Positions 1 to 64,000 of a DNA stretch of 64,000 nucleotides are shown piece by piece; position 1 is the stretch's first letter; each line of letters begins with the position of its first letter. The notes under the pieces were generated by a model. That model was not told the DNA's origin. It ran no database searches and was given only the letters and a program-made list of their open reading frames with translations. The stretch covers positions 1 to 64,000 of the IMG/VR virus record IMGVR_UViG_3300009499_000008; one strand, given 5' to 3'. The position numbers and the translations under genes were made by a program. This DNA comes from a virus.

Positions 1-1152
1 CCATAGACCCGACTCAACTAAACAAACACCTTCTGGCATTTGAAAATCACAATTTCCTAGTTTGATAGGAACGTGCCAAAAACGGAGTTCTCCATAATCT
101 TTTTCGGCTAAAGGCTGATTATCAGCCAACGCTTTAATAGATACGATTTCTTCCTCACCATCCAAAAAAGCAGTCGAGGAGATCGCCACCCATCTGAATC
201 GACCGTCTTCCTGTTGCTTTGTGACAAAGAGTGGCGCTGATTCTGGAGGAAACACTTTCTCCCAAAGCTGCTTCACTTTATCGACTAACCCATCTTTCTC
301 TTCCATAGGGGTAGATTCCTTTTCAACATATTCTACTTCAACCTTCTTCCAAGCGTCTTTTTCAGCGAATTCATAGCCGTCGTCGCCTTCGGTGTACGAG
401 ACTTTATAAAGCTCATAATCGGCATAATCTTCTACGATTAGATAATCCTTGAATACTCCTTCAGTCACCCAATACGACGTACTATAGTATGTACCGCTTC
501 CAAATTTATTATAGAAGGCTTTCCTGACTCGCCTAGATTGAGTCGTTAAACTGACATCCTTGAGTTCAAGCCACTCTTCCTTCTCAGCTATAGAGAATTC
601 ACCTTCTTCGGTGATAGAATAAGGTGCTCTGTATTGCATTCCTTCAGCATCTTCAATGACTAGATGATCCGCTGTAGCTTTTTCTACTGTGATTACATGA
701 TCCTCAAGTTCCTTTTTGCCGCCGTGTGCCGCTAAGAGCTTACGTGCTCTGGCTTGGATTCTACTGACTAACGTAGCACTTAAAGCCTTTCCACTCTTGT
801 CTTTCGTCTGTGGAGCACGAGCGATGGCATTGCGTAGATGCGGTAGATCTACTTTTCCATTGGCATCCTTGTAAGGAAGATGCCTCAGACTTCGTGGTGT
901 CGTTTTTCCCTCTGAATCTTTCTTTCCTTTTTCGACATAAAGAAAAGCAGAATCAGGTAACTTGTTTATAGTTGCAGTAGACCATACTGCTTTATTTTCC
1001 ATATCTTTCTTTCCCTCCTCTACATATAGCTTGGCCATGAACTTCTTGGCCATTGCTTCTGTTTTTGAGCAGCCCTTCTTTGCTCCAGTGACTTTATTAA
1101 AGACACACCAGGGTTTGCTCTTTGGTCCAGTCTTTCTCATTTCATATGGCAT
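1..1152 (-). CDS. Multi-domain prohead protease/scaffold protein (runs off the left edge; missing from the ORF track)
   Basis: Manual translation from ATG 1152 is open to position 1: MPYEMRKTGPKSKPWCVFNK...INKLPDSAFLYVE...RHLPYKDANGKVDLPHLRNAIAR...GRFRWVAISSTAFLDGEEEIVS...ELRFWHVP. Lies downstream of portal, where head maturation proteases usually sit. Confidence 0.7.
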   Translation of the reverse strand, partial: MPYEMRKTGPKSKPWCVFNKVTGAKKGCSKTEAMAKKFMAKLYVEEGKKDMENKAVWSTATINKLPDSAFLYVEKGKKDSEGKTTPRSLRHLPYKDANGKVDLPHLRNAIARAPQTKDKSGKALSATLVSRIQARARKLLAAHGGKKELEDHVITVEKATADHLVIEDAEGMQYRAPYSITEEGEFSIAEKEEWLELKDVSLTTQSRRVRKAFYNKFGSGTYYSTSYWVTEGVFKDYLIVEDYADYELYKVSYTEGDDGYEFAEKDAWKKVEVEYVEKESTPMEEKDGLVDKVKQLWEKVFPPESAPLFVTKQQEDGRFRWVAISSTAFLDGEEEIVSIKALADNQPLAEKDYGELRFWHVPIKLGNCDFQMPEGVCLVESGLW

Positions 1153-1169
1153 CTTTAATCACCTTTCAA

Positions 1170-1748
1170 TTAGCACCCGTGCCCTGGTCTGAAACAGGCC
1201 GACTTTGGGGGCTTCGCAGGGCGACCTGCTCTTTTCATTTTTTGCAAATTTCGTTGCATCATTCCCCCAAAAGCTTTCAACATTTCTCTCTCAAATTTAT
1301 CACGAATAATTCCAGTAAAATCTCTAGCCGTGATTCCTGGATGAATCACCGAACGCGCTGTAACCCAAGCCCCCCGTCTTATTTGACCAGAATATAGACT
1401 TCCAGGGCGGGTTCTAGTTCCCACAAGTGCTGAAGTGGGTTGAAAGTGTAACAAACCATCTTTGGATCTCCGAGCAACGATCTCATGTTCCTCAGTCCCT
1501 TGATCCACCCATCCCCAGATTACATTATCGGTTCCTACTGATACAACCCAATCTTTGCCTCGCTTAGTAGGTCCGTCTATCGTGAATTCGACTTGCTCTT
1601 CCCAATTCTCAGTAGTCAGCTCAAAGTCTGCTAAAGCCTGTTTTGCCAAACTTTTGAGGGTCTTCTTCATCGATTTAGCAAATATAGTAGTATCGAATTG
1701 TTTAGGAACTATGGCCTCAAAACCAATAATTAAGCCTTGAGGCGACAT
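1170..1748 (-). CDS. Phage morphogenesis protein, HK97 gp10-like
   Basis: WVDQGT..H.I and VIHPGITAR.F motifs; located between portal and protease. Confidence 0.55.
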   Translation of the reverse strand: MSPQGLIIGFEAIVPKQFDTTIFAKSMKKTLKSLAKQALADFELTTENWEEQVEFTIDGPTKRGKDWVVSVGTDNVIWGWVDQGTEEHEIVARRSKDGLLHFQPTSALVGTRTRPGSLYSGQIRRGAWVTARSVIHPGITARDFTGIIRDKFEREMLKAFGGMMQRNLQKMKRAGRPAKPPKSACFRPGHGC

Positions 1749-3064
1749 AATACACTTTCCACTTTATTATATGAGCTTTTAATTTCTTGCAAACTCTTGA
1801 CGAGCATGTCCACACGGTCTTCGGCTTCTTCGCCCCCTGGCAGGAAATTCTCTGGAGCATCGCCTTCTTGGATTGCTATTCTCAATGCCTGCTCTCCAGT
1901 AATCTCCCCAGATTTTACCATCTCACCGCGTCTTCGAGCACGCCAGACGCCTAATTCCACGCGCTCACGCTCTGCAGTCGGATCGGTGCTAGCGAATTGA
2001 AATTTCACAGTACTTGGTAGAACGTACCAATTGAAGCCAAACTCAAATTGTTGTAATATAAGTCCAGGACCCTTGCCACGAGAACGTGAGGACATCTCAG
2101 TGGTTTGTTGAGCCGAACCTAAATTGCCTCCAGGCATCGGGAAAAATTCAATATAGTCAGTCCCCATTCCTAGAGCTAAGACGCCTATGTACCATTTCAT
2201 CATCTCATCATAACTGAAACCGTCTGGCAACCCTGCTAATTCAATCAAGTCTGCTCGTAATGGCCTTTGAGAATCGTGAGAGGAAATAACGATGGGAGAT
2301 ATGTAAAGACTCCTTCCAGCAGACCTGGCCTCTTCCCTAGCTTTTTCTATTGCGTCAGCTACAGCATTTCTCCGCATTCCTTGAACGAAGAGCAATGCAG
2401 GAATACGTTGACCGCTTAATTTTTGTGCTTGGTAGGTCTGGATTGCCCTCAGCAATTTTGCAAATTCTAATACGCGGCTGACGGCGCAGTAACCTCTTCC
2501 TTTGTCCTCTTCTCTTGGACTTGGTTGATCCGTGAGAGCTAAAACCTGATACCATTTCAACCTGTGCCATTCACTGTCTTTCTTTGAGCGGTAAAGGTAA
2601 GGAGTCACAGGGTTTCCAGTTCTCTGGATTCTTTGCGCGTCTAAATGAGCTATTCCTCGCACAGGGGAAGTTGGAGATGCGCCTTTAGGTCGCAGAAGTT
2701 CGACGAAAGCTCCATTATCCTGTGTTAGGATGTCTTGAACGACTTTCTGAATAAACGATACCCAGCCAGCACCAAATTCTGCTGCTTGAAAAAGGTTTGC
2801 ATACCGTGCGACGGCTTTGGTTTTTCCAGAAAGCCTAAAGTCGAGGGCAGCGACTTTCGAAGCCATAGAATATATCGCGCCTGCCAAGACTGATTCCGTG
2901 CGCCAGAATTTGTCTAAAGCCTTGTCCCTACGCAATCCAGGACGCACAGGGATCTCATCAGCAAGTTGTGCCAAATAAATTATAAGTGGCGACTCTTCTT
3001 CGATTTTTAGATCGGTCCGATCCTGAACCGATAAGCGGGCTTGTTCTTTGGGAGTATCAGGCAT
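1730..3064 (-). CDS. Portal protein
   Basis: 444 aa downstream of TerL; portal-like DILTQDNGAFVELLR and HLDAQRI segments. Confidence 0.8.
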   Translation of the reverse strand: MPDTPKEQARLSVQDRTDLKIEEESPLIIYLAQLADEIPVRPGLRRDKALDKFWRTESVLAGAIYSMASKVAALDFRLSGKTKAVARYANLFQAAEFGAGWVSFIQKVVQDILTQDNGAFVELLRPKGASPTSPVRGIAHLDAQRIQRTGNPVTPYLYRSKKDSEWHRLKWYQVLALTDQPSPREEDKGRGYCAVSRVLEFAKLLRAIQTYQAQKLSGQRIPALLFVQGMRRNAVADAIEKAREEARSAGRSLYISPIVISSHDSQRPLRADLIELAGLPDGFSYDEMMKWYIGVLALGMGTDYIEFFPMPGGNLGSAQQTTEMSSRSRGKGPGLILQQFEFGFNWYVLPSTVKFQFASTDPTAERERVELGVWRARRRGEMVKSGEITGEQALRIAIQEGDAPENFLPGGEEAEDRVDMLVKSLQEIKSSYNKVESVLCRLKA

Positions 3065-3233
3065 AGTCTGTCCACCAGTCTTCTAGGGATTTCACGCGGT
3101 GGGAATTCCGCAGCGCTTCCCTCCATTTTCGGCGAATTCTTTTATTGATTAATTTCTTATCTAAGAAGCGTAACCTTTTCGGTGCGAGTATTTCTGTACT
3201 TCGCCCGATCTCCAATTCTCTATCCTTTCCCAT
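3057..3233 (-). CDS. Small basic hypothetical protein (58 aa, MGKDRELE...WWTDYA)
   Basis: Manually found ORF that exactly fills the gap between the phosphoesterase stop and the portal start. Confidence 0.45.
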   Translation of the reverse strand: MGKDRELEIGRSTEILAPKRLRFLDKKLINKRIRRKWREALRNSHRVKSLEDWWTDYA

Positions 3234-4085
3234 CTACCAAATGCCTTCGACTCTCCCCCATCCTGCTACGTCACTTAAAGCTCTTCCAGCGGCCTCCATG
3301 TTTCTATAATGCAACGCGATATTTTTATTCTCTGACAGAAGCAAATCTCGATTGGCCTCGATTGCCTTGACAGTTAGTGGTGGATGTGCATTCGTATCAA
3401 ATAGATATAGTAGAACCCCTGTTGTTCTAACAGAAAATTCTAGGGAAAGTCGTTCTTGTTTATGCCAGCCACCTGACGTATCTATCTGACAATCGAGGCC
3501 AACCTCTTGGCCGATATTAAGCTTGTGAACGTGCGCTCGTATGAAACGAGATATATGGATCTCATTAATCTGTGCAACTTCGATGAACTTTTTCCAGCAC
3601 GCCCTGATTTCAGCGTATGAATTAGCGTAATACGAACTATATCCAAAGCCGTGACTCACATGAAAAGCAGCTTCCTTATCCCCAAAATATCCTATATACT
3701 CTCGATCTGCATACTTAGAGTTGATTCCCAACAACCGCAAAAAGATTACTAGCTGTCTAGCTAAATTCTCTCTTTTAGAGTTGTCGTGATTACCAAGTAT
3801 TATACGCCATTCTACTTCTTTGTCAAACTTGCTATTCCACCGCTTGATTTCCCATCCTGCCCAATAAATCTGCTCTGGGCCTAACTGAACGACATTCTGT
3901 GCCTCCTGCAACCTAAAAATTCCTCTCCCTGCTACTACATCACCATTAGCTATTACTTTGATCTCATCAGGTTCAAAAGCGTTTACCTGTGTAATAGCTC
4001 TGTCCATACATTCCATCAGAGGCCGATAAAATTGTCCAGCATCACCAAAGTGTGCGTCGCTAAATACTAAAGTAGCTTTTTTCAT
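3234..4085 (-). CDS. Calcineurin-like metallophosphoesterase
   Basis: Five motifs: SDAHFG, NGD, GNHD, SHG, AHVH. Confidence 0.9.
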   Translation of the reverse strand: MKKATLVFSDAHFGDAGQFYRPLMECMDRAITQVNAFEPDEIKVIANGDVVAGRGIFRLQEAQNVVQLGPEQIYWAGWEIKRWNSKFDKEVEWRIILGNHDNSKRENLARQLVIFLRLLGINSKYADREYIGYFGDKEAAFHVSHGFGYSSYYANSYAEIRACWKKFIEVAQINEIHISRFIRAHVHKLNIGQEVGLDCQIDTSGGWHKQERLSLEFSVRTTGVLLYLFDTNAHPPLTVKAIEANRDLLLSENKNIALHYRNMEAAGRALSDVAGWGRVEGIW

Positions 4086-4102
4086 CTTACTCCACTTTTG
4101 TA

Positions 4103-5428
4103 TTAGAAGAATTGGCTTGTGTGTGGCCGTGCGTCGATTAATTCTTTAGTCTTTCGTTCTTTCACTTTTTCCTGATATTTGCCCTCCTCGATGAGATCTA
4201 GAACATTTTTGTACCAAAGTCCATAACGCACGCAGTCAGGAACATCGTCGCCCAGATTTTGCGGTTTATTACTGTTTATATCTCTATTGTAAGACGCCAT
4301 ACTCGTGGGGCTATACGTGCATCGCGGATGAAATCGTAGATGCCGCACTCCTTCACCGCTTAAGATGAAAGGAGCTACGTGTTTGATGCCTTCTTCAATT
4401 TTATGAGTAGCGCCAACTGTGTCAACTTCTTGCTCTTCGAGTCTCCCACGCAACTCAGCAGCGGATGAGTCTATGTAAGCCACCTTAGCTTTTGGCCATC
4501 CTTTATTCAATACAGCGTCTATACTGACCTCAGCTTTTTCATAAACGATCACGTATTCATCGAAAACATTCACATATGGAGGTATCTCTTGTACGAGCAG
4601 AAAAACACGAGGATGTTTTCTTGTGTAGCCATCGTCGATCCACCACTCCACAGGTACTCCAGATATGTAATCGGCCTCTTCAATGACGTTGAGTTTCTCG
4701 GAAAAGTCCTCCCAGACTAAGCCTTCTAAGCTAACAAAGAGGCCACCGACTTCTTGCTCGCGGAATTTTCCTCGATACGTCGTTAAGAGACTTGCGTAAT
4801 AGAGCGGATCATTGTGTATGTTCTCCGAGGTATCACAATGGAAACGCTCTACCAACTTTCCACCGTAAATATGTGCCTGCTTCTTGAACGCATCCAAGAA
4901 AACACGATCAAAGTCTTGTTTGACGAAGACATCATACAACCAGTGATTTACACCCGAAGGAGTGGTGGTGACCCACCCCTGTGGTCTGAAGCCCGTGCGA
5001 ATACGCCCACATAAGACGTCGAATGCGTCTCTATTATTACGCATAGCGCCTTCATCGAACCAGAACCAGTTCACAGTGGGGCCGCGCCAAGATTTTGGCT
5101 CATCGATACCGCCGTAGAGCACCCGAACTTCCTTCCCATTAATATCCAGTAATAGCTCTTTTCTTTGAGTATATGGGTGTTCGAGATGAGAGTTCTTTAC
5201 TCTAGACCATGGAAGCCACTTCGAAAATTCGGGCCACGTTGATCTAACAAAGTGAGGAAAATTAGGTGCTACGATGATGCCACTTTCCCCCTGTGACACC
5301 TTTTGGATGGCTTTCACAGCACCAATAGCCGTCTTACCAGCACCAAGGCCAGCTCCAAATAAGCCGAGTCTCGCATTACAACGCAAAAAAGCGGCTTGTG
5401 TTTCGCTGGCTACGAATTTAACGGGCAT
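4103..5428 (-). CDS. terL: Terminase large subunit
   Basis: Walker A GLGAGKT, Walker B WFWFDEG, TTTP motif, C-terminal nuclease ending DDVPDCVRY. Confidence 0.92.
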   Translation of the reverse strand: MPVKFVASETQAAFLRCNARLGLFGAGLGAGKTAIGAVKAIQKVSQGESGIIVAPNFPHFVRSTWPEFSKWLPWSRVKNSHLEHPYTQRKELLLDINGKEVRVLYGGIDEPKSWRGPTVNWFWFDEGAMRNNRDAFDVLCGRIRTGFRPQGWVTTTPSGVNHWLYDVFVKQDFDRVFLDAFKKQAHIYGGKLVERFHCDTSENIHNDPLYYASLLTTYRGKFREQEVGGLFVSLEGLVWEDFSEKLNVIEEADYISGVPVEWWIDDGYTRKHPRVFLLVQEIPPYVNVFDEYVIVYEKAEVSIDAVLNKGWPKAKVAYIDSSAAELRGRLEEQEVDTVGATHKIEEGIKHVAPFILSGEGVRHLRFHPRCTYSPTSMASYNRDINSNKPQNLGDDVPDCVRYGLWYKNVLDLIEEGKYQEKVKERKTKELIDARPHTSQFF

Positions 5429-5889
5429 TAAGTTGTTACGATTACCAAATCGTCCTCTTTTTCGATCTCTTTAGATGCCAACACTTTTCCCTCAATAGCG
5501 GGGGCTTCTTGCATCTTTGGAAGAGGCCCCTTTTCAGCGGGCAAAAATACTACTAAACGATCATCGTCGTAGTGGCGAACGCTGATAGCCAGTTCCCTAT
5601 TTTCAAGTCCTAGAACGCTAAGGCAGAATTTTGCGGCTTGCACAGAGCCGTTTTCCGCCTGCTTGACCATCGATTCATATATGGCATGGAGATGTTTTCC
5701 GATGTAAACGCTGGCAATATCAGATACGGCTTCCCAAAATCCCGGCGTCAACGTCCAGCCCTTAAGTGTCATAATGTTGATGCCAAGTGTCTCCGCAATC
5801 TCTGCATCAGTCTGACAACCTTCTGGTCGTGTCGCTTCTGGAACTGTAAGTAACTCTTGAAATCGGCGCTGTCTGTGCGTCCATCGCAT
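5428..5889 (-). CDS. terS: Terminase small subunit (N-terminal HTH)
   Basis: HTH TDAEIAETLGINIMTLKGW, AENGSVQAAKF motif, immediately upstream of TerL. Confidence 0.75.
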   Translation of the reverse strand: MRWTHRQRRFQELLTVPEATRPEGCQTDAEIAETLGINIMTLKGWTLTPGFWEAVSDIASVYIGKHLHAIYESMVKQAENGSVQAAKFCLSVLGLENRELAISVRHYDDDRLVVFLPAEKGPLPKMQEAPAIEGKVLASKEIEKEDDLVIVTT

Positions 5890-6680
5890 CAGATTTCTTG
5901 CTCCTCTGCCCGCTTTCTGCGCCAGTATGCGATTTTAGCGATGCTCATTTTTCGTTTACTTTCCTCACTGTGACGCTTACCCATCTGTGTGGCACTTATT
6001 TTCCTACGAGTCCTTTCACTGACTTGATGCCCAATTTTTGCCTCACTCATCTTCCTACGTGTCTCCACGCTGGGGTGCTTGCCTCTCAACGCATTACTAA
6101 TTTTCTGTTTGGTTTCCTCACTGAGGCGTTTTCCATAATTAGGATGTCGTTTGCCAGACTTTGCCGCACGCAATTTAGCACGTGTCTCTACACTGAGATG
6201 CTCACGCTTATGTGCATTACTCATCTTCCTACGTGTCTCTGTGTTAGGATGCTTACCATAGTTGGGATGACGCTTGCCAGTTAGCGCGGTACTCATTTTA
6301 GCACGTGTCTCCGCACTATGGTGTTTACCATAAAAATGATTCCGCTCACCAATTTGCTTTCTACGAGTCTCTTCAGTATGTTGAACTCCAAGTGAACTTC
6401 CCGCCATTGGCGCGATATTATATTCAGGATTCAACGTATCGAGATAATATTGTTCATGCGGAATAAGTTGTTTGCTATCTTTAATCTGTTCCAAGATACT
6501 AAACGTAAACACCAATTCGCCGTACTTGTTGAAAGCTCTCTGAAGATGCTTATTGCGATGTTGCTCGCAGCGCAACGTACTTAGATGCACTGCCCATCTT
6601 TGTCGAAGGTTCACAGCGCTGCCAATATATCGCTTGCCGTTTATTTGATTTTCGATCTGGTAGATGCCACTAACCATCAC
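5889..6680 (-). CDS. Free-standing GIY-YIG homing endonuclease with about 8 NUMOD3-type repeats
   Basis: GIYQIEN...YIGSA...R, EQYYLD...YN; repeated H-S-x-E-T-R-x-K-M-S units. Confidence 0.95.
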   Translation of the reverse strand: MMVSGIYQIENQINGKRYIGSAVNLRQRWAVHLSTLRCEQHRNKHLQRAFNKYGELVFTFSILEQIKDSKQLIPHEQYYLDTLNPEYNIAPMAGSSLGVQHTEETRRKQIGERNHFYGKHHSAETRAKMSTALTGKRHPNYGKHPNTETRRKMSNAHKREHLSVETRAKLRAAKSGKRHPNYGKRLSEETKQKISNALRGKHPSVETRRKMSEAKIGHQVSERTRRKISATQMGKRHSEESKRKMSIAKIAYWRRKRAEEQEI

Positions 6681-6703
6681 TGCTCCAATCTCTAATGCAA
6701 TCT

Positions 6704-6732
6704 ATTATACCATAAAAATTACGATATGTCAA
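6704..6732 (-). promoter_or_regulatory. Consensus sigma70-type promoter for the endonuclease-terminase operon
   Basis: Minus strand reads TTGACA-17 nt-TATAAT with a TG extended -10. Confidence 0.85.
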
Positions 6733-6767
6733 CAAACAAAAACACAGGGGTTATTCCTGTGCTTTTG
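6733..6767 (-). terminator. Intrinsic terminator of the upstream leftward operon
   Basis: CACAGG-loop-CCTGTG hairpin followed by TTTTTGTTTGTT on the minus strand. Confidence 0.6.
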
Positions 6768-7988
6768 TCGAGTATTTTGGCCTATAAGCAGGCTTTTATG
6801 AATCGGCCTCACTCAATCCCGTGTTCGTGAGGCCAAACCCAGTCGTTAAGACCTTGTTTTTCCAGTCTGCTACCCAGCAATCCCTACCGTAGCGCCCTCC
6901 ACCCATCAACTGACCAAGGCTCGCGGGCCTGGGCTAACATGACTATTTATTTGGCCATGTTAAAGCGCGTCCCATATAATGTTGAACCTCGATGAATGTA
7001 AGACGTAATGCTTGCTCACTGTCATAACACGTCTTTCTAAGATAAGCGTTGTAAATGGAAAGCACTAACAACGTCTTTTCGTAGGTGCAAGTCTCTTCCA
7101 CACATTCTTTCTTGTTGTTCATTTTTCCTCCTTTTGCTGGCGCATCCGCAATCTGGTCAGCCCAACTCATGTCATACAATTGTTGTCTCTCGTTGAAATC
7201 GAGGAAGGATAGGCGGGCCAAAAAGTCCTTCCTTTGCTCTGACGAAGCCTGGTGCAACAGCCCAAAAACCTCTGTGATCTGTTCATCTGAAAGATTCATC
7301 GTTTCCTCCTTTTTGGGCCTGCGCATGATATAGACATAGCTCGGCTCCGGCCCACATCGATCTGGTCTAGTCCAGAAAGGAATCTTCATCCATTCGCACC
7401 ATTCTTCGGCAACAAGCTCATCCCAATATAATCCATGTCTTGGCTGATCTACCAGTGCCACGTACTCATAATCCATTGCTCTCCTCCTTTATTGTCCAGT
7501 TGGATCCATGCGTCACAGTCGCCTTAGTGGCCAGCGGATAGAGATGCGTGGCAACAGCCCTAAAAGTATCTCGCATGGACAGGATGCCATCCCGTGCGCC
7601 TGTAACCACTATGTTTATCGCTTCCTGTAACTCTGCGTTCCGCTTCTCCAGACGGCCACAAAGGTCAGCTTGCATAGCGCGCTCATTGAGCACAGGCACG
7701 CGGCAGTCCATGACCAGGGCAGCAATCCTCTCTATCTCCTTCTCCGTCCACATGCGCGGCTCGTCCTTGGGCCTTCGCTGTACAACTAGGTGAACATGAC
7801 CATTGTGCCACACCATCGCTAATGGGCAATCTTGAAAGCCATACTTTGGGGACTCAGGAGATAGTATTTCTACTTTTGAAACGTCATAGTTCTTCCAAGT
7901 ACTAGATAACTTCAATACAGAATCTACCGTATCCCCTGGATCTGCCTCATAGAATGCCACGCCTCCTACTAAGTGCATGTTCCCTCCT

Positions 7989-8171
7989 TTATGAATCGAA
8001 TACGCTGCAAATCTCTTCTACATTTTCCGCCAAAAAATCTAGCAAGCGACTTAAACTTGGTTTCCCCACTTTTTGGCTTCTTTGAGAAAGCAAGTGCAAT
8101 CTTCTGGCTAGTTCCTCTAATTTACTCGGTGTGTCTTCGTTTACTCTTAATGTGATTGATCGTCGTTTCAT
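7989..8171 (-). CDS. Ribbon-helix-helix-like DNA-binding protein
   Basis: SITLRV strand then helix KLEELARRL and helix SLSRLLDFLA. Confidence 0.55.
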   Translation of the reverse strand: MKRRSITLRVNEDTPSKLEELARRLHLLSQRSQKVGKPSLSRLLDFLAENVEEICSVFDS

Positions 8172-8466
8172 AAATCTTTTATCTCCTTATAAGCATTACC
8201 CCACTCTGCGCGGTAGCCTCCTATCACAGACTCAGAGATGCCGTGAATACTCAGCATTCGTCGTACCTTAGCCCAAGGTAAATTGCTGGACCAGGGAATC
8301 AGCAACTCAGGGTTCTTTCTATAATAATTGAATTCAGCGTCGTAAACCTCCTCATAAGTTGCACCATGTCGCTTGTGACCTGCAAAATACTTGGCAATAT
8401 CCTGTGTTAGGACTTTTACAGGGATCGAAAATTGTTTGTAGTCTGCGAAGGTTATGACTAGGTGGT

Positions 8467-8913
8467 TCATTGATTTTCCTGCTTAATTCTTCTAGCTAAC
8501 GCAGCTATGAAGCCTGGTGGCATAGGTTTTACTTTTCTCCGTTTTGCACGACGGATCAGCTTAATTTGCTTTTCTGGAGTTATTTCTAGAATTCCACAGT
8601 CGTCCCTTGGTAAATCTCCCTTTTTGTAGATGCCATGAGCTAGGACGAAGAAAAACCTATCACTGAGGGACATCGCTGCTGCCTTTTTTCTAGGATTTTT
8701 GAGTTCTTTGAGCCAGTCTGCACGACTTACTTTTATTTCATAAGCGATGCGTTCGTAGTTATTCAAGGACTGGATCAAAGCCATAGCAAATACGTCAATA
8801 ATACGTCGTGAACGGTAAATACTTGTTGTCGTCTGAAGTTCAGTGACGCAGATCCATCGCCAGAGATTACTATGACGTTTTTGTAAGATCGCTTTGATTT
8901 CGTCGGCGGTCAT
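8467..8913 (-). CDS. MmcB-like PD-(D/E)xK nuclease
   Basis: IDVFAM...AYEIKVSRADWLKEL...RFFFV...CGIL pattern. Confidence 0.8.
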   Translation of the reverse strand: MTADEIKAILQKRHSNLWRWICVTELQTTTSIYRSRRIIDVFAMALIQSLNNYERIAYEIKVSRADWLKELKNPRKKAAAMSLSDRFFFVLAHGIYKKGDLPRDDCGILEITPEKQIKLIRRAKRRKVKPMPPGFIAALARRIKQENQ

Positions 8914-9500
8914 TTGGGTTTTTCAGGAATCAGCGAATCAAGAAGAGTCTCGAATTCTTTCGGTGTCATAGGAGCTGGTTCGTTGTCATACGCCTTAGCC
9001 CACCGTGCAATTTGGAGCAGATAATTAGCCCGCTTACGAGCATTGCTCAGAGAATCATAAACTTCGATGCTGTGAGCAGCCCTTTCTTCTGGTATTCCTC
9101 TTTCAGAGAAGTCCAATCGACTAACTTGGCTCTGTCTATCCTCGGTCATTTGGTTTCTATCAATAATTTTATTGTGTTCTCTGGTAAGTGATCGAGGATG
9201 ATGGTGTAGCTTGGTGAATCGGTAACAGCAACACGGAAGGGCATTAGACGGGACAGATGCGTATCAACTAAACCAAGAGGTAATCCGCCTTTTACATTCA
9301 AGAGTTTGTTGTTCAAGAATTCATCGATGTCCTTAGTGGGTATTTCATACTTTCGTAAAAGACAATGAAGCGTCAAATAATCGCGTTCTTTTTCAGTAAG
9401 TATTCTGTAACCTGTGATTTTGATGTTCATTGTCTTCCTTCCTTATTATGATTTTGACCTTGAAATGATAATATACACAGGATAATTATCAGTAATGAGA

Positions 9501-9529
9501 ATTGTAGCACAAAGACGTGCTTTTGTCAA
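9501..9529 (-). promoter_or_regulatory. Sigma70-type promoter (copy 1 of a 27-bp repeat)
   Basis: TTGACA-aaagcacgtctttgtgc-TACAAT on the minus strand. Confidence 0.85.
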
Positions 9530-9675
9530 ATCCACAAATCTGCTGGTGGCGTGCCGTCGCCGAATTTCTGCTCTATCTTGTATTCTAACCAGGCGAGCGC
9601 ATACCCAAATAAATATCCTAATACTGTACCGATCAGACAACCAATTAGACAATCAGAAAGTTCTTGGGTCATCAT
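9526..9675 (-). CDS. 49-aa single-pass membrane protein (missing from the ORF track)
   Basis: AGAGGGAG RBS, then MMTQELSDCLIGCLIGTVLGYLFGYALAWLEYKIEQKFGDGTPPADLWI*; lies directly behind the 9717-9745 promoter. Confidence 0.65.
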   Translation of the reverse strand: MMTQELSDCLIGCLIGTVLGYLFGYALAWLEYKIEQKFGDGTPPADLWI

Positions 9676-9716
9676 TACTCCCTCTATTCAGCTTATCTTT
9701 CAACGGATTCACCGAT

Positions 9717-9745
9717 ACTATAGCACAAAGACGTGCTTTTGTCAA
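9717..9745 (-). promoter_or_regulatory. Sigma70-type promoter (copy 2 of the 27-bp repeat)
   Basis: TTGACA-aaagcacgtctttgtgc-TATAGT; 9721-9747 is identical to 9505-9531. Confidence 0.85.
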
Positions 9746-10275
9746 ATTTTGGTTTTGTTGCTTGATTGAAGTTTGGACGTGCTATAATTCATTGCGAGGC
9801 AAACGTGAATATACTTTAGTAGTCCTGGGAGGCTTTGAGCGGAGAGGACCCATAATGCGTCAACACAATAATACGTCAAGCTCACTGGCCTCGCTCACCG
9901 ACCCACCACCTCACCGAATGCAACGAATGCAACGAATCTTGCACTACCACTGACATAATCCTATTCAACCCCACCTAACAGCCTCCCACGTCGATTCTAC
10001 GCTCAAATTGCAAGGAATCCTGCACAAATTGACCACAACGAATCATAATAGACAGTAAACCGCCACAAACGATAGCAATGTCATAGCTATATGCCTATCC
10101 CTATACCGACTCAAACAGTTGACATAATACCGTACTCTGGTCTACACTTGATTGTAGTCTGTTATAGTATTCTACTTGACGTAACGACGCCGATGCCATG
10201 TCTACGACTACTTCTGTATCTACAATGTATAACTTTTATTGACGCAATCTTTACGCAGAATTTACGGATAGACCA

Positions 10276-10304
10276 TTGTCATATGCCGATAACTATGATA
10301 TACT
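10276..10304 (+). promoter_or_regulatory. Rightward early promoter
   Basis: TTGTCA-17 nt-TATACT with TG extension, just ahead of the first rightward gene. Confidence 0.7.
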
Positions 10305-10341
10305 GGGAGTGTAGAATCAACAGACATACGAGGAGGCTATC

Positions 10342-10539
10342 ATGGACACAGTAACACCGATGCAACTACTCGCACGAGCACACTCGGAAGAGCATCGCAA
10401 CCTCATCGAAGCCTGCTACAAGTCTTTCGCACACTACACTTGCGCAGGCTGCATTGATTATGGTCAATGCCCAATGCGACACCGAGACAGCGCAATGCTG
10501 GCTGAGCTTGCCAAGTCACTATCCCGACTCGGGAAGTGA
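10342..10539 (+). CDS. Small Cys-rich protein, paralog 1
   Basis: GAGGAGG RBS; ACYKSFA..C.GC.DY..CPMRH shared with the next gene. Confidence 0.8.
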   Translation: MDTVTPMQLLARAHSEEHRNLIEACYKSFAHYTCAGCIDYGQCPMRHRDSAMLAELAKSLSRLGK

Positions 10540-10566
10540 AATCAACAGACACACGAGGAGAGTATC

Positions 10567-10761
10567 ATGGACACGTCGGCAACACCGATGCAACTACTCG
10601 CACGAGCACACCGAGACGCGATCAAAGCCTGCTACAAAAGCTTTGCACCCTGGTCATGCCCAGGATGCGAGGACTATGCCGAATGCCCGATGCGCCACGT
10701 AGACCGCGCATGGCTTGAGACACTGGCTATGCTCAGAAGAGGGGAGGCTACAAATGGCTAG
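10567..10761 (+). CDS. Small Cys-rich protein, paralog 2
   Basis: Tandem duplicate of 10342-10539, including the upstream leader. Confidence 0.8.
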   Translation: MDTSATPMQLLARAHRDAIKACYKSFAPWSCPGCEDYAECPMRHVDRAWLETLAMLRRGEATNG

Positions 10762-13700
10762 ACCAAAGCAAGGAACTCGACTATTGCGTTTGATCGGCAT
10801 TCTCGAAGCGAAAGTGCAGGCGAAAGCCTATCACGACAACTCAGACCTGCTACTCGAAGCTTTAGGCACACAACAGTACCACGCTGGGAAAGACCTAACA
10901 GCTATGGACTGGGCTAGAATTCGAGGCTATGCTCACGAGGCGATAACAGATGCGAAGGCATTGATCGCGGAGTGGGCAAAGCGCGATGCCGAAGCAAAGC
11001 ACCCTTTGAGCGCAGGCCATTAAAGAGGAGGCCACAAAGTGAATGCGCAAGAGGCCAAGAGCTTCAATGGCTATAGTATGACGAATGCCATGATACTCAC
11101 CGGTGCTGCTGCCAAACGTGGCTGCCAATGCAAACCATACGAAGACTGGTTTACCTACAAACGCTGGCAAGCGCAAGGCTGCCAAGTGAAACGTGGCGAG
11201 CATGGAGTGAGATTGTCCACGTTTGTCACAATGACCAAAACAGACGAGGAGGGTAACAAAGAGATTATCGGCAGACGACCCTGGACAAGTGTTGTGTTTT
11301 GTCGATGTCAAGTAGAGGAGGCCACAAAGTGAGACGCAAACACTATCACGTTTTGGTAGGATTGCCAGGATGTATGCCAGATAGCAATGACGTATGCCAA
11401 ACGCAGGCAGAAGCCCAAGACTGCGCGCAGTGGTGGGCCCAGCAATATCGGGAAGACTGGAATCCTGATACCGACAAAAGTTACTACAAAGTGCTAGGCA
11501 ACAAACGTATGGGCTATGCAGTCATTCGACGCAATCAGTCAGACTATGCTATGCCGATCCTGATCAGCATCAATGACTGCCATGAGGAGGAGTGCTTTTG
11601 TGACCTATCTGGTGAATTGATCAGTGACTGGTTAGGTACTGGGCAGGCATAGAGGAGGCCAAAACAGAATATCCGAGGCCACGCCAGCCTCGGAGCCAGC
11701 CTAGAAGATCGCTTCTGGGCTGACGCGGAGGCTGGGATACCATAAGGGAGGCATCATGGGCAAACTCTATCACCTACGTATGGGCAAGCAATGTCTCGGG
11801 CTACAGTGTGATGTCGTGGAGGTGTTTGAAACTCCAGGCCAAAGGGGGCGCATCACGTTTCGACGGTGCGGCGGGGAAGCCTGGTATAGCCACGATCTGC
11901 CAAGCGGCGGAACGCAGCGCCTATGTGCCCGTCATGCTGGAGATCATCCCATCGAGGAGGGCTCATAATGAGAATGGTCTACATTCCTAGTTATGAGAAG
12001 TGGGTGACTTTGGGTCAATACCTCAAGGCGGTGAAACGCGCCAAGGCAAACCCGAAGGCAACTTTTCCACGAGGGCTCACCACTTGGTGGCCGACGACAG
12101 GGGCGGAGATTATGCGACAATTTATGCGGGGTCTGCATGACCGCATCAATCAGGCAATCCCGTATGCAAAACGTGGTCAATTGACATAAGGGCCAACCAT
12201 TGGGCAAAAGGAGGGCAACATGACGAAGACGGCGGAAACACTTAAGGCGATGCTCGTGGAAAATACGGGCACTCACATGCTCGATTCTGGCGGGGCGTAT
12301 GGGCGGAGTTGGCAGCAAAACAAGGGGCGCGACTTTGCCGCAGAGCCAGCGGCCACGATCACTGTAGAGGAGGGATATATTGACATAAGGCGTTCGACGT
12401 TTCACTTTCTCAACGAATGCCTCGAATTCGACGAAACTTTGAACGCCCGATTTTTGGCGTTCAACAAAAAGCGAGACCCTGGAGATCAAATCCCCTGGCT
12501 GACGCAGATGGAAGAATTCGCCGATAGCATCGAAGCGTCGGGCATCTACGGCGAAGGCGCTCCAGTGACGGTAAACACCTACAATCATGACAGCCTCCTC
12601 GACCAAGTGATACAATACGTCTACTTTGAGATCGACGAACAAGGTTACGTATTATTGCAGGTTCATGGAGGCTGTGATGTCCGAGGGGGATACACTGCGC
12701 CGAAGGCGTTTCGGTGCAACATCGAGGATTCTCAATCGATCTTCAGCGATGGCGACGCGACCATAACCTGTAAAGGCGGGGATCACAGGTGGTATGTCCA
12801 GGAGGGTGACTGGGACACCGATCACCAAGATGACGCCGAGACACGCGGACTCGACAAATTCCCGATCATTGCGGAAGAGATCAAATATCACAAAGTCCAT
12901 GAAGACGGCAAAATCGCCAAAGGCGCTCCATTCGGTGTGATCTGGCAAGACGCACAGGGGGTTCATTGCCCACTTTGCGGTGAGATATTGGAGGTATGGT
13001 AAAATGGCACAAAGAGTGATCCCATGCCGTTGTCCATCTTGCAAGGCGATATCACCATTCGTGACCGCAGAGGAAAGTAACGGGGAGTGGCGATTTGCGC
13101 TGATACTTTCCTGCCCAAAGTGCAGAGCAATATTCTCAATAACAGAAGTCCTAGCCAACAGAGTAGATCAAGAAGAAGAGGAGGCGTAAAATGCCACGCA
13201 ACGTGAGGAACTTCTGGATCGAGGCAAAGGTGGACGGGCGCAAAACGCCTATAGCGTTCGGGCCACAGGGCAAGGATGGTGGGTTTGAATTGACGGTACA
13301 CATGCGTAACAAGGGCGAAGTTGAACGCGTCTTGACCATGAGTGGATGGGTAGCATCGAATGGGATGCTCTGCCTATCTGCGAGGACGGGGGATCTGGCA
13401 TTAATTGCAAACATCGAACGCAAACGATAAAGGAGGCCAAAAATGTTTTGGTTATGTTACGAAGAGTATCGAAACGGGAGATTATCTCGGAGTTGGGTAG
13501 TCGAGGCAGACAAGTCTCCAGACGCGGAAGACAAAAACGGAGAGCGTCCGTATCCGTTCAACGGAATGGGTGGCCATATAGCGGCCTCCTATGACACGGA
13601 AGAAGAAGCCTACGAAGACCAAGAAACTATGTGGAAGATAGAGGAGGGTACGTATGCAGCAGTATAAGGTCTACGTCGTGGGCCATATCTGGTGGCCTAA

Positions 13701-14139
13701 TGGGTTTCACAGTGGGGGGTACGAATTCGACGCCGAAGACGACGAAAGCGCCATAAGGCGAATCGACACAGTTGCTGGCGACTTTTCAGTGGTCACAGAC
13801 TTTGCCCTTTTCAGGTGCGAAAGTTGCCCGACGTGTGGCTGCCTGACGATCTGGCATTGTATCCACGAATTCGAGGAAGAGGGCGCTGCTGTATTTTCAG
13901 AGTGTATGGCGTAAAGGAGGGCTGAGATGGGCTGGGAATTAATAGCACTTTCAGAGGTACGCAGTGCGCGTAGATACGCTAACAAGTTGCGGGACAGCAC
14001 CAAGAACTTACAATACAGCTTGGGTAGTTTGGGGGGCTTTGACGATGAACGCACATCGCTAGAAGAGGGTATCACAGCGCTCGAGGACATAATCAAAGAC
14101 CTGTTCGAGCTTGAGGGGGGACTTTCGCGTACAAAATAA
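10754..14139 (+). other. Early array of small hypothetical genes (10754-11023, 11329-11652, 11756-11968, 11968-12189, 12220-13002, 13004-13189, 13191-13430, 13443-13667, 13654-13914, 13927-14139)
   Basis: Closely packed ORFs, most with GGAGG RBS; several CxxC zinc-ribbon motifs. Confidence 0.75.
11039..11332 (+). CDS. Stand-alone ArdC N-terminal-like ssDNA-binding domain (possible anti-restriction)
   Basis: YSMTN...WFTYKRWQAQGCQVKRGEHG...VF...QV matches the ArdC-N/DUF1738 pattern. Confidence 0.8.
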   Translation: MNAQEAKSFNGYSMTNAMILTGAAAKRGCQCKPYEDWFTYKRWQAQGCQVKRGEHGVRLSTFVTMTKTDEEGNKEIIGRRPWTSVVFCRCQVEEATK

Positions 14140-14770
14140 ATACTGGCTTGAAGAACAAAGAAACACCATGAACGACAAAAAAGACTACTTTACCGATTAT
14201 ATAGATGACCCATATGTGTCCCAGACGGCCAATAAGAACCACACAAGGCAGCAAAGCCAAGTCATTGACTACCTTGACCCTCAAGGACAGGAAACCACAG
14301 GGCTAAACTATGCTCTATAGCAACGTTTTCGACGTTTTCGACGCTTTTTAACACAGGAAATAGCCCTTAGTATCAATTCCGTACCTGTCAAGTATTTTAA
14401 GAGAAAATCATAGAGAGTGATCTAACGTTTTTATAAAATTAACCTTTAAAAGTCGTCTATCCCGCGAACTTTTGTCCAAAAAGTATACTAAGGGCCATTT
14501 CCCGCAATCTACTTGACCATAACGTATACTTAGTTATCACTCTTTTACCACCCTGTGCAGTCCTTATGCCGAAAGGTCGAAAACGCCATCAAACTCAACT
14601 CTTTTCATCGGTTATTTGCATATTCCAAAGTCCTGTACAGTTTTTACCTGTCATCCTCTCGTTATGTAAACATATCAAAATTAGCCGTTTTCATCAGTCG
14701 TTTACGATATTCTACACCCTGTGCCGTCGTTATGGGTAAAGGTACACAACCGCAAACCAACACACAAAAC
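14140..14770. other. Non-coding region with inverted repeats around an AT-rich core; candidate replication origin
   Basis: 14356-14373 and 14485-14502 are inverted repeats (17/18 match); CGTTTTCGAC twice at 14324-14342 with an inverted copy at 14576-14585. Confidence 0.45.
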
Positions 14771-14776
14771 CCAGAT

Positions 14777-14805
14777 TTGACAAATCATAGCTATTGTGCT
14801 ACAGT
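14777..14805 (+). promoter_or_regulatory. Sigma70-type promoter
   Basis: TTGACA-aatcatagctattgtgc-TACAGT. Confidence 0.8.
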
Positions 14806-14814
14806 CTGCATATG

Positions 14815-14938
14815 ACGTGGGCGGTATGGGGAATAGTGCCCATTAGAAAAAGAGCGAACATACCTGCGGTGGGGACGCTCTCCGCATAATGTGAGAATTA
14901 ATAAGATCGCCTGTCGGTGAGAATCCGGCCCCACGCTA
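14815..14938 (+). ncRNA. tRNA-like RNA with enlarged central arm
   Basis: Terminal stem CGTGGG/CCCACG; T-arm-like GTCGG-TGAGAAT-CCGGC directly before the 3' strand; D-arm-like GGTAT-GGGGAATA-GTGCC; starts about 10 nt after the promoter. Confidence 0.55.
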
Positions 14939-17900
14939 GACCTGGACAAGCAAGGAGGAAAGTGAGATGGCCAAGTTTGCACACACCGAAGTACGAACCC
15001 CCCTCTATGACAGGTCTTGGGACAGCCTTGAGGATGTAGTCTCTACATTGGCACACATAATCCAGGAGCTTCGACTTGAGCGCCAAAAGGCTGATCTCAT
15101 CGTCATAGAGATAGAATGGGAGAAGGACGCTAGGGATGATGAGGCTTTTATGGCGTTTATGGAACGCTACACCCCTGAGCAGTTCTGGCTGCGTTTTGAG
15201 CGGAGATAAGCCCGTGGCGCGGGTGACGGTATCAGCAATGACCGCAAGGCGCGTCTACTAGCCTCACCACGCCCGCGCCAGCAAGAGGAGGACACAAGTG
15301 GAGATCATTCTATGCCCACAGGACAGGTGGTTTCGCCGCAATTTGCGAGAGCTTCGCAAGGCGAAACTGAGCTATGATCCGGCACAAGTGAAGCCCAAGT
15401 TTTTGGTCGTACACCGTGGAGACCAAGCCTTTGTTGGTGACTTTGCCACTGTGTTTCTTGACGCGGAAGGTGCGCCAAATGAGTTTCAGTACCACTGGAA
15501 GCACAATGGCATTCAGTGTTGCTTGCTCTCTGAGATCAATGAAGTGCGGGTGTTTTTCTAGACCCTGCGCCAGCAAGAGGAGCCAGCGGGCGAGAAGGAG
15601 GCGTGATGGACTATCGCAAGCTGACAAAGTGCCTGATTGCACAGATCCGAGAATTGCAGGGCCAGATGTCTGATCTTCAGGACGAACTCGACGAGGCTTA
15701 TGATTCTATGGAGACAGTAGGCTCCTATCACGAGGCCCAAAACAGAAGGCTACACGCAGAACTCAGCCAGGCGGAGTGTGAGACGCTGCGTGAGCGCAAC
15801 AGGAACTCCAGTCGGCAGTTTGAGCGCGACCACGTATTGCGTGACCTGGAAACAGCCCGCCGAAGGGGAGATGAATGGGGACATCGGCGTGCCATGAACC
15901 GACTCAGAGACCTTTAGCGAGTAGAAGGAGGCGTGATGCCGAAGACCTGTAGAACGTGCGGGTTCGCTGCTTTGGCCAGAGAGTGTAACCTGCGCCATAT
16001 CTGGGTCGGTGATACGGAACTCTGTGGAGATCACAAGCCGCGCGAGAAGCCGCTGCTGGTGGACGCGCTTGCTACCACAGCCGAACTTTTGCTAGAGAAG
16101 ATGGATAATATCGGAGACGGGATGCTATTCAACCTGGACATCCTGGAAGCAAGAGACACCTTGCGGAAATCCCTGGCCCGTTACAAGGAGGAGGTGGGCG
16201 ATGACGAAGAAACTGAGTGAGAGACTTCCTATGCAACTATCTTGTGAGGAAGGCTGGAAGATGGATGTCGTGGATTTGGCAAATTGGCTCAAGGAACTGG
16301 CCCAACAAGTAGAGGCCCTGGAGCCAGAGGACACCGATGCGACCATCCGCAAGTTGCGCGTAGAGAGGCTTGATTTGCGTGTAGAACGTGATGACATAGA
16401 CCAAAAATGTTCGGAAGTGGAGCATGAGCTTACTGAGGCCAAGAAGGAGTTGGAGTCCTATACCGATTCCGTCAACGCCGACGCCGAGATCGGGCGACTG
16501 GTGCGGGGGATGCGACCAGGAGCAAGCTTATACCGCGATCCCAATCGCCTGTCTGTTCTTTGTTGGTGGGGCCTCCATTCCCACCCCTATATCTGCCAAA
16601 AGACGGACGACCCCACTGAGGCCCTGCAAGCACTACAGGAGGTGGGTGATGGCGAACTGCCATAACTGTGCTTGGCACGAGCATTTGAGGGATCACTGCG
16701 AACTAGAATCGGGCTATCCAAACAGGTGCGATGCATTCAGACGAAAGGGGCCGCCACTCTGGCAATGCATTCTCTGCGTCGCTGCAATCTTGGGCATCTA
16801 CGTGCTTCTGCTCTGGATGGAGAACGCGCCCGCCGAGGACTTGCGCTTCGTCTTGCTCGCAGTGCCATGTGCGTTGGTGGCCGGATTGTGGGTACGTCGA
16901 GTGAGGAGGGAGAGATGAAGTGTCAGGATTGGGTGATACTCGCTTCCGTGGTAGCGTTTGTGCTAGGCATACTCGCTAGCTTTGGGTTTCGGCAGATTGC
17001 CGCAAGACTAATCAGGTGGTGGTTTTTCGAATAGGAGGATGAGATGAGCGAGGAACAAGCGTGGAGACGGCAACTCAAAGGCGTTCGGGCATTTGTGGAG
17101 ACATTGAAAGAGCCAGAAGCTGAGGAAAGAGAGACCATTGCGGGTAAGTTCGCCGAGGCCCTGGGTTGCCTGGAGGATGCGGCCTGCTATCTTCGGGACA
17201 TCGACAAACAGTATGACGTAATCTATCCCGATGATGAGTGTGAGTATCCTGAGTTGAAGTTCTGGTTCGCTCTTGATGGCGTCATCAAGCCCTTGGAGGC
17301 CCTCCAGAAGGGGCTAATGGCCGTCGAGCCGCTTGTGCCCAAGGAGGAAACAGTATGAAACGCCCTATCTGTGTCAAATGCCAAACAGAGTTCCGAAATA
17401 TCAAGAGTGGAATTGCGGTGATCGATATGTTTTCAGACCCCCCAGAGCCATATCAAGTATGGTTGGCTGACTTATTCGAGTGTCCGACTTGCAAGACACA
17501 GATTGTAAGCGGATTTGGGGATAGACTATTGGTACGCCATCACGATGTTGACTTCAAACAACATCTCCGGTTTCTACGAGAAAGATTTGAGGTACGCAAT
17601 TATGAACACCCAGAGGATGCCAACCCTGTGCCAACGACAAAGAACGAAGCCCTCCAACGGTTGGTAGAAGCCATAGGTCGTCACGAACCAATGGCAAACG
17701 ATCCTGCCATCATCGACGCCATCAATGCCATTGAGGACATCCTATGTAAAAGGAGCGAATAACATGCCAATCTATCGTTTTGTTGAATCAGGCGTTTTCT
17801 CTGTCTTAGTTGAGGTAGAGGCTTCTAACGAAGAAGAGGCCCTCGAACTCATCGAAGACGGTGAGGGCAAGGAAGTAGAATCGCTGGAGTATTATGGTGT

Positions 17901-18547
17901 TGAATTTGAACTTGTGGAAGTCATATAAGGAGGAGACGTGACTAAGAAAATGATGAATGCAGCGGCGACTCAGGCACTAGCTGACGTAAACACAAGTAAG
18001 ATGCGTATTCAGGCATTTCAATTTGTTACCCACAAGATGGAACTGGGCACGCGCACGGCGCATTTGAGAAATGCGATTGATACCATCTATCTTGAGCTAC
18101 AACGACAATTGAATGACGCCCATAGCCGACTGCTCCTGTGGGGGGCAATGTTAGACGGACAAACGAAACATATAGCGCGAAGGCTGGCCTACAAACGCTT
18201 CCTGCGTGAAGGTATGGCCATCATGCAATACTTGGAGCCAGATGCTGCCTCGCCGTTTCGATATTCCGTTGCCAACTATGAGGAATTTCGGGCCGAGTTA
18301 GATACACTCAAGGCCGAGATCGCAGCCGAAGATAGCGAGGAGGGGACGGGGTGGTAACAAACAAGCCCAAGCAAGGTCTCGACGCGGCTGGCTTCCTGCT
18401 GCTGGCTGAAGGGCATTTGGTGAAAGCCAGAGAGGACTTAAGGAAGAATTGGTCGCTGAGTAAGGTTTCCGTAATTGGCTTGATAGGAGTAGCTATTACG
18501 GCCATTAGCATTAGCCTGAAGCTGTTGATGCAAGAGAAGGAGGAGCT

Positions 18548-18724
18548 ATGCAAGCTATAGAGGAGCTGTGCGAGGCTTTGAGCCACTTGGCATATGCAAG
18601 AGAAAATCTGGCAAATACACCGAAGACCCGAAGAATCGCTTGGGCATGCCTGCAAAGCCGCTTCGCCGATAGTTCTATCAGGCGCGCCCTGAAGCTACTC
18701 AAGGAGGAAAACGAGAGGCCATGA
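18548..18724 (+). CDS. 58-aa helical protein, paralog of 18834-19007 and 18351-18560 (missing from the ORF track)
   Basis: MQAIEELCEALSHLAYARENL aligns with MQAIKELEKALEHLVKAHELL; GGAGGAG RBS. Confidence 0.75.
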   Translation: MQAIEELCEALSHLAYARENLANTPKTRRIAWACLQSRFADSSIRRALKLLKEENERP

Positions 18725-18846
18725 CACTCGATTGGTTTTGTCTGCATTGTCTTCATCGCTTCACACATCAGTTTACGCGATGTCCAAATTGCGGCTGGTT
18801 GGCAGTTATAATCTATTCACCAGAGGAGGAGCCATGCAAGCTATAA
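18721..18846 (+). CDS. 41-aa zinc-ribbon protein (missing from the ORF track)
   Basis: WFCLHC...RCPNCG; ATGA overlap with the previous gene. Confidence 0.6.
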   Translation: MTLDWFCLHCLHRFTHQFTRCPNCGWLAVIIYSPEEEPCKL

Positions 18847-19007
18847 AGGAGCTGGAGAAGGCCCTGGAGCACTTGGTGAAAGCCCACGAGTTGCTGTCTG
18901 AACAGACACCCAAGTCTGGTGAGGAAGCGCCTGAATATAAAACAGGATGGGCCATCCATTGGACTAAACATGCGATAAGAAAACTCAAATGGCAAGAAAA
19001 GAAGTAA
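18834..19007 (+). CDS. 57-aa helical protein (start corrected from 18732)
   Basis: GGAGGAG RBS before ATG 18834; paralogous to 18548-18724. Confidence 0.75.
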   Translation: MQAIKELEKALEHLVKAHELLSEQTPKSGEEAPEYKTGWAIHWTKHAIRKLKWQEKK

Positions 19008-20739
19008 TTACAATGAAAGGCATCCAAGTTGGTGATGTATTGATACAACGCTCATTCCAGACATTGTGGGCGGTGGTTGAGATGGAGCCTGATCTTCAAA
19101 TTCGCTTGGCACTATGAGGAGGAAACATGCCAATCCCAGTAGATTTCGTCGGCACAGTGTCAAAGGGTTCTATTAACAATGAAGACCTCATCAAGACTTT
19201 CATGGCTTTCCTCGACTATTATTGGCCTGTACGAGCAGAGGATTTCCGTTGGGAATTCTCTGAAGTTTTCGACTCTTTGAAGAAGCCCACTCATTGGACT
19301 GAGGACGGCTGGAAGCCACCAGAATATATCAATGAGCTTGCAGCACACCTCATCTATGGAGAGATTTGGGATGCCTTAAATGAGTTGGCCCCGAACGGGT
19401 ATCAGTTCTGTGAAAACCCAAAAGACTTTACCGACTTTGGCTATTGGGAGGTAAAAGGAGGCTGAAATGGGATACTACACCGATTATGAAATGGTTCCAG
19501 CTAGACATCGTTGTGAGTGTTCTTATGCAACATATCTAGCGATTGGAGAATTCACTGAAGCCACGAAAGTCGATGGTTGGTCGTATTTAAGTGATGTTTG
19601 GCGTGGTGCAGGTGCTGGACTTACATGGTATAACCACCGTGAGGACATGGTTAAGCTCTCTGCCGCTTTTCCCGATGTACTATTTACCTTATGGGGTCGT
19701 GGTGATGAGTCAGATGACTTGTGGAAACAATATTTCCTCGGTGGTAAATGTCAGGTGGCAGAGGCGATCATCACTTATCCCGACTTTGATGAAGGAGAAT
19801 TAAAAGATGTCAACCTTACCTGAATTAGTGATGGAAGTTACTCAAAGGTTACATGAGGAAGTTGATCGAACTCTCGATTCACACGCCTTCGACGTAGACG
19901 GCACTTTCAACGATTTCATCGAGTATGTGATTCCCCGAAGAAGTAGAACATTGATGAATCTCGCTGCGAAACATCTATTTCTCGCAACTCGTAATGTAGA
20001 TGGGAAAGTCACACCCACACCTGCAACATTGGTTTATGACAACTTATATGACTTTCTCTTGGGTGTTTTGCAGAAAGAATTTGACTCTTTAGGAAGATTG
20101 TGTCCATCTTGCTATGGCGAGGGAGTTCTTCACGCTGACGGAGTTCCGCCTATTGGCTGTCGTAAGTGCTGGGGTAGTGGAGAAATTGAGTAGCACGTGC
20201 AAAGATATGGCTCTCTTTTGCGATCAACATTTAGGAGGAAAAATGATCCTAAAATGCCCTAACTGTGACACTGAACTCCGCTTGATGGTCATGCTCACGT
20301 TCGTAGATGTTCAAGCCAAGGGCGTGATCGATGAAGGTGGATTGGCCCACTTCGCCTTCGGGAACACAGGTGTTAGGGCGAGAGACAAAGTAGACTCCAT
20401 CTATTGTCCGAATCCTGATTGTGACTGGACTTTCGGCGACCCGTGGGAATTTTTAAACTTGGAAGTAAAGAATAATGAGTAAGCTTGAAGCAGCTTTGCG
20501 AGACCTTTATTATTTTCGGCGTGATCCAAGAATTCTGATGATTGAATCTTTCCAGAAAGAGCCTCATACCTATGTAAAAGTAGCCATCAACGACGGCAAG
20601 CATGACATAATAATACAGGAGATAGCAACATATCCCTTTGCCTTTCGTGGTCACGAAAAGGAAGCAATGGTAGCTGCTATGCAGAATGTTCTCAAAAAAG
20701 CAGCCGATATTATTATAGAGCAAACACTCGCGCCAGTGA

Positions 20740-21174
20740 TTGCAGAGTTTTCTAGTGCCCCTGTGTGACAGGTGCGGTCGAGAATTCGTCGATTTCTGCA
20801 AGCCTTGTGCAGCGCAAGTAGTAGTGCGCAATCTCAAGCACAAAGGCTCATTACGTGGTGTAGTCAAGAGTCCAAAGCAAAGTAGACAGGCGCGGGCTAA
20901 AGCTTTGATCGAGTTAGATGATCCTGAGTTGGCTATCAAAGTAGCTCTCACAGATAATGATATGCACTTACGCAGGGCGGCTTTGATGCTTGTCAGAGAT
21001 AAAGGAATCTTGATGGAGGTCGCTTACACCGATGAAGACTGGCGAGTTAGAGAGACTGCGATTCGTTGTCTAAGAGATAAAGACTTACTCAAGGAAGTTA
21101 TGCGTGATTTCGCAAAGGAGAGCACCAATTATAGGTTCGCGCAGGAGTGTTTAGCGAATTTGACAAATCGTTGA
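20740..21174 (+). CDS. Zinc-finger plus short HEAT-like repeat protein (start uncertain)
   Basis: CDRC..CKPC followed by repeats of VAxTDxDxxxRxxAxxxxRDKxxLxEV. Confidence 0.55.
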   Translation: MQSFLVPLCDRCGREFVDFCKPCAAQVVVRNLKHKGSLRGVVKSPKQSRQARAKALIELDDPELAIKVALTDNDMHLRRAALMLVRDKGILMEVAYTDEDWRVRETAIRCLRDKDLLKEVMRDFAKESTNYRFAQECLANLTNR

Positions 21175-21188
21175 TATTGTGCTAGTAT
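21160..21188 (+). promoter_or_regulatory. Sigma70-type promoter
   Basis: TTGACA-aatcgttgatattgtgc-TAGTAT; near copy of the 14777 promoter. Confidence 0.8.
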
Positions 21189-21194
21189 ATGGTC

Positions 21195-21322
21195 AGCTTC
21201 CAAGGCTGTTGTGTCTCTTGGGCCAGGGTGCCTCGGCTGGCAACCCAGGTGTGCTAACCTGGGCGAGGCAGGACATTTAGGGTTCGGAGCGGTTCTTGGC
21301 TTCCTCAAGGGCCGCTCTGAGC
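21195..21322 (+). ncRNA. Structured leader or small RNA
   Basis: Nested stems TGCCTCG/CGAGGCA and CCCAGGT/ACCTGGG, then a 17-bp hairpin GTTCGGAGCGGTTCTTG/CAAGGGCCGCTCTGAGC just before the RBS. Confidence 0.45.
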
Positions 21323-21338
21323 AAAGGAGAAATTAATT

Positions 21339-22110
21339 ATGGGCATTCGATACATTCTTACAGTAACGTGTCCTCAATGCGGATTTGAGGACGATGACGT
21401 TCCATTTGCTCCAACCTGCGACTTCGTGGATTGGAAATGTCCCGAATGTGGTTTCGTCGTTGACTTATATGGGTTGACTGGAATCACCTATGAGGATGCC
21501 TCCAGTGCTAAGGAAATCGCCGAAATCTGTTCTCGATTTGGTTCGGCAGACGAAATTCTAAAGGGGGGATGTCCCTTCGACTTATCTGTATACTGTGGAA
21601 AGTGCCCAGCCGGAAAGGCTAACGATGACAAAACTGAGTAAGCGAATGCCAGATACGAATTATGTAGCAGGAATGGGAGAGTGGCTCAAAAAGTTGGCTG
21701 AATACGTCGAATTCATTGATCGACGTGAACAAGGATTACGTGAAGAAGCAGCTTGGAAAAAGAAAACTGAAAAAGCTGGGATTGAATACGAACCACAAAC
21801 CTACGACGAAGCCATAGCATTATGTAAAGGTTGGCCGCGTGCGGCGTTTGGTTATGACATTTCTTGGGAGAAAGATAAGTGGCCTGAGTTATGGAAGGAA
21901 ATGATCGAAGCTAGATGCAAAGGAATTTTGTATTTAGATGAAGATAGCTGGGTATTCAGTTTTCCGTCTTATTTACATAAAGATGTAATGATGTCCGCTT
22001 TTCCTTCTTTCAAATTTAGAGGTTCCACACCTGGTCGTGCTGTTTGTCGGACTTATATATGTTGCCAAGGCCATGCTGACTGGGCTGAGAGGTTGTCTAA
22101 AGATGACTGA
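21339..22110 (+). other. Two hypothetical genes: zinc-ribbon protein 21339-21641 and 21625-22110
   Basis: CPQCG/CPECG motifs; overlapping junctions. Confidence 0.7.
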
Positions 22111-23044
22111 AGTTCCGAGTTACACCAAAGTATTGACTCTAGGGGCACAGGGCACAGAGCGCGCCTTGATAGGGCCAGTAGTCGTCCAGGAAAAGGTGGA
22201 TGGTTCTCAATTTTCCTTCGGTGTTGATGCTAATGGCCATATCGCCTGCCGTAGCCATCATAAACAACTTTTGTTGGATGCACCTACTAAAATGTTTGCA
22301 CCCGCTGTGGAGCACATTTTAGAAATCAAAGAATGCTTGCAAGAGCTTTGTGTTGGTTGGACCAACTGTTGGTTCTATTGTGAGTATCTACAGAAGCCTA
22401 AGCATAATACTCTCGCTTATGCAAGAGTGCCGTATAATCACCTGGCACTCTTTGATGCGAATATCGATGGAAATTGGATTGCAAACTTGAAATGGTATGC
22501 AAATCAGTTAGAAATTGACATAGTGCCTGAACTCCATCGTGGAGAAATTACCGTCGATGAACTCAAAGCATTATTGACAACGCCAAGTTTTTTAGGTGGC
22601 CAGACGGTAGAGGGTTTAGTAATCAAGAACTATAACGAATTAATCGCCATCGGTGGACATACCTACCCCGTGTTTTGCAAGCTCGTCAATGAAGAATTCA
22701 AGGAGCGTCATCAGAAGGATTGGAAGAAGCGTAGCTCCAAAGGGAAGTTGGAAGATTACTTAGAATCGTTCCGCGTAGAGGCTCGATGGATTAAGGCCAT
22801 CCAGCGAATGCGCGAGGAAGGGACTTTAGAATACCAACCTAGAGACATCGGCACTCTAGTCAAGTTGGTGCAAGCAGACATAAGAGAAGAGGAGACAGAA
22901 AATATTAAAGAAGAGCTTTACAAGTTATATATAGGAGCTATCACTCGCACAGCCGTTCGTGGACTGGCTGAATGGTATAAAGCACAACTCTTTTCGAGGC
23001 AACTGCTGAATGGAGAGGTCGTAGATGTTAGCACCACGGGATGA
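22103..23044 (+). CDS. ATP-dependent RNA ligase (Rnl2-like nucleotidyltransferase)
   Basis: Motif I QEKVDGSQFSF, FYCE, LFDA, motif IV EGLVIK, motif V KLVNEEFKE; no OB domain typical of DNA ligases. Confidence 0.8.
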   Translation: MTEVPSYTKVLTLGAQGTERALIGPVVVQEKVDGSQFSFGVDANGHIACRSHHKQLLLDAPTKMFAPAVEHILEIKECLQELCVGWTNCWFYCEYLQKPKHNTLAYARVPYNHLALFDANIDGNWIANLKWYANQLEIDIVPELHRGEITVDELKALLTTPSFLGGQTVEGLVIKNYNELIAIGGHTYPVFCKLVNEEFKERHQKDWKKRSSKGKLEDYLESFRVEARWIKAIQRMREEGTLEYQPRDIGTLVKLVQADIREEETENIKEELYKLYIGAITRTAVRGLAEWYKAQLFSRQLLNGEVVDVSTTG

Positions 23045-23289
23045 TGCGCCCGTAAAAACCATGACTGAGTATCATCAACGGTATAGTAAAGGGCGGCTTA
23101 TCTCTTTGGGATGGGAGGCATATTGCAGGGATTGTGGTCGAGGAATAAAGCTGCATACGATAACTCGACAGGCAGTAAGGCAACAATTACTCAGTATAGG
23201 ATGGCGTCCCGAAAAGATCAAGGGCTATGATCTTGAACAATGGATTTGTCCTAGCTGCCTTCCAACATTTGGATATCAGGAGGCCATCG

Positions 23290-23700
23290 ATGCCAGCACC
23301 ACTGACTGACGAATGGATTGAGGAGCAATTGAAGCTGTGTGAGGCAGCATCGCAGGGGCCTTGGCGCGATGGCTTTGATGACGGTAGTGGCCGAATCGAC
23401 GATCACAGTGGAGCATATATCACCTTTGGAAAACTCAATCAGTTTGGGTTGCCTCAATATATCATTGATGGTGGGAACAGCGAATACGACTTTCCAAAAG
23501 GCGTCCTAAAACAGGAGAACGTAGACTTTATCATAGCTGCTCGTGCGGGCTACCCTAAAGTGTTAGAAAGACTTAGGATTTTGCAGAAAGTAATAGATAA
23601 TATAGCCGCCTATACAGAGGCTCGGCAGTTTCAATCTTATTGTGAAATGATTTTTTCCGCATTAAGTAAATTCCGTACTGATAATTCCATATTAATATAA
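23290..23700 (+). CDS. Ead/Ea22-like protein
   Basis: LCEAASQGPW...NVDFIIAAR..YP motif. Confidence 0.65.
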   Translation: MPAPLTDEWIEEQLKLCEAASQGPWRDGFDDGSGRIDDHSGAYITFGKLNQFGLPQYIIDGGNSEYDFPKGVLKQENVDFIIAARAGYPKVLERLRILQKVIDNIAAYTEARQFQSYCEMIFSALSKFRTDNSILI

Positions 23701-23716
23701 ATAGAGGAGACAAAGT

Positions 23717-23950
23717 ATGAAAAGAATACTACAACGAATGATCGGCGTAGACATCGAGAGTTGGGAGAAAACTGGGCAACTAGTTGAAGAGGGAAGAGTC
23801 AGGTCGCGGGCAGGATTCATTCGAGACGCGCATATGAAATATCTAGGGGAATTTCTTGTATATGATTCATTGAGCGTCGAGGAAAAACGTGCTATTCTAG
23901 TCAAGGAATTAGAGGAACTCTTAGAGCGGTTGAAAATGCTGGCTTTATAA
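23717..23950 (+). CDS. Ribbon-helix-helix-like regulator
   Basis: LVEEGRVRSRAGFIRDA resembles CopG/MetJ-type helices. Confidence 0.55.
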   Translation: MKRILQRMIGVDIESWEKTGQLVEEGRVRSRAGFIRDAHMKYLGEFLVYDSLSVEEKRAILVKELEELLERLKMLAL

Positions 23951-23965
23951 AGGGGTGAACTGAAG

Positions 23966-24397
23966 ATGTCTGAGAAAACTGACATTGAGTGGCAGAGTCT
24001 GAACGTCCGCATCGCACGGAAGATTATGGGGTGGTTCAAATGGGATGAACTGCCAGCGGAAGCCCGCAAAGCATACTGGGCGATAATGGAAGAGGAGCCA
24101 GGCGACTGGACTCTGGGTTACTGCCATGAGAAATGGTGGTTCCTTGATGACTCTGATTGTCCCGACTGGGAGTATTCAATCGAAGAGTGGCAGCCCCACA
24201 ACGATTTGACCCAGGCGATAAAGGCACGTGATCGTATTGCCTCATGGGGATTTGATTGGTGCATCTCTCGATGGGCAGGGGCTCCGCAGATACAGGTATT
24301 ATTTATGCGTGGCGCAGAACATTACGACGGCTATGCTGATACAGATGCTAAAGCTGTCTGTTTAGCAATCGAGAATTTCAGGGAGGCGAACTGTTAA
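23966..24397 (+). CDS. Phage ABA-sandwich-like hypothetical protein
   Basis: LNVRIARKIMGW...WQPHNDLTQA...AVCLA pattern. Confidence 0.55.
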   Translation: MSEKTDIEWQSLNVRIARKIMGWFKWDELPAEARKAYWAIMEEEPGDWTLGYCHEKWWFLDDSDCPDWEYSIEEWQPHNDLTQAIKARDRIASWGFDWCISRWAGAPQIQVLFMRGAEHYDGYADTDAKAVCLAIENFREANC

Positions 24398-25071
24398 TAG
24401 CAACCAGAATCGCTGATTCCTTCTTTGCCATTTGCGAAGCACGTGCTTTGAGACCGTGTTTTGTTGCTTCTCACTTAGTGACGGAGCACTCGTTCGTTTT
24501 AGACCCTGACTTGATCAAACCTTGGAAGCGTCTATTATCTCCAAGCTGTCGGGAATTGCAACTTTCAAGAAACGCACGCGAGACGGTTCGTGATCTATCT
24601 ATCTTATATGAATGCTCTAAGCAAGTCATCTTGACTACCTTGATTCAACAACATCTGCCTGTTTTAGAATTTTCCTTAGTGGCCTACCCAGTCTTAGAAA
24701 AGCTTTCACACAGCCCATTTAGATCGGATGTAGGCATTTACATAGACATTTACGAAGTTCTTACCAATCTAGCAAGACAAGAAAAGGTCTCTCGTTCTAA
24801 GTTAGCTGGAGCCATATTCAGTTCTTTAGATAGAGATACCGTCTTTGGAATTGCTGTGTCACCGAGGTTTCGGACTTATACAAAGCAGCTACACGATACG
24901 GCTGTGCCACTAAAGATTCCTGAGTCGTTCTATATCATTCTTAGAGAGACGAAGGATCGATATAAAACTGCAATGTGTTCCTTGGCCTCTTTCATCCTTT
25001 ACGAGGAATTCGAGAACACAGAGTCGATTGAGTTGAAAACAGATTGGCGTAGCCTTTTGTGCAACTTATAG
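24397..25071 (+). CDS. Protein with three RHH-like units; probable ATA start at 24397 (track start 24448)
   Basis: Three strand-helix-helix units; the frame is open back to a GGGAGG RBS at 24381-24386. Confidence 0.45.
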   Translation: MATRIADSFFAICEARALRPCFVASHLVTEHSFVLDPDLIKPWKRLLSPSCRELQLSRNARETVRDLSILYECSKQVILTTLIQQHLPVLEFSLVAYPVLEKLSHSPFRSDVGIYIDIYEVLTNLARQEKVSRSKLAGAIFSSLDRDTVFGIAVSPRFRTYTKQLHDTAVPLKIPESFYIILRETKDRYKTAMCSLASFILYEEFENTESIELKTDWRSLLCNL

Positions 25072-25311
25072 TCTTAATTATACTCTTGACCGGACTATGG
25101 ATTTCCTTTGTCCTGCCATGTATTTTATCAAAGATAGAGAGACCTGCGATGAACCTAGAGGCGCTAAAGCTAGAACTAGAGCCAAAGATAGAACTAAAGA
25201 TCGACGGACCAGATTTCTATGAATATGTAGATGGGGATCAGATTGTCAGAGCGGAGAAAGGATCGGTGATGTATATGATAATCCATCAAAGTTTGAATCG
25301 AAGGAGATAAT

Positions 25312-25737
25312 ATGACTATTAGAGACGATGTAATCCAGCGTTTGTTGAAAATCCCTGATGAAATCGAAGCTGCCGAGCAGCATTGTATTGATGGGCAAGT
25401 ACACTTAGCTGAGATAAAACGTGTTAACGTAGAATCAGCACGGCGGGCTTTACAGCGAGCAGAATTTGAGGCCAGTGCTTTAGCTTATGGCTTGGATGAT
25501 CCTGAATCGGCGAAAGTGAGGGGACGCAACGCAGAGATTCGAAAGATTGAACTTGGTCGATTTTTGTGTCAAAACAGAGGAGTAATCGCTGCACAACGGA
25601 TAGTAAATTTAGCAGCAAAAGACATTACTATAGCAGAGGCTGACTTAGCAAGGTTAGAAGCAAGATTACATGGGAGGCAGAATCAATTGAGAGCTGATAT
25701 AGCTCTCGCACAACTCTTAGGAGGAAGAGATGACTGA
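25312..25737 (+). CDS. Coiled-coil hypothetical protein
   Basis: AGGAGA RBS; heptad-rich; adjacent to the SSB-like gene. Confidence 0.65.
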   Translation: MTIRDDVIQRLLKIPDEIEAAEQHCIDGQVHLAEIKRVNVESARRALQRAEFEASALAYGLDDPESAKVRGRNAEIRKIELGRFLCQNRGVIAAQRIVNLAAKDITIAEADLARLEARLHGRQNQLRADIALAQLLGGRDD

Positions 25738-26482
25738 ATTGGTTGTACAGGGAGAGCAGTTGCCAGATATTCCAGAGATCCCTGAAGATCTCGTCGGAGC
25801 TGGTATGGAGGACTTTGAGAGGGCAGATTTGATAATCCCTCGTTATATGAGGAGGGAGTCTCTTTCAAAGATCACTGAGGGTGAGTTGGGTTGGTTCATC
25901 AACAACGTCACCAGAAGCGCAAAGGAGGAAATCAAGGCAGTATTGTTGCGATTCACTCATGGTAGAGCTATGTTTGATTCGAAAGGCAATCTTATGTGCT
26001 CCAGCGACAACGCCCATACTCCAAGGGAGCGGTTTGCTGGCGAGTATGCTAAAACTTGTGCCGAGTGTGAACACGCCAACTGGGGCAAGGATCGAACCAG
26101 GCCAAAGTGCCCGATCATGTATAACTTCCTCTGTTGGGACTTGGAGGAGGATACTCCCTTCATGTTGTCTATGCGCGGTATGAGCGTTAGACACGCGAAG
26201 AGAGTTCTGAGCGAATTCAAGCTTCGCTTCAAGTCTGTCCTCTTTGCCAGACCTGTGACGATTTCCTCGATTGGCCCGATCACAGGGGACATTGGCAGTT
26301 GGCACGAAACGGTGATTGCCGTCGATGAAGAAGCTGCTAAGACGTATGATTGGCGGCCTTTTTACCAGAAATTCCTCGAACTCCAAGAATTCCAAGTCAC
26401 TGCAGAGGCCGAAGAGATCACTGAGACTGATGAAGAGGCAGAGTCAATCGAAGAGGAGGAAGGTGAGGATATTCCAGTGTAG
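25730..26482 (+). CDS. Single-stranded DNA-binding/annealing protein
   Basis: Cys cluster (CSSDN, CAECEH, KCP), very acidic tail ending EEEEGEDIPV, upstream of replication genes. Confidence 0.65.
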   Translation: MTELVVQGEQLPDIPEIPEDLVGAGMEDFERADLIIPRYMRRESLSKITEGELGWFINNVTRSAKEEIKAVLLRFTHGRAMFDSKGNLMCSSDNAHTPRERFAGEYAKTCAECEHANWGKDRTRPKCPIMYNFLCWDLEEDTPFMLSMRGMSVRHAKRVLSEFKLRFKSVLFARPVTISSIGPITGDIGSWHETVIAVDEEAAKTYDWRPFYQKFLELQEFQVTAEAEEITETDEEAESIEEEEGEDIPV

Positions 26483-26483
26483 T

Positions 26484-26512
26484 TTGACGGCTAGTTCTTT
26501 TTGTGCTACCAT
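26484..26512 (+). promoter_or_regulatory. Sigma70-type promoter
   Basis: TTGACG-gctagttctttttgtgc-TACCAT. Confidence 0.75.
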
Positions 26513-26517
26513 AGTAT

Positions 26518-26624
26518 GCAACCCTCGTTGACGAGGTGGGATGGCCTCCACCCCTCACGGTGAATGCGGCGTAACCACCGTGTTGAAGTTCGCTGCAACA
26601 ATATACTAAGCAACGAGGGTTTGC
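26518..26624 (+). ncRNA. About 107-nt multi-arm structured RNA
   Basis: Closing stem AACCCTCGTTG/CAACGAGGGTT beginning at the expected transcription start; internal arms GAGG/CCTC, CACGGTG/CACCGTG and a TTCG-capped arm. Confidence 0.6.
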
Positions 26625-26653
26625 CTTCTAAAATATGGAGATAGGGAGATTCT

Positions 26654-27121
26654 ATGGATCATGCTGAGGCATTGGAGACCTCCGAAGCAAAGTTAATGAT
26701 GCTCCACGAGATTATGTGGGAGACCGACGCTTACATAATGGGTGGGAAGCTGGAAGATATTCCGAGACCTCACATCCGTAAGTGGCCCACCAGCAAACAA
26801 CGTCGGATCGTAGATGTCAGGTTCGCGGACTATAAATGGAGAGGCTACCAGCACATCTACGTGGACATCGTGGAGGAGTTCAACTACCTCTGGGACATGC
26901 AGACCAACTGGCCGCATAATGGGAAAGGATGTTGGAGGGAGGCATTCGATGACTTTGATGGTCAAGGACGCACATTCCATAAGCGCTTCAACCAGCGGTT
27001 GGAGGCGGAAGCTTATGCTAGGGAAGTCTGCATTGAGAACTTTTCGTCTGAGACCCACGAAATCCTCAGAAATTGTTCGCCCGTAGAAACTGACTTCTAT
27101 TACAGACGTGAAGGTGACTGA
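26654..27121 (+). CDS. Hypothetical protein
   Basis: GGGAGA RBS; 155 aa. Confidence 0.7.
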   Translation: MDHAEALETSEAKLMMLHEIMWETDAYIMGGKLEDIPRPHIRKWPTSKQRRIVDVRFADYKWRGYQHIYVDIVEEFNYLWDMQTNWPHNGKGCWREAFDDFDGQGRTFHKRFNQRLEAEAYAREVCIENFSSETHEILRNCSPVETDFYYRREGD

Positions 27122-27188
27122 TGATTTTGGTGCAGGCGGAGTCGTCTGACCGCTGCCCATCGACATCGGCCATAAGAGAGGAGCATAG

Positions 27189-27491
27189 ATGTTGGCACAA
27201 AAGGCAACATCAATACGACCCAACCAGTTGACTCTGGCAATGCAGGAAGCTATTCTCATGATAGGATTCGGCGTCTCCGCTGGCCCAGATGGTTACTACT
27301 CCCTCGACGATCCAGGCGAACGATTAAATCTGCGCAGTGCAGAGGCATTAGCCAGACGTGGTTTGATCTACTACTTCATCAGCGGCGGGGCTCCTATGCG
27401 CGGGAACCTGAGACTGACGCCAATTGGTGAAGCGTTGTTCGAAGAAATCCGCGAACTGCACTACACAGCAAGAAAACCGTCACTCTTCTAA
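27189..27491 (+). CDS. Winged-helix-like protein
   Basis: RSAEALARRGLI...LTPIGEAL wing pattern. Confidence 0.55.
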   Translation: MLAQKATSIRPNQLTLAMQEAILMIGFGVSAGPDGYYSLDDPGERLNLRSAEALARRGLIYYFISGGAPMRGNLRLTPIGEALFEEIRELHYTARKPSLF

Positions 27492-27503
27492 ATGAGATAA
27501 AAT

Positions 27504-30020
27504 TTGCTCCTCGAAAATATATTCGCCGACCTGAAAACCAACGAACAAATCTTGGTCACTCATCGACCCTCCGCAGAGAAAGGTCTTCTGCCTGGGACTT
27601 TAGTGAACGACGTTGTAAGTGCCCTTGCTTATCAAGATCAATACAAAGACTGCTGTTGCTTTTTTGGCGTAGCTCCTCGTATCAGGGGCCAAAAAGAGGT
27701 GATTAGCAGGGTCACTTGTGTATGGGCCGATGTAGACGATAAAGATTTTGGCTCATCGGAAAGTGCCAAGACAGCCATCCAAGAAGTCCCTGCACTTCCT
27801 ACCTGTATTATTTCCAGCGGCCACGGTTTCCATGCTTATTGGAAATTACAAACTGCAGTAACCCCTAAAAGGGCGCAAGAGATCATGCGTGCTTTCTGCA
27901 ACGCCATCGGATCAGACCCAACGCATCATGCAGGATGGCGTTTGCGCATTCCAGGAAGTATAAACTTTAAGGAACCCGATCAGCCAATCCCTGTAAAAGT
28001 CATCGAATTCAACGAGCATCTAGCCTACGACTCCAACGATCTTTTGAGACTTTGCAAAGTTGTACAAAAAAGCAAGGACATGATGTGGTCTACAGAACTC
28101 CACAACAAAAAACTCTGGGAGTATCGTTCTCGCAGCGAACGCGATCTAGCCGTAATAATGGAGTTAGTAAGGTGCAAGATCTCCGACGCTGGGATAGAGC
28201 AACTATGTTTATCGCTTCCGTTTGGTGAAAGAATCCAAGAAGACGGTGGCCTCCGACTTTTACACAACTACGATCTTCCAAAGGCGAAGGATCGTGCAAA
28301 TCGAATACTCTCAACAAGTTTTCAAGAAAGTGCAAGTCACTGCTATTGGTACATCACAGATACCAAACGTAAAAAAGTAAGTACGTTCGTGATAAAACCA
28401 AAAAAGCTCCTAAGATCAGTCGAAAGCGGCGAAGATATAATTTTTGGTGGTGTGCAATCGCTCGATGGAGAAGTCGCTAGTCAAGCATTTCCTCGATCAG
28501 TATTCAATTCGACGATGAACTTTCTAAAACAGACAAAAAATGCTTCCTGGCAATGGTTGGGGACAGACTTTGAGATACGTAGCCTTCTTCCAGCACTCAT
28601 GGAGCGTCTTAGGGAGGATGATGCGCCCACAGCTTATGGAACTCAAATTTTAGGAAGGCAAAAAGATTTTTGGGTCACACAAAATATGACCTTCGACGCT
28701 AAAAGATTATACGAGGGCGATGATACTCCTTATGTCTACATCCCTACAGGCCGCAATCCACCCAAGCTGACTTATGAGTTCCCTGATTCGGCGAAGTATA
28801 CAAAGTTGATACAAAATATCTGCAAGTATCTACCAAGGATAAATCATGCCGATGTAATGACTACTATCATTGGGTGGTTTTTTGCAGCCCCATTAGCTAC
28901 GGTCTTTAGAGAGGCTAAGATTCATTTCCCACACCTAAATATCGTAGGAACCACTGGCAGCGGTAAGACAACTACTGTAGAGAGCATATTCTTGCCTTTA
29001 TTTGGCTATGATCCTCCAACGGCTTACTCTTATCACATGACAAGGTTTAGTTTAATTTCTTTATTCAGTTCTACCAACGCAGTCCCAATCTCCTTTGGTG
29101 ACTACAGAGCCATAAGTCGTTCTCAACGACACGCTGATTTCCTCGATATACTGCGTACTGCATATGACTGGCAGGTAGATGTACGAGGGAGGTCAGATCA
29201 AACAACGACAGAGTATCCACTCATTGCCCCTGTGTGTGTCGATGGTGAAGATGCTTTGGACGATACTACAGGCGCTATCAAAGAACGTGCTTTAATTGTA
29301 TATCTTCATCCAGACACTATCAAAGAGGGCAGTCCTCGTTATAAAGCTATGCAGACGTTGATCAAATATCCTTTGAGACTCTTCGCAGGTAGGTATATCC
29401 AATTTACTTTGGAATACAAACAAAAGGAGATTTCTGAAATGTTCGATGATGCTATGTCTGAGTTGTTTACGGTGTTTCCAGAAGTCCTACCAGACAGATT
29501 GCGAAAAAATCTCGCCGTCGCTGTAGTAGGAATCAAGTCATATAATGAATTCGCTAGGAGATATGGGGCAAAGATGATAAATTGGGATAGAGCGGACTTT
29601 ATGGCTACTCTAGACAACATCATGTTGAAGACAGTCACAGGGGGTACACGAATTGCGGTGGATAGTTTCGTCGAAGACGTGGTAAACTACGTGTCCTTGC
29701 GTAGCAGTCCAGAGCGGTTTAAGTGGCTTTATGACGATGAAGCAAATATCCTCTGGATACAAATTTATGCAGCGTGGGGTTGGTGGAAGACAGAGCGATC
29801 TCGACAGGGACGTGGCAGCATGGAATACAAGTCTATCGTGATTCAATTAGAGGAGCGTCAGAAGAAGTATGTGATCGGAACTAAGGCTATACCCATCTCT
29901 GGTGAGATGCGCAGATGCACTGGCATCCATCTAGGACGCTGTTTCAAGTGTGGATTAGAAGTACCCGATAGACTCTCGTTACACGAAGAAATCGGTGACA
30001 TCGGAGAGGATTACACATGA
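27504..30020 (+). CDS. Primase-helicase (RepB-like primase N-terminus plus DUF927-like P-loop NTPase)
   Basis: VWADVDD, SSGHGFHAYW, LRIPGSINFK; Walker A GTTGSGKTT. Confidence 0.85.
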   Translation: MLLENIFADLKTNEQILVTHRPSAEKGLLPGTLVNDVVSALAYQDQYKDCCCFFGVAPRIRGQKEVISRVTCVWADVDDKDFGSSESAKTAIQEVPALPTCIISSGHGFHAYWKLQTAVTPKRAQEIMRAFCNAIGSDPTHHAGWRLRIPGSINFKEPDQPIPVKVIEFNEHLAYDSNDLLRLCKVVQKSKDMMWSTELHNKKLWEYRSRSERDLAVIMELVRCKISDAGIEQLCLSLPFGERIQEDGGLRLLHNYDLPKAKDRANRILSTSFQESASHCYWYITDTKRKKVSTFVIKPKKLLRSVESGEDIIFGGVQSLDGEVASQAFPRSVFNSTMNFLKQTKNASWQWLGTDFEIRSLLPALMERLREDDAPTAYGTQILGRQKDFWVTQNMTFDAKRLYEGDDTPYVYIPTGRNPPKLTYEFPDSAKYTKLIQNICKYLPRINHADVMTTIIGWFFAAPLATVFREAKIHFPHLNIVGTTGSGKTTTVESIFLPLFGYDPPTAYSYHMTRFSLISLFSSTNAVPISFGDYRAISRSQRHADFLDILRTAYDWQVDVRGRSDQTTTEYPLIAPVCVDGEDALDDTTGAIKERALIVYLHPDTIKEGSPRYKAMQTLIKYPLRLFAGRYIQFTLEYKQKEISEMFDDAMSELFTVFPEVLPDRLRKNLAVAVVGIKSYNEFARRYGAKMINWDRADFMATLDNIMLKTVTGGTRIAVDSFVEDVVNYVSLRSSPERFKWLYDDEANILWIQIYAAWGWWKTERSRQGRGSMEYKSIVIQLEERQKKYVIGTKAIPISGEMRRCTGIHLGRCFKCGLEVPDRLSLHEEIGDIGEDYT

Positions 30021-30697
30021 GAGGAGGGATTAATGGAAGAGTGGGGCATTTGGGATGGTGGTGAATGGTGGACCGACAAAAATGGCTTAGTTTTTCATAC
30101 CACTGCAAAAGAGGTGGCTCTAGCTCAATTAGACTATATCTGGGAGCATTGGTTAACCAGAGATGGCGTGGGGCATTTCTCGGTCAAGTCTTTCCAAACA
30201 GGAGAAGTGATTCGGATTGTACACCCTGGATTGGCCCATGCAAAGTGGGAATATCGAGTGGCTATGGAACATAGGAGGATGTGATATGCAAACACCAACT
30301 ATATTAAGAGTCAGCTTGGAGCCTTTCAGCCCAGCCTGCGGCGGGGGTTTGGAAATGCAGGAGGATGTTTGGACGGTGTATGATATAAACACCAACAAAC
30401 CCATAGGCTTTGCATTGCTCTGCCCGTGGTGTGGAAAGGCGTTGAAGACTTCAGAAGTCGGTTGGCGAGAGAGGAAAGAGGAGGAACGATGACTTGGAAA
30501 GATCTTTGGCTTCCCTTAGCAAACGTAATTATGTTCTTTGTATTGTTTGGGAGTGCTCAATTTATCAGTGATAGTAATCCTGAAGAAGCTACGAGGCGTA
30601 GAATTCATGCTTTATGTTGGCTCAACTTAGGCTTTTTATTACTAGCGATTGCGGTTCTCAGTCACTTGGGAATAATCATTCCTGTTGGAGTTATACC

Positions 30698-32947
30698 GTG
30701 ACTGACTGCGCCTCCTGCCCACTTCAAGGTCAGAAACTCGTCTACGGGAATGGACCTGATAAGCCGCGTTACGTCGTAGTCGGTGAAGGCCCTGGGCGTG
30801 AGGAAGATAGGCAGGGTAAGGTCTTTGTGGGCGCAAGTGGTCAGCTTCTCCACAGGGCTATCAAACTCGCTGGTTTGACTGATATTTTCTTCACTAATAC
30901 AACGTTTTGTTATCCAACTGATACGAAATATAAAGTCCCTGCCGCTCATTGTTGCCGTGAGCGTTTGATACAAGAGATTCGAGAACACGAGCCTGAACTG
31001 ATCATCACTCTGGGAGCCATTGCTACAGATATTCTATTAGGTAAGGAGGCTGGAATCACCTTGCGTCGTGGTCGCGTATCTTACTCTGAAGAACTAGGGG
31101 TTGAAGTCTTACCTGCTATTCATCCTGCCGCTGTGCTTCGTGATATAAATTACTATAGAGACGTTTTGTTTGATTTGAAGAAGGCACGTTTTTGGTTTAT
31201 GCCTTCCTATCGTAGTAGTTACGATTTATCTCAACCAGATGTCGATTGGTCTATCGTCGATGATCCAAAGCAAGTATTCGATGCTTTATCGAATTCACCG
31301 ATGGCTGTCTTCGATATTGAAACTTCCAGTCTTGATCCCCTAGACTGCGAGATCCTCTGTGGCGTCGTAGCTACTAAAGAAAGCATCTTGGTTCTTTCAA
31401 AGACTCTAGCCAACAACGTTTCCTTTATGACTTCATTGGCTGAGTACGATACGTGTTGGATTGGGCACAACTTTAAGTTCGACCGCAAAGTATTGAAGGC
31501 ACGCCTTGGCGTAGATTTCCAATTCGATTTCGATACTATGTTAGCTCATTACATCCTCGATGAGCGCACTAAGAAACGTAAGGGTAATCACGGCTTGAAG
31601 CATCTTGCAAGAGTTTATTTGAATGCCCACGACTGGGATGTGAAGCTCCCCAGAAAAAAGAGTTATGCTGATTTGTCACAGGAGGTGCTTTATAAGTATA
31701 CTATGTGGGACGGTTTCTATACGTATAGATTGGCAGAATACTTTATAAAAGCCCTTGAAAGATATCCTAAGCAACGAGCTGTTGTGGATAATATCTTAGT
31801 ACCACTTGCAAATGTCTTGGCAGATGTGGAGCTCTTTGGTACTAGAATCGATCTTGCCGAGGTGCAACGAGTCGATGAACAACTCGGCGGTGAGTTAGAA
31901 CAGCTACGAATCTATCTTAGAGAATTGGCTGGACACGAATTCAATCCTAACAGCACCCAACAACTGGCAAAGATTTTGTTTGATGAATTCAAACTACCAC
32001 AAATCAAGAAACGTTCCACTGACAAAGAAGTATTGGCTAAACTCAAAGGACATCCTTTTGTAGAGGAGTTACTTAAATATCGCAAATTGAAAAAGTTACA
32101 CTCCACCTATGTTGTTTCTCTGGCAAAGGATGCACACAGTGGCAGGGTACACACGCAATTTCATATTCCTGGCACAGTCACAGGACGATTGAGTTCCAGA
32201 GGGCCAAACTTACAAAATCAGCCTGCTGATACACCACTTATTCGTAACTTCTTTGTCGCTGATGAAGGTATGAAACTTATTTATGCTGACTTGTCTCAAG
32301 CAGAATTTAGAGTGATGGCCATCTTATCTGGCGATCCCTTCCTAATAAATACATATAAAAAGGGCGGGGATCTCCATGATGAGATGGCCAAAACTCTCTT
32401 CGGCCCAGACTTCAATCCTGTGGAACGAGGGATAGCTAAATCCTGTAATTTTGGATTAGCCTATGGTATGGGTATAAAACGTATGGTAACTAATGTCAAT
32501 GTTCCTGGTGTTGACTACTATCAAGCTGAACGAATTGTCCGAGAATACTTTACTAGAATTCCTCGTTTTGTACGCTGGCGCGAGGAAATCCAAAATAGGA
32601 TCATCAAAGACCGTTATTTAGAGACTTCTCTGGGTAGGCGTAGGCGTTTTCCCTACATATCCAGAAGATTCAGAGGAGAAGTCTTTCGTCAAGGAATCAA
32701 CTTCTTACCTCAATCAATCGCTAGCGACATTACCGTGCTTTCTTTGATAAAGATCGCGCAAAAAACTCAAGTATTACTTACCGTCCACGACTCAATATTA
32801 TGTCAAGCACCCAAGGAGATCGCACAAGAGATAGTTACTGAGATCGCTGAAATCATGCAAACTACAGCAGCAGAAGTCTGCGGTGACAGAATACCATTTT
32901 TAGTTAGCATCGCCGTCGGCGATAGATGGGGGGAATTAGATGTCTAA
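30698..32947 (+). CDS. polA: Family A DNA polymerase with N-terminal family-4 uracil-DNA glycosylase-like domain and 3'-5' exonuclease
   Basis: CASCPL, GEGPG..ED..G..FVGASG, HPAAVLR; exonuclease FDIET, HNFKFD; polymerase TGRLSS, DLSQAEFR, AKSCNFGLAYG, VHDS; GTG start at 30698. Confidence 0.95.
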   Translation: MTDCASCPLQGQKLVYGNGPDKPRYVVVGEGPGREEDRQGKVFVGASGQLLHRAIKLAGLTDIFFTNTTFCYPTDTKYKVPAAHCCRERLIQEIREHEPELIITLGAIATDILLGKEAGITLRRGRVSYSEELGVEVLPAIHPAAVLRDINYYRDVLFDLKKARFWFMPSYRSSYDLSQPDVDWSIVDDPKQVFDALSNSPMAVFDIETSSLDPLDCEILCGVVATKESILVLSKTLANNVSFMTSLAEYDTCWIGHNFKFDRKVLKARLGVDFQFDFDTMLAHYILDERTKKRKGNHGLKHLARVYLNAHDWDVKLPRKKSYADLSQEVLYKYTMWDGFYTYRLAEYFIKALERYPKQRAVVDNILVPLANVLADVELFGTRIDLAEVQRVDEQLGGELEQLRIYLRELAGHEFNPNSTQQLAKILFDEFKLPQIKKRSTDKEVLAKLKGHPFVEELLKYRKLKKLHSTYVVSLAKDAHSGRVHTQFHIPGTVTGRLSSRGPNLQNQPADTPLIRNFFVADEGMKLIYADLSQAEFRVMAILSGDPFLINTYKKGGDLHDEMAKTLFGPDFNPVERGIAKSCNFGLAYGMGIKRMVTNVNVPGVDYYQAERIVREYFTRIPRFVRWREEIQNRIIKDRYLETSLGRRRRFPYISRRFRGEVFRQGINFLPQSIASDITVLSLIKIAQKTQVLLTVHDSILCQAPKEIAQEIVTEIAEIMQTTAAEVCGDRIPFLVSIAVGDRWGELDV

Positions 32948-33139
32948 ACTTATGCCAAACTTAGTCGAGGCAAATTGTGGAAGCTGTGCTCACTGTGAGC
33001 GACTTTACTATGAAGACTTTATGGGATTTCTTCTGGAGACTGCTTCCGCTGATAGAAAACAGCTTGCTTTGGGGCGTTGTATTTCCAAAAATTTATTGGT
33101 GACATTAGTGAGTTCCTGCAAGGAATGGAAAGATACAAT

Positions 33140-33748
33140 ATGAACAATATACAACTTTATCACGGTGACTGCTTAGAAGTGATGAAGATGCTGCCTGATG
33201 CCTCTGTGGACGCAGTAATAACTGATCCTCCATATCTACGAAAGTATCTTCCACTATATGGTCTGATGGCGGCAGAATTACCAAGACTACTCAAACGAGG
33301 AGGTAGTTTATTGGCAATAGTGCCCCACTATGCAATGCCAGAAGTTTTAACTATGGTAGGACGGTATCTCAAATATCGCTGGATATGTTGTATGTGGCAG
33401 ATGGTTGGGAATCATCCGCGTATGGCGATGGGAATAGAAGTAATATGGAAACCTATAGTATGGTGGGTGAATAAAGCATGGCCGCAGAGACGTGGTTTTG
33501 TTCGAGATGGCTTTGAGAATGTACAACCTACAAAGTTATTACATAAATGGGAACAGTCTTTGAGTTGGGCTGAGTATTGTTTGCGATTTGTACCAGCGGG
33601 AGCCGCTGTGATCGATCCTTTTATGGGTAGCGGAACAACTGGCGTGGCCTGCATCCAAGCGGGGCACAACTTTATCGGTATTGAGATCGATGAGGGATAT
33701 TTTAACGTCGCCAAGCAACGCATCGAGGAGGCGCAACGAACATGCTAA
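33140..33748 (+). CDS. N6A/N4C DNA methyltransferase (beta class)
   Basis: TDPPY then DPFMGSGTTG; ATGA overlap supports start 33140. Confidence 0.9.
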   Translation: MNNIQLYHGDCLEVMKMLPDASVDAVITDPPYLRKYLPLYGLMAAELPRLLKRGGSLLAIVPHYAMPEVLTMVGRYLKYRWICCMWQMVGNHPRMAMGIEVIWKPIVWWVNKAWPQRRGFVRDGFENVQPTKLLHKWEQSLSWAEYCLRFVPAGAAVIDPFMGSGTTGVACIQAGHNFIGIEIDEGYFNVAKQRIEEAQRTC

Positions 33749-35814
33749 CAACAATCAAAAAACGCGACGGAAGAGTAGTCACATTCAATCAACAAAAGAT
33801 AACTAATGCTATTTTCAAAGCTGCACAATCAGTCGGCGGCGATGATATGTCGCTTGCAGTGCATAATTCTAACGACGTTCTTCGTGTGCTCAGAGAACGC
33901 TTCAACACAAATACGCCTACTGTGGAAGACATCCAAGACGTTGTTGAGGAAATCCTCATCAAAAATGGACACGCCAAGACTGCTAAGGCATATATTCTAT
34001 ACAGGGACTTACACAGAAAGCTCAGGGATGTCCGCGCATTGATAGATGCCAACGAACTTATCAACGGTTACTTGGATAGGACCGATTGGAGAGTACAAGA
34101 GAACGCTAATATGGGATATTCCTTACAAGGACTCAATAATCATATATTCACTGAAGTAAACCGCACTTATTGGTTGAATTCTTTGTATCCACGAGAAGCT
34201 AGAGACGCACATATCAGTGGTGATTTGCACATCCACGATCTTTATTTGCTCGCGCCATACTGCACAGGATGGGATTTAGAGGACTTGCTTATCATGGGCT
34301 TTGGTGGTGCTCCTGGTAAGTTAGAGTGCGCTCCTGCAAAACATCTTTCATCTGCTTTAGGACAGGTGGTGAACTTTTTATACACAGTTCAAGGTGAGGT
34401 AGCTGGAGCAATTGCTTTCTCTAATTTCGACACCTTACTCGCTCCTTTTATTTCTTTTGATAGTTTGAGCAAACAAGAGGTGCGACAGCAGCTTCAAGAG
34501 TTCATCTTTAATATGAATGTGCCTACACGGGTGGGCTTCCAATCGATATTTTCTAATATCACTTTAGATCTTATCGTACCAGAACATCTAAAAGAGGAAA
34601 ATATAATCATTGGCGGTGAGGCATATGATGAAGTATACGGAGACTTTCAAGCGGAGATGGACTTACTGAATGAGTGCTTGCTCGAAATTATGTTAGAAGG
34701 CGATGCTGCTGGAAAGCCCTTTACTTTCCCTATACCTACAGTGAATATCACCAAAGACTTTGATTGGGACAACCCACGATATAATCCCCTGTGGGAAATC
34801 ACTCGAAAGTATGGCATTCCTTATTTCGCCAATTTCGTCAATTCCAACCTCTGCCCTGATGATGTGAGAAGTATGTGTTGTCGATTGCAACTTGACATAA
34901 CCGACCTAATGCGTCGCGCAGGGGGCTTATTTGGTTCAGCCCCTTCAACAGGCTCCATCGGAGTAGTAACGCTAAATCTTGCTAGAATAGGCTATTTGAC
35001 CAAAAACAAGGAGGAATTTCTTCAACGAGTCGGCGAACTCATGGACGTTGCCAAAGACAGTCTTTTGACTAAACGAAAGATCGTAGAACAATTCACTGAG
35101 CAGGGGCTTTATCCCTACTCGAAGCACTACTTAGTTTACACCAAGGAGCGTTTCGGCGGCTGGTGGAGTGGCCATTTCAATACTATAGGCTTGTGTGGTA
35201 TGAACGAAGCTATGTTAAACCTTTTGAAGAGGGGTTTAGTTTCAGCAGAGGCTAGGAGTTTCTCTAAAGAAGTTTTGGAGTTTATGAATGAGAGACTCTT
35301 GCAATATCAAAATGACACAGGGCAATTATTCAACCTCGAAGCCACTCCAGCGGAGAGTACAGCTTATCGCTTCGCTCTTTTAGATAAAGCAGCCTATCCT
35401 GATATAATCACCGCTGGAGAAGATACGCCATATTACACGAATAGCACACAGTTACCAGTGAATGCCACCGACGATCTATTTCAGGCACTTGAATGGCAGG
35501 ATGAAACTTTGCCCTTGTACACAGGTGGAAGTGTCTTTCATGCCTTCTTGGGTGAGCAGATGCCCTCCGCCACCGCTGTGAAGAGTCTCGTGCAGAAGAT
35601 AGCCACAAAGTTTAGACTTCCCTATTTTACAATAACTCCGACGTTTTCCATCTGCCCGAACCACGGTTATCTGAATGGCGAAAAAGAGGAATGTCCTAAC
35701 TGTAATGAGAATCCATTGATTTACAGTCGCGTGGTCGGCTATCTGCGGCCTGTGAGTGAATGGAATGCTGGAAAGGTCAGTGAATACAAAGATAGGAGGG
35801 TATTTGAGATATGA
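33742..35814 (+). CDS. nrdD: Class III anaerobic ribonucleoside-triphosphate reductase with ATP cone
   Basis: IKKRDG ATP cone, HIHDL, SMCCRL, EATPAES, zinc CPNHG/CPNC, glycyl-radical YSRVVGYLRPV. Confidence 0.95.
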   Translation: MLTTIKKRDGRVVTFNQQKITNAIFKAAQSVGGDDMSLAVHNSNDVLRVLRERFNTNTPTVEDIQDVVEEILIKNGHAKTAKAYILYRDLHRKLRDVRALIDANELINGYLDRTDWRVQENANMGYSLQGLNNHIFTEVNRTYWLNSLYPREARDAHISGDLHIHDLYLLAPYCTGWDLEDLLIMGFGGAPGKLECAPAKHLSSALGQVVNFLYTVQGEVAGAIAFSNFDTLLAPFISFDSLSKQEVRQQLQEFIFNMNVPTRVGFQSIFSNITLDLIVPEHLKEENIIIGGEAYDEVYGDFQAEMDLLNECLLEIMLEGDAAGKPFTFPIPTVNITKDFDWDNPRYNPLWEITRKYGIPYFANFVNSNLCPDDVRSMCCRLQLDITDLMRRAGGLFGSAPSTGSIGVVTLNLARIGYLTKNKEEFLQRVGELMDVAKDSLLTKRKIVEQFTEQGLYPYSKHYLVYTKERFGGWWSGHFNTIGLCGMNEAMLNLLKRGLVSAEARSFSKEVLEFMNERLLQYQNDTGQLFNLEATPAESTAYRFALLDKAAYPDIITAGEDTPYYTNSTQLPVNATDDLFQALEWQDETLPLYTGGSVFHAFLGEQMPSATAVKSLVQKIATKFRLPYFTITPTFSICPNHGYLNGEKEECPNCNENPLIYSRVVGYLRPVSEWNAGKVSEYKDRRVFEI

Positions 35815-36041
35815 ATCTCTATGAAATTACAACTGGTGGTTGGGGTGAGAGTTATCTGCGAGCCTATGCTTGGGCAGCGTCTGAGGAGCAAACTCTAAAG
35901 ATGGGAGAGAAAGAATATGGTATGTCCTTTGATACACCCTTTAGTGATAGACGATTATTAATTAAGATCCGTTTGCTTTTCAGTGATGATGCTGAACCAT
36001 TTTGTACACCATTTAGTGATACTGGATTTGACGATGAGTAA

Positions 36042-36081
36042 TGCACCCAAAATAGGGGCAATTGCACCCAAATCAGGTGCG
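36042..36081. repeat. Tandem pair of 19-bp imperfect palindromes (left copy)
   Basis: TGCACCC-AAAAT-AGGGGCA, AT, TGCACCC-AAATC-AGGTGCG. Confidence 0.75.
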
Positions 36082-36096
36082 CCCAGAGGAGGAGCG

Positions 36097-36393
36097 ATGA
36101 AACTGACTGAGCCACAGAAGCAGGTGCTGAGGACGATGCTGGAGTTTGACAGCATAATCTCTGTGGTTCCTTGGGGCGGGCGATGGGACATATCGGCGAT
36201 TCCCGATTTAGAGTATGGACCATTCCGACCGCGTGTCGCGACTCTGCGCGTCCTCAGGCGGCTGGGACTCTTGCACCGCGAGCCTATAGGCGGCCTCGAA
36301 TTTGAATTCTCCCTCGCCCCCAAGGGCCGCGAGATTGCCGAGGAGTTGCAGGATGAGCCTGGAGGCTCTGCCAGGGGTGTACGAGGTCAATGA
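36097..36393 (+). CDS. Winged-helix-like protein (start corrected from 35983)
   Basis: GAGGAGG RBS; MKLTEPQKQVL...TLRVLRRLGLL...LAPKGRE. Confidence 0.65.
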   Translation: MKLTEPQKQVLRTMLEFDSIISVVPWGGRWDISAIPDLEYGPFRPRVATLRVLRRLGLLHREPIGGLEFEFSLAPKGREIAEELQDEPGGSARGVRGQ

Positions 36394-36454
36394 GTGCGGG
36401 CTTGTCCGACGGGGCAAGCGGATAGGCGGGGCTTGACAGCGAGAAGGAGGACAC

Positions 36455-36730
36455 ATGCTGAAGGTAGGTGATCGAGTGAGAATCTGTCTAGGCAGTCATT
36501 TCTCTAGGCTACCATCGCGTCTCATTGGGCAGGGGGGAATAATCATATATCTCGAACCGCAGGAATGTGAGTTCCCAATGCAGATAGTGCATATTGATGG
36601 CGAAGGCGAGATTGACTGCTATAAGGATGAACTGGAGCTCGTGCTGGCAGGCGAGGAACAAGAGGAAGCTGCTGAACGAGCCCAGGCCAAGACTCTGCTG
36701 AACGCGCTAGATGAAATCTGGGGCATATGA
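36455..36730 (+). CDS. Small SH3/KOW-like beta-barrel protein
   Basis: LKVGDRVRI...G.GGII...ELELV. Confidence 0.55.
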   Translation: MLKVGDRVRICLGSHFSRLPSRLIGQGGIIIYLEPQECEFPMQIVHIDGEGEIDCYKDELELVLAGEEQEEAAERAQAKTLLNALDEIWGI

Positions 36731-36744
36731 GGCCCCGCGCTAAC

Positions 36745-36784
36745 CGTACCCAAATCGGATACGATTGCACCCAAAATGGGTACA
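36745..36784. repeat. Tandem pair of 19-bp imperfect palindromes (right copy)
   Basis: CGTACCC-AAATC-GGATACG, AT, TGCACCC-AAAAT-GGGTACA. Confidence 0.75.
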
Positions 36785-36797
36785 GAAAGGGAAGATT

Positions 36798-38432
36798 ATG
36801 ACAGGAATTTCAATAATTCAAGGTGATGTTATTGAGGTTCTCAAGGATTATCCAGATGAGTCTTTCACCGCTTGTTTCTGTGATCCGCCATATGGCCTCA
36901 AATTTATGGGTAAAGAATGGGATCACGGTGTTCCAGCAATTCCTTATTGGGCAGAGGTACTACGTGTGCTCAAGCCTGGCGCAGTGCTCATGGCATTTGG
37001 AGGCACGAGAACTTGGCATCGGTTGGGAGTGGCCATTGAGGACGCGGGATTCGAGTTGTTCGATACTATGATGTGGCTTCATGGACAGGGATTTCCGAAA
37101 TCTCATAGTATTGGGAAAGCGCTGGACAAGGCGGCTGGCGCGGAACGAGAGGTGATAGGGCAAGCAGATCGCAGAAGTGGCCCTGGTCGTCATATGGCTG
37201 CCTTGGCTGGACATCGTGGCGAGAGTGTCATCCCAAACATCACTGCACCCGCCACCGACGCCGCCAAGATCTGGGAAGGTTATGGGACTTCCCTTAAGCC
37301 CGCCTGGGAGCCAATCCTCCTAGTTCGCAAACCCCGCACCGCGACGTATGCGCAGACTGCGATGGAGCACGGTTCTTCTGCTCTCAACATCGACGGTTGT
37401 AGAATTGCCAGTGCCAAACCCCATGTCATCAATACATGGGATGATGGCGCTAAACCTTTTGGTGATGGTGCAGGGCATCCCTTTACAGGTCGTCAACAAA
37501 GTGGAAGATGGCCAGCGAATTTGATACTTGACGAAGTAGTGGCGGAGATGCTGGATGCACAACAGAAAGGAACCTCACGGTTTTTCTACTGTGCAAAAAG
37601 TTCACGACGAGAAAGAGATGCAGGATTAGAAGAGTTTGACAGTACGGAACAAGTATGCTATGATGAAACTCTACCACTAACCGAACAGGAGAGTTTATCA
37701 TGGGAAAGCACGGGCCTCATTCAAGCCATCCAAGTGGCTACGGATGGACTACAAAGAAGGGCTATCATCGTTTCTGCCTTTGGAATCCTGCCACCAAAAG
37801 TAGTAGACTTGTGCTTGCTCATGTGTATGTTTGGGAGAAAGCCAATGGGTCGATTCCTACAGGCTCTACTTTGCATCATATCAACGGCGACAGGCAAGAC
37901 AATCGCATTGAAAATCTACAACTTGTTACATTCTTGGAGCATAAGCGAATCCACAGCGGATGTGAACTCCGAAATGGTGTATGGTGGAAACCATGTAGCA
38001 TCTGTGGAGAATTCAAACCAATTATCAAAGAACATTGGTACTTCTCCAAAGAAGGTTGGCCTCTCTATGGAAGATGTAAACCGTGCCACATCAAAATTGT
38101 CGTCATCAAAAAGCGTGCTCGAAAAGCTAGACAAAAGATGCAGACGTAAACCAGCGCACCCAACCATAAAGCCGCTTGCTCTTTGTAAATATCTAGCCAC
38201 TCTCATCATCCCACCAGAAGAGTATCGAGACGATGCTAACCTCCTGATCCCCTTCGCTGGTGTAATGAGTGAAGCAATCGGAGCACTCTTAGCAGGGTGG
38301 AGAAATATCACCGCGATTGAACTTGAGAAGGAATATTGTGAGATTGGTCAAAAGCGTATTGATTGGTGGGTTGTCAAAATAAAAGAAACTGGACTAACCG
38401 ATCCTAAAGCTATTCTAAAGAGAGGAAGCTGA
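36798..38432 (+). CDS. DNA methyltransferase carrying a large in-frame insertion
   Basis: CDPPY, LKPAWEPI, GRWPAN, SRFFYCAK, HPTIKP, IPFAG; about 170 non-MTase residues between ERDAGL and HPTIKP. Confidence 0.88.
   Translation: MTGISIIQGDVIEVLKDYPDESFTACFCDPPYGLKFMGKEWDHGVPAIPYWAEVLRVLKPGAVLMAFGGTRTWHRLGVAIEDAGFELFDTMMWLHGQGFPKSHSIGKALDKAAGAEREVIGQADRRSGPGRHMAALAGHRGESVIPNITAPATDAAKIWEGYGTSLKPAWEPILLVRKPRTATYAQTAMEHGSSALNIDGCRIASAKPHVINTWDDGAKPFGDGAGHPFTGRQQSGRWPANLILDEVVAEMLDAQQKGTSRFFYCAKSSRRERDAGLEEFDSTEQVCYDETLPLTEQESLSWESTGLIQAIQVATDGLQRRAIIVSAFGILPPKVVDLCLLMCMFGRKPMGRFLQALLCIISTATGKTIALKIYNLLHSWSISESTADVNSEMVYGGNHVASVENSNQLSKNIGTSPKKVGLSMEDVNRATSKLSSSKSVLEKLDKRCRRKPAHPTIKPLALCKYLATLIIPPEEYRDDANLLIPFAGVMSEAIGALLAGWRNITAIELEKEYCEIGQKRIDWWVVKIKETGLTDPKAILKRGS
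37636..37664 (+). promoter_or_regulatory. Promoter inside the MTase gene, upstream of the HNH gene
   Basis: TTGACA-17 nt-TATGAT with TG extension, followed by an AGGAG RBS and ATG 37700. Confidence 0.75.
37700..38149 (+). CDS. HNH homing endonuclease overprinted in another frame inside the MTase
   Basis: LAHVYVWEKANG.IP....HHINGDRQDNRIENL......H..IH, plus C-terminal CSIC/CKPC zinc finger. Confidence 0.9.
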   Translation: MGKHGPHSSHPSGYGWTTKKGYHRFCLWNPATKSSRLVLAHVYVWEKANGSIPTGSTLHHINGDRQDNRIENLQLVTFLEHKRIHSGCELRNGVWWKPCSICGEFKPIIKEHWYFSKEGWPLYGRCKPCHIKIVVIKKRARKARQKMQT

Positions 38433-38836
38433 TGTTAATCCTAGCACTTGACCCAGGAGAAACCACGGGCTATGTCGTCGCCGAGATCGATGGACTCGAT
38501 TACGACATAAAAATCAGTGGGCAATTTCCTAATTGGCAAATGCTTGAGGCGTTGATAACTTACTGGTTGCCAGATAGAATCATCTATGAAGCATTTTATC
38601 TCTCACCACAGATAGCCAAGTACAAGACTCGAAGCACTCTACCAACTGTGGAAGTCATCGGAGTACTCAAATTTCTTGCTTGGCAATACTCAACTCCATT
38701 AGTAGCCCAGCCGCCATCAGCTAAGGAGCTTGTGTCATTGCCACGTTACATCGCTGGCGTTTCTGGCCCACACGCTAGAGACGCTCTAAGACATTTGATT
38801 GCTTATTTAAGATTAAGAGGAGGAAATCAAACGTGA
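38432..38836 (+). CDS. RuvC-like Holliday junction resolvase
   Basis: ILALDPGETTG, IIYE, HARDALRH. Confidence 0.8.
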   Translation: MLILALDPGETTGYVVAEIDGLDYDIKISGQFPNWQMLEALITYWLPDRIIYEAFYLSPQIAKYKTRSTLPTVEVIGVLKFLAWQYSTPLVAQPPSAKELVSLPRYIAGVSGPHARDALRHLIAYLRLRGGNQT

Positions 38837-39041
38837 AATGCCAAAATTTTAGCCGTTATAAACGTAGATTCTTTTCTCAGCGTTGCAAAGGATCGGCGAG
38901 GGTGACACTCACTTTAGAATGTCGTGAGGAAGAGAAAATAGTTTTGGAGCTTTGCAACGCCTGCGCATATGCAATTGCTAAAGATGCTCTAGGACTTGGA
39001 TGGAGTGCGAATTTGAAAAGGGTGCATAGAGAGGAGGCCAA

Positions 39042-39884
39042 ATGAAAATCGTTAGCTATTCGCAGCTTCGTAGTCTCACTCGTTGTCGGTGGCAATGGGG
39101 TATAAGATATTTAAAGAGGCTTTACTCAAAAGAGCAAAAGGATTATATGGGTATTGGCAAGCTCGTCCACAATGCCCTAGCGCAATTTTACGGACTTGGA
39201 GAAATCAATTGGGAAGTGCTTCGTTCTGAGTTTATGGGAGATTTAAGACCAGAAATACTTGCTGAAAGTAAACGGGTTGTAGCTGCTTATTTAGTAAGCG
39301 GTAAGGCAGAATTTCCTGGTCGGATTTTGGGAGTGGAATTCCCCTTTCAAGTTAGACTTCCCTTCGATGTAATCCTAGTGGGTTGGATTGACCTGATAAC
39401 TAAGATAGATGGTAAGATTTGGCTCTGGGATCATAAGACGTCTTCTAGGATGACTAAGCAAATTACCCATCCTGAGAGAGATCAGCTATCTCTTTATGCT
39501 TGGAGTTTGATGAAGCTGGGCGCTCCTATAGGCGGCTTCGGCGTAAACCGTCTTATTTATACGAAAAAGCCAAATTTTGCTAGGTTTTCTGAGGAGGTGA
39601 GTGATGCTGGCTTGGCTCTGCGAAGCAAGAATTTTATGGCTAGTTATAAGGCGCTCCCATCAGAAGATATTATAATGATCGATCTTCCGAGATCTTTTCA
39701 GAACGACTGTGATTTTCGCTGTGACTATAAAGAGTTATGTAAACTCGATCTTTATGGTAAAACAGGGGAACTACATCGATTAATTGCTGAGGAATTTCGC
39801 TACTCTGAACGCGGTGATACTGCGGCATATCTGGAGAAATACAATACTGAGTTGCCTGCGTGGTGGTTGGAAGAGGAGGAATGA
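39042..39884 (+). CDS. PD-(D/E)XK exonuclease (Cas4/RecB-like)
   Basis: SYSQL...C, G.LVH, G.IDL, DHKT, QLSLY, C-terminal C...CDY..LC. Confidence 0.88.
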   Translation: MKIVSYSQLRSLTRCRWQWGIRYLKRLYSKEQKDYMGIGKLVHNALAQFYGLGEINWEVLRSEFMGDLRPEILAESKRVVAAYLVSGKAEFPGRILGVEFPFQVRLPFDVILVGWIDLITKIDGKIWLWDHKTSSRMTKQITHPERDQLSLYAWSLMKLGAPIGGFGVNRLIYTKKPNFARFSEEVSDAGLALRSKNFMASYKALPSEDIIMIDLPRSFQNDCDFRCDYKELCKLDLYGKTGELHRLIAEEFRYSERGDTAAYLEKYNTELPAWWLEEEE

Positions 39885-40213
39885 TGAAGACTTGGTTTGA
39901 GTTGCTTCGGGCGACATTCTGGCATGGATTCATGTTTAGTCTATTGAAGCCAAAAGCTACGACGAAACTGGGTGGGCTTTTAGGCTATATCGGTCGTGAT
40001 TTGGTCAGCAAGGCGGCAGTAGATGCTGATTCCTTGCTCAAGCATGTTCTGCTGGCCTATCTCTGTGATTTGGAAAGCCATCGGTGTTTTGGGAAGACTA
40101 TCACTGGGGCTACTTGGATACGTGCACCAAAGGGCGGACCATATCCCAAGGAACTACCACACGCATTGCAGTGGATGGCGAATCGTGGAGCTAGTATCAC
40201 GCCAATAGTATAG
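39881..40213 (+). CDS. Panacea/SocA (DUF4065)-like protein, apparently partial domain
   Basis: LAYLCDLESHRCFGKTITGATW.....GPYPKEL resembles the LLYxxD...G..ITG.......GP.P signature. Confidence 0.6.
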   Translation: MMKTWFELLRATFWHGFMFSLLKPKATTKLGGLLGYIGRDLVSKAAVDADSLLKHVLLAYLCDLESHRCFGKTITGATWIRAPKGGPYPKELPHALQWMANRGASITPIV

Positions 40214-40218
40214 AGATT

Positions 40219-41913
40219 ATGATTAAGCTTCTTCCTAAAACCAATAAATACACACCGAAGTTATTTGTATTCGGCGCAGCCGCTGCTCCGACGTGGCGAA
40301 TGCTTGAGGGAATCACAGGTGTGAAAAAATGCCCCACAGGGATAGTCCTTCCTCTCAATGCCCGATTATGTGAGCTTGTGTACTGGACGACCAAAAGCCC
40401 TCTCGATCCAGGTGTACAGGCATGGTACAAAGAAACCATTGCTGAGGAGAATCGAAAAATACAACTCTTACTTAGGGAAGACGCTTCCCTGCATCATCCG
40501 AATGCTAATCGCCTGTGGCCATTCCAGAGAGTTTCTGCTGATTTCATCGTTAAGACGAAACGCGCTCTCTTAGCATCCGACATGGGCGTTGGAAAGACGG
40601 CAACAACCATCATAGCTGTTGAAGAGAGTACACAAAATGACAAAGTATTAGTAATCTGTCCAAATTCGTTGAAGACTTGGTGGAAGAAGGAAAAACAAGC
40701 ATGGACTGCTTTCCCTAATCAGCCAATTACTATAGTCGAGACGAAGACGCGGAGAGATATACTTTCTGTATATAGTGATGGCTGGCTCATTGGTAATTAT
40801 GCACAGGTGAGAGCCGAGGCTAAGTCCATCAGTCAGCAAAGCATTTATTCAGGATCTAAACAGTTTAATATCAATATCCTTAGAGAACGATCTCTTTACT
40901 TCTCGACTGAGTGGGACTGGCTCATCCTCGACGAAGCGCAGACTATCCGAAATAGAAAGACGCAAATCGCCTACTTGACAAAGCAACTGAAATTCAAGAA
41001 TTGCTGTCTTCTCACAGGTACACCTTTTGGCAATGATCCATCAGAGTTATGGTCACTCCTAAATTTCATCAATCCAAAAAAGTATACCAGCTTCTGGCGC
41101 TTCTTTGAATTATACGTTGATTACGACCAAGATTATTGGGGCACTAGACACATCAAAGGTGTAAAGCGTCCTAAATTATTGCGGAGAGAGCTGGCTCCTA
41201 GAATGATTCGTAAGACGAAAGCGGAAGTGATGCCTTTCTTGCCTGAAAAGCTCTATCAAACTATCCCCCTTGAATTATTACCTCGGCAAAATAAGCACTA
41301 CGACGATATGGCAAAGAAGTTCTATATTGAGCTTTCAGAGACGAAGAAACTTTACGCCGTGAACGTCATTTCGATGATCACACGCCTTCGACAAATTCTA
41401 AGTACTCCAGCAAATTTCGACTTGCCCGACGAAAGCGTCAAGCTCGACGCCGCATTAGATATTATCCTCGGCACAGATAATAGAATTGTTATATTCACAG
41501 CCTTTAGAAAAACTGTAGAAGCCCTGTGTAAACGGTTAACTAAGAATAAGATCTCCCACACAAAAATATGGGGCGGGATGACCTCTGAGCAAGTGAGCCA
41601 AGCGGAGGCAGAGCTGAACGCTGGTGAAATCAAAGTTTTAGTAGCAACTTTGCAGGCTGGTGGTGTGGGGCTTAACTTAGTCGGGGCGAATGTAGCTATC
41701 TTCGTAGATCGCCACTATAATCCAGAAAAACAGAGACAAGCAGAAGATAGACTACACCGTGGCGGACAAACACAAAAAGTACACATAATCAATCTTTATT
41801 GCTCAAATACTGTAGACGACATGGTGGAAGCAATTTTGAGTAGAAAAATCAGTATGCAAACGGCTGTGTTAGGTCCAGCGTTTTTAGAAGACTTGAAAAG
41901 GAGATTAAAATGA
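40219..41913 (+). CDS. SNF2-family helicase
   Basis: DMGVGKT, DEAQ, LTGTP, GGVGLNL, QAEDRLHRGGQ. Confidence 0.95.
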   Translation: MIKLLPKTNKYTPKLFVFGAAAAPTWRMLEGITGVKKCPTGIVLPLNARLCELVYWTTKSPLDPGVQAWYKETIAEENRKIQLLLREDASLHHPNANRLWPFQRVSADFIVKTKRALLASDMGVGKTATTIIAVEESTQNDKVLVICPNSLKTWWKKEKQAWTAFPNQPITIVETKTRRDILSVYSDGWLIGNYAQVRAEAKSISQQSIYSGSKQFNINILRERSLYFSTEWDWLILDEAQTIRNRKTQIAYLTKQLKFKNCCLLTGTPFGNDPSELWSLLNFINPKKYTSFWRFFELYVDYDQDYWGTRHIKGVKRPKLLRRELAPRMIRKTKAEVMPFLPEKLYQTIPLELLPRQNKHYDDMAKKFYIELSETKKLYAVNVISMITRLRQILSTPANFDLPDESVKLDAALDIILGTDNRIVIFTAFRKTVEALCKRLTKNKISHTKIWGGMTSEQVSQAEAELNAGEIKVLVATLQAGGVGLNLVGANVAIFVDRHYNPEKQRQAEDRLHRGGQTQKVHIINLYCSNTVDDMVEAILSRKISMQTAVLGPAFLEDLKRRLK

Positions 41914-42317
41914 AAGTATACTTAGCAGGTAATGTTCATACTGATTGGCGTCAGGCGGTCATAGATCATTGTCCTGACATTGAATTCCTTCAACCTTATA
42001 AGGATGCTCATGGTCGTTTTGTGGTTACTGAGGAAGGTGTTAGCTTATTGCCTCCTACTCACTTTACATTGCGAGATCTGCTATTCGTTGACAATAGTGA
42101 TATAGTTTTTGGATACATTACTCCATATGGAGAGCATAGTAGACATCACGGCCTAATGATCGAGCTTGGTTATGCAAAGGCTCTTAATATACCAATCGTT
42201 CTTGTATGCGAGATCCCAGAATTCGATATGGCCACGGCGATTGCAAACGTAGTTTTCGGCTCCTTAGTAGAAGGAGCACAATTCTTAAATTTCCTAATTC
42301 GGGATAACCCAATCTAG
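41910..42317 (+). CDS. Nucleoside 2-deoxyribosyltransferase / nucleotide N-hydrolase family protein
   Basis: KVYLAG, DL.FVDNSDIV, G.MIELGYAKALNIPI. Confidence 0.8.
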   Translation: MKVYLAGNVHTDWRQAVIDHCPDIEFLQPYKDAHGRFVVTEEGVSLLPPTHFTLRDLLFVDNSDIVFGYITPYGEHSRHHGLMIELGYAKALNIPIVLVCEIPEFDMATAIANVVFGSLVEGAQFLNFLIRDNPI

Positions 42318-42335
42318 ATAGAAGAGATCAAAGCT

Positions 42336-42740
42336 GTGAATTTATTAGCTTTCCTATTTGCATTTTTCCAACTCATCGACAAAGAAGCCATCTGCACTTG
42401 GTACGGTGAGGAATTTCTTGGTCAACGTCATGCGGCGAGTTGGCATCAACAAACTCCAGTAGGTTTTCCAGAAGTAGTCACTAGGACTCACTTTGGCGTC
42501 GCTGCACCGCCAGATATTCCCTTTGGAACAAGATTGTTCATCACTAGATTAGCCCCGTGCAATCCTCTCTGCTCACAGGAGTATAATAATACGTCAATCA
42601 TAGTAACCGTAGTAGACCGCAAAGCCTCCTTAGCACAGGGTAGTTACGATCTATGGCCCGCTGCGGCTAGGGCACTTGGTTTTGGCCCATCCTTTGATGG
42701 AGACATTGGTTGTATCAAGATTAGGGTTGTTTCTTTATAA
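42336..42740 (+). CDS. RlpA-like double-psi beta-barrel protein with hydrophobic N-terminus
   Basis: CTWYG, PFGTRL, VVDR, DLWPAAARALG. Confidence 0.7.
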   Translation: MNLLAFLFAFFQLIDKEAICTWYGEEFLGQRHAASWHQQTPVGFPEVVTRTHFGVAAPPDIPFGTRLFITRLAPCNPLCSQEYNNTSIIVTVVDRKASLAQGSYDLWPAAARALGFGPSFDGDIGCIKIRVVSL

Positions 42741-43590
42741 GTGTCGTGAAGAGATTTGTAGCCTCTTTATTAGCAACGATGTGAGCGAAATTGGATTGAC
42801 CTCTATTTAATCTTCGGAGCCAGTCTACTCGTTCATACAAAGAAGAATAGTCAAGCCGACCTCCAGCCTCAAAAACTTCTCTTAAATAATTAGGTTTGGT
42901 TTTAGCTATCACATAGCAACCCGATTTTTTGTGAGGATTGCTTATTCTATTGACACTCCAAGTAGTGCATGTTTGCAGCAGAGGACCAGCATGTAAACTA
43001 CCTAATTGTTGTCCAATAGATTTTGAGATCCGTGATAGATATCCCTCGATGTGATTCAGGTTGAATCCAACATGATATTTCTTAGGGATTGATTGTAGCC
43101 AATATTCTAAGTCCTTCTTTCGATAAAAACTACCATTCTCGTGAAAGATATAATTATAGGGAAAGCCTACTTTCCAAGGAGCAATCCAATGTCTTTTATG
43201 AGGGAGTGCCTTATCAAGAGTCCACAGGTCAGCTCCAATGCACCAACTCCAGACACAGATCTCTGGCTCCTCCTGTATGATCTTGATAATCTCACTATAT
43301 GATGCTTTTCTGAAGAACATCATATCATCCACCATAAGAGACACAAATTCATTGCCTTGAATCTGTTCCAAGATCAGATTCCATAAACCTCTTCTACTTT
43401 GATAGACAGTTTGACATCCCAGTTCTTTATCTATAATTTGATAAGACTTTCGATACCTTTCATCAGGGAGCCTACACAAAATTCGAATTTGTTCTGGTTT
43501 TAGATCGGTGTTGTCTAAGAGTGACTTCACCAGTCCCCAGAGTTGAAACGGTCTATTCCAGGAAAAGATTATTTGAACAAATTGTGACAT
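42721..43590 (-). CDS. GT-A fold glycosyltransferase
   Basis: IIFSWNRPFQL start, MVDD metal-binding motif. Confidence 0.7.
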   Translation of the reverse strand: MSQFVQIIFSWNRPFQLWGLVKSLLDNTDLKPEQIRILCRLPDERYRKSYQIIDKELGCQTVYQSRRGLWNLILEQIQGNEFVSLMVDDMMFFRKASYSEIIKIIQEEPEICVWSWCIGADLWTLDKALPHKRHWIAPWKVGFPYNYIFHENGSFYRKKDLEYWLQSIPKKYHVGFNLNHIEGYLSRISKSIGQQLGSLHAGPLLQTCTTWSVNRISNPHKKSGCYVIAKTKPNYLREVFEAGGRLDYSSLYERVDWLRRLNRGQSNFAHIVANKEATNLFTTLIKKQP

Positions 43591-44417
43591 ACTATCCCTG
43601 CTTTATCAAGAGCACTTTCTTTCACTCGAAGAGGATGCTTGCTCAAAGCAAACAGCCAACTATCTTTATGATTTAATATATAATCAACATCTTCTTTGTA
43701 AAACAAATCCAGAAAAGGCTTTATTATCGGAAATGCTACTAGCGACAAATTTCTAGCTCTCGAATCTCTAATCCAAAGAGATTTCCAGCCAAATCGATGA
43801 TAGTAGCAGGAGTTTGGCATAACTACCATTTTGCAACCAGTAGCCAGTTGGCGAATACCAAACCCCCAAGATTCAATTGCACCAGCTCCGACAGGATATC
43901 CACCAGCCCTCTTCCAAGAGTTCTTGGTAAATAGATAATTGCCACTATTTATAGGCACTCTACCCCCCATTAAGCAATCAGCTAGAGTAGTTATTCCCAG
44001 TTTAAAGACCCATCTTTTCTCAATTTTATTTGTATCCTTTTTAAAGTAGTCTAATCTCTGGAATGCTGCTACATCTGCATCAGAATTGAACAAAAATTCT
44101 TTTAGCTTGCAAATGCTATTTGATGCTAGGATATTATCTGAATCCAAACTGAACAGTATTGGATTCTTGGCAACAGTTATTCCAGTATTTCTGGCTACAG
44201 GACATCCTCGATTTTTGATATGCTCAAGGAGTATTATTACTGGATATTTTATTTGTAGAGTCTTTAAAACCTTACCTGTATCATCAATTGAGCCATCATT
44301 GACGATGATTAATTCATCTCCAGAATCGAAATTACCATCAAAGACTGATTCGACAGTTTCTCGTATCATAGTCGCACAGTTGTATGCGGGAATGACAAAA
44401 CTAATATGCTTAATCAT
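43569..44417 (-). CDS. Glycosyltransferase family 2
   Basis: SFVIPAYN, VNDGSID, ARNTG, LDSD. Confidence 0.92.
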   Translation of the reverse strand: MIKHISFVIPAYNCATMIRETVESVFDGNFDSGDELIIVNDGSIDDTGKVLKTLQIKYPVIILLEHIKNRGCPVARNTGITVAKNPILFSLDSDNILASNSICKLKEFLFNSDADVAAFQRLDYFKKDTNKIEKRWVFKLGITTLADCLMGGRVPINSGNYLFTKNSWKRAGGYPVGAGAIESWGFGIRQLATGCKMVVMPNSCYYHRFGWKSLWIRDSRARNLSLVAFPIIKPFLDLFYKEDVDYILNHKDSWLFALSKHPLRVKESALDKAGIVCHNLFK

Positions 44418-45268
44418 TTCAGGACCTCCAACTCTTTAAAAACATATCTGCACCACTTGCCAAACATCAGATCTTGATACCACATTGTTTTAGCAGATTT
44501 TCCCATTTGTAACAGTCGTTTTATTGAATAAGAATTTAGAATATTTTCAGCCCCCTCAATTGACCCTGTGTAAAAACTTGCTTGATCCCAATCTAAGAAT
44601 GTCTTAAAGGGACGATTATCTATATCACTGATAAAGAGAGGTACTATTCCTAACTGCATTGCCTCATAGAGTCTGAAAGAAGTACATCCATATCCCCGTG
44701 GACAAAGAGCAATATAAGACTGAAGCATTTGTTTGGCAAAGAAAGCAGAACCTTTATTACCATCTTGTATATCAACATCTTTTCTTCTACCTAAAGAATT
44801 CTGCATTTCAAATCGAATTGGGTGTGTTCTTAATTTCCCGATAAAAGAAGCCAACCATCTTTTTGCAGGTTTGGGAGAAGGAGTCTCATGTGAATAACTT
44901 ACCAAAGGTATATCGATACCCTCTCCCTTGCTGGATGCAAGAAATTGGATAGTTCTACCAAGATCGGCTAAAGTACCATCAGCATGTTGACAAACTGTAA
45001 AAGTTTTTTCTTCATTGAGAATCACCTTCGATACTTGTTGCTGAAAGAACTCCTGTCTTATCAATCGGTGTTGATAGCGAGTCCAATATACGGGAAGATA
45101 ATGCCAGTCGGCAGTATCGAATTGAGTCGTGATAAGTCTTGGATTCTGCTCAAGATATTTGAGAAAGTCTTGCTCGATGCCATAATCCTTCTTATTATGC
45201 TGTGGATAGACATTCCGCAGGGCTGGGGGCTGGAGTTCGGTGGGTACTGGTAAAATAAATATCCTCAT
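44414..45268 (-). CDS. Exostosin-like (GT47) glycosyltransferase
   Basis: S.IALCPRGYGCTSFRLYEAMQLGIVPLFISD signature; ATGA overlap supports start 45268. Confidence 0.88.
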   Translation of the reverse strand: MRIFILPVPTELQPPALRNVYPQHNKKDYGIEQDFLKYLEQNPRLITTQFDTADWHYLPVYWTRYQHRLIRQEFFQQQVSKVILNEEKTFTVCQHADGTLADLGRTIQFLASSKGEGIDIPLVSYSHETPSPKPAKRWLASFIGKLRTHPIRFEMQNSLGRRKDVDIQDGNKGSAFFAKQMLQSYIALCPRGYGCTSFRLYEAMQLGIVPLFISDIDNRPFKTFLDWDQASFYTGSIEGAENILNSYSIKRLLQMGKSAKTMWYQDLMFGKWCRYVFKELEVLK

Positions 45269-45969
45269 ATTAGTTCCATATAACACATCCAGGTATACCA
45301 GCGTGCCTCATCAAAGTAAACTTGCAAATAATGGTACTCAACACTTTCATACAGAGGCTTGGGCGTAGGATAGATATCCCACTTATGACCCCACCGCGTC
45401 TTTTCCATTTTGAATACGGGCGGGAATTCGTAATATACTTTTAAGATATCTCTCAGATAATTAGCATCTTCGTCTCCTTTTGCGAAAGCCTGCTTGAGGG
45501 TGTAACAATCACCTTGACCTGGGGGATAGTTATCCTCAAACATCAATGTTTTGAATCCATTTTCTTGGGCAAACTTTACCCTCTCTACTGCATCTTGATG
45601 GTCATCAAAGAAACACAGGGTTTCCTCTTTTGATATGTCACTCCAGTCTATGTGGAAAAAATCCTCAATGTGATAAATCACTTTTTCAGAAATGTATTCT
45701 CTTTGCCACAAATGGGGATCTATAGAGTGTATTTCTGAATCTGGGGACGCTTTTTCAAAGAACCAAGTACCTTGCCCCTTAAAAACCCCGCTTTCTATGA
45801 TATACTTTGGTTTTAAAAACTGTGCAGCGAACCACGCGATAAACATATGTGGAGATCTCATTCCCCCAAAGTTATTTTTAATGGGTCTATCTTTGCGAAG
45901 TTCAGAGAATTCTTTCAGTTTACTCCTCAAGCCATCCCTCGTCCATCGTACTACGCCAATCGTATTCAT
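45265..45969 (-). CDS. SAM-dependent methyltransferase-like protein
   Basis: IIESGVFKGQGT, SIDP, FFDDH; ATGA overlap supports start 45969. Confidence 0.6.
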   Translation of the reverse strand: MNTIGVVRWTRDGLRSKLKEFSELRKDRPIKNNFGGMRSPHMFIAWFAAQFLKPKYIIESGVFKGQGTWFFEKASPDSEIHSIDPHLWQREYISEKVIYHIEDFFHIDWSDISKEETLCFFDDHQDAVERVKFAQENGFKTLMFEDNYPPGQGDCYTLKQAFAKGDEDANYLRDILKVYYEFPPVFKMEKTRWGHKWDIYPTPKPLYESVEYHYLQVYFDEARWYTWMCYMELI

Positions 45970-47309
45970 TTGACTAAGCTCGCTGAGATACTCCCAGATC
46001 TCTGCATTCCGTATAAGAGTTCCGCAGCCACCTCCCATCTGAAATTCTGTAGTCTAAGCTTTTGCCCTAGTGTCAGAGGCAACTCAAGCAAAACGTGGAC
46101 TATGGCCATCGGGATTTGGTGCTTCACTAAGAAGAACCACCACTTATGGAGGCGATTAATTTGTTTCGCGCTGGGGATAGCAAGGACAGTATCTTCGTAG
46201 AAGTTCATGCACTCAGTGTCTTTATCAATCAGTCCCTTCTGAACACAATCTTTCCACAAGTCTGTTTTGGGAAGGGGCTGAAAGATGGACACTGAGGAGT
46301 CGATCGGGTCAATCATTTGGTTGTATCTTAGTGTCTCCAACGCATCTATGAGCGGATTAGAAACGGGAAGCCCAATCATGTTTTGTAGCCTTACCTTGAT
46401 TCCTAACGTCTTACAGGCTTCGCAGGCTTCCTCCACCTGCCGATTCGTGATATTGCCCCTACGAAGAAACTTCTGTGTCTCAGGACTAGCCGATTCGAGG
46501 GCAATGTTGAGGAACGAACAGCCTGCACCAGCCATGATTCTAAGAATCCCATAATCAACATTGTTGGCTCGGATCGAACCGCAAAAAGATAGACCAACCT
46601 CTTTCTTATACTTCTCGCAAAACTCAAACAACCAAGCATGATTCCCTGCCAAATCATCGTCATTGAAATAGACCAGTTCCAAACCGTAGGCTTTTCTAAC
46701 GGCCTTAATTTCCTCAATCATCTTGTCGGGTGAAACTCTTTGATAGAACTTATGCCTCTCGCTTCGATAAAGCTGATGAAAGAGATGATTGAAACAGTAC
46801 TTGCAGCTGTAAGGGCAATCTCTACCTGCAATGAATCGTTTCATTCTGGCTTCGCCGAATTCTTTGTACTTATAGAGAATAGACCTATCGGGAGCGGGTA
46901 TAGCGTTGACATCCTCTGGAATATGCCCTCTCACAAGTTTCTCTTGTGTCTCGCCCTCCACAATGCCAAGAATAACACCCTCGCCTGGGCCTTGCACAAC
47001 GAAATCAATGTCTGGATCAGAGAGACCTTGTTCGGGAAAGAAAGTAAAGTGCGGCCCTCCCATCACGGCGATAAATCTGTGTCTCTTCTTAAGTTCTTTG
47101 TTCTTTTCAATAAACCAAAGATGCTCTCCTGTCGTTACTGAATACATGACAAAATCGACATGACTCCGCTGGAGGTAAAGATCAGCACTATCGACGTCAT
47201 CCTGCACCATGTCAACAGTATGTCCTGCATCTTTCAGAATTCGTGCTAGATACAACATTCCTAGCTTGTCTGTTCTAAGTTTCTTTTCAATAAACAGTAT
47301 AGAACTCAT
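45966..47309 (-). CDS. Cobalamin-binding radical SAM enzyme (class B methyltransferase-like)
   Basis: LGMLYLA, MGGPHFT, GPGE; CPYSCKYC; MIGLP. Confidence 0.92.
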   Translation of the reverse strand: MSSILFIEKKLRTDKLGMLYLARILKDAGHTVDMVQDDVDSADLYLQRSHVDFVMYSVTTGEHLWFIEKNKELKKRHRFIAVMGGPHFTFFPEQGLSDPDIDFVVQGPGEGVILGIVEGETQEKLVRGHIPEDVNAIPAPDRSILYKYKEFGEARMKRFIAGRDCPYSCKYCFNHLFHQLYRSERHKFYQRVSPDKMIEEIKAVRKAYGLELVYFNDDDLAGNHAWLFEFCEKYKKEVGLSFCGSIRANNVDYGILRIMAGAGCSFLNIALESASPETQKFLRRGNITNRQVEEACEACKTLGIKVRLQNMIGLPVSNPLIDALETLRYNQMIDPIDSSVSIFQPLPKTDLWKDCVQKGLIDKDTECMNFYEDTVLAIPSAKQINRLHKWWFFLVKHQIPMAIVHVLLELPLTLGQKLRLQNFRWEVAAELLYGMQRSGSISASLVK

Positions 47310-48328
47310 AATATCCCCCTAACATCGCCACACCACGCCTTCCCCAACTCACAGACGATAGAGGGCAGATACTCTTTGCCATTGAGATGCTCATATAAGC
47401 GTTCAAGTTTGTCTAATACCGTGCCCTCACCCAAATTAGCAGTTAGTAAGTCTTCGCAGAATTTAGTAGTATATCTCATACCAAAGATCTCATCTTGAAG
47501 GTTCTGCCACAGATCGTGAGGATTGCGTTGCTGCCATACGAAGGGTGGTCCATAATACACAGAGTAATCAAATGTCCGCATAATTCTCTGGGCAACATAT
47601 GATCCCCAAATATCGTCGTAGCGGCCAACTCCCGTCCACACCATGAATAGGGGTGCCACCTCAGCTACATAGGCGGTGTTCTGTGAGTTCGTTGGTGCAA
47701 ACACGCTGGGATCAACGCACAAACCTCGCTGGGCTATCTCCGTGATCTGGTGCACTTCAGGACGGTTCGTAATCCGCTCCATTGCATCAATATCGGGGTC
47801 TCCAAGCCACAATCCAGCCGCTACGCCAATCTTAGTTGTTTGGACGTGATGCATAATATAGGTATGCTCCACGGGTCTTTTATCATACGGGAAGCCACGA
47901 TGGTAGATAGGCGGAATCATATACTCACCAATGTTGAACCACCCATTATCACTATTGACCTGTAAACCATTGAACGGCTGCGTCAGCACCCTAATAAAAG
48001 TAGCGAAGTAGCTACGGTCCAATGGAATATTGTCATCGTCGATAGTGATAATGATATCAGCTCCATACTTGATAGCCTCAAGGAGTGCAATATTCCGACG
48101 CATGATTCGATTCCACCCGATTAGCTTACTACTTCGATAGCCTAGTTTCTCTTGGTCCACGTCGCTATAGTAGATTGCGTTGCCCAACGTCGATACCAAA
48201 GCTTGTACCTCATCGTGAGGTGTTCTGCGATCACCCGTGACGAAGAACATAACATCCTTGTCCAGCTCTCGGTAGAGCTCCAGGATCCTTGGTACGTAGA
48301 TAGTCGTCGTGATAAGTGCGAGCTTCAT
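47306..48328 (-). CDS. GT75/RGP-STELLO-like protein (possible NDP-sugar pyranose/furanose mutase)
   Basis: IDDDN, RGFPY, GLWLGDPDIDA, GRYDDIW. Confidence 0.75.
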   Translation of the reverse strand: MKLALITTTIYVPRILELYRELDKDVMFFVTGDRRTPHDEVQALVSTLGNAIYYSDVDQEKLGYRSSKLIGWNRIMRRNIALLEAIKYGADIIITIDDDNIPLDRSYFATFIRVLTQPFNGLQVNSDNGWFNIGEYMIPPIYHRGFPYDKRPVEHTYIMHHVQTTKIGVAAGLWLGDPDIDAMERITNRPEVHQITEIAQRGLCVDPSVFAPTNSQNTAYVAEVAPLFMVWTGVGRYDDIWGSYVAQRIMRTFDYSVYYGPPFVWQQRNPHDLWQNLQDEIFGMRYTTKFCEDLLTANLGEGTVLDKLERLYEHLNGKEYLPSIVCELGKAWCGDVRGIL

Positions 48329-49116
48329 GCGACATCCTCCAAATGGTATTTCTCAAAGTTTTGTGGTCCCCCATTTCTCACTATATTCCCCGCAGCTTCC
48401 CCCTGTGAGGACATCTTTCGGTTCCTTCGATGCGTCTCAGATTTGGTCTGCTGATGAGAGTGAAACTGATGTAACAGTTTGAACTGCTTTCCCCAGAACT
48501 TCTGATAACCTAGAAGATTGAGTCGCATCATCATATCGTTATCTTGCCAACCCCACCCGCTCATTCTTTCATCAAATCCACCTATTGCTACTATCGGCTC
48601 CTTCTTTATCATTAGGAAGTCCCCATAGGAAGAAAGGTTATGCCACTGTCCAAAGCCTCGATCAATCAGAAACTTGGAAGGAGCACTCTGGAAAATCGTC
48701 TCCTCGCTAGAAAGCTCAAAACTCGTAAGCCAATCCTGCCCTAACGAAGTAAGATCAAAACGACGCCAATAGATTTGTAGCTTCTGGGGCTGTTTCTTCT
48801 CAACGATAGTATGAATGATACTCAACAAGTCTGGAGCTACGATATTATCGCAGCTCATAAGTATCAGGTTCTTTGCCCTCGCATTGGCAATTCCAGCATT
48901 GAATGATACGCAGTTAATGAAAGCATCACTCTCTGGGTTAAGACGAACAATCCTGATTCGGTAATCATCAGGAACCGCGATTCGAGGCTCGGATCCATAG
49001 TCTACAACGATGATTTCAAAGCTAGGATAGTCCTGCCATAATACGCTTTTCAGACATCTGCCGAAAGCATCCTGTCTGTCCCTGACTGCAATAATAAAGC
49101 TATAGTCAGGTTTCAT
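48325..49116 (-). CDS. Glycosyltransferase family 2 with GT7-like C-terminus
   Basis: IIVVDYGS, NAGI, GGFDERMSGWGWQDND. Confidence 0.88.
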   Translation of the reverse strand: MKPDYSFIIAVRDRQDAFGRCLKSVLWQDYPSFEIIVVDYGSEPRIAVPDDYRIRIVRLNPESDAFINCVSFNAGIANARAKNLILMSCDNIVAPDLLSIIHTIVEKKQPQKLQIYWRRFDLTSLGQDWLTSFELSSEETIFQSAPSKFLIDRGFGQWHNLSSYGDFLMIKKEPIVAIGGFDERMSGWGWQDNDMMMRLNLLGYQKFWGKQFKLLHQFHSHQQTKSETHRRNRKMSSQGEAAGNIVRNGGPQNFEKYHLEDVA

Positions 49117-49120
49117 TGTG

Positions 49121-49807
49121 TTAAGTCTTCTTAATTAGGTCAACACACCAAACACAGAACTGAGTGCCTTGTAGTTTGACTACCATTTCTTCCGTGCCGA
49201 ACCCTGGGAAGAGGAAGATCTCCTCTACAATAGAGAACTTTGGCAGCTCGGCTAGAATTTGATGCTTAGTAAAAATCCTATGAGCGTTAAAACGAAGCAT
49301 AAATGTATGACTTATGTTTGTGCCCAATAGGAAGTGCCCCCCCGGTCGAAGCACACGAGAGATTTCCTTGAGAGCCTTGACACTGCCAAGTGGGTCTAGT
49401 TTGTCGCCGTACCGTCCCAACCCGATATGTTCTAGCACGCACAGGTTACTTAGGAGATCTACGGAATTGTCGGCAAGCGGAAGATTGATAATTGAAGCCT
49501 TCCTGCAATCCAGATTTGGTAGAGAGACATTAATAGGTCTTACATCAAAACTAGTAGTCGGACACAGCATAGAGAAGATTCCCACAAGGAGTGCCGCCGA
49601 ACCTATATCAACCATGCTTTTTGGTCGGATCTCAAGAACCCTCTTGAAGGCCCATGTATCTTGGCGGAAATAGTATCCATCCACACGAGTCGTAGAAGTT
49701 TTTTCACCAAGACGTGGATATGGAATTCCCCCCTTTTCCGCTCCTGGAAGTTTCATATAGGCTACATAATCTCTATGGTACTCTTCCATCATTTCTTTCT
49801 TATTCAC
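49121..49807 (-). CDS. DUF268-like class I SAM methyltransferase
   Basis: VDIGS, EHIGLGRYGDKLDP, FNAHRIF; GTGA overlap supports start 49807. Confidence 0.8.
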   Translation of the reverse strand: MNKKEMMEEYHRDYVAYMKLPGAEKGGIPYPRLGEKTSTTRVDGYYFRQDTWAFKRVLEIRPKSMVDIGSAALLVGIFSMLCPTTSFDVRPINVSLPNLDCRKASIINLPLADNSVDLLSNLCVLEHIGLGRYGDKLDPLGSVKALKEISRVLRPGGHFLLGTNISHTFMLRFNAHRIFTKHQILAELPKFSIVEEIFLFPGFGTEEMVVKLQGTQFCVWCVDLIKKT

Positions 49808-50925
49808 AATTGTAATCTCCTGATGATCTGACAAACTCTGTTGATTTCATCTGTGTCTATGGAAGTACCAGTAGGCAGACAGAGTGTTCGCTGAACTAAG
49901 CGTTCAGTCTTGGGCAGTGATAAGCCATCATAGAAAGAGCGATATGGTTCCATACGATGACAGCCCGGATAAAAATAACGTCGAGCAAGCACACTCTTGG
50001 CATGCAATGCTTCAAGTAAACGGTCACGATTATCTACTTCTAAGACGATATATTGATAGTTGCATCTTTCAGTTTCGTCATAGGTGATGAGATGAATCCC
50101 AGACACATCACCTAGTTCTTGTTGGTATCTCTTATAGTTACGATAGTTGACGGCAACGAATTCATCAAAGCTTTCCAATCCTGTTAGTCCCATCGCTGCC
50201 GATACCTCACTCATTTTACCATTGATGCCAAGACTGATAACATCATCATAGCCTGCAAAACCAAAGTTTTTCATCAGACGAGCTTTGGCGGCTAGTTCAT
50301 CATCGTTAGTAACTATTGCCCCCCCTTCGAAAGTATTGAGAATCTTTGTAGCATGAAAACTAAATACTTCAGCATCGCCAAAGCCGCCGATCATTCGCCC
50401 CTTGTGTGAACATCCAAAGGCATGAGCGGCATCAAACAAAAGTTTCAAATCCTGCTGCTGTGCGATCTTAGTTAGTGCCTCTGTGTCACAGGGTCGTCCC
50501 CATATATGGACGCCGATAACGCCTGTAGTGCGTAGTGTAATCAGTTGCCTCATATGATTTGGATCGATGTTATGTGTATGTGGATCAATGTCACAGAAGA
50601 CTGGCGTTATTCCCAGCCACTGCAAGGCGTGAGCTGTGGCGATAAAGGTAAATGATGATATGATGACTTCGCCAGTTAGTCCTAACGCTCGAATGGCGAT
50701 TTCCAGTGCAGTAGTACCATTACAAGTGGCAATACAATGCTTAACTCCCACAAAGTCAGCAATCCGTTTTTCGAATTCTTGTATATAGCGACCATTATTT
50801 GTAAGCCAGCGCCTATCTAGAAGATCGTTGATACGCGCCAGTAGGCGTTCCCGATTGCCAATGTTCGGGCGACCAACATGGAGCCTCTCTTGAAACGCAG
50901 GGAGATCCCGTATGTGTGCCTTCAT
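49804..50925 (-). CDS. DegT/DnrJ/EryC1 NDP-sugar aminotransferase (VioA/DesI-like)
   Basis: NGTTAL, TFIATAH, DAAHAFG, PLP lysine in SFHATK, EGGA, RRYFYP. Confidence 0.95.
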   Translation of the reverse strand: MKAHIRDLPAFQERLHVGRPNIGNRERLLARINDLLDRRWLTNNGRYIQEFEKRIADFVGVKHCIATCNGTTALEIAIRALGLTGEVIISSFTFIATAHALQWLGITPVFCDIDPHTHNIDPNHMRQLITLRTTGVIGVHIWGRPCDTEALTKIAQQQDLKLLFDAAHAFGCSHKGRMIGGFGDAEVFSFHATKILNTFEGGAIVTNDDELAAKARLMKNFGFAGYDDVISLGINGKMSEVSAAMGLTGLESFDEFVAVNYRNYKRYQQELGDVSGIHLITYDETERCNYQYIVLEVDNRDRLLEALHAKSVLARRYFYPGCHRMEPYRSFYDGLSLPKTERLVQRTLCLPTGTSIDTDEINRVCQIIRRLQL

Positions 50926-51542
50926 CCACGTAGCTCCTGCTGCTCCCTCTTGAATGCAGGGATATAGTTTCCATCCGTGTCATAGAATTCGTTACGCAAT
51001 TGGGTCTCAAGTTCCAGAATATGCTCCTTGGGGCGAGACTTGATCGCTTTTGCGGGCGACCCAACGTAGACCGTCCACGGCGCGCAATCTTTCTTCACGA
51101 GCGAATTTGCTCCGACGACTGCTCCTTCTCCTATTATCACGCCAGGCAGAATAACTGCTTCTGCTCCAACAATCGCGTGCTTCTTGATATAGACGACGGA
51201 GCGAATCGGCACACGATAGGGGAACGGAATTGCTGAACCTGTTAGACACCCGCCAGAATAGTCCTCGTTGCCTGTGAAAATCCTCACACCACTTGACAGA
51301 GTAGTGAAATCGTCCATTACAAATTCGCCACCGCCAGTGATGGATGTAAAAGAGGCGATATGCACAAAGCTACCAATGACAGTCCTTTTGCCACCCATGA
51401 TGAAGACGAAATCATCTATGATGACTGAATCACCGATGGTAATGACTTCTGGCGACACTATTTTTGCCAACGGCCAGATGATTATATCCTGCCCTACGCT
51501 GGCAAACCCTAAAGCATACGCCTGATTCGTCACATTCATCAA
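50922..51542 (-). CDS. Hexapeptide-repeat (left-handed beta-helix) sugar acyltransferase
   Basis: IGDSVIIDDFV, IGSFVHI, ILPGVIIGEGAVVGANSLV, GSPAK. Confidence 0.9.
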   Translation of the reverse strand: MMNVTNQAYALGFASVGQDIIIWPLAKIVSPEVITIGDSVIIDDFVFIMGGKRTVIGSFVHIASFTSITGGGEFVMDDFTTLSSGVRIFTGNEDYSGGCLTGSAIPFPYRVPIRSVVYIKKHAIVGAEAVILPGVIIGEGAVVGANSLVKKDCAPWTVYVGSPAKAIKSRPKEHILELETQLRNEFYDTDGNYIPAFKREQQELRG

Positions 51543-51563
51543 CCTCTTTAGGCGACCATATGC

Positions 51564-51602
51564 CTATCCTGGATAACCATGTACTCCATAGAAGAAGCTC
51601 AA
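51564..51602 (-). pseudogene. Relic 3' end of an allele of the upstream gene
   Basis: Translates LSFFYGVHGYPG*, aligning with the upstream gene end MDFFIGIHEYEG*. Confidence 0.7.
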
Positions 51603-51603
51603 A

Positions 51604-52176
51604 TCAGCCTTCATATTCATGGATTCCTATAAAGAAATCCATAGTGGATGTGTCTTGGCCAACCACCCAAATGCGAACCCAAGCCTTGGTTCCAATAACG
51701 ACATTTCTAGTCTGTATCATAAGTATTGTTTCTTGTCCCTGAACACTCAATGGCTTGAAGACAAATTCGCTGTATGTTCCAGCCGTCAACGCATCAGCAC
51801 CGCTAGCTCCTAGAGCGAACTGGACGAGGTGAGTTGCGTTTGCACTCTCTAGAGCAACGACCATAATCCGGTGAGGATCGTAAGTTGCCTTTCCTACATC
51901 TGCCGGAGTATCATCAGATCCGAGAACTTGAAGCCAGCTACCCCAGGCAAGGTTTCCGGCATCGGCCTGAAAAGCGCTGACTGTGGTTCCGATCCTGTCT
52001 GCTACGTGTGTCTCGCCAACCGGAACTCCGGCAGCCCCGAACCAACGCTCATATGAATGCAAGTGGCGCTCGGCCTCTTCCGCTAAATAACCTATGCTCC
52101 CTGGCGTCCCAAGCAATCCATCAGCAGCCTCAGAGTCTATTTTAGGAATATCTTCAGTACCTCTCCAAAAAACCAT
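51604..52176 (-). CDS. Putative beta-rich virion accessory protein
   Basis: GGAGG RBS; late operon position; Gly/Ala and beta-strand rich. Confidence 0.55.
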   Translation of the reverse strand: MVFWRGTEDIPKIDSEAADGLLGTPGSIGYLAEEAERHLHSYERWFGAAGVPVGETHVADRIGTTVSAFQADAGNLAWGSWLQVLGSDDTPADVGKATYDPHRIMVVALESANATHLVQFALGASGADALTAGTYSEFVFKPLSVQGQETILMIQTRNVVIGTKAWVRIWVVGQDTSTMDFFIGIHEYEG

Positions 52177-52185
52177 GATATCCTC

Positions 52186-52716
52186 CTAAACTAGCAGTGT
52201 CGCTGATACGCTGTATTCGATAGCATCAGCGTCAGCGTGTTGCATGATTAATCGCCAAACAAGCCCCAACCTGAGATTCACTGCCTCAGTGTAGTTGCCT
52301 CCAAAGCCGATTCCTCCAATATCGAAGAGATAAGTATACGAACCAGCCGCTGTGATAGCCGCTGCTGCCGACCAAACGGAGAAATATACTCCACTGATAC
52401 TATCTCTTATTTGTAACACTGGAGTAATCGACGGTGTATCTGTTACGGCATATACTCGCACGAATAGAATCAAGCCTCTTCCATAGGAATTGAGTTGATC
52501 TCCACTATTAGCCTCAGTAATGCGAATCTCTCGCGGTAGTAACGTTAGATCGGCATTACCTCCACCAGGCAAGATACTTCCTGGGTTGGCTGGAGTGAAT
52601 AATTCCTGCTCATTAGAATCCACAGGGATTGAAGCACGCAGTTTCGCACCCTTTCCCTCAGCGAAATCAACGATCCATTCAACTATCCCATCAGGCCCAA
52701 AGATTTTTCTAGCCAT
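52186..52716 (-). CDS. Putative beta-sandwich virion protein
   Basis: Alternating hydrophobic strands; late operon position. Confidence 0.55.
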   Translation of the reverse strand: MARKIFGPDGIVEWIVDFAEGKGAKLRASIPVDSNEQELFTPANPGSILPGGGNADLTLLPREIRITEANSGDQLNSYGRGLILFVRVYAVTDTPSITPVLQIRDSISGVYFSVWSAAAAITAAGSYTYLFDIGGIGFGGNYTEAVNLRLGLVWRLIMQHADADAIEYSVSATLLV

Positions 52717-52936
52717 TATTCAATCTCTGAGTGCGGTTTTGATCTATCGTATGCTGTGTTTTGCTACCCATCCAGAAACTTAAGACTATGAAGACGAGTT
52801 TTTCGAGATCAGATGGCATTTCTCGTCCAGTTACCCAGATATAGGCCGCAACTCCTAACACTCCTATAGTAATAAAAGCCTGTAATACTATCGAACGTTC
52901 TAGTAAATCCAATAATTTCAATCCAAATTCTTTCAT
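52709..52936 (-). CDS. Putative holin
   Basis: 75 aa, two hydrophobic helices, FWMGSK followed by a polar tail. Confidence 0.65.
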   Translation of the reverse strand: MKEFGLKLLDLLERSIVLQAFITIGVLGVAAYIWVTGREMPSDLEKLVFIVLSFWMGSKTQHTIDQNRTQRLNNG

Positions 52937-52937
52937 G

Positions 52938-53628
52938 TTATTCTTCCTCTAGTGTAGTTTTCAATATATTATTCGCCGCTTGGCGAAGTATCGCTGCTAT
53001 CTTTGCCTTTCCGATTAAATTGTTTGGCACAGGGTATACCATGAGTCTACCTTGGAGGCTTTCATAGATGACTGTAACTACAGAAAATGAAACCCTCGTG
53101 AAAGGATCGACATTCTTAGACAGCGCACCGCGTAATTCTATATTCTCATCATTAGCCTCTCGGAGGGCTTCTTCTAGCTCTTTGATTTGTTGTTGAAGCG
53201 ACTCATTATCCATCGACATCAGCTCCAGAGATTGCTTCGTTGACGGCCTTGTATAAAGCCCCTATGCAGACTTGGAGTTCCAGTGCTATACCAATGGTGA
53301 TAGATGTAACAGTACCAGTCATTGGATTAGTAGTATTTACTTTACTCCAATCGTGCCCTTTGAGACGGTCGCGGAGCCATGTCAGATAAATTTCGTCGAT
53401 CCTAACAGTTACTGGCTTCTCATCCGCTTCGAGGACTTTGGAATACTGAAGAATACCTTTCTCAGAGTTATCTTGCACCCACTTTTGGACGAAGGCAAGA
53501 CTCAACTTCTCATAGAACTCCAACCCTTTCGCAACCATCTCTACATCTGTCCCACTATGAGGACGTTTAAGGAACAATTGTAGCGCATACCTCGCAGGAA
53601 ATGATACCGTGATTTTCTTCAGTGCCAT
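52938..53628 (-). other. Two hypothetical late genes (52938-53219, 53206-53628)
   Basis: RBS-bearing overlapping ORFs. Confidence 0.65.
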
Positions 53629-53701
53629 TATATCCTCCCTATACTGTCTCTTTCGGCCCTACAAGGCCCCAATCAGGCGTTCCGTGGGGCATGAAGCCTC
53701 T

Positions 53702-54508
53702 TTAGGTCTCCAGGGTCATCTTGAAGCCGCCGACTGAAACATAGATGTCGTCACCTGCCACGCATCCGATAAAGGTCGCGTACACGTCCCAACCCTCCTC
53801 CAGCGGCTTCCAGCCTTGCCAGTCAACAGTCTCGAAGATTGGAGGGCTGTTCCTGACTCTCAGGTTCTCATAGGTAGGAGCCAGCCTGCAAGTGAGTATA
53901 ATCCGAGTGCAAACTGAGACGTCGTTCGCGGCTGCAACGTGGGTCAAGACCCAGACCTCGCCTGCGGGCACGGCGGCAGCAACAAGCGTGTTGTCTCCTA
54001 GTGCTGCGTTCAGGTCTCTTACTCGCTCGCTCCACATTCCGCTGTAGCTGAATAGCTGATCCTCGCCCCGCACCTGGAGCCGGTCGGTGGCCACAGATTC
54101 TAGCGCGGCCACCAGGTTGTCAATCAACTGAAGCGCGGTAGTCTGTATCTGCTGTTCGGCTAGGGTTGCAGCGCCACTCGGAAAGTTGTGTATAGACTTG
54201 CCATCAGTGATTAACACATATCCAGCGGCCAAAGAATAATCTTCTGGAGTCAATCTCCGCGCAACTCCTGCATTTGGAGTGAGATAGAGATTCACTGCTC
54301 TAGCAACTGCACCAGTATTGACTAAAACAATTGAACTGACTCCTATACCGTCAGCAGGAGCTGTATACAGATCACCAATGGCGGCTGGAAGTTGTCCATC
54401 GGCGAGTTGCGTTGCAACTGTGCCTACAAAGCCAAAGATTAGATAATCGACCTCATTAATAACAGGTGCGTCACCTCTTATCTTGTCTCCATTGTCCAGT
54501 GCGATCAT
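53702..54508 (-). CDS. Tail fibre-associated beta protein, two domains
   Basis: DLYTAPA...LVNT N-terminal domain; VPAGEVWVL C-terminal domain. Confidence 0.55.
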   Translation of the reverse strand: MIALDNGDKIRGDAPVINEVDYLIFGFVGTVATQLADGQLPAAIGDLYTAPADGIGVSSIVLVNTGAVARAVNLYLTPNAGVARRLTPEDYSLAAGYVLITDGKSIHNFPSGAATLAEQQIQTTALQLIDNLVAALESVATDRLQVRGEDQLFSYSGMWSERVRDLNAALGDNTLVAAAVPAGEVWVLTHVAAANDVSVCTRIILTCRLAPTYENLRVRNSPPIFETVDWQGWKPLEEGWDVYATFIGCVAGDDIYVSVGGFKMTLET

Positions 54509-54520
54509 GTTGCATTCCTC

Positions 54521-55063
54521 CTATGAAAGTAAAATCGCCCATTTTATAGAATCCCTCATCCCCACCCCCAGCGCGTGTACATGGTCTCGATGTGAGAAGA
54601 TCAAAGATGTTCCCGGAGCAGCCGCTGCAACGACATCTGCTGGATTAACTACATCAAGTGCAGTTTTCCATGAGGGTCTTAACTCTGCATTGTCTATTCC
54701 TAATACATTCCGCACATTAGCAGCGGGAACGGCGATGGCCAATCGAGACCATCTAGGTGTGACGTTGCCTATAATGACATCACCATCGACGACAGCAGCC
54801 GCCAAGGTATCTGTATGAGATGTGGATAATAATACATGCCTTGCATTAAGTGTATAATCAGCATTAGCGCCACCGTCTACTCCGACTAAGCCATCGCCAG
54901 CGACGAATCGCCTCTCAGCAGTCAACACAGCGTGGAGAGCCAATGTTAAATATTGTGCATTGATTACGCTGCCTGGACCAACTACCTCAGCATACTCTCT
55001 AGTCTCCAAGGCGCGTAATCTTTGGTGTATTTCTCGTATAGTCTTTTGCAATACAGATGGCAT
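54521..55063 (-). CDS. Short tail fibre-like protein
   Basis: RLRALETRE coiled-coil start, LTAER, DGDVIIGN, DHVH motifs. Confidence 0.65.
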   Translation of the reverse strand: MPSVLQKTIREIHQRLRALETREYAEVVGPGSVINAQYLTLALHAVLTAERRFVAGDGLVGVDGGANADYTLNARHVLLSTSHTDTLAAAVVDGDVIIGNVTPRWSRLAIAVPAANVRNVLGIDNAELRPSWKTALDVVNPADVVAAAAPGTSLIFSHRDHVHALGVGMRDSIKWAILLS

Positions 55064-56463
55064 CAGAGTAAATCCTCTGGTATGAATAGGAAGGTCGGTC
55101 TTATTTCCTCGCCAGCACTTCCTAAAAGAATATGTGCTTCTACTACTTTCATATTATAATCAATTTCTCTGTAGCGTCCAGTTACTAAATCGCCTACGTT
55201 CCAGTCTCTTCCATACTGAGTCCCCTCAGTAGGGATTCCTTGGAATTCGAAAGTAAACATCTCCTTGTTTTCCATAAGGAAGGCATCTCCCATAGCATTC
55301 AATGCCGCTGTATTGATATTTTGTGATCCCTCAAGGAAAGCCTCGATTCGATTCCACGGGGAGTCGAACTGAGCATCGTAAAGGCTGAAGCGTTCGACGA
55401 TCTCTCTAGCTGCTCCAATACCGTCACCAGCAACATAAGCCATCGTAGTCTCCGCAATACGATCCGTCACAATTCTGGGGTTGACCATATTCCCTCGTTG
55501 AAGGGAGAATATCGTAGGCACGTTGCCATCGACATTGCCCACTCTACGGTCTAAGCCAATTCTAGGATAGTATACATGAAAAGTCAATGTAGGCCCTATG
55601 CGATCTACATCGAAGTCTGCTCCAAGCTCTGAAAGAATCTCTATTTCATCAGAAACTCCCACGCCTCGTAAATTTCTAGTTACAGCAGCCCCCTGATTAG
55701 TGTCAGCTTCCACAGAAAAGTTAGCAAATTGTCTCAATCCATCCAAAGCTGAAGAACCTAATTGAAATCGTGCTAGTTCACGCATTACATCTGTAAAAGC
55801 GTCAGTCCTGCTAAAAAAGGCGCTTGCTGCATCTGGTCTGATGATTCGGCGTTTTACCATCGATTTAAGATCTGGACCCAAGGAAAGATAGATCTCTTTA
55901 TCTGCGCTATCTACAAGAAATTCATGTCGTCTGTGAAAACCCTCAAAATCGGTATACCACTCTCCGTTAGGATACTTGCGTCTAACTTGAACGAATCTAT
56001 CTAAAGCGAACTCTGAAGATCGTGTTGCAAGAACTCTGAGACGAAAGTTACCATAATTATGGTGTCCTTGGCCATTGACACTTTTTATATATTCTAAATT
56101 TTCAAAGCCTCCAGCATCATCGAATAAAGCAAGCTGCGTACCATCATGATCGTAAAGGATCACTTGATAACGGCCCATCAATTCAGGCGGTACGATACAA
56201 GGCACTACTGGTATTGGTATCGGAGGTGGAGGAGGTGGAGGAGGCGGAGCATCCTCCTCTACATAATCCACCTCAAGTAATATTTGAGTAACACGCCGCT
56301 CTTCGGTTGCATCCTGATCGACTTCGGCAAGTACTTGAGTGATACGACGATCTGTGTCTTGGATCTGATCGATCTCTGCCAAGACTTGAGTGATACGACG
56401 ATTGGAATCCTGTTCCTGATCGATCTCGGCTAAGAGTTGTGTAATGCGTCTTTCGTCGCCCAC
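55063..56463 (-). CDS. Tail hub protein (ReqiPepy6 Gp37-like) with four N-terminal 17-aa repeats and a polyproline linker
   Basis: AYVAGDG.G..R, RIEAF, YGRDWNVGDLVT; repeats RR(I/V)TQxL(A/L)E(I/V)D followed by nine prolines. Confidence 0.8.
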   Translation of the reverse strand: MGDERRITQLLAEIDQEQDSNRRITQVLAEIDQIQDTDRRITQVLAEVDQDATEERRVTQILLEVDYVEEDAPPPPPPPPPIPIPVVPCIVPPELMGRYQVILYDHDGTQLALFDDAGGFENLEYIKSVNGQGHHNYGNFRLRVLATRSSEFALDRFVQVRRKYPNGEWYTDFEGFHRRHEFLVDSADKEIYLSLGPDLKSMVKRRIIRPDAASAFFSRTDAFTDVMRELARFQLGSSALDGLRQFANFSVEADTNQGAAVTRNLRGVGVSDEIEILSELGADFDVDRIGPTLTFHVYYPRIGLDRRVGNVDGNVPTIFSLQRGNMVNPRIVTDRIAETTMAYVAGDGIGAAREIVERFSLYDAQFDSPWNRIEAFLEGSQNINTAALNAMGDAFLMENKEMFTFEFQGIPTEGTQYGRDWNVGDLVTGRYREIDYNMKVVEAHILLGSAGEEIRPTFLFIPEDLL

Positions 56464-56464
56464 A

Positions 56465-57484
56465 CTACCTCACCACCACGCCAGCTTCTATGGCGTTAAC
56501 TTCGTCTTCCGTCCAATCCTGTCCAGTATCGGGGCTAGTGCCCAAAACTTCTGGGTGATAATCATACGATCTATCGTATGGAACGTCGTCACCTTGATGA
56601 TCGACTCCATAAAGTCGCAGCAAACGAGCAAAATCTCCCCCCTGTGATACAGTATTATAAGCTCTACATAACCACTGTACCGCTGCAATATTAGCAACTT
56701 GTCCAGGTGTAATAACTAAATCTTGCATTGTATAGGTATCTTTTAAATCTGTCGTAGCTTGCTCGACGTAAGCAGCGTCGTCATCTGGAGGGACTTCATT
56801 TACTGCAGCCCAGTTAGCTCCAGCACTTGGTATCAGTTGTGTATAGTTGCCTGCACCAGTTGGCACAAGTCCTACAATGCCTCCAAGTCCAGGCCAAGAA
56901 TTATTCCTGATTCCATGAATACTATTAATCACCAAATCATCATAATATCCATAGCAAACATATCCACCATCGGAATAAGATGCTCCCCATACTATCACCA
57001 AGACCTCATCATCTGCGTCAACTTGAGTATCTCCTGAGAAGTCGATGACCTGCACACCATCGATCCTAACCTGAATCACACCAACAGCATTGTCTATGAG
57101 CACGCGGATTTCAATGCAGCACCAAGCATTAGTAGGCACGACACCACCAGAGACTATCAATGCGTCATTATGATCGCCTAGTCTAACTAAGAAGACGCTA
57201 TCAGCCTGCCGTACTTGAAAGGTAAGTAATTTAGCTCCCAGATTATCAAGTAAAGTACAAAATGTACGATCATTGCTTCCGCCTGTCATATAAAGACCGA
57301 TTCTAAAGAATAATTCTGTGTATCCAGTTCTGAGAGTTAACCATGCACGATCATCCGCACTCGGTATATGCAAGGAATAAGCACCTGTACGTGCCTGCGC
57401 AGCAGATATAACCGCTGCACTATCGACGCGAGGAAAGACATCTAGTGAACCAGCTTCTAGACCACTCATCCACAGTCTGGTCAT
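56465..57484 (-). CDS. Putative adhesin/receptor-binding protein, paralog B (lectin-like beta domains)
   Basis: WCCIEI, VRIDG..VI, YYDD; colinear with 57481-58488; ATGA overlap supports start 57484. Confidence 0.65.
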   Translation of the reverse strand: MTRLWMSGLEAGSLDVFPRVDSAAVISAAQARTGAYSLHIPSADDRAWLTLRTGYTELFFRIGLYMTGGSNDRTFCTLLDNLGAKLLTFQVRQADSVFLVRLGDHNDALIVSGGVVPTNAWCCIEIRVLIDNAVGVIQVRIDGVQVIDFSGDTQVDADDEVLVIVWGASYSDGGYVCYGYYDDLVINSIHGIRNNSWPGLGGIVGLVPTGAGNYTQLIPSAGANWAAVNEVPPDDDAAYVEQATTDLKDTYTMQDLVITPGQVANIAAVQWLCRAYNTVSQGGDFARLLRLYGVDHQGDDVPYDRSYDYHPEVLGTSPDTGQDWTEDEVNAIEAGVVVR

Positions 57485-58488
57485 CGTATTTTCACTCCCA
57501 ATTCCATACCATTGACAGCAGCAACGAGCCATGCACCTACGGCTTCAGGATCTTCATCTAGAATCTCAGGATAGTAATCGTAATCAGCATCGATTGCAAT
57601 GTCCGCTCCTTGATGATCTACTCCACCAATACGCAGAATTCGTGCGATTTCTGGGTTGCCAACAAGATCTGATTTGGCCCTTGCAAGCCACTGCACCGCT
57701 GCAATCGTCCCTGTAGCTACCAAGTTAGAAGCCGCATAACTATCATGATCATCGATGAGAGTATCGAAGACATATGATGTATCATCATCTGGTGGTACTT
57801 CGTCTACGTCCTCCCAGTTGGCTTCTGCACCACCAGGGACTCGCTGTAGGTCGGTGCTAAAGCCTGCACCAGTCGGGAAGATCGCTGGTATGCCTCCACG
57901 ACCGATCCAAGAAGCGTTCACAACACCAGAAGTATCGTTGAAGGCAATGTCGTCATAATAACCGGGACAACCGTTAGCTTGTGCTCTCCCAAGCCAAAAG
58001 CTTCGGACGTTAGCATTGGCCGTCTGTTGGGTATTTCCTGCAAAATTAATAACTAGCATACCATCCACTTTGAGCTGAAAGACTCCGTTGGCATTATCAA
58101 CAAGTAGACGAAACTCAATGCAGTGCCATCTGTTTTGATGCATCTCTCCACCCACGCCGATGACCGTACCGTTATAAGCTCCTCGTTTGGCAACCAAAAT
58201 CCCGGTCCTATTTGGTAATGTGATCGTGAATTGTATGCCCCCTACACTATCAAACAAGGATATGACTTCCGCGTTAACCCCTTGTGAGTTATGGCGAAGG
58301 CCAATTCTGCCAAAGATCTCGGTTTCGTTAGCAGGAAAAGCAGATCCAACCGCATCGGTAGCACCACTGGCCTCTAGCGAATACGTTCCTGTACGAGCCT
58401 GAGCGTTCGTCACTACAGGGCTAAATGCCTGAGAATCGAAAATATCGAGATGTCCTGCTTCAAGACCACTCATCCATATTCTTGCCAT
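57481..58488 (-). CDS. Putative adhesin/receptor-binding protein, paralog A
   Basis: Shares WMSGLEAG, QARTG.YSL, PTGAG, EVPPDDD, IAAVQWL, GVDHQG, YDY.PE with paralog B. Confidence 0.65.
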   Translation of the reverse strand: MARIWMSGLEAGHLDIFDSQAFSPVVTNAQARTGTYSLEASGATDAVGSAFPANETEIFGRIGLRHNSQGVNAEVISLFDSVGGIQFTITLPNRTGILVAKRGAYNGTVIGVGGEMHQNRWHCIEFRLLVDNANGVFQLKVDGMLVINFAGNTQQTANANVRSFWLGRAQANGCPGYYDDIAFNDTSGVVNASWIGRGGIPAIFPTGAGFSTDLQRVPGGAEANWEDVDEVPPDDDTSYVFDTLIDDHDSYAASNLVATGTIAAVQWLARAKSDLVGNPEIARILRIGGVDHQGADIAIDADYDYYPEILDEDPEAVGAWLVAAVNGMELGVKIR

Positions 58489-58498
58489 AATATTTACC

Positions 58499-60118
58499 TC
58501 ACCAAGAAATGTGTGAAACTTGATCCCATTGATCGATGGGACATTTTACGATGCCGCCCATAAATGGCTGAATCCTGATTCCCTTGTGATCAAATGTGTC
58601 ACGCAGAGGTGCACCAAGATTATTCTTCTTAGCATACAATGGAAAGGCATGTGTCGGAGTATGAGGCACACCGATAGAGTTCCAAGCCAAATCACGAATC
58701 TCTTCGTCGATTGGGCCGTCTGAAGGTGGTGCTGGCAATGGTCCTATCGCCCTGATAATGCTCCGCGCCGCGCCTTCATCGTGGCCGAAGGAAATCCATT
58801 CTGATTCGGGACCCCAATCGAATAGGAGCAAACTCTTGAGCCAGGGGAATTGCTGTGCTCGGCGCTCGCCCTCTGCAACCTCTTGAAAGTAGGTCGCGGG
58901 ATCACAGAGCGTGAGCCAGCCAGTCTTTGGGGCGTGGCCTGACTTCTCTGGTGCTATACCGCCGTCCACGCCCCACTCAGTCACCAGCAGCTTCAGCTTC
59001 GATACGTCCACGCCCAATTGTCGCCACATCTCCACGTCCCATTCGATACGGCCCAGGGCGTGCCAACGACCCAGCGGCCCCTCAACTCCTGGCCGCCAAT
59101 AGGCGTGCAAGCCTACGTAGTGCCCCAGAGCGACAGCCACCTTTACTGCTGGGGCCAGCTGTTGTAGCTTCCATGCACTCACACCTGTGTCGCCCGTCTG
59201 ATTGTCTCCAGGGTTCCCTTCTGGCAGATCAAGAATGACTAGTTTGATTCCACTAGCAGATGCCTCCCGCATAGCCCCGATGGAGTAGGCGCAGAGGTTT
59301 GCCAAGCCCTCATTGGAGTTACAGTCTGGCTCATTTGCCAGGGAGTAACAGGTCGCCCACGGTCTCTCGCGCCAAGCGAAAAGCATAAAGCGCATAAAGT
59401 CCCTGCCACCCTCTTCCCCCCTGGGCACGAATTGATCATCAATCTTGTCTGTGTGTATTCGCACAATCTTATTGGGGATGCGCGGCATGGGGTCAGGGCC
59501 AGCGGGTGGGTCCACGAACTTCACCCAGTTGCTATCCAAGTCTATCAACGCCTGTTGCATCCACGGCTCGATCTTCTGTATGTGTGCCGATGTCTTTGTC
59601 ATACTCTTTCTTCTCCCGTAATTTCCTAGCCACGCAATATCTTTATAGTAAAAGTCTAAAATCGCTCTGCAAGTCCAGCCTTTCTCGGCCATTGCTTGCG
59701 CTCCATATTGGCACAAGCCCCTACTGTGGCCGTGTTTAACTCTTCCACAGGGGCACTTGGCGACTCGAAGCCACTTGCCCCAATCATCAAGAGTCTTTCC
59801 GCCGCACGAAGCATGATACCAAGTAGGAACTAACTTCCTCTGATACAGTCCCACGATGCCACGGGTAGCTTCAACGATTGCATCCGTCCGTGCCATGCGT
59901 TTCGCTGGGTTGAATACTTGATCTCGTGTGTCAGCGTAGACAAATCCTCGCTCGACCACTTTTGCTAGGCCATAAGTACGAATGACATGAGCTTGAGCTC
60001 TTAGTGCCTCTTTGTGCCAATGTGAAGGCATTTCCGCTGGAAGTACAGCCTTCACATACTCCTCGATATTCAAAGCAAGAAGATTACTACCATCTATGGC
60101 GACTTTTATAATAGGCAT
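58499..60118 (-). CDS. Modular lysin: SpoIID/LytB domain, glycoside hydrolase-like barrel, C-terminal binding domain
   Basis: EEYVKAVLPAEM, EALRAQA..RTY, YHASCGG, GHSRGLCQYGA; then NEPD, LHAYW, VTEWG. Confidence 0.75.
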   Translation of the reverse strand: MPIIKVAIDGSNLLALNIEEYVKAVLPAEMPSHWHKEALRAQAHVIRTYGLAKVVERGFVYADTRDQVFNPAKRMARTDAIVEATRGIVGLYQRKLVPTWYHASCGGKTLDDWGKWLRVAKCPCGRVKHGHSRGLCQYGAQAMAEKGWTCRAILDFYYKDIAWLGNYGRRKSMTKTSAHIQKIEPWMQQALIDLDSNWVKFVDPPAGPDPMPRIPNKIVRIHTDKIDDQFVPRGEEGGRDFMRFMLFAWRERPWATCYSLANEPDCNSNEGLANLCAYSIGAMREASASGIKLVILDLPEGNPGDNQTGDTGVSAWKLQQLAPAVKVAVALGHYVGLHAYWRPGVEGPLGRWHALGRIEWDVEMWRQLGVDVSKLKLLVTEWGVDGGIAPEKSGHAPKTGWLTLCDPATYFQEVAEGERRAQQFPWLKSLLLFDWGPESEWISFGHDEGAARSIIRAIGPLPAPPSDGPIDEEIRDLAWNSIGVPHTPTHAFPLYAKKNNLGAPLRDTFDHKGIRIQPFMGGIVKCPIDQWDQVSHISW

Positions 60119-60120
60119 AT

Positions 60121-61092
60121 CTAGCTATCTGCTGTATAAGTGACTAACCATCCAGGGCAGTAAACGATGGCATTGACTGAATCCGCTGGATCAGTTGCAT
60201 CTCGAAGAGTGAGAAAGTTAATCATATCACCTATTGCCGCATTAGGTAAGGGAGTAGACATAATGCAATTTCGTTGATTCAATGTAACCGCAATCGCCTG
60301 ATTCACCGCATTAAATTCGGCAAAATGAGTATCCCAAAGTTGAGCACAAGCTCCATAACTAGCACCAAAGTATACCATAGCATTTCCAGTTGCATCAGGA
60401 ATTATAACTGTTTGAACTACCATATCGCTCACAAAGTCTTCAGGAACCATAGTAAAACCGAAGGTTTCTTGTGTTTGCGCGTCTTTAAGTTTATAGCCTT
60501 TCCATGCCTCCTCTTCATCTGCACCATGAGCAGGAACGAAAAATCTACGTGTTCTAGCCCCTAAACCAGTACCTACAGTGATAAATTCTCGATCATCTGA
60601 CTGAATAGTTACGACGCCTGCATCACTGATATTGATTTGATAAAGCGGTATTTCCCAAAGCACGCCATCAGTCTGAGTCACTGCTGGTGCAGCGGCATTC
60701 TCGGCAGGATTGATGAGACGAATAAGACGTATAGTTTGGGCTAATTGAATTGCTGGATCTCTTGCTGCACTATTAATATTCGCCCAAGTACTGGACAAAA
60801 CGATTCTATCCCGTCGCCAGTTACCTGCGGTTGCGCTTACTGGTGCAAAATCTACATTAGCGGTATTTCTATACCATTTTCCTTTGACTAAAGCAGCACC
60901 AGAAGCGATACGGAACTGATTAGCGCCAAGAATCGACCCAGCCAAATCTCCACCACGATTAGCCAAAACGCCTAAATTGACATCTGAGTTGAACATATCC
61001 TCAAATTGATCATCCCACTCAGATGCGTTGTAAGGTGCTCTTACAGCGTCACCCACTGCAACGCCATCCCACGGGCCACTCGTCTCTGCCAT
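60121..61092 (-). CDS. Minor tail/baseplate upper protein
   Basis: GAALVKGKWY.N, RRDRIVL, WEIPLYQI; follows the distal tail gene. Confidence 0.7.
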   Translation of the reverse strand: MAETSGPWDGVAVGDAVRAPYNASEWDDQFEDMFNSDVNLGVLANRGGDLAGSILGANQFRIASGAALVKGKWYRNTANVDFAPVSATAGNWRRDRIVLSSTWANINSAARDPAIQLAQTIRLIRLINPAENAAAPAVTQTDGVLWEIPLYQINISDAGVVTIQSDDREFITVGTGLGARTRRFFVPAHGADEEEAWKGYKLKDAQTQETFGFTMVPEDFVSDMVVQTVIIPDATGNAMVYFGASYGACAQLWDTHFAEFNAVNQAIAVTLNQRNCIMSTPLPNAAIGDMINFLTLRDATDPADSVNAIVYCPGWLVTYTADS

Positions 61093-61101
61093 ATTGTCCT
61101 C

Positions 61102-62007
61102 CTAAATACCTAAATATCTATTGAACCACTCTATTCTGGCCTGTCCTGAACTTCCCAAATTTACGCCAAAAAAGTAAATATCATTTAATCCACTTGGAGC
61201 TAACGGGCTAGGATCTAAATGAAATGTTCCCAAATCTGAATCACTGCTCAAATAGCCAAGTAGATTCTCATCCATATTATTAGTTACAGTTTTAATTCCT
61301 GGAGTAGTATCTATCGTAACTACCTCTCCAGCCGCTACAGCATAATTGAGTTTCAATCGCTCGCCAGTAGTTTGATTCTCCACCATAGGACCTTCCATAG
61401 AACCAGTAAAGATAATCATTGGATGAGAAATCCAATTTCCCCCATTTATCACAGTTACTATTTCTGATAGAACATTGTTCACTCCAAACATTATCGGAAA
61501 CGCTGCTGGAAGAATGAGCCACTGTTCTATATCCGCGCCAGATACTTCCTCCCCCTGTGGTGGACTATACCACACTGGATCGTAAGCGATCAAACGAAAA
61601 GCGATTCCTTGAGTTTCTGGTTGAATTTGTCCAACGGTACTCGCAGTAAAGCCTGCGTCGAATACGGTATTTCGTAATTCATAGATAGTTCCATCATCGA
61701 AAAGGATTTGAAACTTGAACGCCCCCAGCAAAGGATTCATTAACTCGATCATCTGAGTCCGCAATGCCCACATCTGTGGCCTATCACAGCCTCGTAAGTG
61801 CATTGTCACCTGTACTATTCTCGGCCTGAGCACAGTGCCCAGCAGAGTCTCCCCATGTTGAAATGGGGAACGAGAAGTCCTGTGCTCTAAACGAGGCATG
61901 GCTAATCCACTGACCTCTATAAGAGGCATAGGCCATTCTAACCAAGTTTTGTCATCACAGGCTGTGACAATGCGGAAAGTCTCGCCTTTTCGATGTCTAA
62001 CGCGCAT
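61102..62007 (-). CDS. Distal tail protein (Dit)
   Basis: PFQHGET, AYDPVWY, NGGNW.SHP.I..G, LAP..N; directly after the tape measure gene. Confidence 0.85.
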   Translation of the reverse strand: MRVRHRKGETFRIVTACDDKTWLEWPMPLIEVSGLAMPRLEHRTSRSPFQHGETLLGTVLRPRIVQVTMHLRGCDRPQMWALRTQMIELMNPLLGAFKFQILFDDGTIYELRNTVFDAGFTASTVGQIQPETQGIAFRLIAYDPVWYSPPQGEEVSGADIEQWLILPAAFPIMFGVNNVLSEIVTVINGGNWISHPMIIFTGSMEGPMVENQTTGERLKLNYAVAAGEVVTIDTTPGIKTVTNNMDENLLGYLSSDSDLGTFHLDPSPLAPSGLNDIYFFGVNLGSSGQARIEWFNRYLGI

Positions 62008-64000
62008 AGGATAACATTAACTCCACATCATCTACTATAGTCGCTGGAGATTGTGTATCACTATAATGAGCTTCTAATTGAATTGTAGGTCCAGGTGTTC
62101 CAGTAGGTACTACTATGATTGGCGGTGTAGGTGCTGGCACTGGGGCTGGCACAGTTGGAGTCGCGGCAGCACCAGTAGTTGCTCCTCCTTTCATAATGAG
62201 AGGAAGCTCCATAATCTTTTCTAGGGTCTCCAATCTTTTCTTTTCTACTTCCAATTGTTCCTTCTCCAACTTTAGAGTAGCTTCTGTCATATCTTTTATA
62301 GATTGCATAAAGCCTAACTCTGTTTCTTTTTCATAGATTATATCCTGTATAACAGTCAGTTGATCTTTTAACAATCTAATGCGCGCATCATAGTCTTGCT
62401 TAATGATCTCTGCATGAGTCTCAGCTAGGTCACGTATATCTTCCCACAGGGAAATTTCAGTCTCAAGGGCTATCCGAGTTTCAGTTTGTCGTAGACGTGC
62501 TAACTCTAACGCATCACGTGCGTTTTGGATTCTTGTCTCTTCTTGAAAAATTAAGTCTCCTATAGCTAAGAGTTCATCTTCTAACGCGCGAGTTCGCTGT
62601 TCAGCGAGTTCGTCGAAGGCATCGAGTCTACGCTGCGCCTGTTTGACTTCTTCTTCGGCCATTCGCCGTTGTTGCTCTAAAGCTATTCTAGCAGCCGTTT
62701 GTCTGGCCTCCTCCAAACGGAGATTTTCGCGCGCAAAAGTTACTCTATCTTCTTCTAAAGTGATGGCATCGACGAGCATTTGTAAACGTTCTCGTAAGGG
62801 TTCTAATTGTTCATCCAAGACATCTCGTATATCACGCAATCTTTCACGCTCGTTCTTAGTCTGTTTATTTAGAGCTTTCATCTCCTGCTGTCGGATGGCA
62901 AGTTGATCTTGCATGACAGCCGCTTGAGATTCCATTGTAAGGAATCTGGCAGAGGTAACACGCTGCAGAATCCGATTACGCTGCTGCTCCATGAATATTT
63001 CATGGTTGACTATATCAAGACGCTTTCTATCGGTATCGATGATGTCTTGTAAAGCATCCCTTTGCTTTTCCAAAGCACGGAGATGTCTTTCGATTCGTTT
63101 CTGCTCTATCTCGGAGAGACGTTCCATCCTGTCAATTTGTCTCTCGATTTCCCTTCGCTGTCTCCGAAGCGGAATCAATACCAGATCTGCATCGGCGCTG
63201 ATCTGAGTGAAAGCATCTCGCAGAGGCCACAGGGCTTTATCTAGGGCGTAGACTTGATCTTCGATTCCTCGCAAGGATAATTCTGCCGCTTTATGGACAT
63301 TCTCCAGAGATCGACGTTCGAGCGCGATCCGTCTTTGCAGCAAATCTAATTGCCGTTGTAGGGATCTCTCCTGTGCTCTTAGTGGAATGAGTATCTCAGC
63401 AGCAGAAGCCTCGACTCGTCGTAAAGCGAATTCATAAGGCTGCAATGACCTATCCAAGTCTTTGGAAATATCATTGAGTAGATCGAGTTGTGCCTGTGCA
63501 TTTTTGAGAGGTCCTTCAGCCAACTCTTCAGCAGCATCCGCCTCTCTCTGCAAGAGCACGATAGATCTTTGAAGCGATTTCTCCTGTTGCTGCAATGGGA
63601 TAAGGACTAGTTGCGCTTTTAATCTTTGAGTCTCAAAAGACTTTTCTAAAAGGCTCAAATCAACATCGATTCGACGAATCTGCGAATCAATTCCTTCAAT
63701 CAGACCCTCTACAAAAGCTTCTCCTGTGCGTCTTCCTGCTTGTGCAGCCTCGTCTTCAACTTCTCCAAAGACTCTTCTAAACCATCGTACAAATTGTTCG
63801 GCAAGCTCTCGTTCGGGACCTACGAAGGGCCTCATTATAAGTGCCTTATTTATTCTCTCTAAGGAGTCAACGGCTTCATCTATAGGAGCACCTCGCAGAT
63901 CTTTAATCAGTTTAATAACGCCACCAATTGCAATAGCAAGGGCGGCTAAACCCGCAACGACTAAACCAATCGTTGGAAGAGCAGCTGCCAATTTTGCAGC
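61997..64000 (-). CDS. Tape measure protein, C-terminal part (start lies beyond the window)
   Basis: Frame open to 64000; long helical/coiled-coil sequence with a hydrophobic segment; upstream of Dit. Confidence 0.85.
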   Translation of the reverse strand, partial: AAKLAAALPTIGLVVAGLAALAIAIGGVIKLIKDLRGAPIDEAVDSLERINKALIMRPFVGPERELAEQFVRWFRRVFGEVEDEAAQAGRRTGEAFVEGLIEGIDSQIRRIDVDLSLLEKSFETQRLKAQLVLIPLQQQEKSLQRSIVLLQREADAAEELAEGPLKNAQAQLDLLNDISKDLDRSLQPYEFALRRVEASAAEILIPLRAQERSLQRQLDLLQRRIALERRSLENVHKAAELSLRGIEDQVYALDKALWPLRDAFTQISADADLVLIPLRRQRREIERQIDRMERLSEIEQKRIERHLRALEKQRDALQDIIDTDRKRLDIVNHEIFMEQQRNRILQRVTSARFLTMESQAAVMQDQLAIRQQEMKALNKQTKNERERLRDIRDVLDEQLEPLRERLQMLVDAITLEEDRVTFARENLRLEEARQTAARIALEQQRRMAEEEVKQAQRRLDAFDELAEQRTRALEDELLAIGDLIFQEETRIQNARDALELARLRQTETRIALETEISLWEDIRDLAETHAEIIKQDYDARIRLLKDQLTVIQDIIYEKETELGFMQSIKDMTEATLKLEKEQLEVEKKRLETLEKIMELPLIMKGGATTGAAATPTVPAPVPAPTPPIIVVPTGTPGPTIQLEAHYSDTQSPATIVDDVELMLSYAR

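Follow-up and report, generated by a model that had tools for sequence, protein, structure and literature searches.

A putative homing HNH cassette with its own expression signals, nested in a stop-free DNA methylase frame of an uncultured phage

Homing endonuclease genes are thought to persist in essential or conserved genes only inside self-splicing introns or inteins. Phage group I introns often carry HNH genes, and free-standing homing endonucleases are known from "genes in pieces", such as mobE in nrdA of phage Aeh1. A third way, in which the host frame stays open and the filler is left in the protein, is suggested by hidden HNH insertions. The ShiLan domain was described in 2023 in DNA methylases of mycobacteriophages (Gosselin et al. 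2023, PMC9957025), and was recognised in 2025 as an out-of-frame HNH devoid of a splicing signature (Arsenault, Gosselin & Gogarten 2025, PMC11855218); the latter authors, who also discuss the HNH genes of phage group I introns, found no RBS, proposed leaderless initiation, and described a methylase which is not essential. Related cases (Pacc40 insertion, phage Applejack) have been reported (PMC12613952). Out-of-frame endonucleases have been found inside inteins as well, both in actinophage (bioRxiv 10.1101/2025.01.02.630785) and in cyanobacterial dnaX (bioRxiv 10.64898/2026.09.14.751524). Two questions were left by the 2025 ShiLan description, namely how the nuclease is expressed and whether selection maintains the open frame. 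The lineage reported here addresses both computationally: a conserved promoter and RBS, predicted from the sequence, appear to travel with the cassette, and free-standing relatives provide a natural control, showing that host-frame stops are purged in nested copies.

The window, that is the whole stretch of 64,000 nucleotides that was analysed, corresponds to the first 64 kb of IMGVR_UViG_3300009499_000008, a complete 79.7-kb record of an uncultured virus, with terminal repeats. Differently from ShiLan, the phage is non-actinobacterial; it is uncultured and derives from a metagenome of the subsurface. No close cultured relative of it was found, the best match of its SNF2 helicase being at most 30% identical.

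An uninterrupted ORF of 555 aa, located on the plus strand at 36765-38432, belongs by motifs and fold to the beta-class N6/N4 DNA methyltransferases, and its activity is predicted. The Pfam match to PF01555 (N6_N4_Mtase) spans residues 36-529: both methylase halves are therefore part of one domain, separated by an insert. Since methylase homologs begin with MTGISII, the true start is likely to be the ATG at 36798 (MTGISII...). The C-terminal part (38157-38432, plus strand) contains HPTIKP, in the motif X region, and the AdoMet-binding motif. In the alignment with homologs, DPPY and HPTIKP are present and all catalytic motifs are intact; FAGVMSE is found in place of FxGSGS, as it is in insert-free members of the subfamily. 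The methylase core is confidently modelled by AF2 (pLDDT >90) and closes around the insert. Its best fold matches, when analyzed by Foldseek, are CcrM, M.BceJIV and M.RsrI, and also M.PvuII; the alignments to CcrM, M.BceJIV and M.RsrI cover both methylase halves. The TGA stop of the methylase overlaps the ATG of the next ORF (38432-38836), forming TGATG at 38430-38434, and the downstream genes are therefore expected to be translationally coupled to it.

The insert interrupts a variable linker between RERDAGLEE and HPTIKP. As pointed out in a first-pass annotation, made from the letters alone, the methylase frame crosses about 0.5 kb of inserted DNA with no stop codon, while a second frame (offset 2) encodes a complete 149-aa protein, composed of an HNH core and a Cys-rich zinc finger (37700-38149, plus strand). 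Over 37620-38160, 0 stops are found in the methylase frame and 10 in the third one; the HNH frame, whose start is at offset +2 (equal to -1) from the ORF start at 36765, is open only from 37667. As this is 11 codons before the ATG, and a slippery site is absent, a methylase-HNH frameshift fusion was ruled out. The HNH protein matches Pfam PF13392 (HNH_3) with E=7e-17, and residues H59, H60, D64, N68, N72, H81 and H85, along with five Cys, are invariant in 21 HNH relatives. A sequence search of the protein against solved structures gave no match; its AF2 model (pLDDT 89.7) was compared with the PDB by Foldseek, where the top match is the homing endonuclease I-HmuI (1u3e, E=1.8e-3, probability 1.00). 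These features point to an HNH homing endonuclease type (I-HmuI-like, HNH_3) with a beta-beta-alpha-metal catalytic core and conserved His/Asn/His, predicted to cleave DNA. The ORF, together with the signals preceding it, forms a candidate mobile cassette of about 515 bp, placed at 37632-38147 on the plus strand, with approximate boundaries taken from the identity step against the related locus L074; the HNH ORF is flanked by 68 nt on its 5' side and 7 nt on its 3' side.

The first-pass annotation had also reported TTGACA-17-TATGAT at 37636-37664 and an AGGAG RBS: both are borne out at the sequence level and are conserved in relatives. The predicted sigma-70-type promoter (plus strand; -35 at 37636-37641, -10 at 37659-37664, with an upstream TG) scores 11/12, is the best promoter-like site within 36400-38900 and sets the predicted transcription start near 37671, while the Shine-Dalgarno AGGAG (37687-37691, plus strand) is found 8 nt before the HNH ATG. 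Among nested relatives, promoter matches reach 12/12 in L074 (TTGACA/TATAAT) and 11/12 in both L076 (TTGACA/TACAAT) and L160 (TTGACG/TATAAT); in the relatives from run X2 the -10 is TATAAT (37662 G>A). GGGAGG or GGAGG is found at the same place as AGGAG in L074 and L160. In the window, L074, L076 and L160 the -35 and -10 are kept at the nucleotide level: the overlying host-frame residues change (D to N), with preservation of the hexamer. The window, L074 and L160 feature a leader of 29-35 nt with a Shine-Dalgarno. The distance from the end of the -10 to the ATG is 5-6 nt in L076 and, less strongly supported, in L021, L023 and the free-standing L001, a position which suggests leaderless mRNAs. 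Promoter and RBS, kept in relatives, seem to move with the element, and their function is predicted.

The element resembles the ShiLan domain (PMC11855218), and the concept had rightly been flagged at first pass as perhaps not new. Both hosts belong to the PF01555 family, the window methylase being 46% identical to gp65 of phage ShiLan (NC_041988.1); in both, an HNH with a zinc finger is nested in a host frame which is stop-free and lies at +1 to that of the HNH, signatures of introns or inteins are not found, the distribution is sporadic and I-HmuI is the top structural match. Site, nuclease and expression differ, however. The ShiLan insert follows GTALKP (window residue ~179), about 290 residues upstream of the site occupied in the window, which is just before HPTxKP (residue 465). 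The ShiLan HNH is 195 aa long, the window one 149 aa, and they have in common the catalytic core only (34% over 53 aa). The window element features a conserved, predicted sigma-70 promoter and Shine-Dalgarno, whereas no RBS was found for ShiLan. With a different site and likeness limited to the HNH core, homology between the two elements was ruled out. Judged from these comparisons, the element is a separate lineage of an already published kind; what is new is the site, next to the cofactor-binding motif, the HNH subfamily, the presence of an expression cassette of its own and the non-actinobacterial phage.

In phage ShiLan (L018:6786-10059), the annotated gp65 stops resembling its homologs beyond ...AERPSVV and has neither HxTVKP nor the AdoMet motif, and a small 'methyltransferase', gp67, is annotated downstream; the ShiLan methylase may itself be split at its 3' end. 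Lilac gp101, tried as a ShiLan-type case, was rejected, containing an ordinary intein at WLYG/C (here and below, a slash marks the junction). At L234:254-2809 a methylase contains an intein at WLYG/C whose middle looks like unconserved filler, and which may hold another out-of-frame or antisense endonuclease.

With the separate-frame endonucleases of inteins, the window element shares a nuclease gene overprinted on host-frame sequence that must stay open. This type is found within its own HNH clade, in L081, L155 and L023, at HP/T of the same methylase motif: these three loci, which are ParB-methylases, and L032 contain true inteins at HP/T, in which an out-of-frame HNH belonging to this clade is nested; the HNH gene overlaps intein block F at its 3' end. 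The window insert, in contrast, includes no Hint or splicing domain, so the filler could not be removed by protein splicing. Likeness to "genes in pieces" is seen in that a conserved host gene harbours, with no intron or intein, a gene of the HNH family equipped with expression signals, and in two relatives, L076 and L079, having a methylase interrupted at HPT/VKP; the window host gene differs in being unsplit, a single continuous frame. In L076:3470-3500 the methylase is broken right after the HPT codons (HPT-TGA-GCA-GTG-AAG); in L079:3520-3560, 5 extra nt (TTGAC) right after the HPT codons produce a frameshift, with a TTGA stop/start overlap. Each has a possible restart codon after the break. 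The two methylases seem split or dead, from their sequence, and the breaks may reflect division of the methylase into two pieces, or else a footprint left where cleavage is presumed to occur.

Alignment with insert-free homologs, proposed at first pass as a check, shows the insertion: in the nearest methylases (P0001-P0010 and L233, 73-80% identical) the insert is absent, and a short variable linker is found at the site. A linker of over 160 aa, in which a shadow of the HHxNGD motif is visible, is present in only 6 of the 95 close homologs with both flanking motifs. The nearest HNH is that of L074 (78% identical; it matches protein P0011), whose host methylase is no more than about 50% identical. 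Between the window and L074, nucleotide identity is 0.75-0.88 within ~37630-38140 and 0.35-0.65 in the methylase flanks, with a sharp step at both edges: the host genes have diverged between genomes far more than the cassette has, and the extent of the block indicates that the mobile unit includes the promoter. In relatives L019 and L077, the cassette and about 50-60 nt of flank are 97-100% identical, against 33-93% for the remaining gene, the pattern that would be expected of recent gene conversion. In contigs from two other studies, the insert and its junctions have relatives of about 90% identity. One contig joins 37562 to 38163; the joint may be a replacement, rather than a clean empty site, and contig depth is not readable as allele frequency.

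Whether the open host frame reflects chance or selection was evaluated on relatives retrieved through the similarity of their HNH from collections of viruses, metagenomes and genomes, blind to the state of the methylase frame; this search was chosen because a methylase-based one would favour methylases joined by gene callers. Every full-length HNH relative was sorted by genomic context. Intein-free nested copies, with methylase halves on both sides, are those of the window, L073-75, L076, L077/78/19/20, L079, L021, L080, L156, L160, L091 and L092, while L081-83/154, L155, L023 and L032 are nested within inteins. The intein-free copies represent at least 11 diverged lineages, with HNH identities of 56-79% and lower, and host-frame stops are 0 in all of them, a result that recent insertion cannot explain. 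The host frame across the HNH is likewise stop-free in the intein-borne copies, and in every nested copy, ShiLan included, it is +1 relative to the HNH. In the free-standing relatives, in contrast, the host-equivalent frame has stops in 27 of the 28 (112 per 4116 codons, or ~4 per 150 codons). None of the relatives sorted by context combines flanking methylase halves with a stop within its HNH part. When the same HNH protein was recoded with the codon usage of 33 long ORFs of the window phage, a mean of 4.6 stops appeared in the methylase frame, with P(0 stops)=0.004. Within-gene synonymous shuffling gave only P=0.11 for the window; this procedure is conservative, because the codon set of the gene is already purged of NTA and NTG codons. 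Overall, these comparisons support the view that the methylase frame across the cassette is kept stop-free by selection.

Selection on amino acids follows the other frame. In seven nested copies, substitutions at HNH codon positions 1/2/3 are 971/850/1638, while the amino-acid identity of the host-frame read-through, in diverged pairs of nested relatives, is 0.28-0.37, the level seen in the third, non-coding frame. This places the HNH under purifying selection and leaves the peptide of the methylase frame as filler. At the level of these substitution patterns, the analysis shows the HNH to be the sole frame of the cassette under amino-acid selection, the filler being constrained merely to be stop-free. 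The filler consists of ~176 unconserved aa (residues 289-464; 37629-38156, plus strand). AF2 assigns a pLDDT of 33-69 to methylase residues 290-465, with some weak helices; the hydrophobic fraction of the filler is 0.40, equal to that of the core, and it is not especially hydrophilic. A protein-database search with this peptide matched P0011 alone, its divergence being too rapid for tracing. Judged from the conserved C-terminus and the low-confidence AF2 region, the filler may form a tolerated loop in a methylase that would still work, while its weak helices and its hydrophobicity speak against a plainly harmless one.

These observations fit a mobile HNH cassette, with its own promoter, RBS and ORF, hosted in a methylase linker whose frame is stop-free, a reading to which a probability of about 0.75 is assigned. 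The methylase would be translated straight through as one protein, the ~176-aa filler not destroying its fold, and the HNH would be produced separately, from the internal promoter. The HNH would cut insert-free methylase alleles near the HPTxKP-coding DNA, and repair of the cut allele would copy the cassette in, resulting in homing without splicing. The first-pass proposal, a homing element relying on dual coding and not on splicing, agrees with this: the comparative evidence supports a mobile HNH cassette and a host frame kept open by selection.

The methylase might, however, be dead or dispensable, with its frame open only to avoid polarity on the coupled downstream genes, or because the insertion is recent. 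The overlap of its TGA with the ATG of the ORF at 38432 is in favor of this, since translational coupling is another possible reason for an open frame, and so is the non-essential methylase of the ShiLan case (PMC11855218). Stops in the methylase frame of homologs had been named at first pass as the sign of a dead or split methylase: none is found across the nested HNHs, but directly behind HPT the frame ends with a stop in L076 and is shifted in L079, and an intact methylase is thus not always kept. In the window, yet, the catalytic motifs are all intact, and identity to eight insert-free homologs is 80-86% over residues 465-555, after the insert, and 75-81% before it. A C-terminus as conserved as the N-terminus supports a functional methylase, with predicted activity. 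An internal start for the C-terminal methylase piece before VMSE is absent, so that this piece can be made only by read-through of the insert or after splicing. Recency is no explanation for 0 stops in at least 11 diverged lineages. Altogether, an inert methylase is considered unlikely. Alternatively, the HNH might not be a homing enzyme but a nuclease that acts together with the methylase, in a module of restriction-modification-like or anti-competitor type, where nesting would just secure co-inheritance. The fixed pairing seen in free-standing relatives, all found immediately 3' of a complete methylase gene, would fit such a role; an insertion placed right at a catalytic motif which is conserved, the presence of sister copies in inteins of that motif, sporadic distribution and near-identical cassettes with co-converted flanks in diverged alleles are instead hallmarks of homing, and make the partner role, taken as a substitute for homing, rather improbable. 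The two roles do not exclude each other.

Removal of the insert, from RNA or from protein, is a further alternative. The absence of intein ends and of an obvious intron core had been stated at first pass; Pfam and Rfam scans agree, returning no intein or intron matches. An unrecognised self-splicing intron carrying the HNH ORF may be imagined, as HNH genes are frequent in phage group I introns and divergent cores, split by an ORF, can escape Rfam models. Rfam gave no intron family at E<=10 in the window region and none at E<=0.1 in the window region and 14 related loci, where the catalytic RNA core of a group I or group II intron was not detected; the 68 nt before and 7 nt after the HNH ORF are too little for an intron core, and an open host frame, not needed by an intron, is found in every lineage. 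Such an intron is accordingly judged very improbable. A cryptic intein-like or protease-dependent step, removing the filler from the protein, has a precedent in L081, L155, L023 and L032, whose HNHs are out of frame in true inteins at HP/T: protein splicing is the solution adopted by these sister elements. They served as positive control, reading HP/C...SHN/T and giving Intein_splicing or Hint_2 matches. The window ORFs have no Pfam match to the Hint or Intein_splicing families, the methylase domain being the only one reported for the methylase frame, and no intron or intein signature is found in the 14 related loci. The insert junctions read ...GLEE/FDST and ...RKPA/HPT, with no Hint blocks between them, no Cys or Ser at the N-junction and no HN before C/S/T, and the 68 and 7 nt outside the HNH ORF leave no room for a Hint domain; removal at the protein level is thus hardly to be expected. 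The absence of known signatures argues for an insert which is not spliced, as assumed in the homing cassette reading.

Further relatives show how the same HNH may be carried. All free-standing relatives directly follow, on the 3' side, a complete gene for a methylase or ParB-methylase, and often overlap the stop of that gene. In intein-free nested copies the HNH terminates 0-8 codons short of HPTxKP, and in L156, L091 and L092 the HNH stop TAA falls within host V-K codons (GT TAA A). A quick HNH tree with a midpoint root, from which the order of events is not deduced, groups nested and intein-borne copies with some of the free-standing ones in one supported clade. A broader proposal, which could equally hold or fail, is that one HNH clade came to occupy the HPTxKP region of PF01555 methylases in three forms that can replace one another (free-standing at the 3' side, as a naked stop-free cassette, or out of frame in an HP/T intein), the host being always +1 and the naked form having its own conserved promoter, in some copies placed for a leaderless mRNA; frame-open nesting would be a general, evolvable third route, beside introns and inteins. 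If this is true, transitions between vehicles of homing elements are visible within one HNH clade. The E. coli-like signals and the small size make the element suited to tests of splicing-free homing, and also to gauging how far a methylase tolerates insertions next to its cofactor-binding motif.

Other arrangements were seen along the way. The 692-aa methylase ORF of L077 (L077:1250-3328) contains two different HNH genes in tandem (L077:2155-2574 and L077:2656-3084), both out of frame, with the host at +1 and its frame open through both. At L095:2382-3050 the same methylase family hosts a distant HNH (32% identity), nested with an open host frame at a third site, which follows GRWPANL. An in-frame HNH-like domain (AHHI...NGITLCENCH) precedes the ...EEKNAGL motif in another methylase of the subfamily, at L238:323-2755. 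The window itself includes, at 5889-6680 on the minus strand, a GIY-YIG-type endonuclease gene (GIYQIEN...YIG) which is free-standing and rich in repeated basic motifs.

Follow-up and report, generated by a model that had tools for sequence, protein, structure and literature searches.

Strand-less lectin-like proteins and a tandem donor-strand array in a phage tail module: a probable case of docking by strand donation

Introduction

Branched multi-RBP phages of the CBA120/G7C type rely on T4 gp10-like folded adaptor domains on their RBPs, with one site per partner. They share with the system proposed here the presence of one tail protein with several docking sites and of several different binding proteins in each phage. 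A likeness of another kind is offered by chaperone-usher pili (Fim/Pap), type V pili and TasA fibres (PMC9674648), in which a sandwich lacking its last strand obtains that strand from the N-terminal extension of another chain. In the peripheral baseplate devices of siphophages (BppU/BppL of TP901-1 and mycobacteriophage accessory proteins, PMC13252515), as at the present locus, separate receptor- or carbohydrate-binding proteins are hung on Dit- or hub-type proteins encoded by neighbouring genes. The attachments described for these baseplates comprise surface docking, insertion of β-hairpins into grooves, and anchor loops between folded domains (PMC13252515). No precedent for the present arrangement was found in the literature on strand complementation or augmentation in phage tails, on Sipho_Gp37 or on the phiCbK tail structure.

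Here we analyse a window of 64,000 nucleotides (positions 1 to 64,000 of IMG/VR virus record IMGVR_UViG_3300009499_000008). Since two of its tail proteins are one strand short and the next protein starts with four copies of such a strand, we conclude that this phage probably clips binding modules onto its tail by strand donation, although binding itself has not been shown.

Organisation of the locus

The features concerned are as follows, in order of transcription:

57481-58488, minus strand: strand-less lectin-like tail protein A, 335 amino acids (from its phrog_2448 match, AF2 model, Foldseek matches and the family end point)
57484-57906, minus strand: C-terminal acceptor domain of protein A, residues 195-335 (from the interface list of the predicted complex)
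56465-57484, minus strand: strand-less lectin-like tail protein B, 339 amino acids, a paralog of A with the same shortened end
55063-56463, minus strand: Gp37-like minor tail (tail-tip/hub) gene, 466 amino acids, translationally coupled to protein B
56263-56451, minus strand: donor array at the hub N-terminus, four 17-residue repeats each with a 12-residue strand motif
56185-56247, minus strand: proline-rich linker from donor array to hub domain, nine prolines (P73-P81) followed by IPIPVVPCIVPP
55066-56178, minus strand: Gp37-like domain proper, residues 96-466, beginning MGRYQVILYD at residue 96

The hub protein matches Pfam family PF14594 (Sipho_Gp37) with 57.9 bits (cutoff 26.2) over residues 188-458 and the minor tail protein family phrog_538 with an E-value of 2.4e-29; a search of PDB sequences with it gave no match, and its role as a hub is assumed from gene position. 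Its gene starts with GTG, one base past the TAG stop of protein B, and has a GGTGAGG ribosome-binding site. The four strand motifs, RRITQLLAEIDQ, RRITQVLAEIDQ, RRITQVLAEVDQ and RRVTQILLEVDY, occupy hub residues 5-16, 22-33, 39-50 and 56-67, respectively, with the consensus R-R-[IV]-T-Q-x-L-x-E-[IV]-D. Repeats 1-3 are of the L-A-E-[IV]-D-Q type and repeat 4 is L-L-E-V-D-Y, a systematic difference of Ala for Leu and Gln for Tyr. Tandem Repeats Finder detects a 51-nt period in the DNA of the array, and in a six-frame search of the whole 79.7-kb genome the repeat profile matches the hub N-terminus alone (E 1.7e-20; next E 2.1).

The preliminary description of this DNA had reported four 17-residue repeats and nine prolines ahead of the hub domain, and direct reading bears this out. 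Its 'rigid polyproline arm', however, does not survive as a conserved feature, relatives having a poly-Thr/Ser linker or none. The Gp37-like domain (residues 96-466) is 83-85% identical in loci L059-L064, and four of these loci (L061-L064) have a poly-Thr/Ser linker ahead of this domain and of the same junction (…PPV[VI]PCIVPPEL). The only one of the four with its upstream sequence retained is L061, where that linker joins a fused N-terminal domain of approximately 425 residues.

Two lectin-like proteins with a common end point

Proteins A and B are 42% identical (E 1e-86). The open frame of B runs over 56465-57532, its most likely start being the ATG at 57484 (339 residues, with an ATGA overlap with A), which agrees with the database protein P0049. 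Both paralogs had been said to stop at W-x4-VN-x2-E-x-GV-x2-R, and on the minus strand their C-termini indeed read W-LVAA-VN-GM-E-L-GV-KI-R in A and W-TEDE-VN-AI-E-A-GV-VV-R in B. Both match phrog_2448, a family of unknown function (E 8.7e-26 and 2.3e-22), as far as position 334 of the 335 in the profile, and 230 of 233 relatives end within three residues of the same position. The truncation is thus shown computationally.

The AF2 model of protein A alone (pLDDT 91.7) has an N-terminal ConA-like jelly roll (approximately residues 1-190) and a C-terminal β-sandwich without its last strand. Foldseek matches of the jelly roll include TtX122, the PL20, PL36 and PL7 lyases, Cip1 and calreticulin, all with probability 1.0 and E-values of 5e-8 to 1e-5, and the family profile finds Cip1 among PDB sequences at E 2.7e-4, over the N-terminal domain only. 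For the acceptor domain the PDB sequence search yielded no solved relative, and no Pfam family spans it. It is nevertheless found in 5524 clusters at E<=1e-3 in a representative library clustered at 50% identity; in the present genome it is confined to the two paralogs, both of which keep the groove strand IAAVQWL[A/C]RA. The 'adhesin' role of A and B is a functional guess, made without any residue-level comparison of sugar sites.

Relatives with the strand in cis

All the longer relatives (P0177, P0198, P0227 and P0229) add a loop and a strand in cis. The strand is also in cis in Sphingomonas phage Kharn gp21 and in at least nine fused forms from viral contigs (L035, L038, L041, L043, L045 and L047-L050). 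Past the shared ...E/Q-x-G..., the continuation is a short loop and then R-x-V-[ST]-[QA]-x-[WY]-x-x-V-x-[YH]. In the AF2 model of P0177, which naturally carries the strand in cis, this strand covers E355-368 (pLDDT 70-77), and the segment equivalent to A 198-203 forms a strand beside it, whereas in the model of A alone this region is coil (A 185-204).

The existence of these cis forms, like the truncation, is a computational result. They provide the kind of last strand with which the domain had been proposed to continue; the strand-less form is the norm (230 of 233). The fused relatives (phrog_14065 / phrog_5313; Kharn gp21) resemble the present system in possessing the same lectin domain plus β-sandwich, the same last strand and a linker, rich in Pro or Thr, that leads to a tail protein. 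They differ in having the strand in cis and the lectin module built covalently into the tail protein. The form in this phage looks like the gene of a fused relative cut just before its last strand.

Predicted insertion of repeat 4 into protein A

A single pair was folded as a complex, protein A with hub residues 50-80, which contain repeat 4. It gave an ipSAE of 0.94 in three runs, against 0.24 for the best of three controls; for comparison, 58 of 80 solved complexes and 2 of 110 mismatched pairs came up to that mark. The runs agreed in at least 91% of contacts, with a partner pLDDT of 70-72. In the prediction, the coordinates of which were not inspected, the repeat 4 peptide lies extended and antiparallel between A residues 264-271 and approximately 198-204, with constant register sums (i+j = 330 with residues 264-271 and 265-266 with residues 200-204). 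The predicted groove is lined by A residues 195-205, 227-243 and 258-274. Conservation is higher in interface columns than in the remainder (0.65 versus 0.47, p 2.5e-8), and A and B are 56% identical at predicted interface positions compared with 38% elsewhere (p 0.01).

Computation thus places repeat 4 as a strand, not a helix, within the C-terminal domain, the outcome foreseen in the preliminary description for modelling with a repeat peptide. None of the three outcomes that this description named as refuting was seen; as to a complete sandwich, A 185-204 is coil in the model of A alone, and the matching segment is a strand in the cis form. An open groove in unbound A is inferred from secondary structure only, and the high confidence of the model of A alone (pLDDT 91.7) weighs against the docking. 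The high score is not the memory of a solved complex, since the C-terminal domain has no solved relative by sequence, but the fold prediction, given its language-model basis, may simply transfer the cis arrangement of homologs. All of the structural evidence is prediction, with no experiment behind it.

Linkage of donor arrays and strand-less genes

Gene linkage, again shown by computation, extends to approximately 25 divergent viral or MAG loci in which a strand-less gene is adjoined by a gene with 2-7 strand repeats. The donor carriers are hubs, tail-fibre proteins, a DUF2460 protein and stand-alone proteins of 58-100 residues. Among Gp37-like loci with upstream sequence, donor array and acceptor gene co-occur in 6 of 6 as against 0 of 41 (Fisher p 9e-8, uncorrected for relatedness). 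Among genome contigs, a search with a 12-row alignment located only six MAG loci (Anaerolineales, Syntrophales and other Desulfobacterota-type bins). The iterated strand profile missed arrays at the divergent extreme (L009, L013, L018 and others), which were read by eye, and some strand-less homologs, for example those of L017, L020, L021, L030, L052 and L056, have no recognisable donor nearby. A culturable example is Caulobacter phage phiCbK, in which a 69-residue, three-repeat protein is encoded upstream of a 362-residue strand-less protein, both genes lying between those of tail protein gp101 and endolysin gp104; these counterparts are absent from the eight proteins detected in a band-based virion proteome (PMC3556154).

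The suggestion that repeat number tracks adhesin gene number receives only weak support (rho 0.41, p 0.055), repeats equalling or exceeding adhesin genes in 23 of 23 loci. A single adhesin gene is accompanied by 2-7 repeats, typically three, and one repeat per adhesin gene was rejected as a rule. Specificity of repeat types for paralogs is likewise unsupported, since single-adhesin loci also show two repeat types.

Proposed docking and its alternatives

The explanation that we favour, and consider likely, is split-domain docking, in which the strand-less β-sandwich of A and B is completed in trans by the N-terminal array of the Gp37-like protein. The C-terminal sandwich of both lectin-like proteins would be encoded without its last strand, and the hub would supply that strand as four tandem copies at its N-terminus, on a proline-rich linker. 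Any of the repeats might insert antiparallel between adhesin residues 264-271 and approximately 198-204, completing the fold and holding the adhesin at the tail tip without a covalent bond; as each repeat could do so, one hub chain could hold more than one lectin module. That binding really occurs is inferred, as is the participation of B and of repeats 1-3; it is likewise an inference that several repeats are occupied at once and that the adhesins are displayed on the virion. The arrangement probably arose when a gene encoding lectin domain, last strand, linker and tail protein in one chain was split in two and the strand was then duplicated.

Alternatively, only the last canonical repeat (LLEVDY) might bind an adhesin, repeats 1-3 (LAE[IV]DQ) being spacers or decoys, or binding some other component of the virion. 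In most arrays it is the final repeat, ending in an aromatic residue, that comes nearest to the cis consensus; about three repeats occur even in loci with a single adhesin gene; and repeat 4 is the sole repeat folded with an adhesin. Yet all repeats are canonical in many arrays (AQVEY three times in L018, xxVEY four times in L033, EVI three times in phiCbK), the R-I-T-Q-x-L-x-E core of repeats 1-3 is retained under selection across L001-L003, and the close relative L002 has one extra A-type paralog and one extra LxEVDQ repeat. We judge such a restriction to one repeat unlikely. We give still less credence to the possibility that the repeats fold by themselves, for instance as a trimeric coiled coil or a β-spiral stalk of the hub, without lectin binding, and that the linkage reflects nothing more than a shared tail module. 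Their I/V residues at motif positions 3, 6, 7 and 10 would also suit an amphipathic helix, and a 17-residue period is within the range of fibre shaft repeats; against this, the motif is the last strand of a complete domain in the cis forms, the co-occurrence with strand-less genes is 6 of 6 versus 0 of 41, the stand-alone 58-100-residue repeat proteins adjoin acceptor genes, and the predicted complex scores high against its controls.

Insertion could instead be real but transient: the lectin-like proteins would chaperone the hub N-terminus during assembly, or vice versa, and would not be displayed on the finished virion. The failure to detect the phiCbK counterparts in the virion proteome (PMC3556154) is compatible with this, and direct virion evidence is lacking for the present phage. 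However, large tail proteins begin with the same lectin domain in covalently fused forms (L035, L038 and L041), the same hub in L061 bears its fused N-terminal domain at the same junction, and Achromobacter phage AchV4 has a structural homolog that is recorded, on annotation alone, as a virion structural protein; we hold transience to be very improbable. Hardest of all to credit is a programmed frameshift or readthrough joining B to the hub and so placing the strand in cis. While the hub start lies one base after the TAG stop of B, and database protein P0177 reads as a fusion of B-hub type, a good ribosome-binding site and a GTG start are present at the junction, the geometry of which differs from locus to locus (1-nt gap, 1-nt or 4-nt overlap) in the manner of ordinary translational coupling. 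Such a fusion would leave four repeats and a second, unlinked paralog unexplained, and in phiCbK the donor gene is upstream of the acceptor gene.

Beyond split-domain docking at this locus, strand and socket might constitute a general, portable addressing system, an extension that we find doubtful though still possible. Any tail protein, whether hub, Dit-like, fibre or small adaptor, could gain an N-terminal array of spare strands and would then carry several strand-less lectin modules like beads, with the LxE[IV]DQ repeats (three to four) and LLEVD[YF] repeats (one) of this clade addressing the two paralog types and so fixing their order and copy number.

If correct, split-domain docking would explain how the members of a very large phage protein family (5524 clusters at 50% identity) are fixed to virions, and would make it easy to exchange and multiply receptor-binding modules, a domain having been made into a plug-in part through gene fission at a strand boundary. 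A 12-residue strand and its socket could then predict tail-protein partners in metagenomic phages, and the pair would represent a natural split-domain tag. At present, neither the lectin-like family nor the stand-alone repeat proteins (phrog_13560) nor the acceptor domain has any annotation.

Comparison with known systems

Among the siphophage baseplate attachments described there is neither a domain rebuilt from two chains nor a repeated docking peptide. In comparison with the CBA120/G7C-type systems, the docking sites proposed here are 12-residue tandem strands on the hub, not folded adaptor domains. Differences from the chaperone-usher pili are more numerous. There are no chaperone or usher genes among the Pfam and PHROG assignments of the tail module, and tail assembly is cytoplasmic, without chaperone, usher or secretion. 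Pilus subunits are both donor and acceptor, whereas the acceptors of this phage have no donor strand and would therefore not polymerise. The donors are instead carried as a tandem array (2-7 copies in the family) on one scaffold protein, again unlike the pili, and insertion between two strands is, in the phage, only predicted. The two systems have no sequence or family relationship. Since it belongs to a phage tail module without chaperone or usher genes, the system of this phage is not a member of the chaperone-usher system but an analogue of its donor-strand complementation.

Genome context and tail module

The phage contig from which the window derives is 79,674 bp long (GC content 45.7%), and its bases 1-123 are repeated at 79552-79674, at the far end and beyond the window. 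This recurrence, through circular assembly or terminal redundancy, indicates that the 79.7-kb phage genome is probably complete. The tail module runs in the following order.

61997-64000, minus strand, tape measure protein
61102-62007, minus strand, Dit (SPP1_Dit/Sipho_tail)
60121-61092, minus strand, 323-aa structural-type protein; no PHROG match beyond weak ones to 'virion structural/head protein' families
58499-60118, minus strand, 539-aa protein; SpoIID-like N-terminus (PF08486), long C-terminal part without assignment
57481-58488, minus strand, paralog A, lectin-like, 335 aa
56465-57484, minus strand, paralog B, lectin-like, 339 aa
55063-56463, minus strand, Sipho_Gp37 protein, 466 aa ('hub', a role assumed from gene position)

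With four genes lying between Dit and the Gp37-like protein, the order is unusual for a siphophage; the 539-aa SpoIID-like protein is a candidate virion-associated cell-wall enzyme. For paralog B the most likely start codon is the ATG at 57484 (ATGA overlap) rather than the longer ORF start, and the Gp37-like gene has a GTG start 1 base past the paralog B TAG, with GGTGAGG in front.

A domain without its last strand

The preliminary description had read four hub repeats, a run of prolines, the start of the hub domain and two upstream paralogs directly from the sequence, and was right in every detail. Hub residues 1-67 form four 17-aa repeats, three containing L-A-E-[IV]-D-Q and the final one L-L-E-V-D-Y, followed by nine prolines and IPIPVVPCIVPP; the Gp37-like domain begins at residue 96. 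When all six frames of the whole genome were searched with a repeat profile, the sole match was the hub N-terminus (E 1.7e-20; runner-up E 2.1). The acceptor domain, a C-terminal beta-sandwich, is confined in this genome to paralogs A and B.

All 41 aligned homologs of paralog A stop at a shared W..VN..E.G.x.x end. A search of 1.84 billion representatives with only the 141-aa C-terminal domain yielded 5524 clusters at E<=0.001; 230 of the 233 relatives with an alignable domain end stop no more than 3 residues from the shared end point. No Pfam family exists for this domain. The N-terminal domain of the paralogs is a ConA-like jelly roll, nearest to polysaccharide lyases and lectins, which makes receptor binding or glycan cleavage a plausible function in the absence of functional data.

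The suggestion that this domain type often continues with a last strand in cis was borne out by several relatives. Past the common end, the database protein P0177 reads ...EAGIQL-TAVGGLLI-ARVSQIVLEVGV, then eleven prolines. P0198, P0227 and P0229, multidomain proteins of cell-surface type, each carry two tandem copies of the domain, every copy closed by its own strand (e.g. ARVTQLWVEVTY or ARCTQVYVVVDY). Fused viral forms (loci L035, 1301 aa; L038, 990 aa; L041, 664 aa; L043/L045 and L050, 403 aa; L047-L049, 427 aa) extend past the common end: an 8-12-residue loop leads into R-x-V-[ST]-A-x-W-x-L-V-[DE]-[YH], behind which there is often a linker rich in Pro or Thr/Ser and then a large tail-protein body. 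The cis strand is also present in another fused form, Sphingomonas phage Kharn gp21. The large surface proteins P0227, P0229 and P0198 are not of phage type and also bear VWA, PKD, CARDB or rhamnogalacturonan-lyase domains; their tandem pairs of complete domains represent an unnamed family without a Pfam model.

Predicted complex

Paralog A alone was predicted with a pLDDT of 91.7, residues 185-204 being coil and confidence lower at 211-240. Prediction of paralog A, with its alignment, together with hub residues 50-80 gave an ipSAE of 0.94 in each of three runs, the controls giving 0.24, 0.01 and 0.01; of 80 solved complexes 58 attained that mark, as did 2 of 110 mismatched pairs. Contact agreement between runs was at least 91%, with a partner pLDDT of 70-72. 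Peptide residues 52-70 contact the adhesin (a functional guess for the paralogs), residues 58-66 being modelled antiparallel to paralog A 264-271 in constant register (i+j = 330) and the other side facing 200-204 (i+j = 265-266). The repeat 4 peptide is thus predicted to insert between two strands, not to add to an edge; without inspection of the coordinates, 200-204 could formally still be making a cross-sheet contact.

No solved structure with sequence similarity to the acceptor domain was found, so the high score is not memory of a solved complex, although the prediction may still lean on cis homologs known to the model. The AF2 model of the natural cis form P0177 offers an independent, if likewise computed, check: its cis strand is modelled as a strand (355-368, pLDDT 70-77) and the segment matching paralog A 198-203 also becomes one. 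The predicted interface holds the most conserved motifs of the family, MSGxEAG (N-terminus), WIGRGGI, VDEVPPDDDxxYV and AVQWLxRA. Mean conservation there is 0.65 versus 0.47 (p 2.5e-8), and identity between the two paralogs is 56% at the interface and 38% elsewhere (p 0.01).

Probable donor arrays beside strand-less genes

Among 50 viral loci surveyed with relatives of the paralogs, the neighbour of the last strand-less gene opens with 2-7 strand-like repeats in about 25. The closest relatives have R-[VI]-[TS]-Q-x3-E-[VI]; distant repeats are variable with the alternating pattern kept (RRVTVADAEIEY, VSQVVAQVEY, RVTAVQAEVEY, ISSVLLEIDI). These repeats are borne by Gp37-like hubs, tail-fibre proteins, an F5/8-type-C tail protein, a DUF2460 protein and stand-alone proteins of 58-100 aa (phrog_13560). 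In Gp37-like loci with upstream sequence, donor array and acceptor gene are both present in 6, both absent in 41 and mixed in none (Fisher p 9e-8, relatedness not corrected for).

The hub domain of locus L061 (3366-6119) is 84% identical to that of the window, the array being replaced by a fused N-terminal domain of about 425 aa and no known family. A poly-Thr/Ser linker of about 110 residues joins the two, meeting the hub domain at the identical junction ...PPVVPCIVPPEL, and the L061 locus has no acceptor gene. Judged from sequence, such hubs reflect module swapping at a fixed junction, and the hub N-terminus would be a display site used either covalently or via strands. In L062-L064, too, the hub domain and its junction lie behind a poly-Thr/Ser linker; only L061 retains the sequence upstream of it. 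The close relative L002 (4979-9729) has three paralogs (two A-type, one B-type) and five repeats in an array near-identical to that of the window, but no similarity between the 562-aa body behind that array and the Gp37-like domain could be detected. Arrays of this kind are portable between tail proteins. In one viral contig, L034 (4542-11516), a cassette of two strand-less genes and then a repeat-bearing protein occurs twice in succession, each repeat-bearing protein having six repeats and poly-Thr linkers.

A 69-aa protein of Caulobacter phage phiCbK has three repeats (ARVTQETVEVI, VRLTQETVEVI, ARLTQVTVEVI), and the very next gene codes for a 362-aa strand-less homolog; the pair is flanked by tail protein gp101 and endolysin gp104 (numbering of PMC3556154). 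Neither was among the eight proteins found in a band-based virion proteome (PMC3556154). PhiCbK is a culturable model for such pairs. Fold similarity also places family members in phages of Achromobacter, Serratia, Providencia, Vibrio and Roseovarius. Stand-alone repeat proteins (L057:4364-4573, phiCbK; L054:1406-1708) finish with a short tail of basic and hydrophobic residues, …RPRRLIFMLGA in phiCbK and …PRRIFPVP…W.SQ…KR.FP in L054, which also closes a 325-aa LamG-like protein in L052 (2637-3614)/L053; it may be a second docking motif anchoring small adaptors to the virion.

Proposed mechanism and comparison with known systems

Computational evidence of four independent kinds supports the interpretation put forward in the preliminary description, that the hub repeats donate the missing strand to the adhesins; neither binding nor stoichiometry nor virion location has been shown. 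Translationally coupled synthesis would yield lectin modules lacking their last strand, together with a hub that presents four complementing strands on its flexible N-terminus, and strand insertion would complete each sandwich and tether the module to the tail tip. Repeats equal or outnumber adhesin genes in 23 of 23 loci, and several adhesin copies are probably held per donor chain. With a core strand of about 9 residues and a spacer of about 8, adhesins could by inference occupy adjacent sites as beads on a string. One repeat per adhesin gene does not hold as a rule: the median repeat count is three where there is a single gene, and loci with two genes have 4-6 repeats. In the nearest clade the third (A-type) paralog of L002 accompanies a fifth repeat, of LxEVDQ type, which hints at addressing, but single-adhesin loci mix repeat types too.

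We found no paper in which a split domain or a tandem array of strands is described as a means of docking proteins on a tail. The siphophage baseplate accessories described so far attach via surface docking, hairpin insertion or anchor loops (PMC13252515). The present system is not a member of the chaperone-usher pili: it has neither chaperone nor usher, does not polymerise and shares no homology with them; what the two have in common is the principle of donor-strand complementation.
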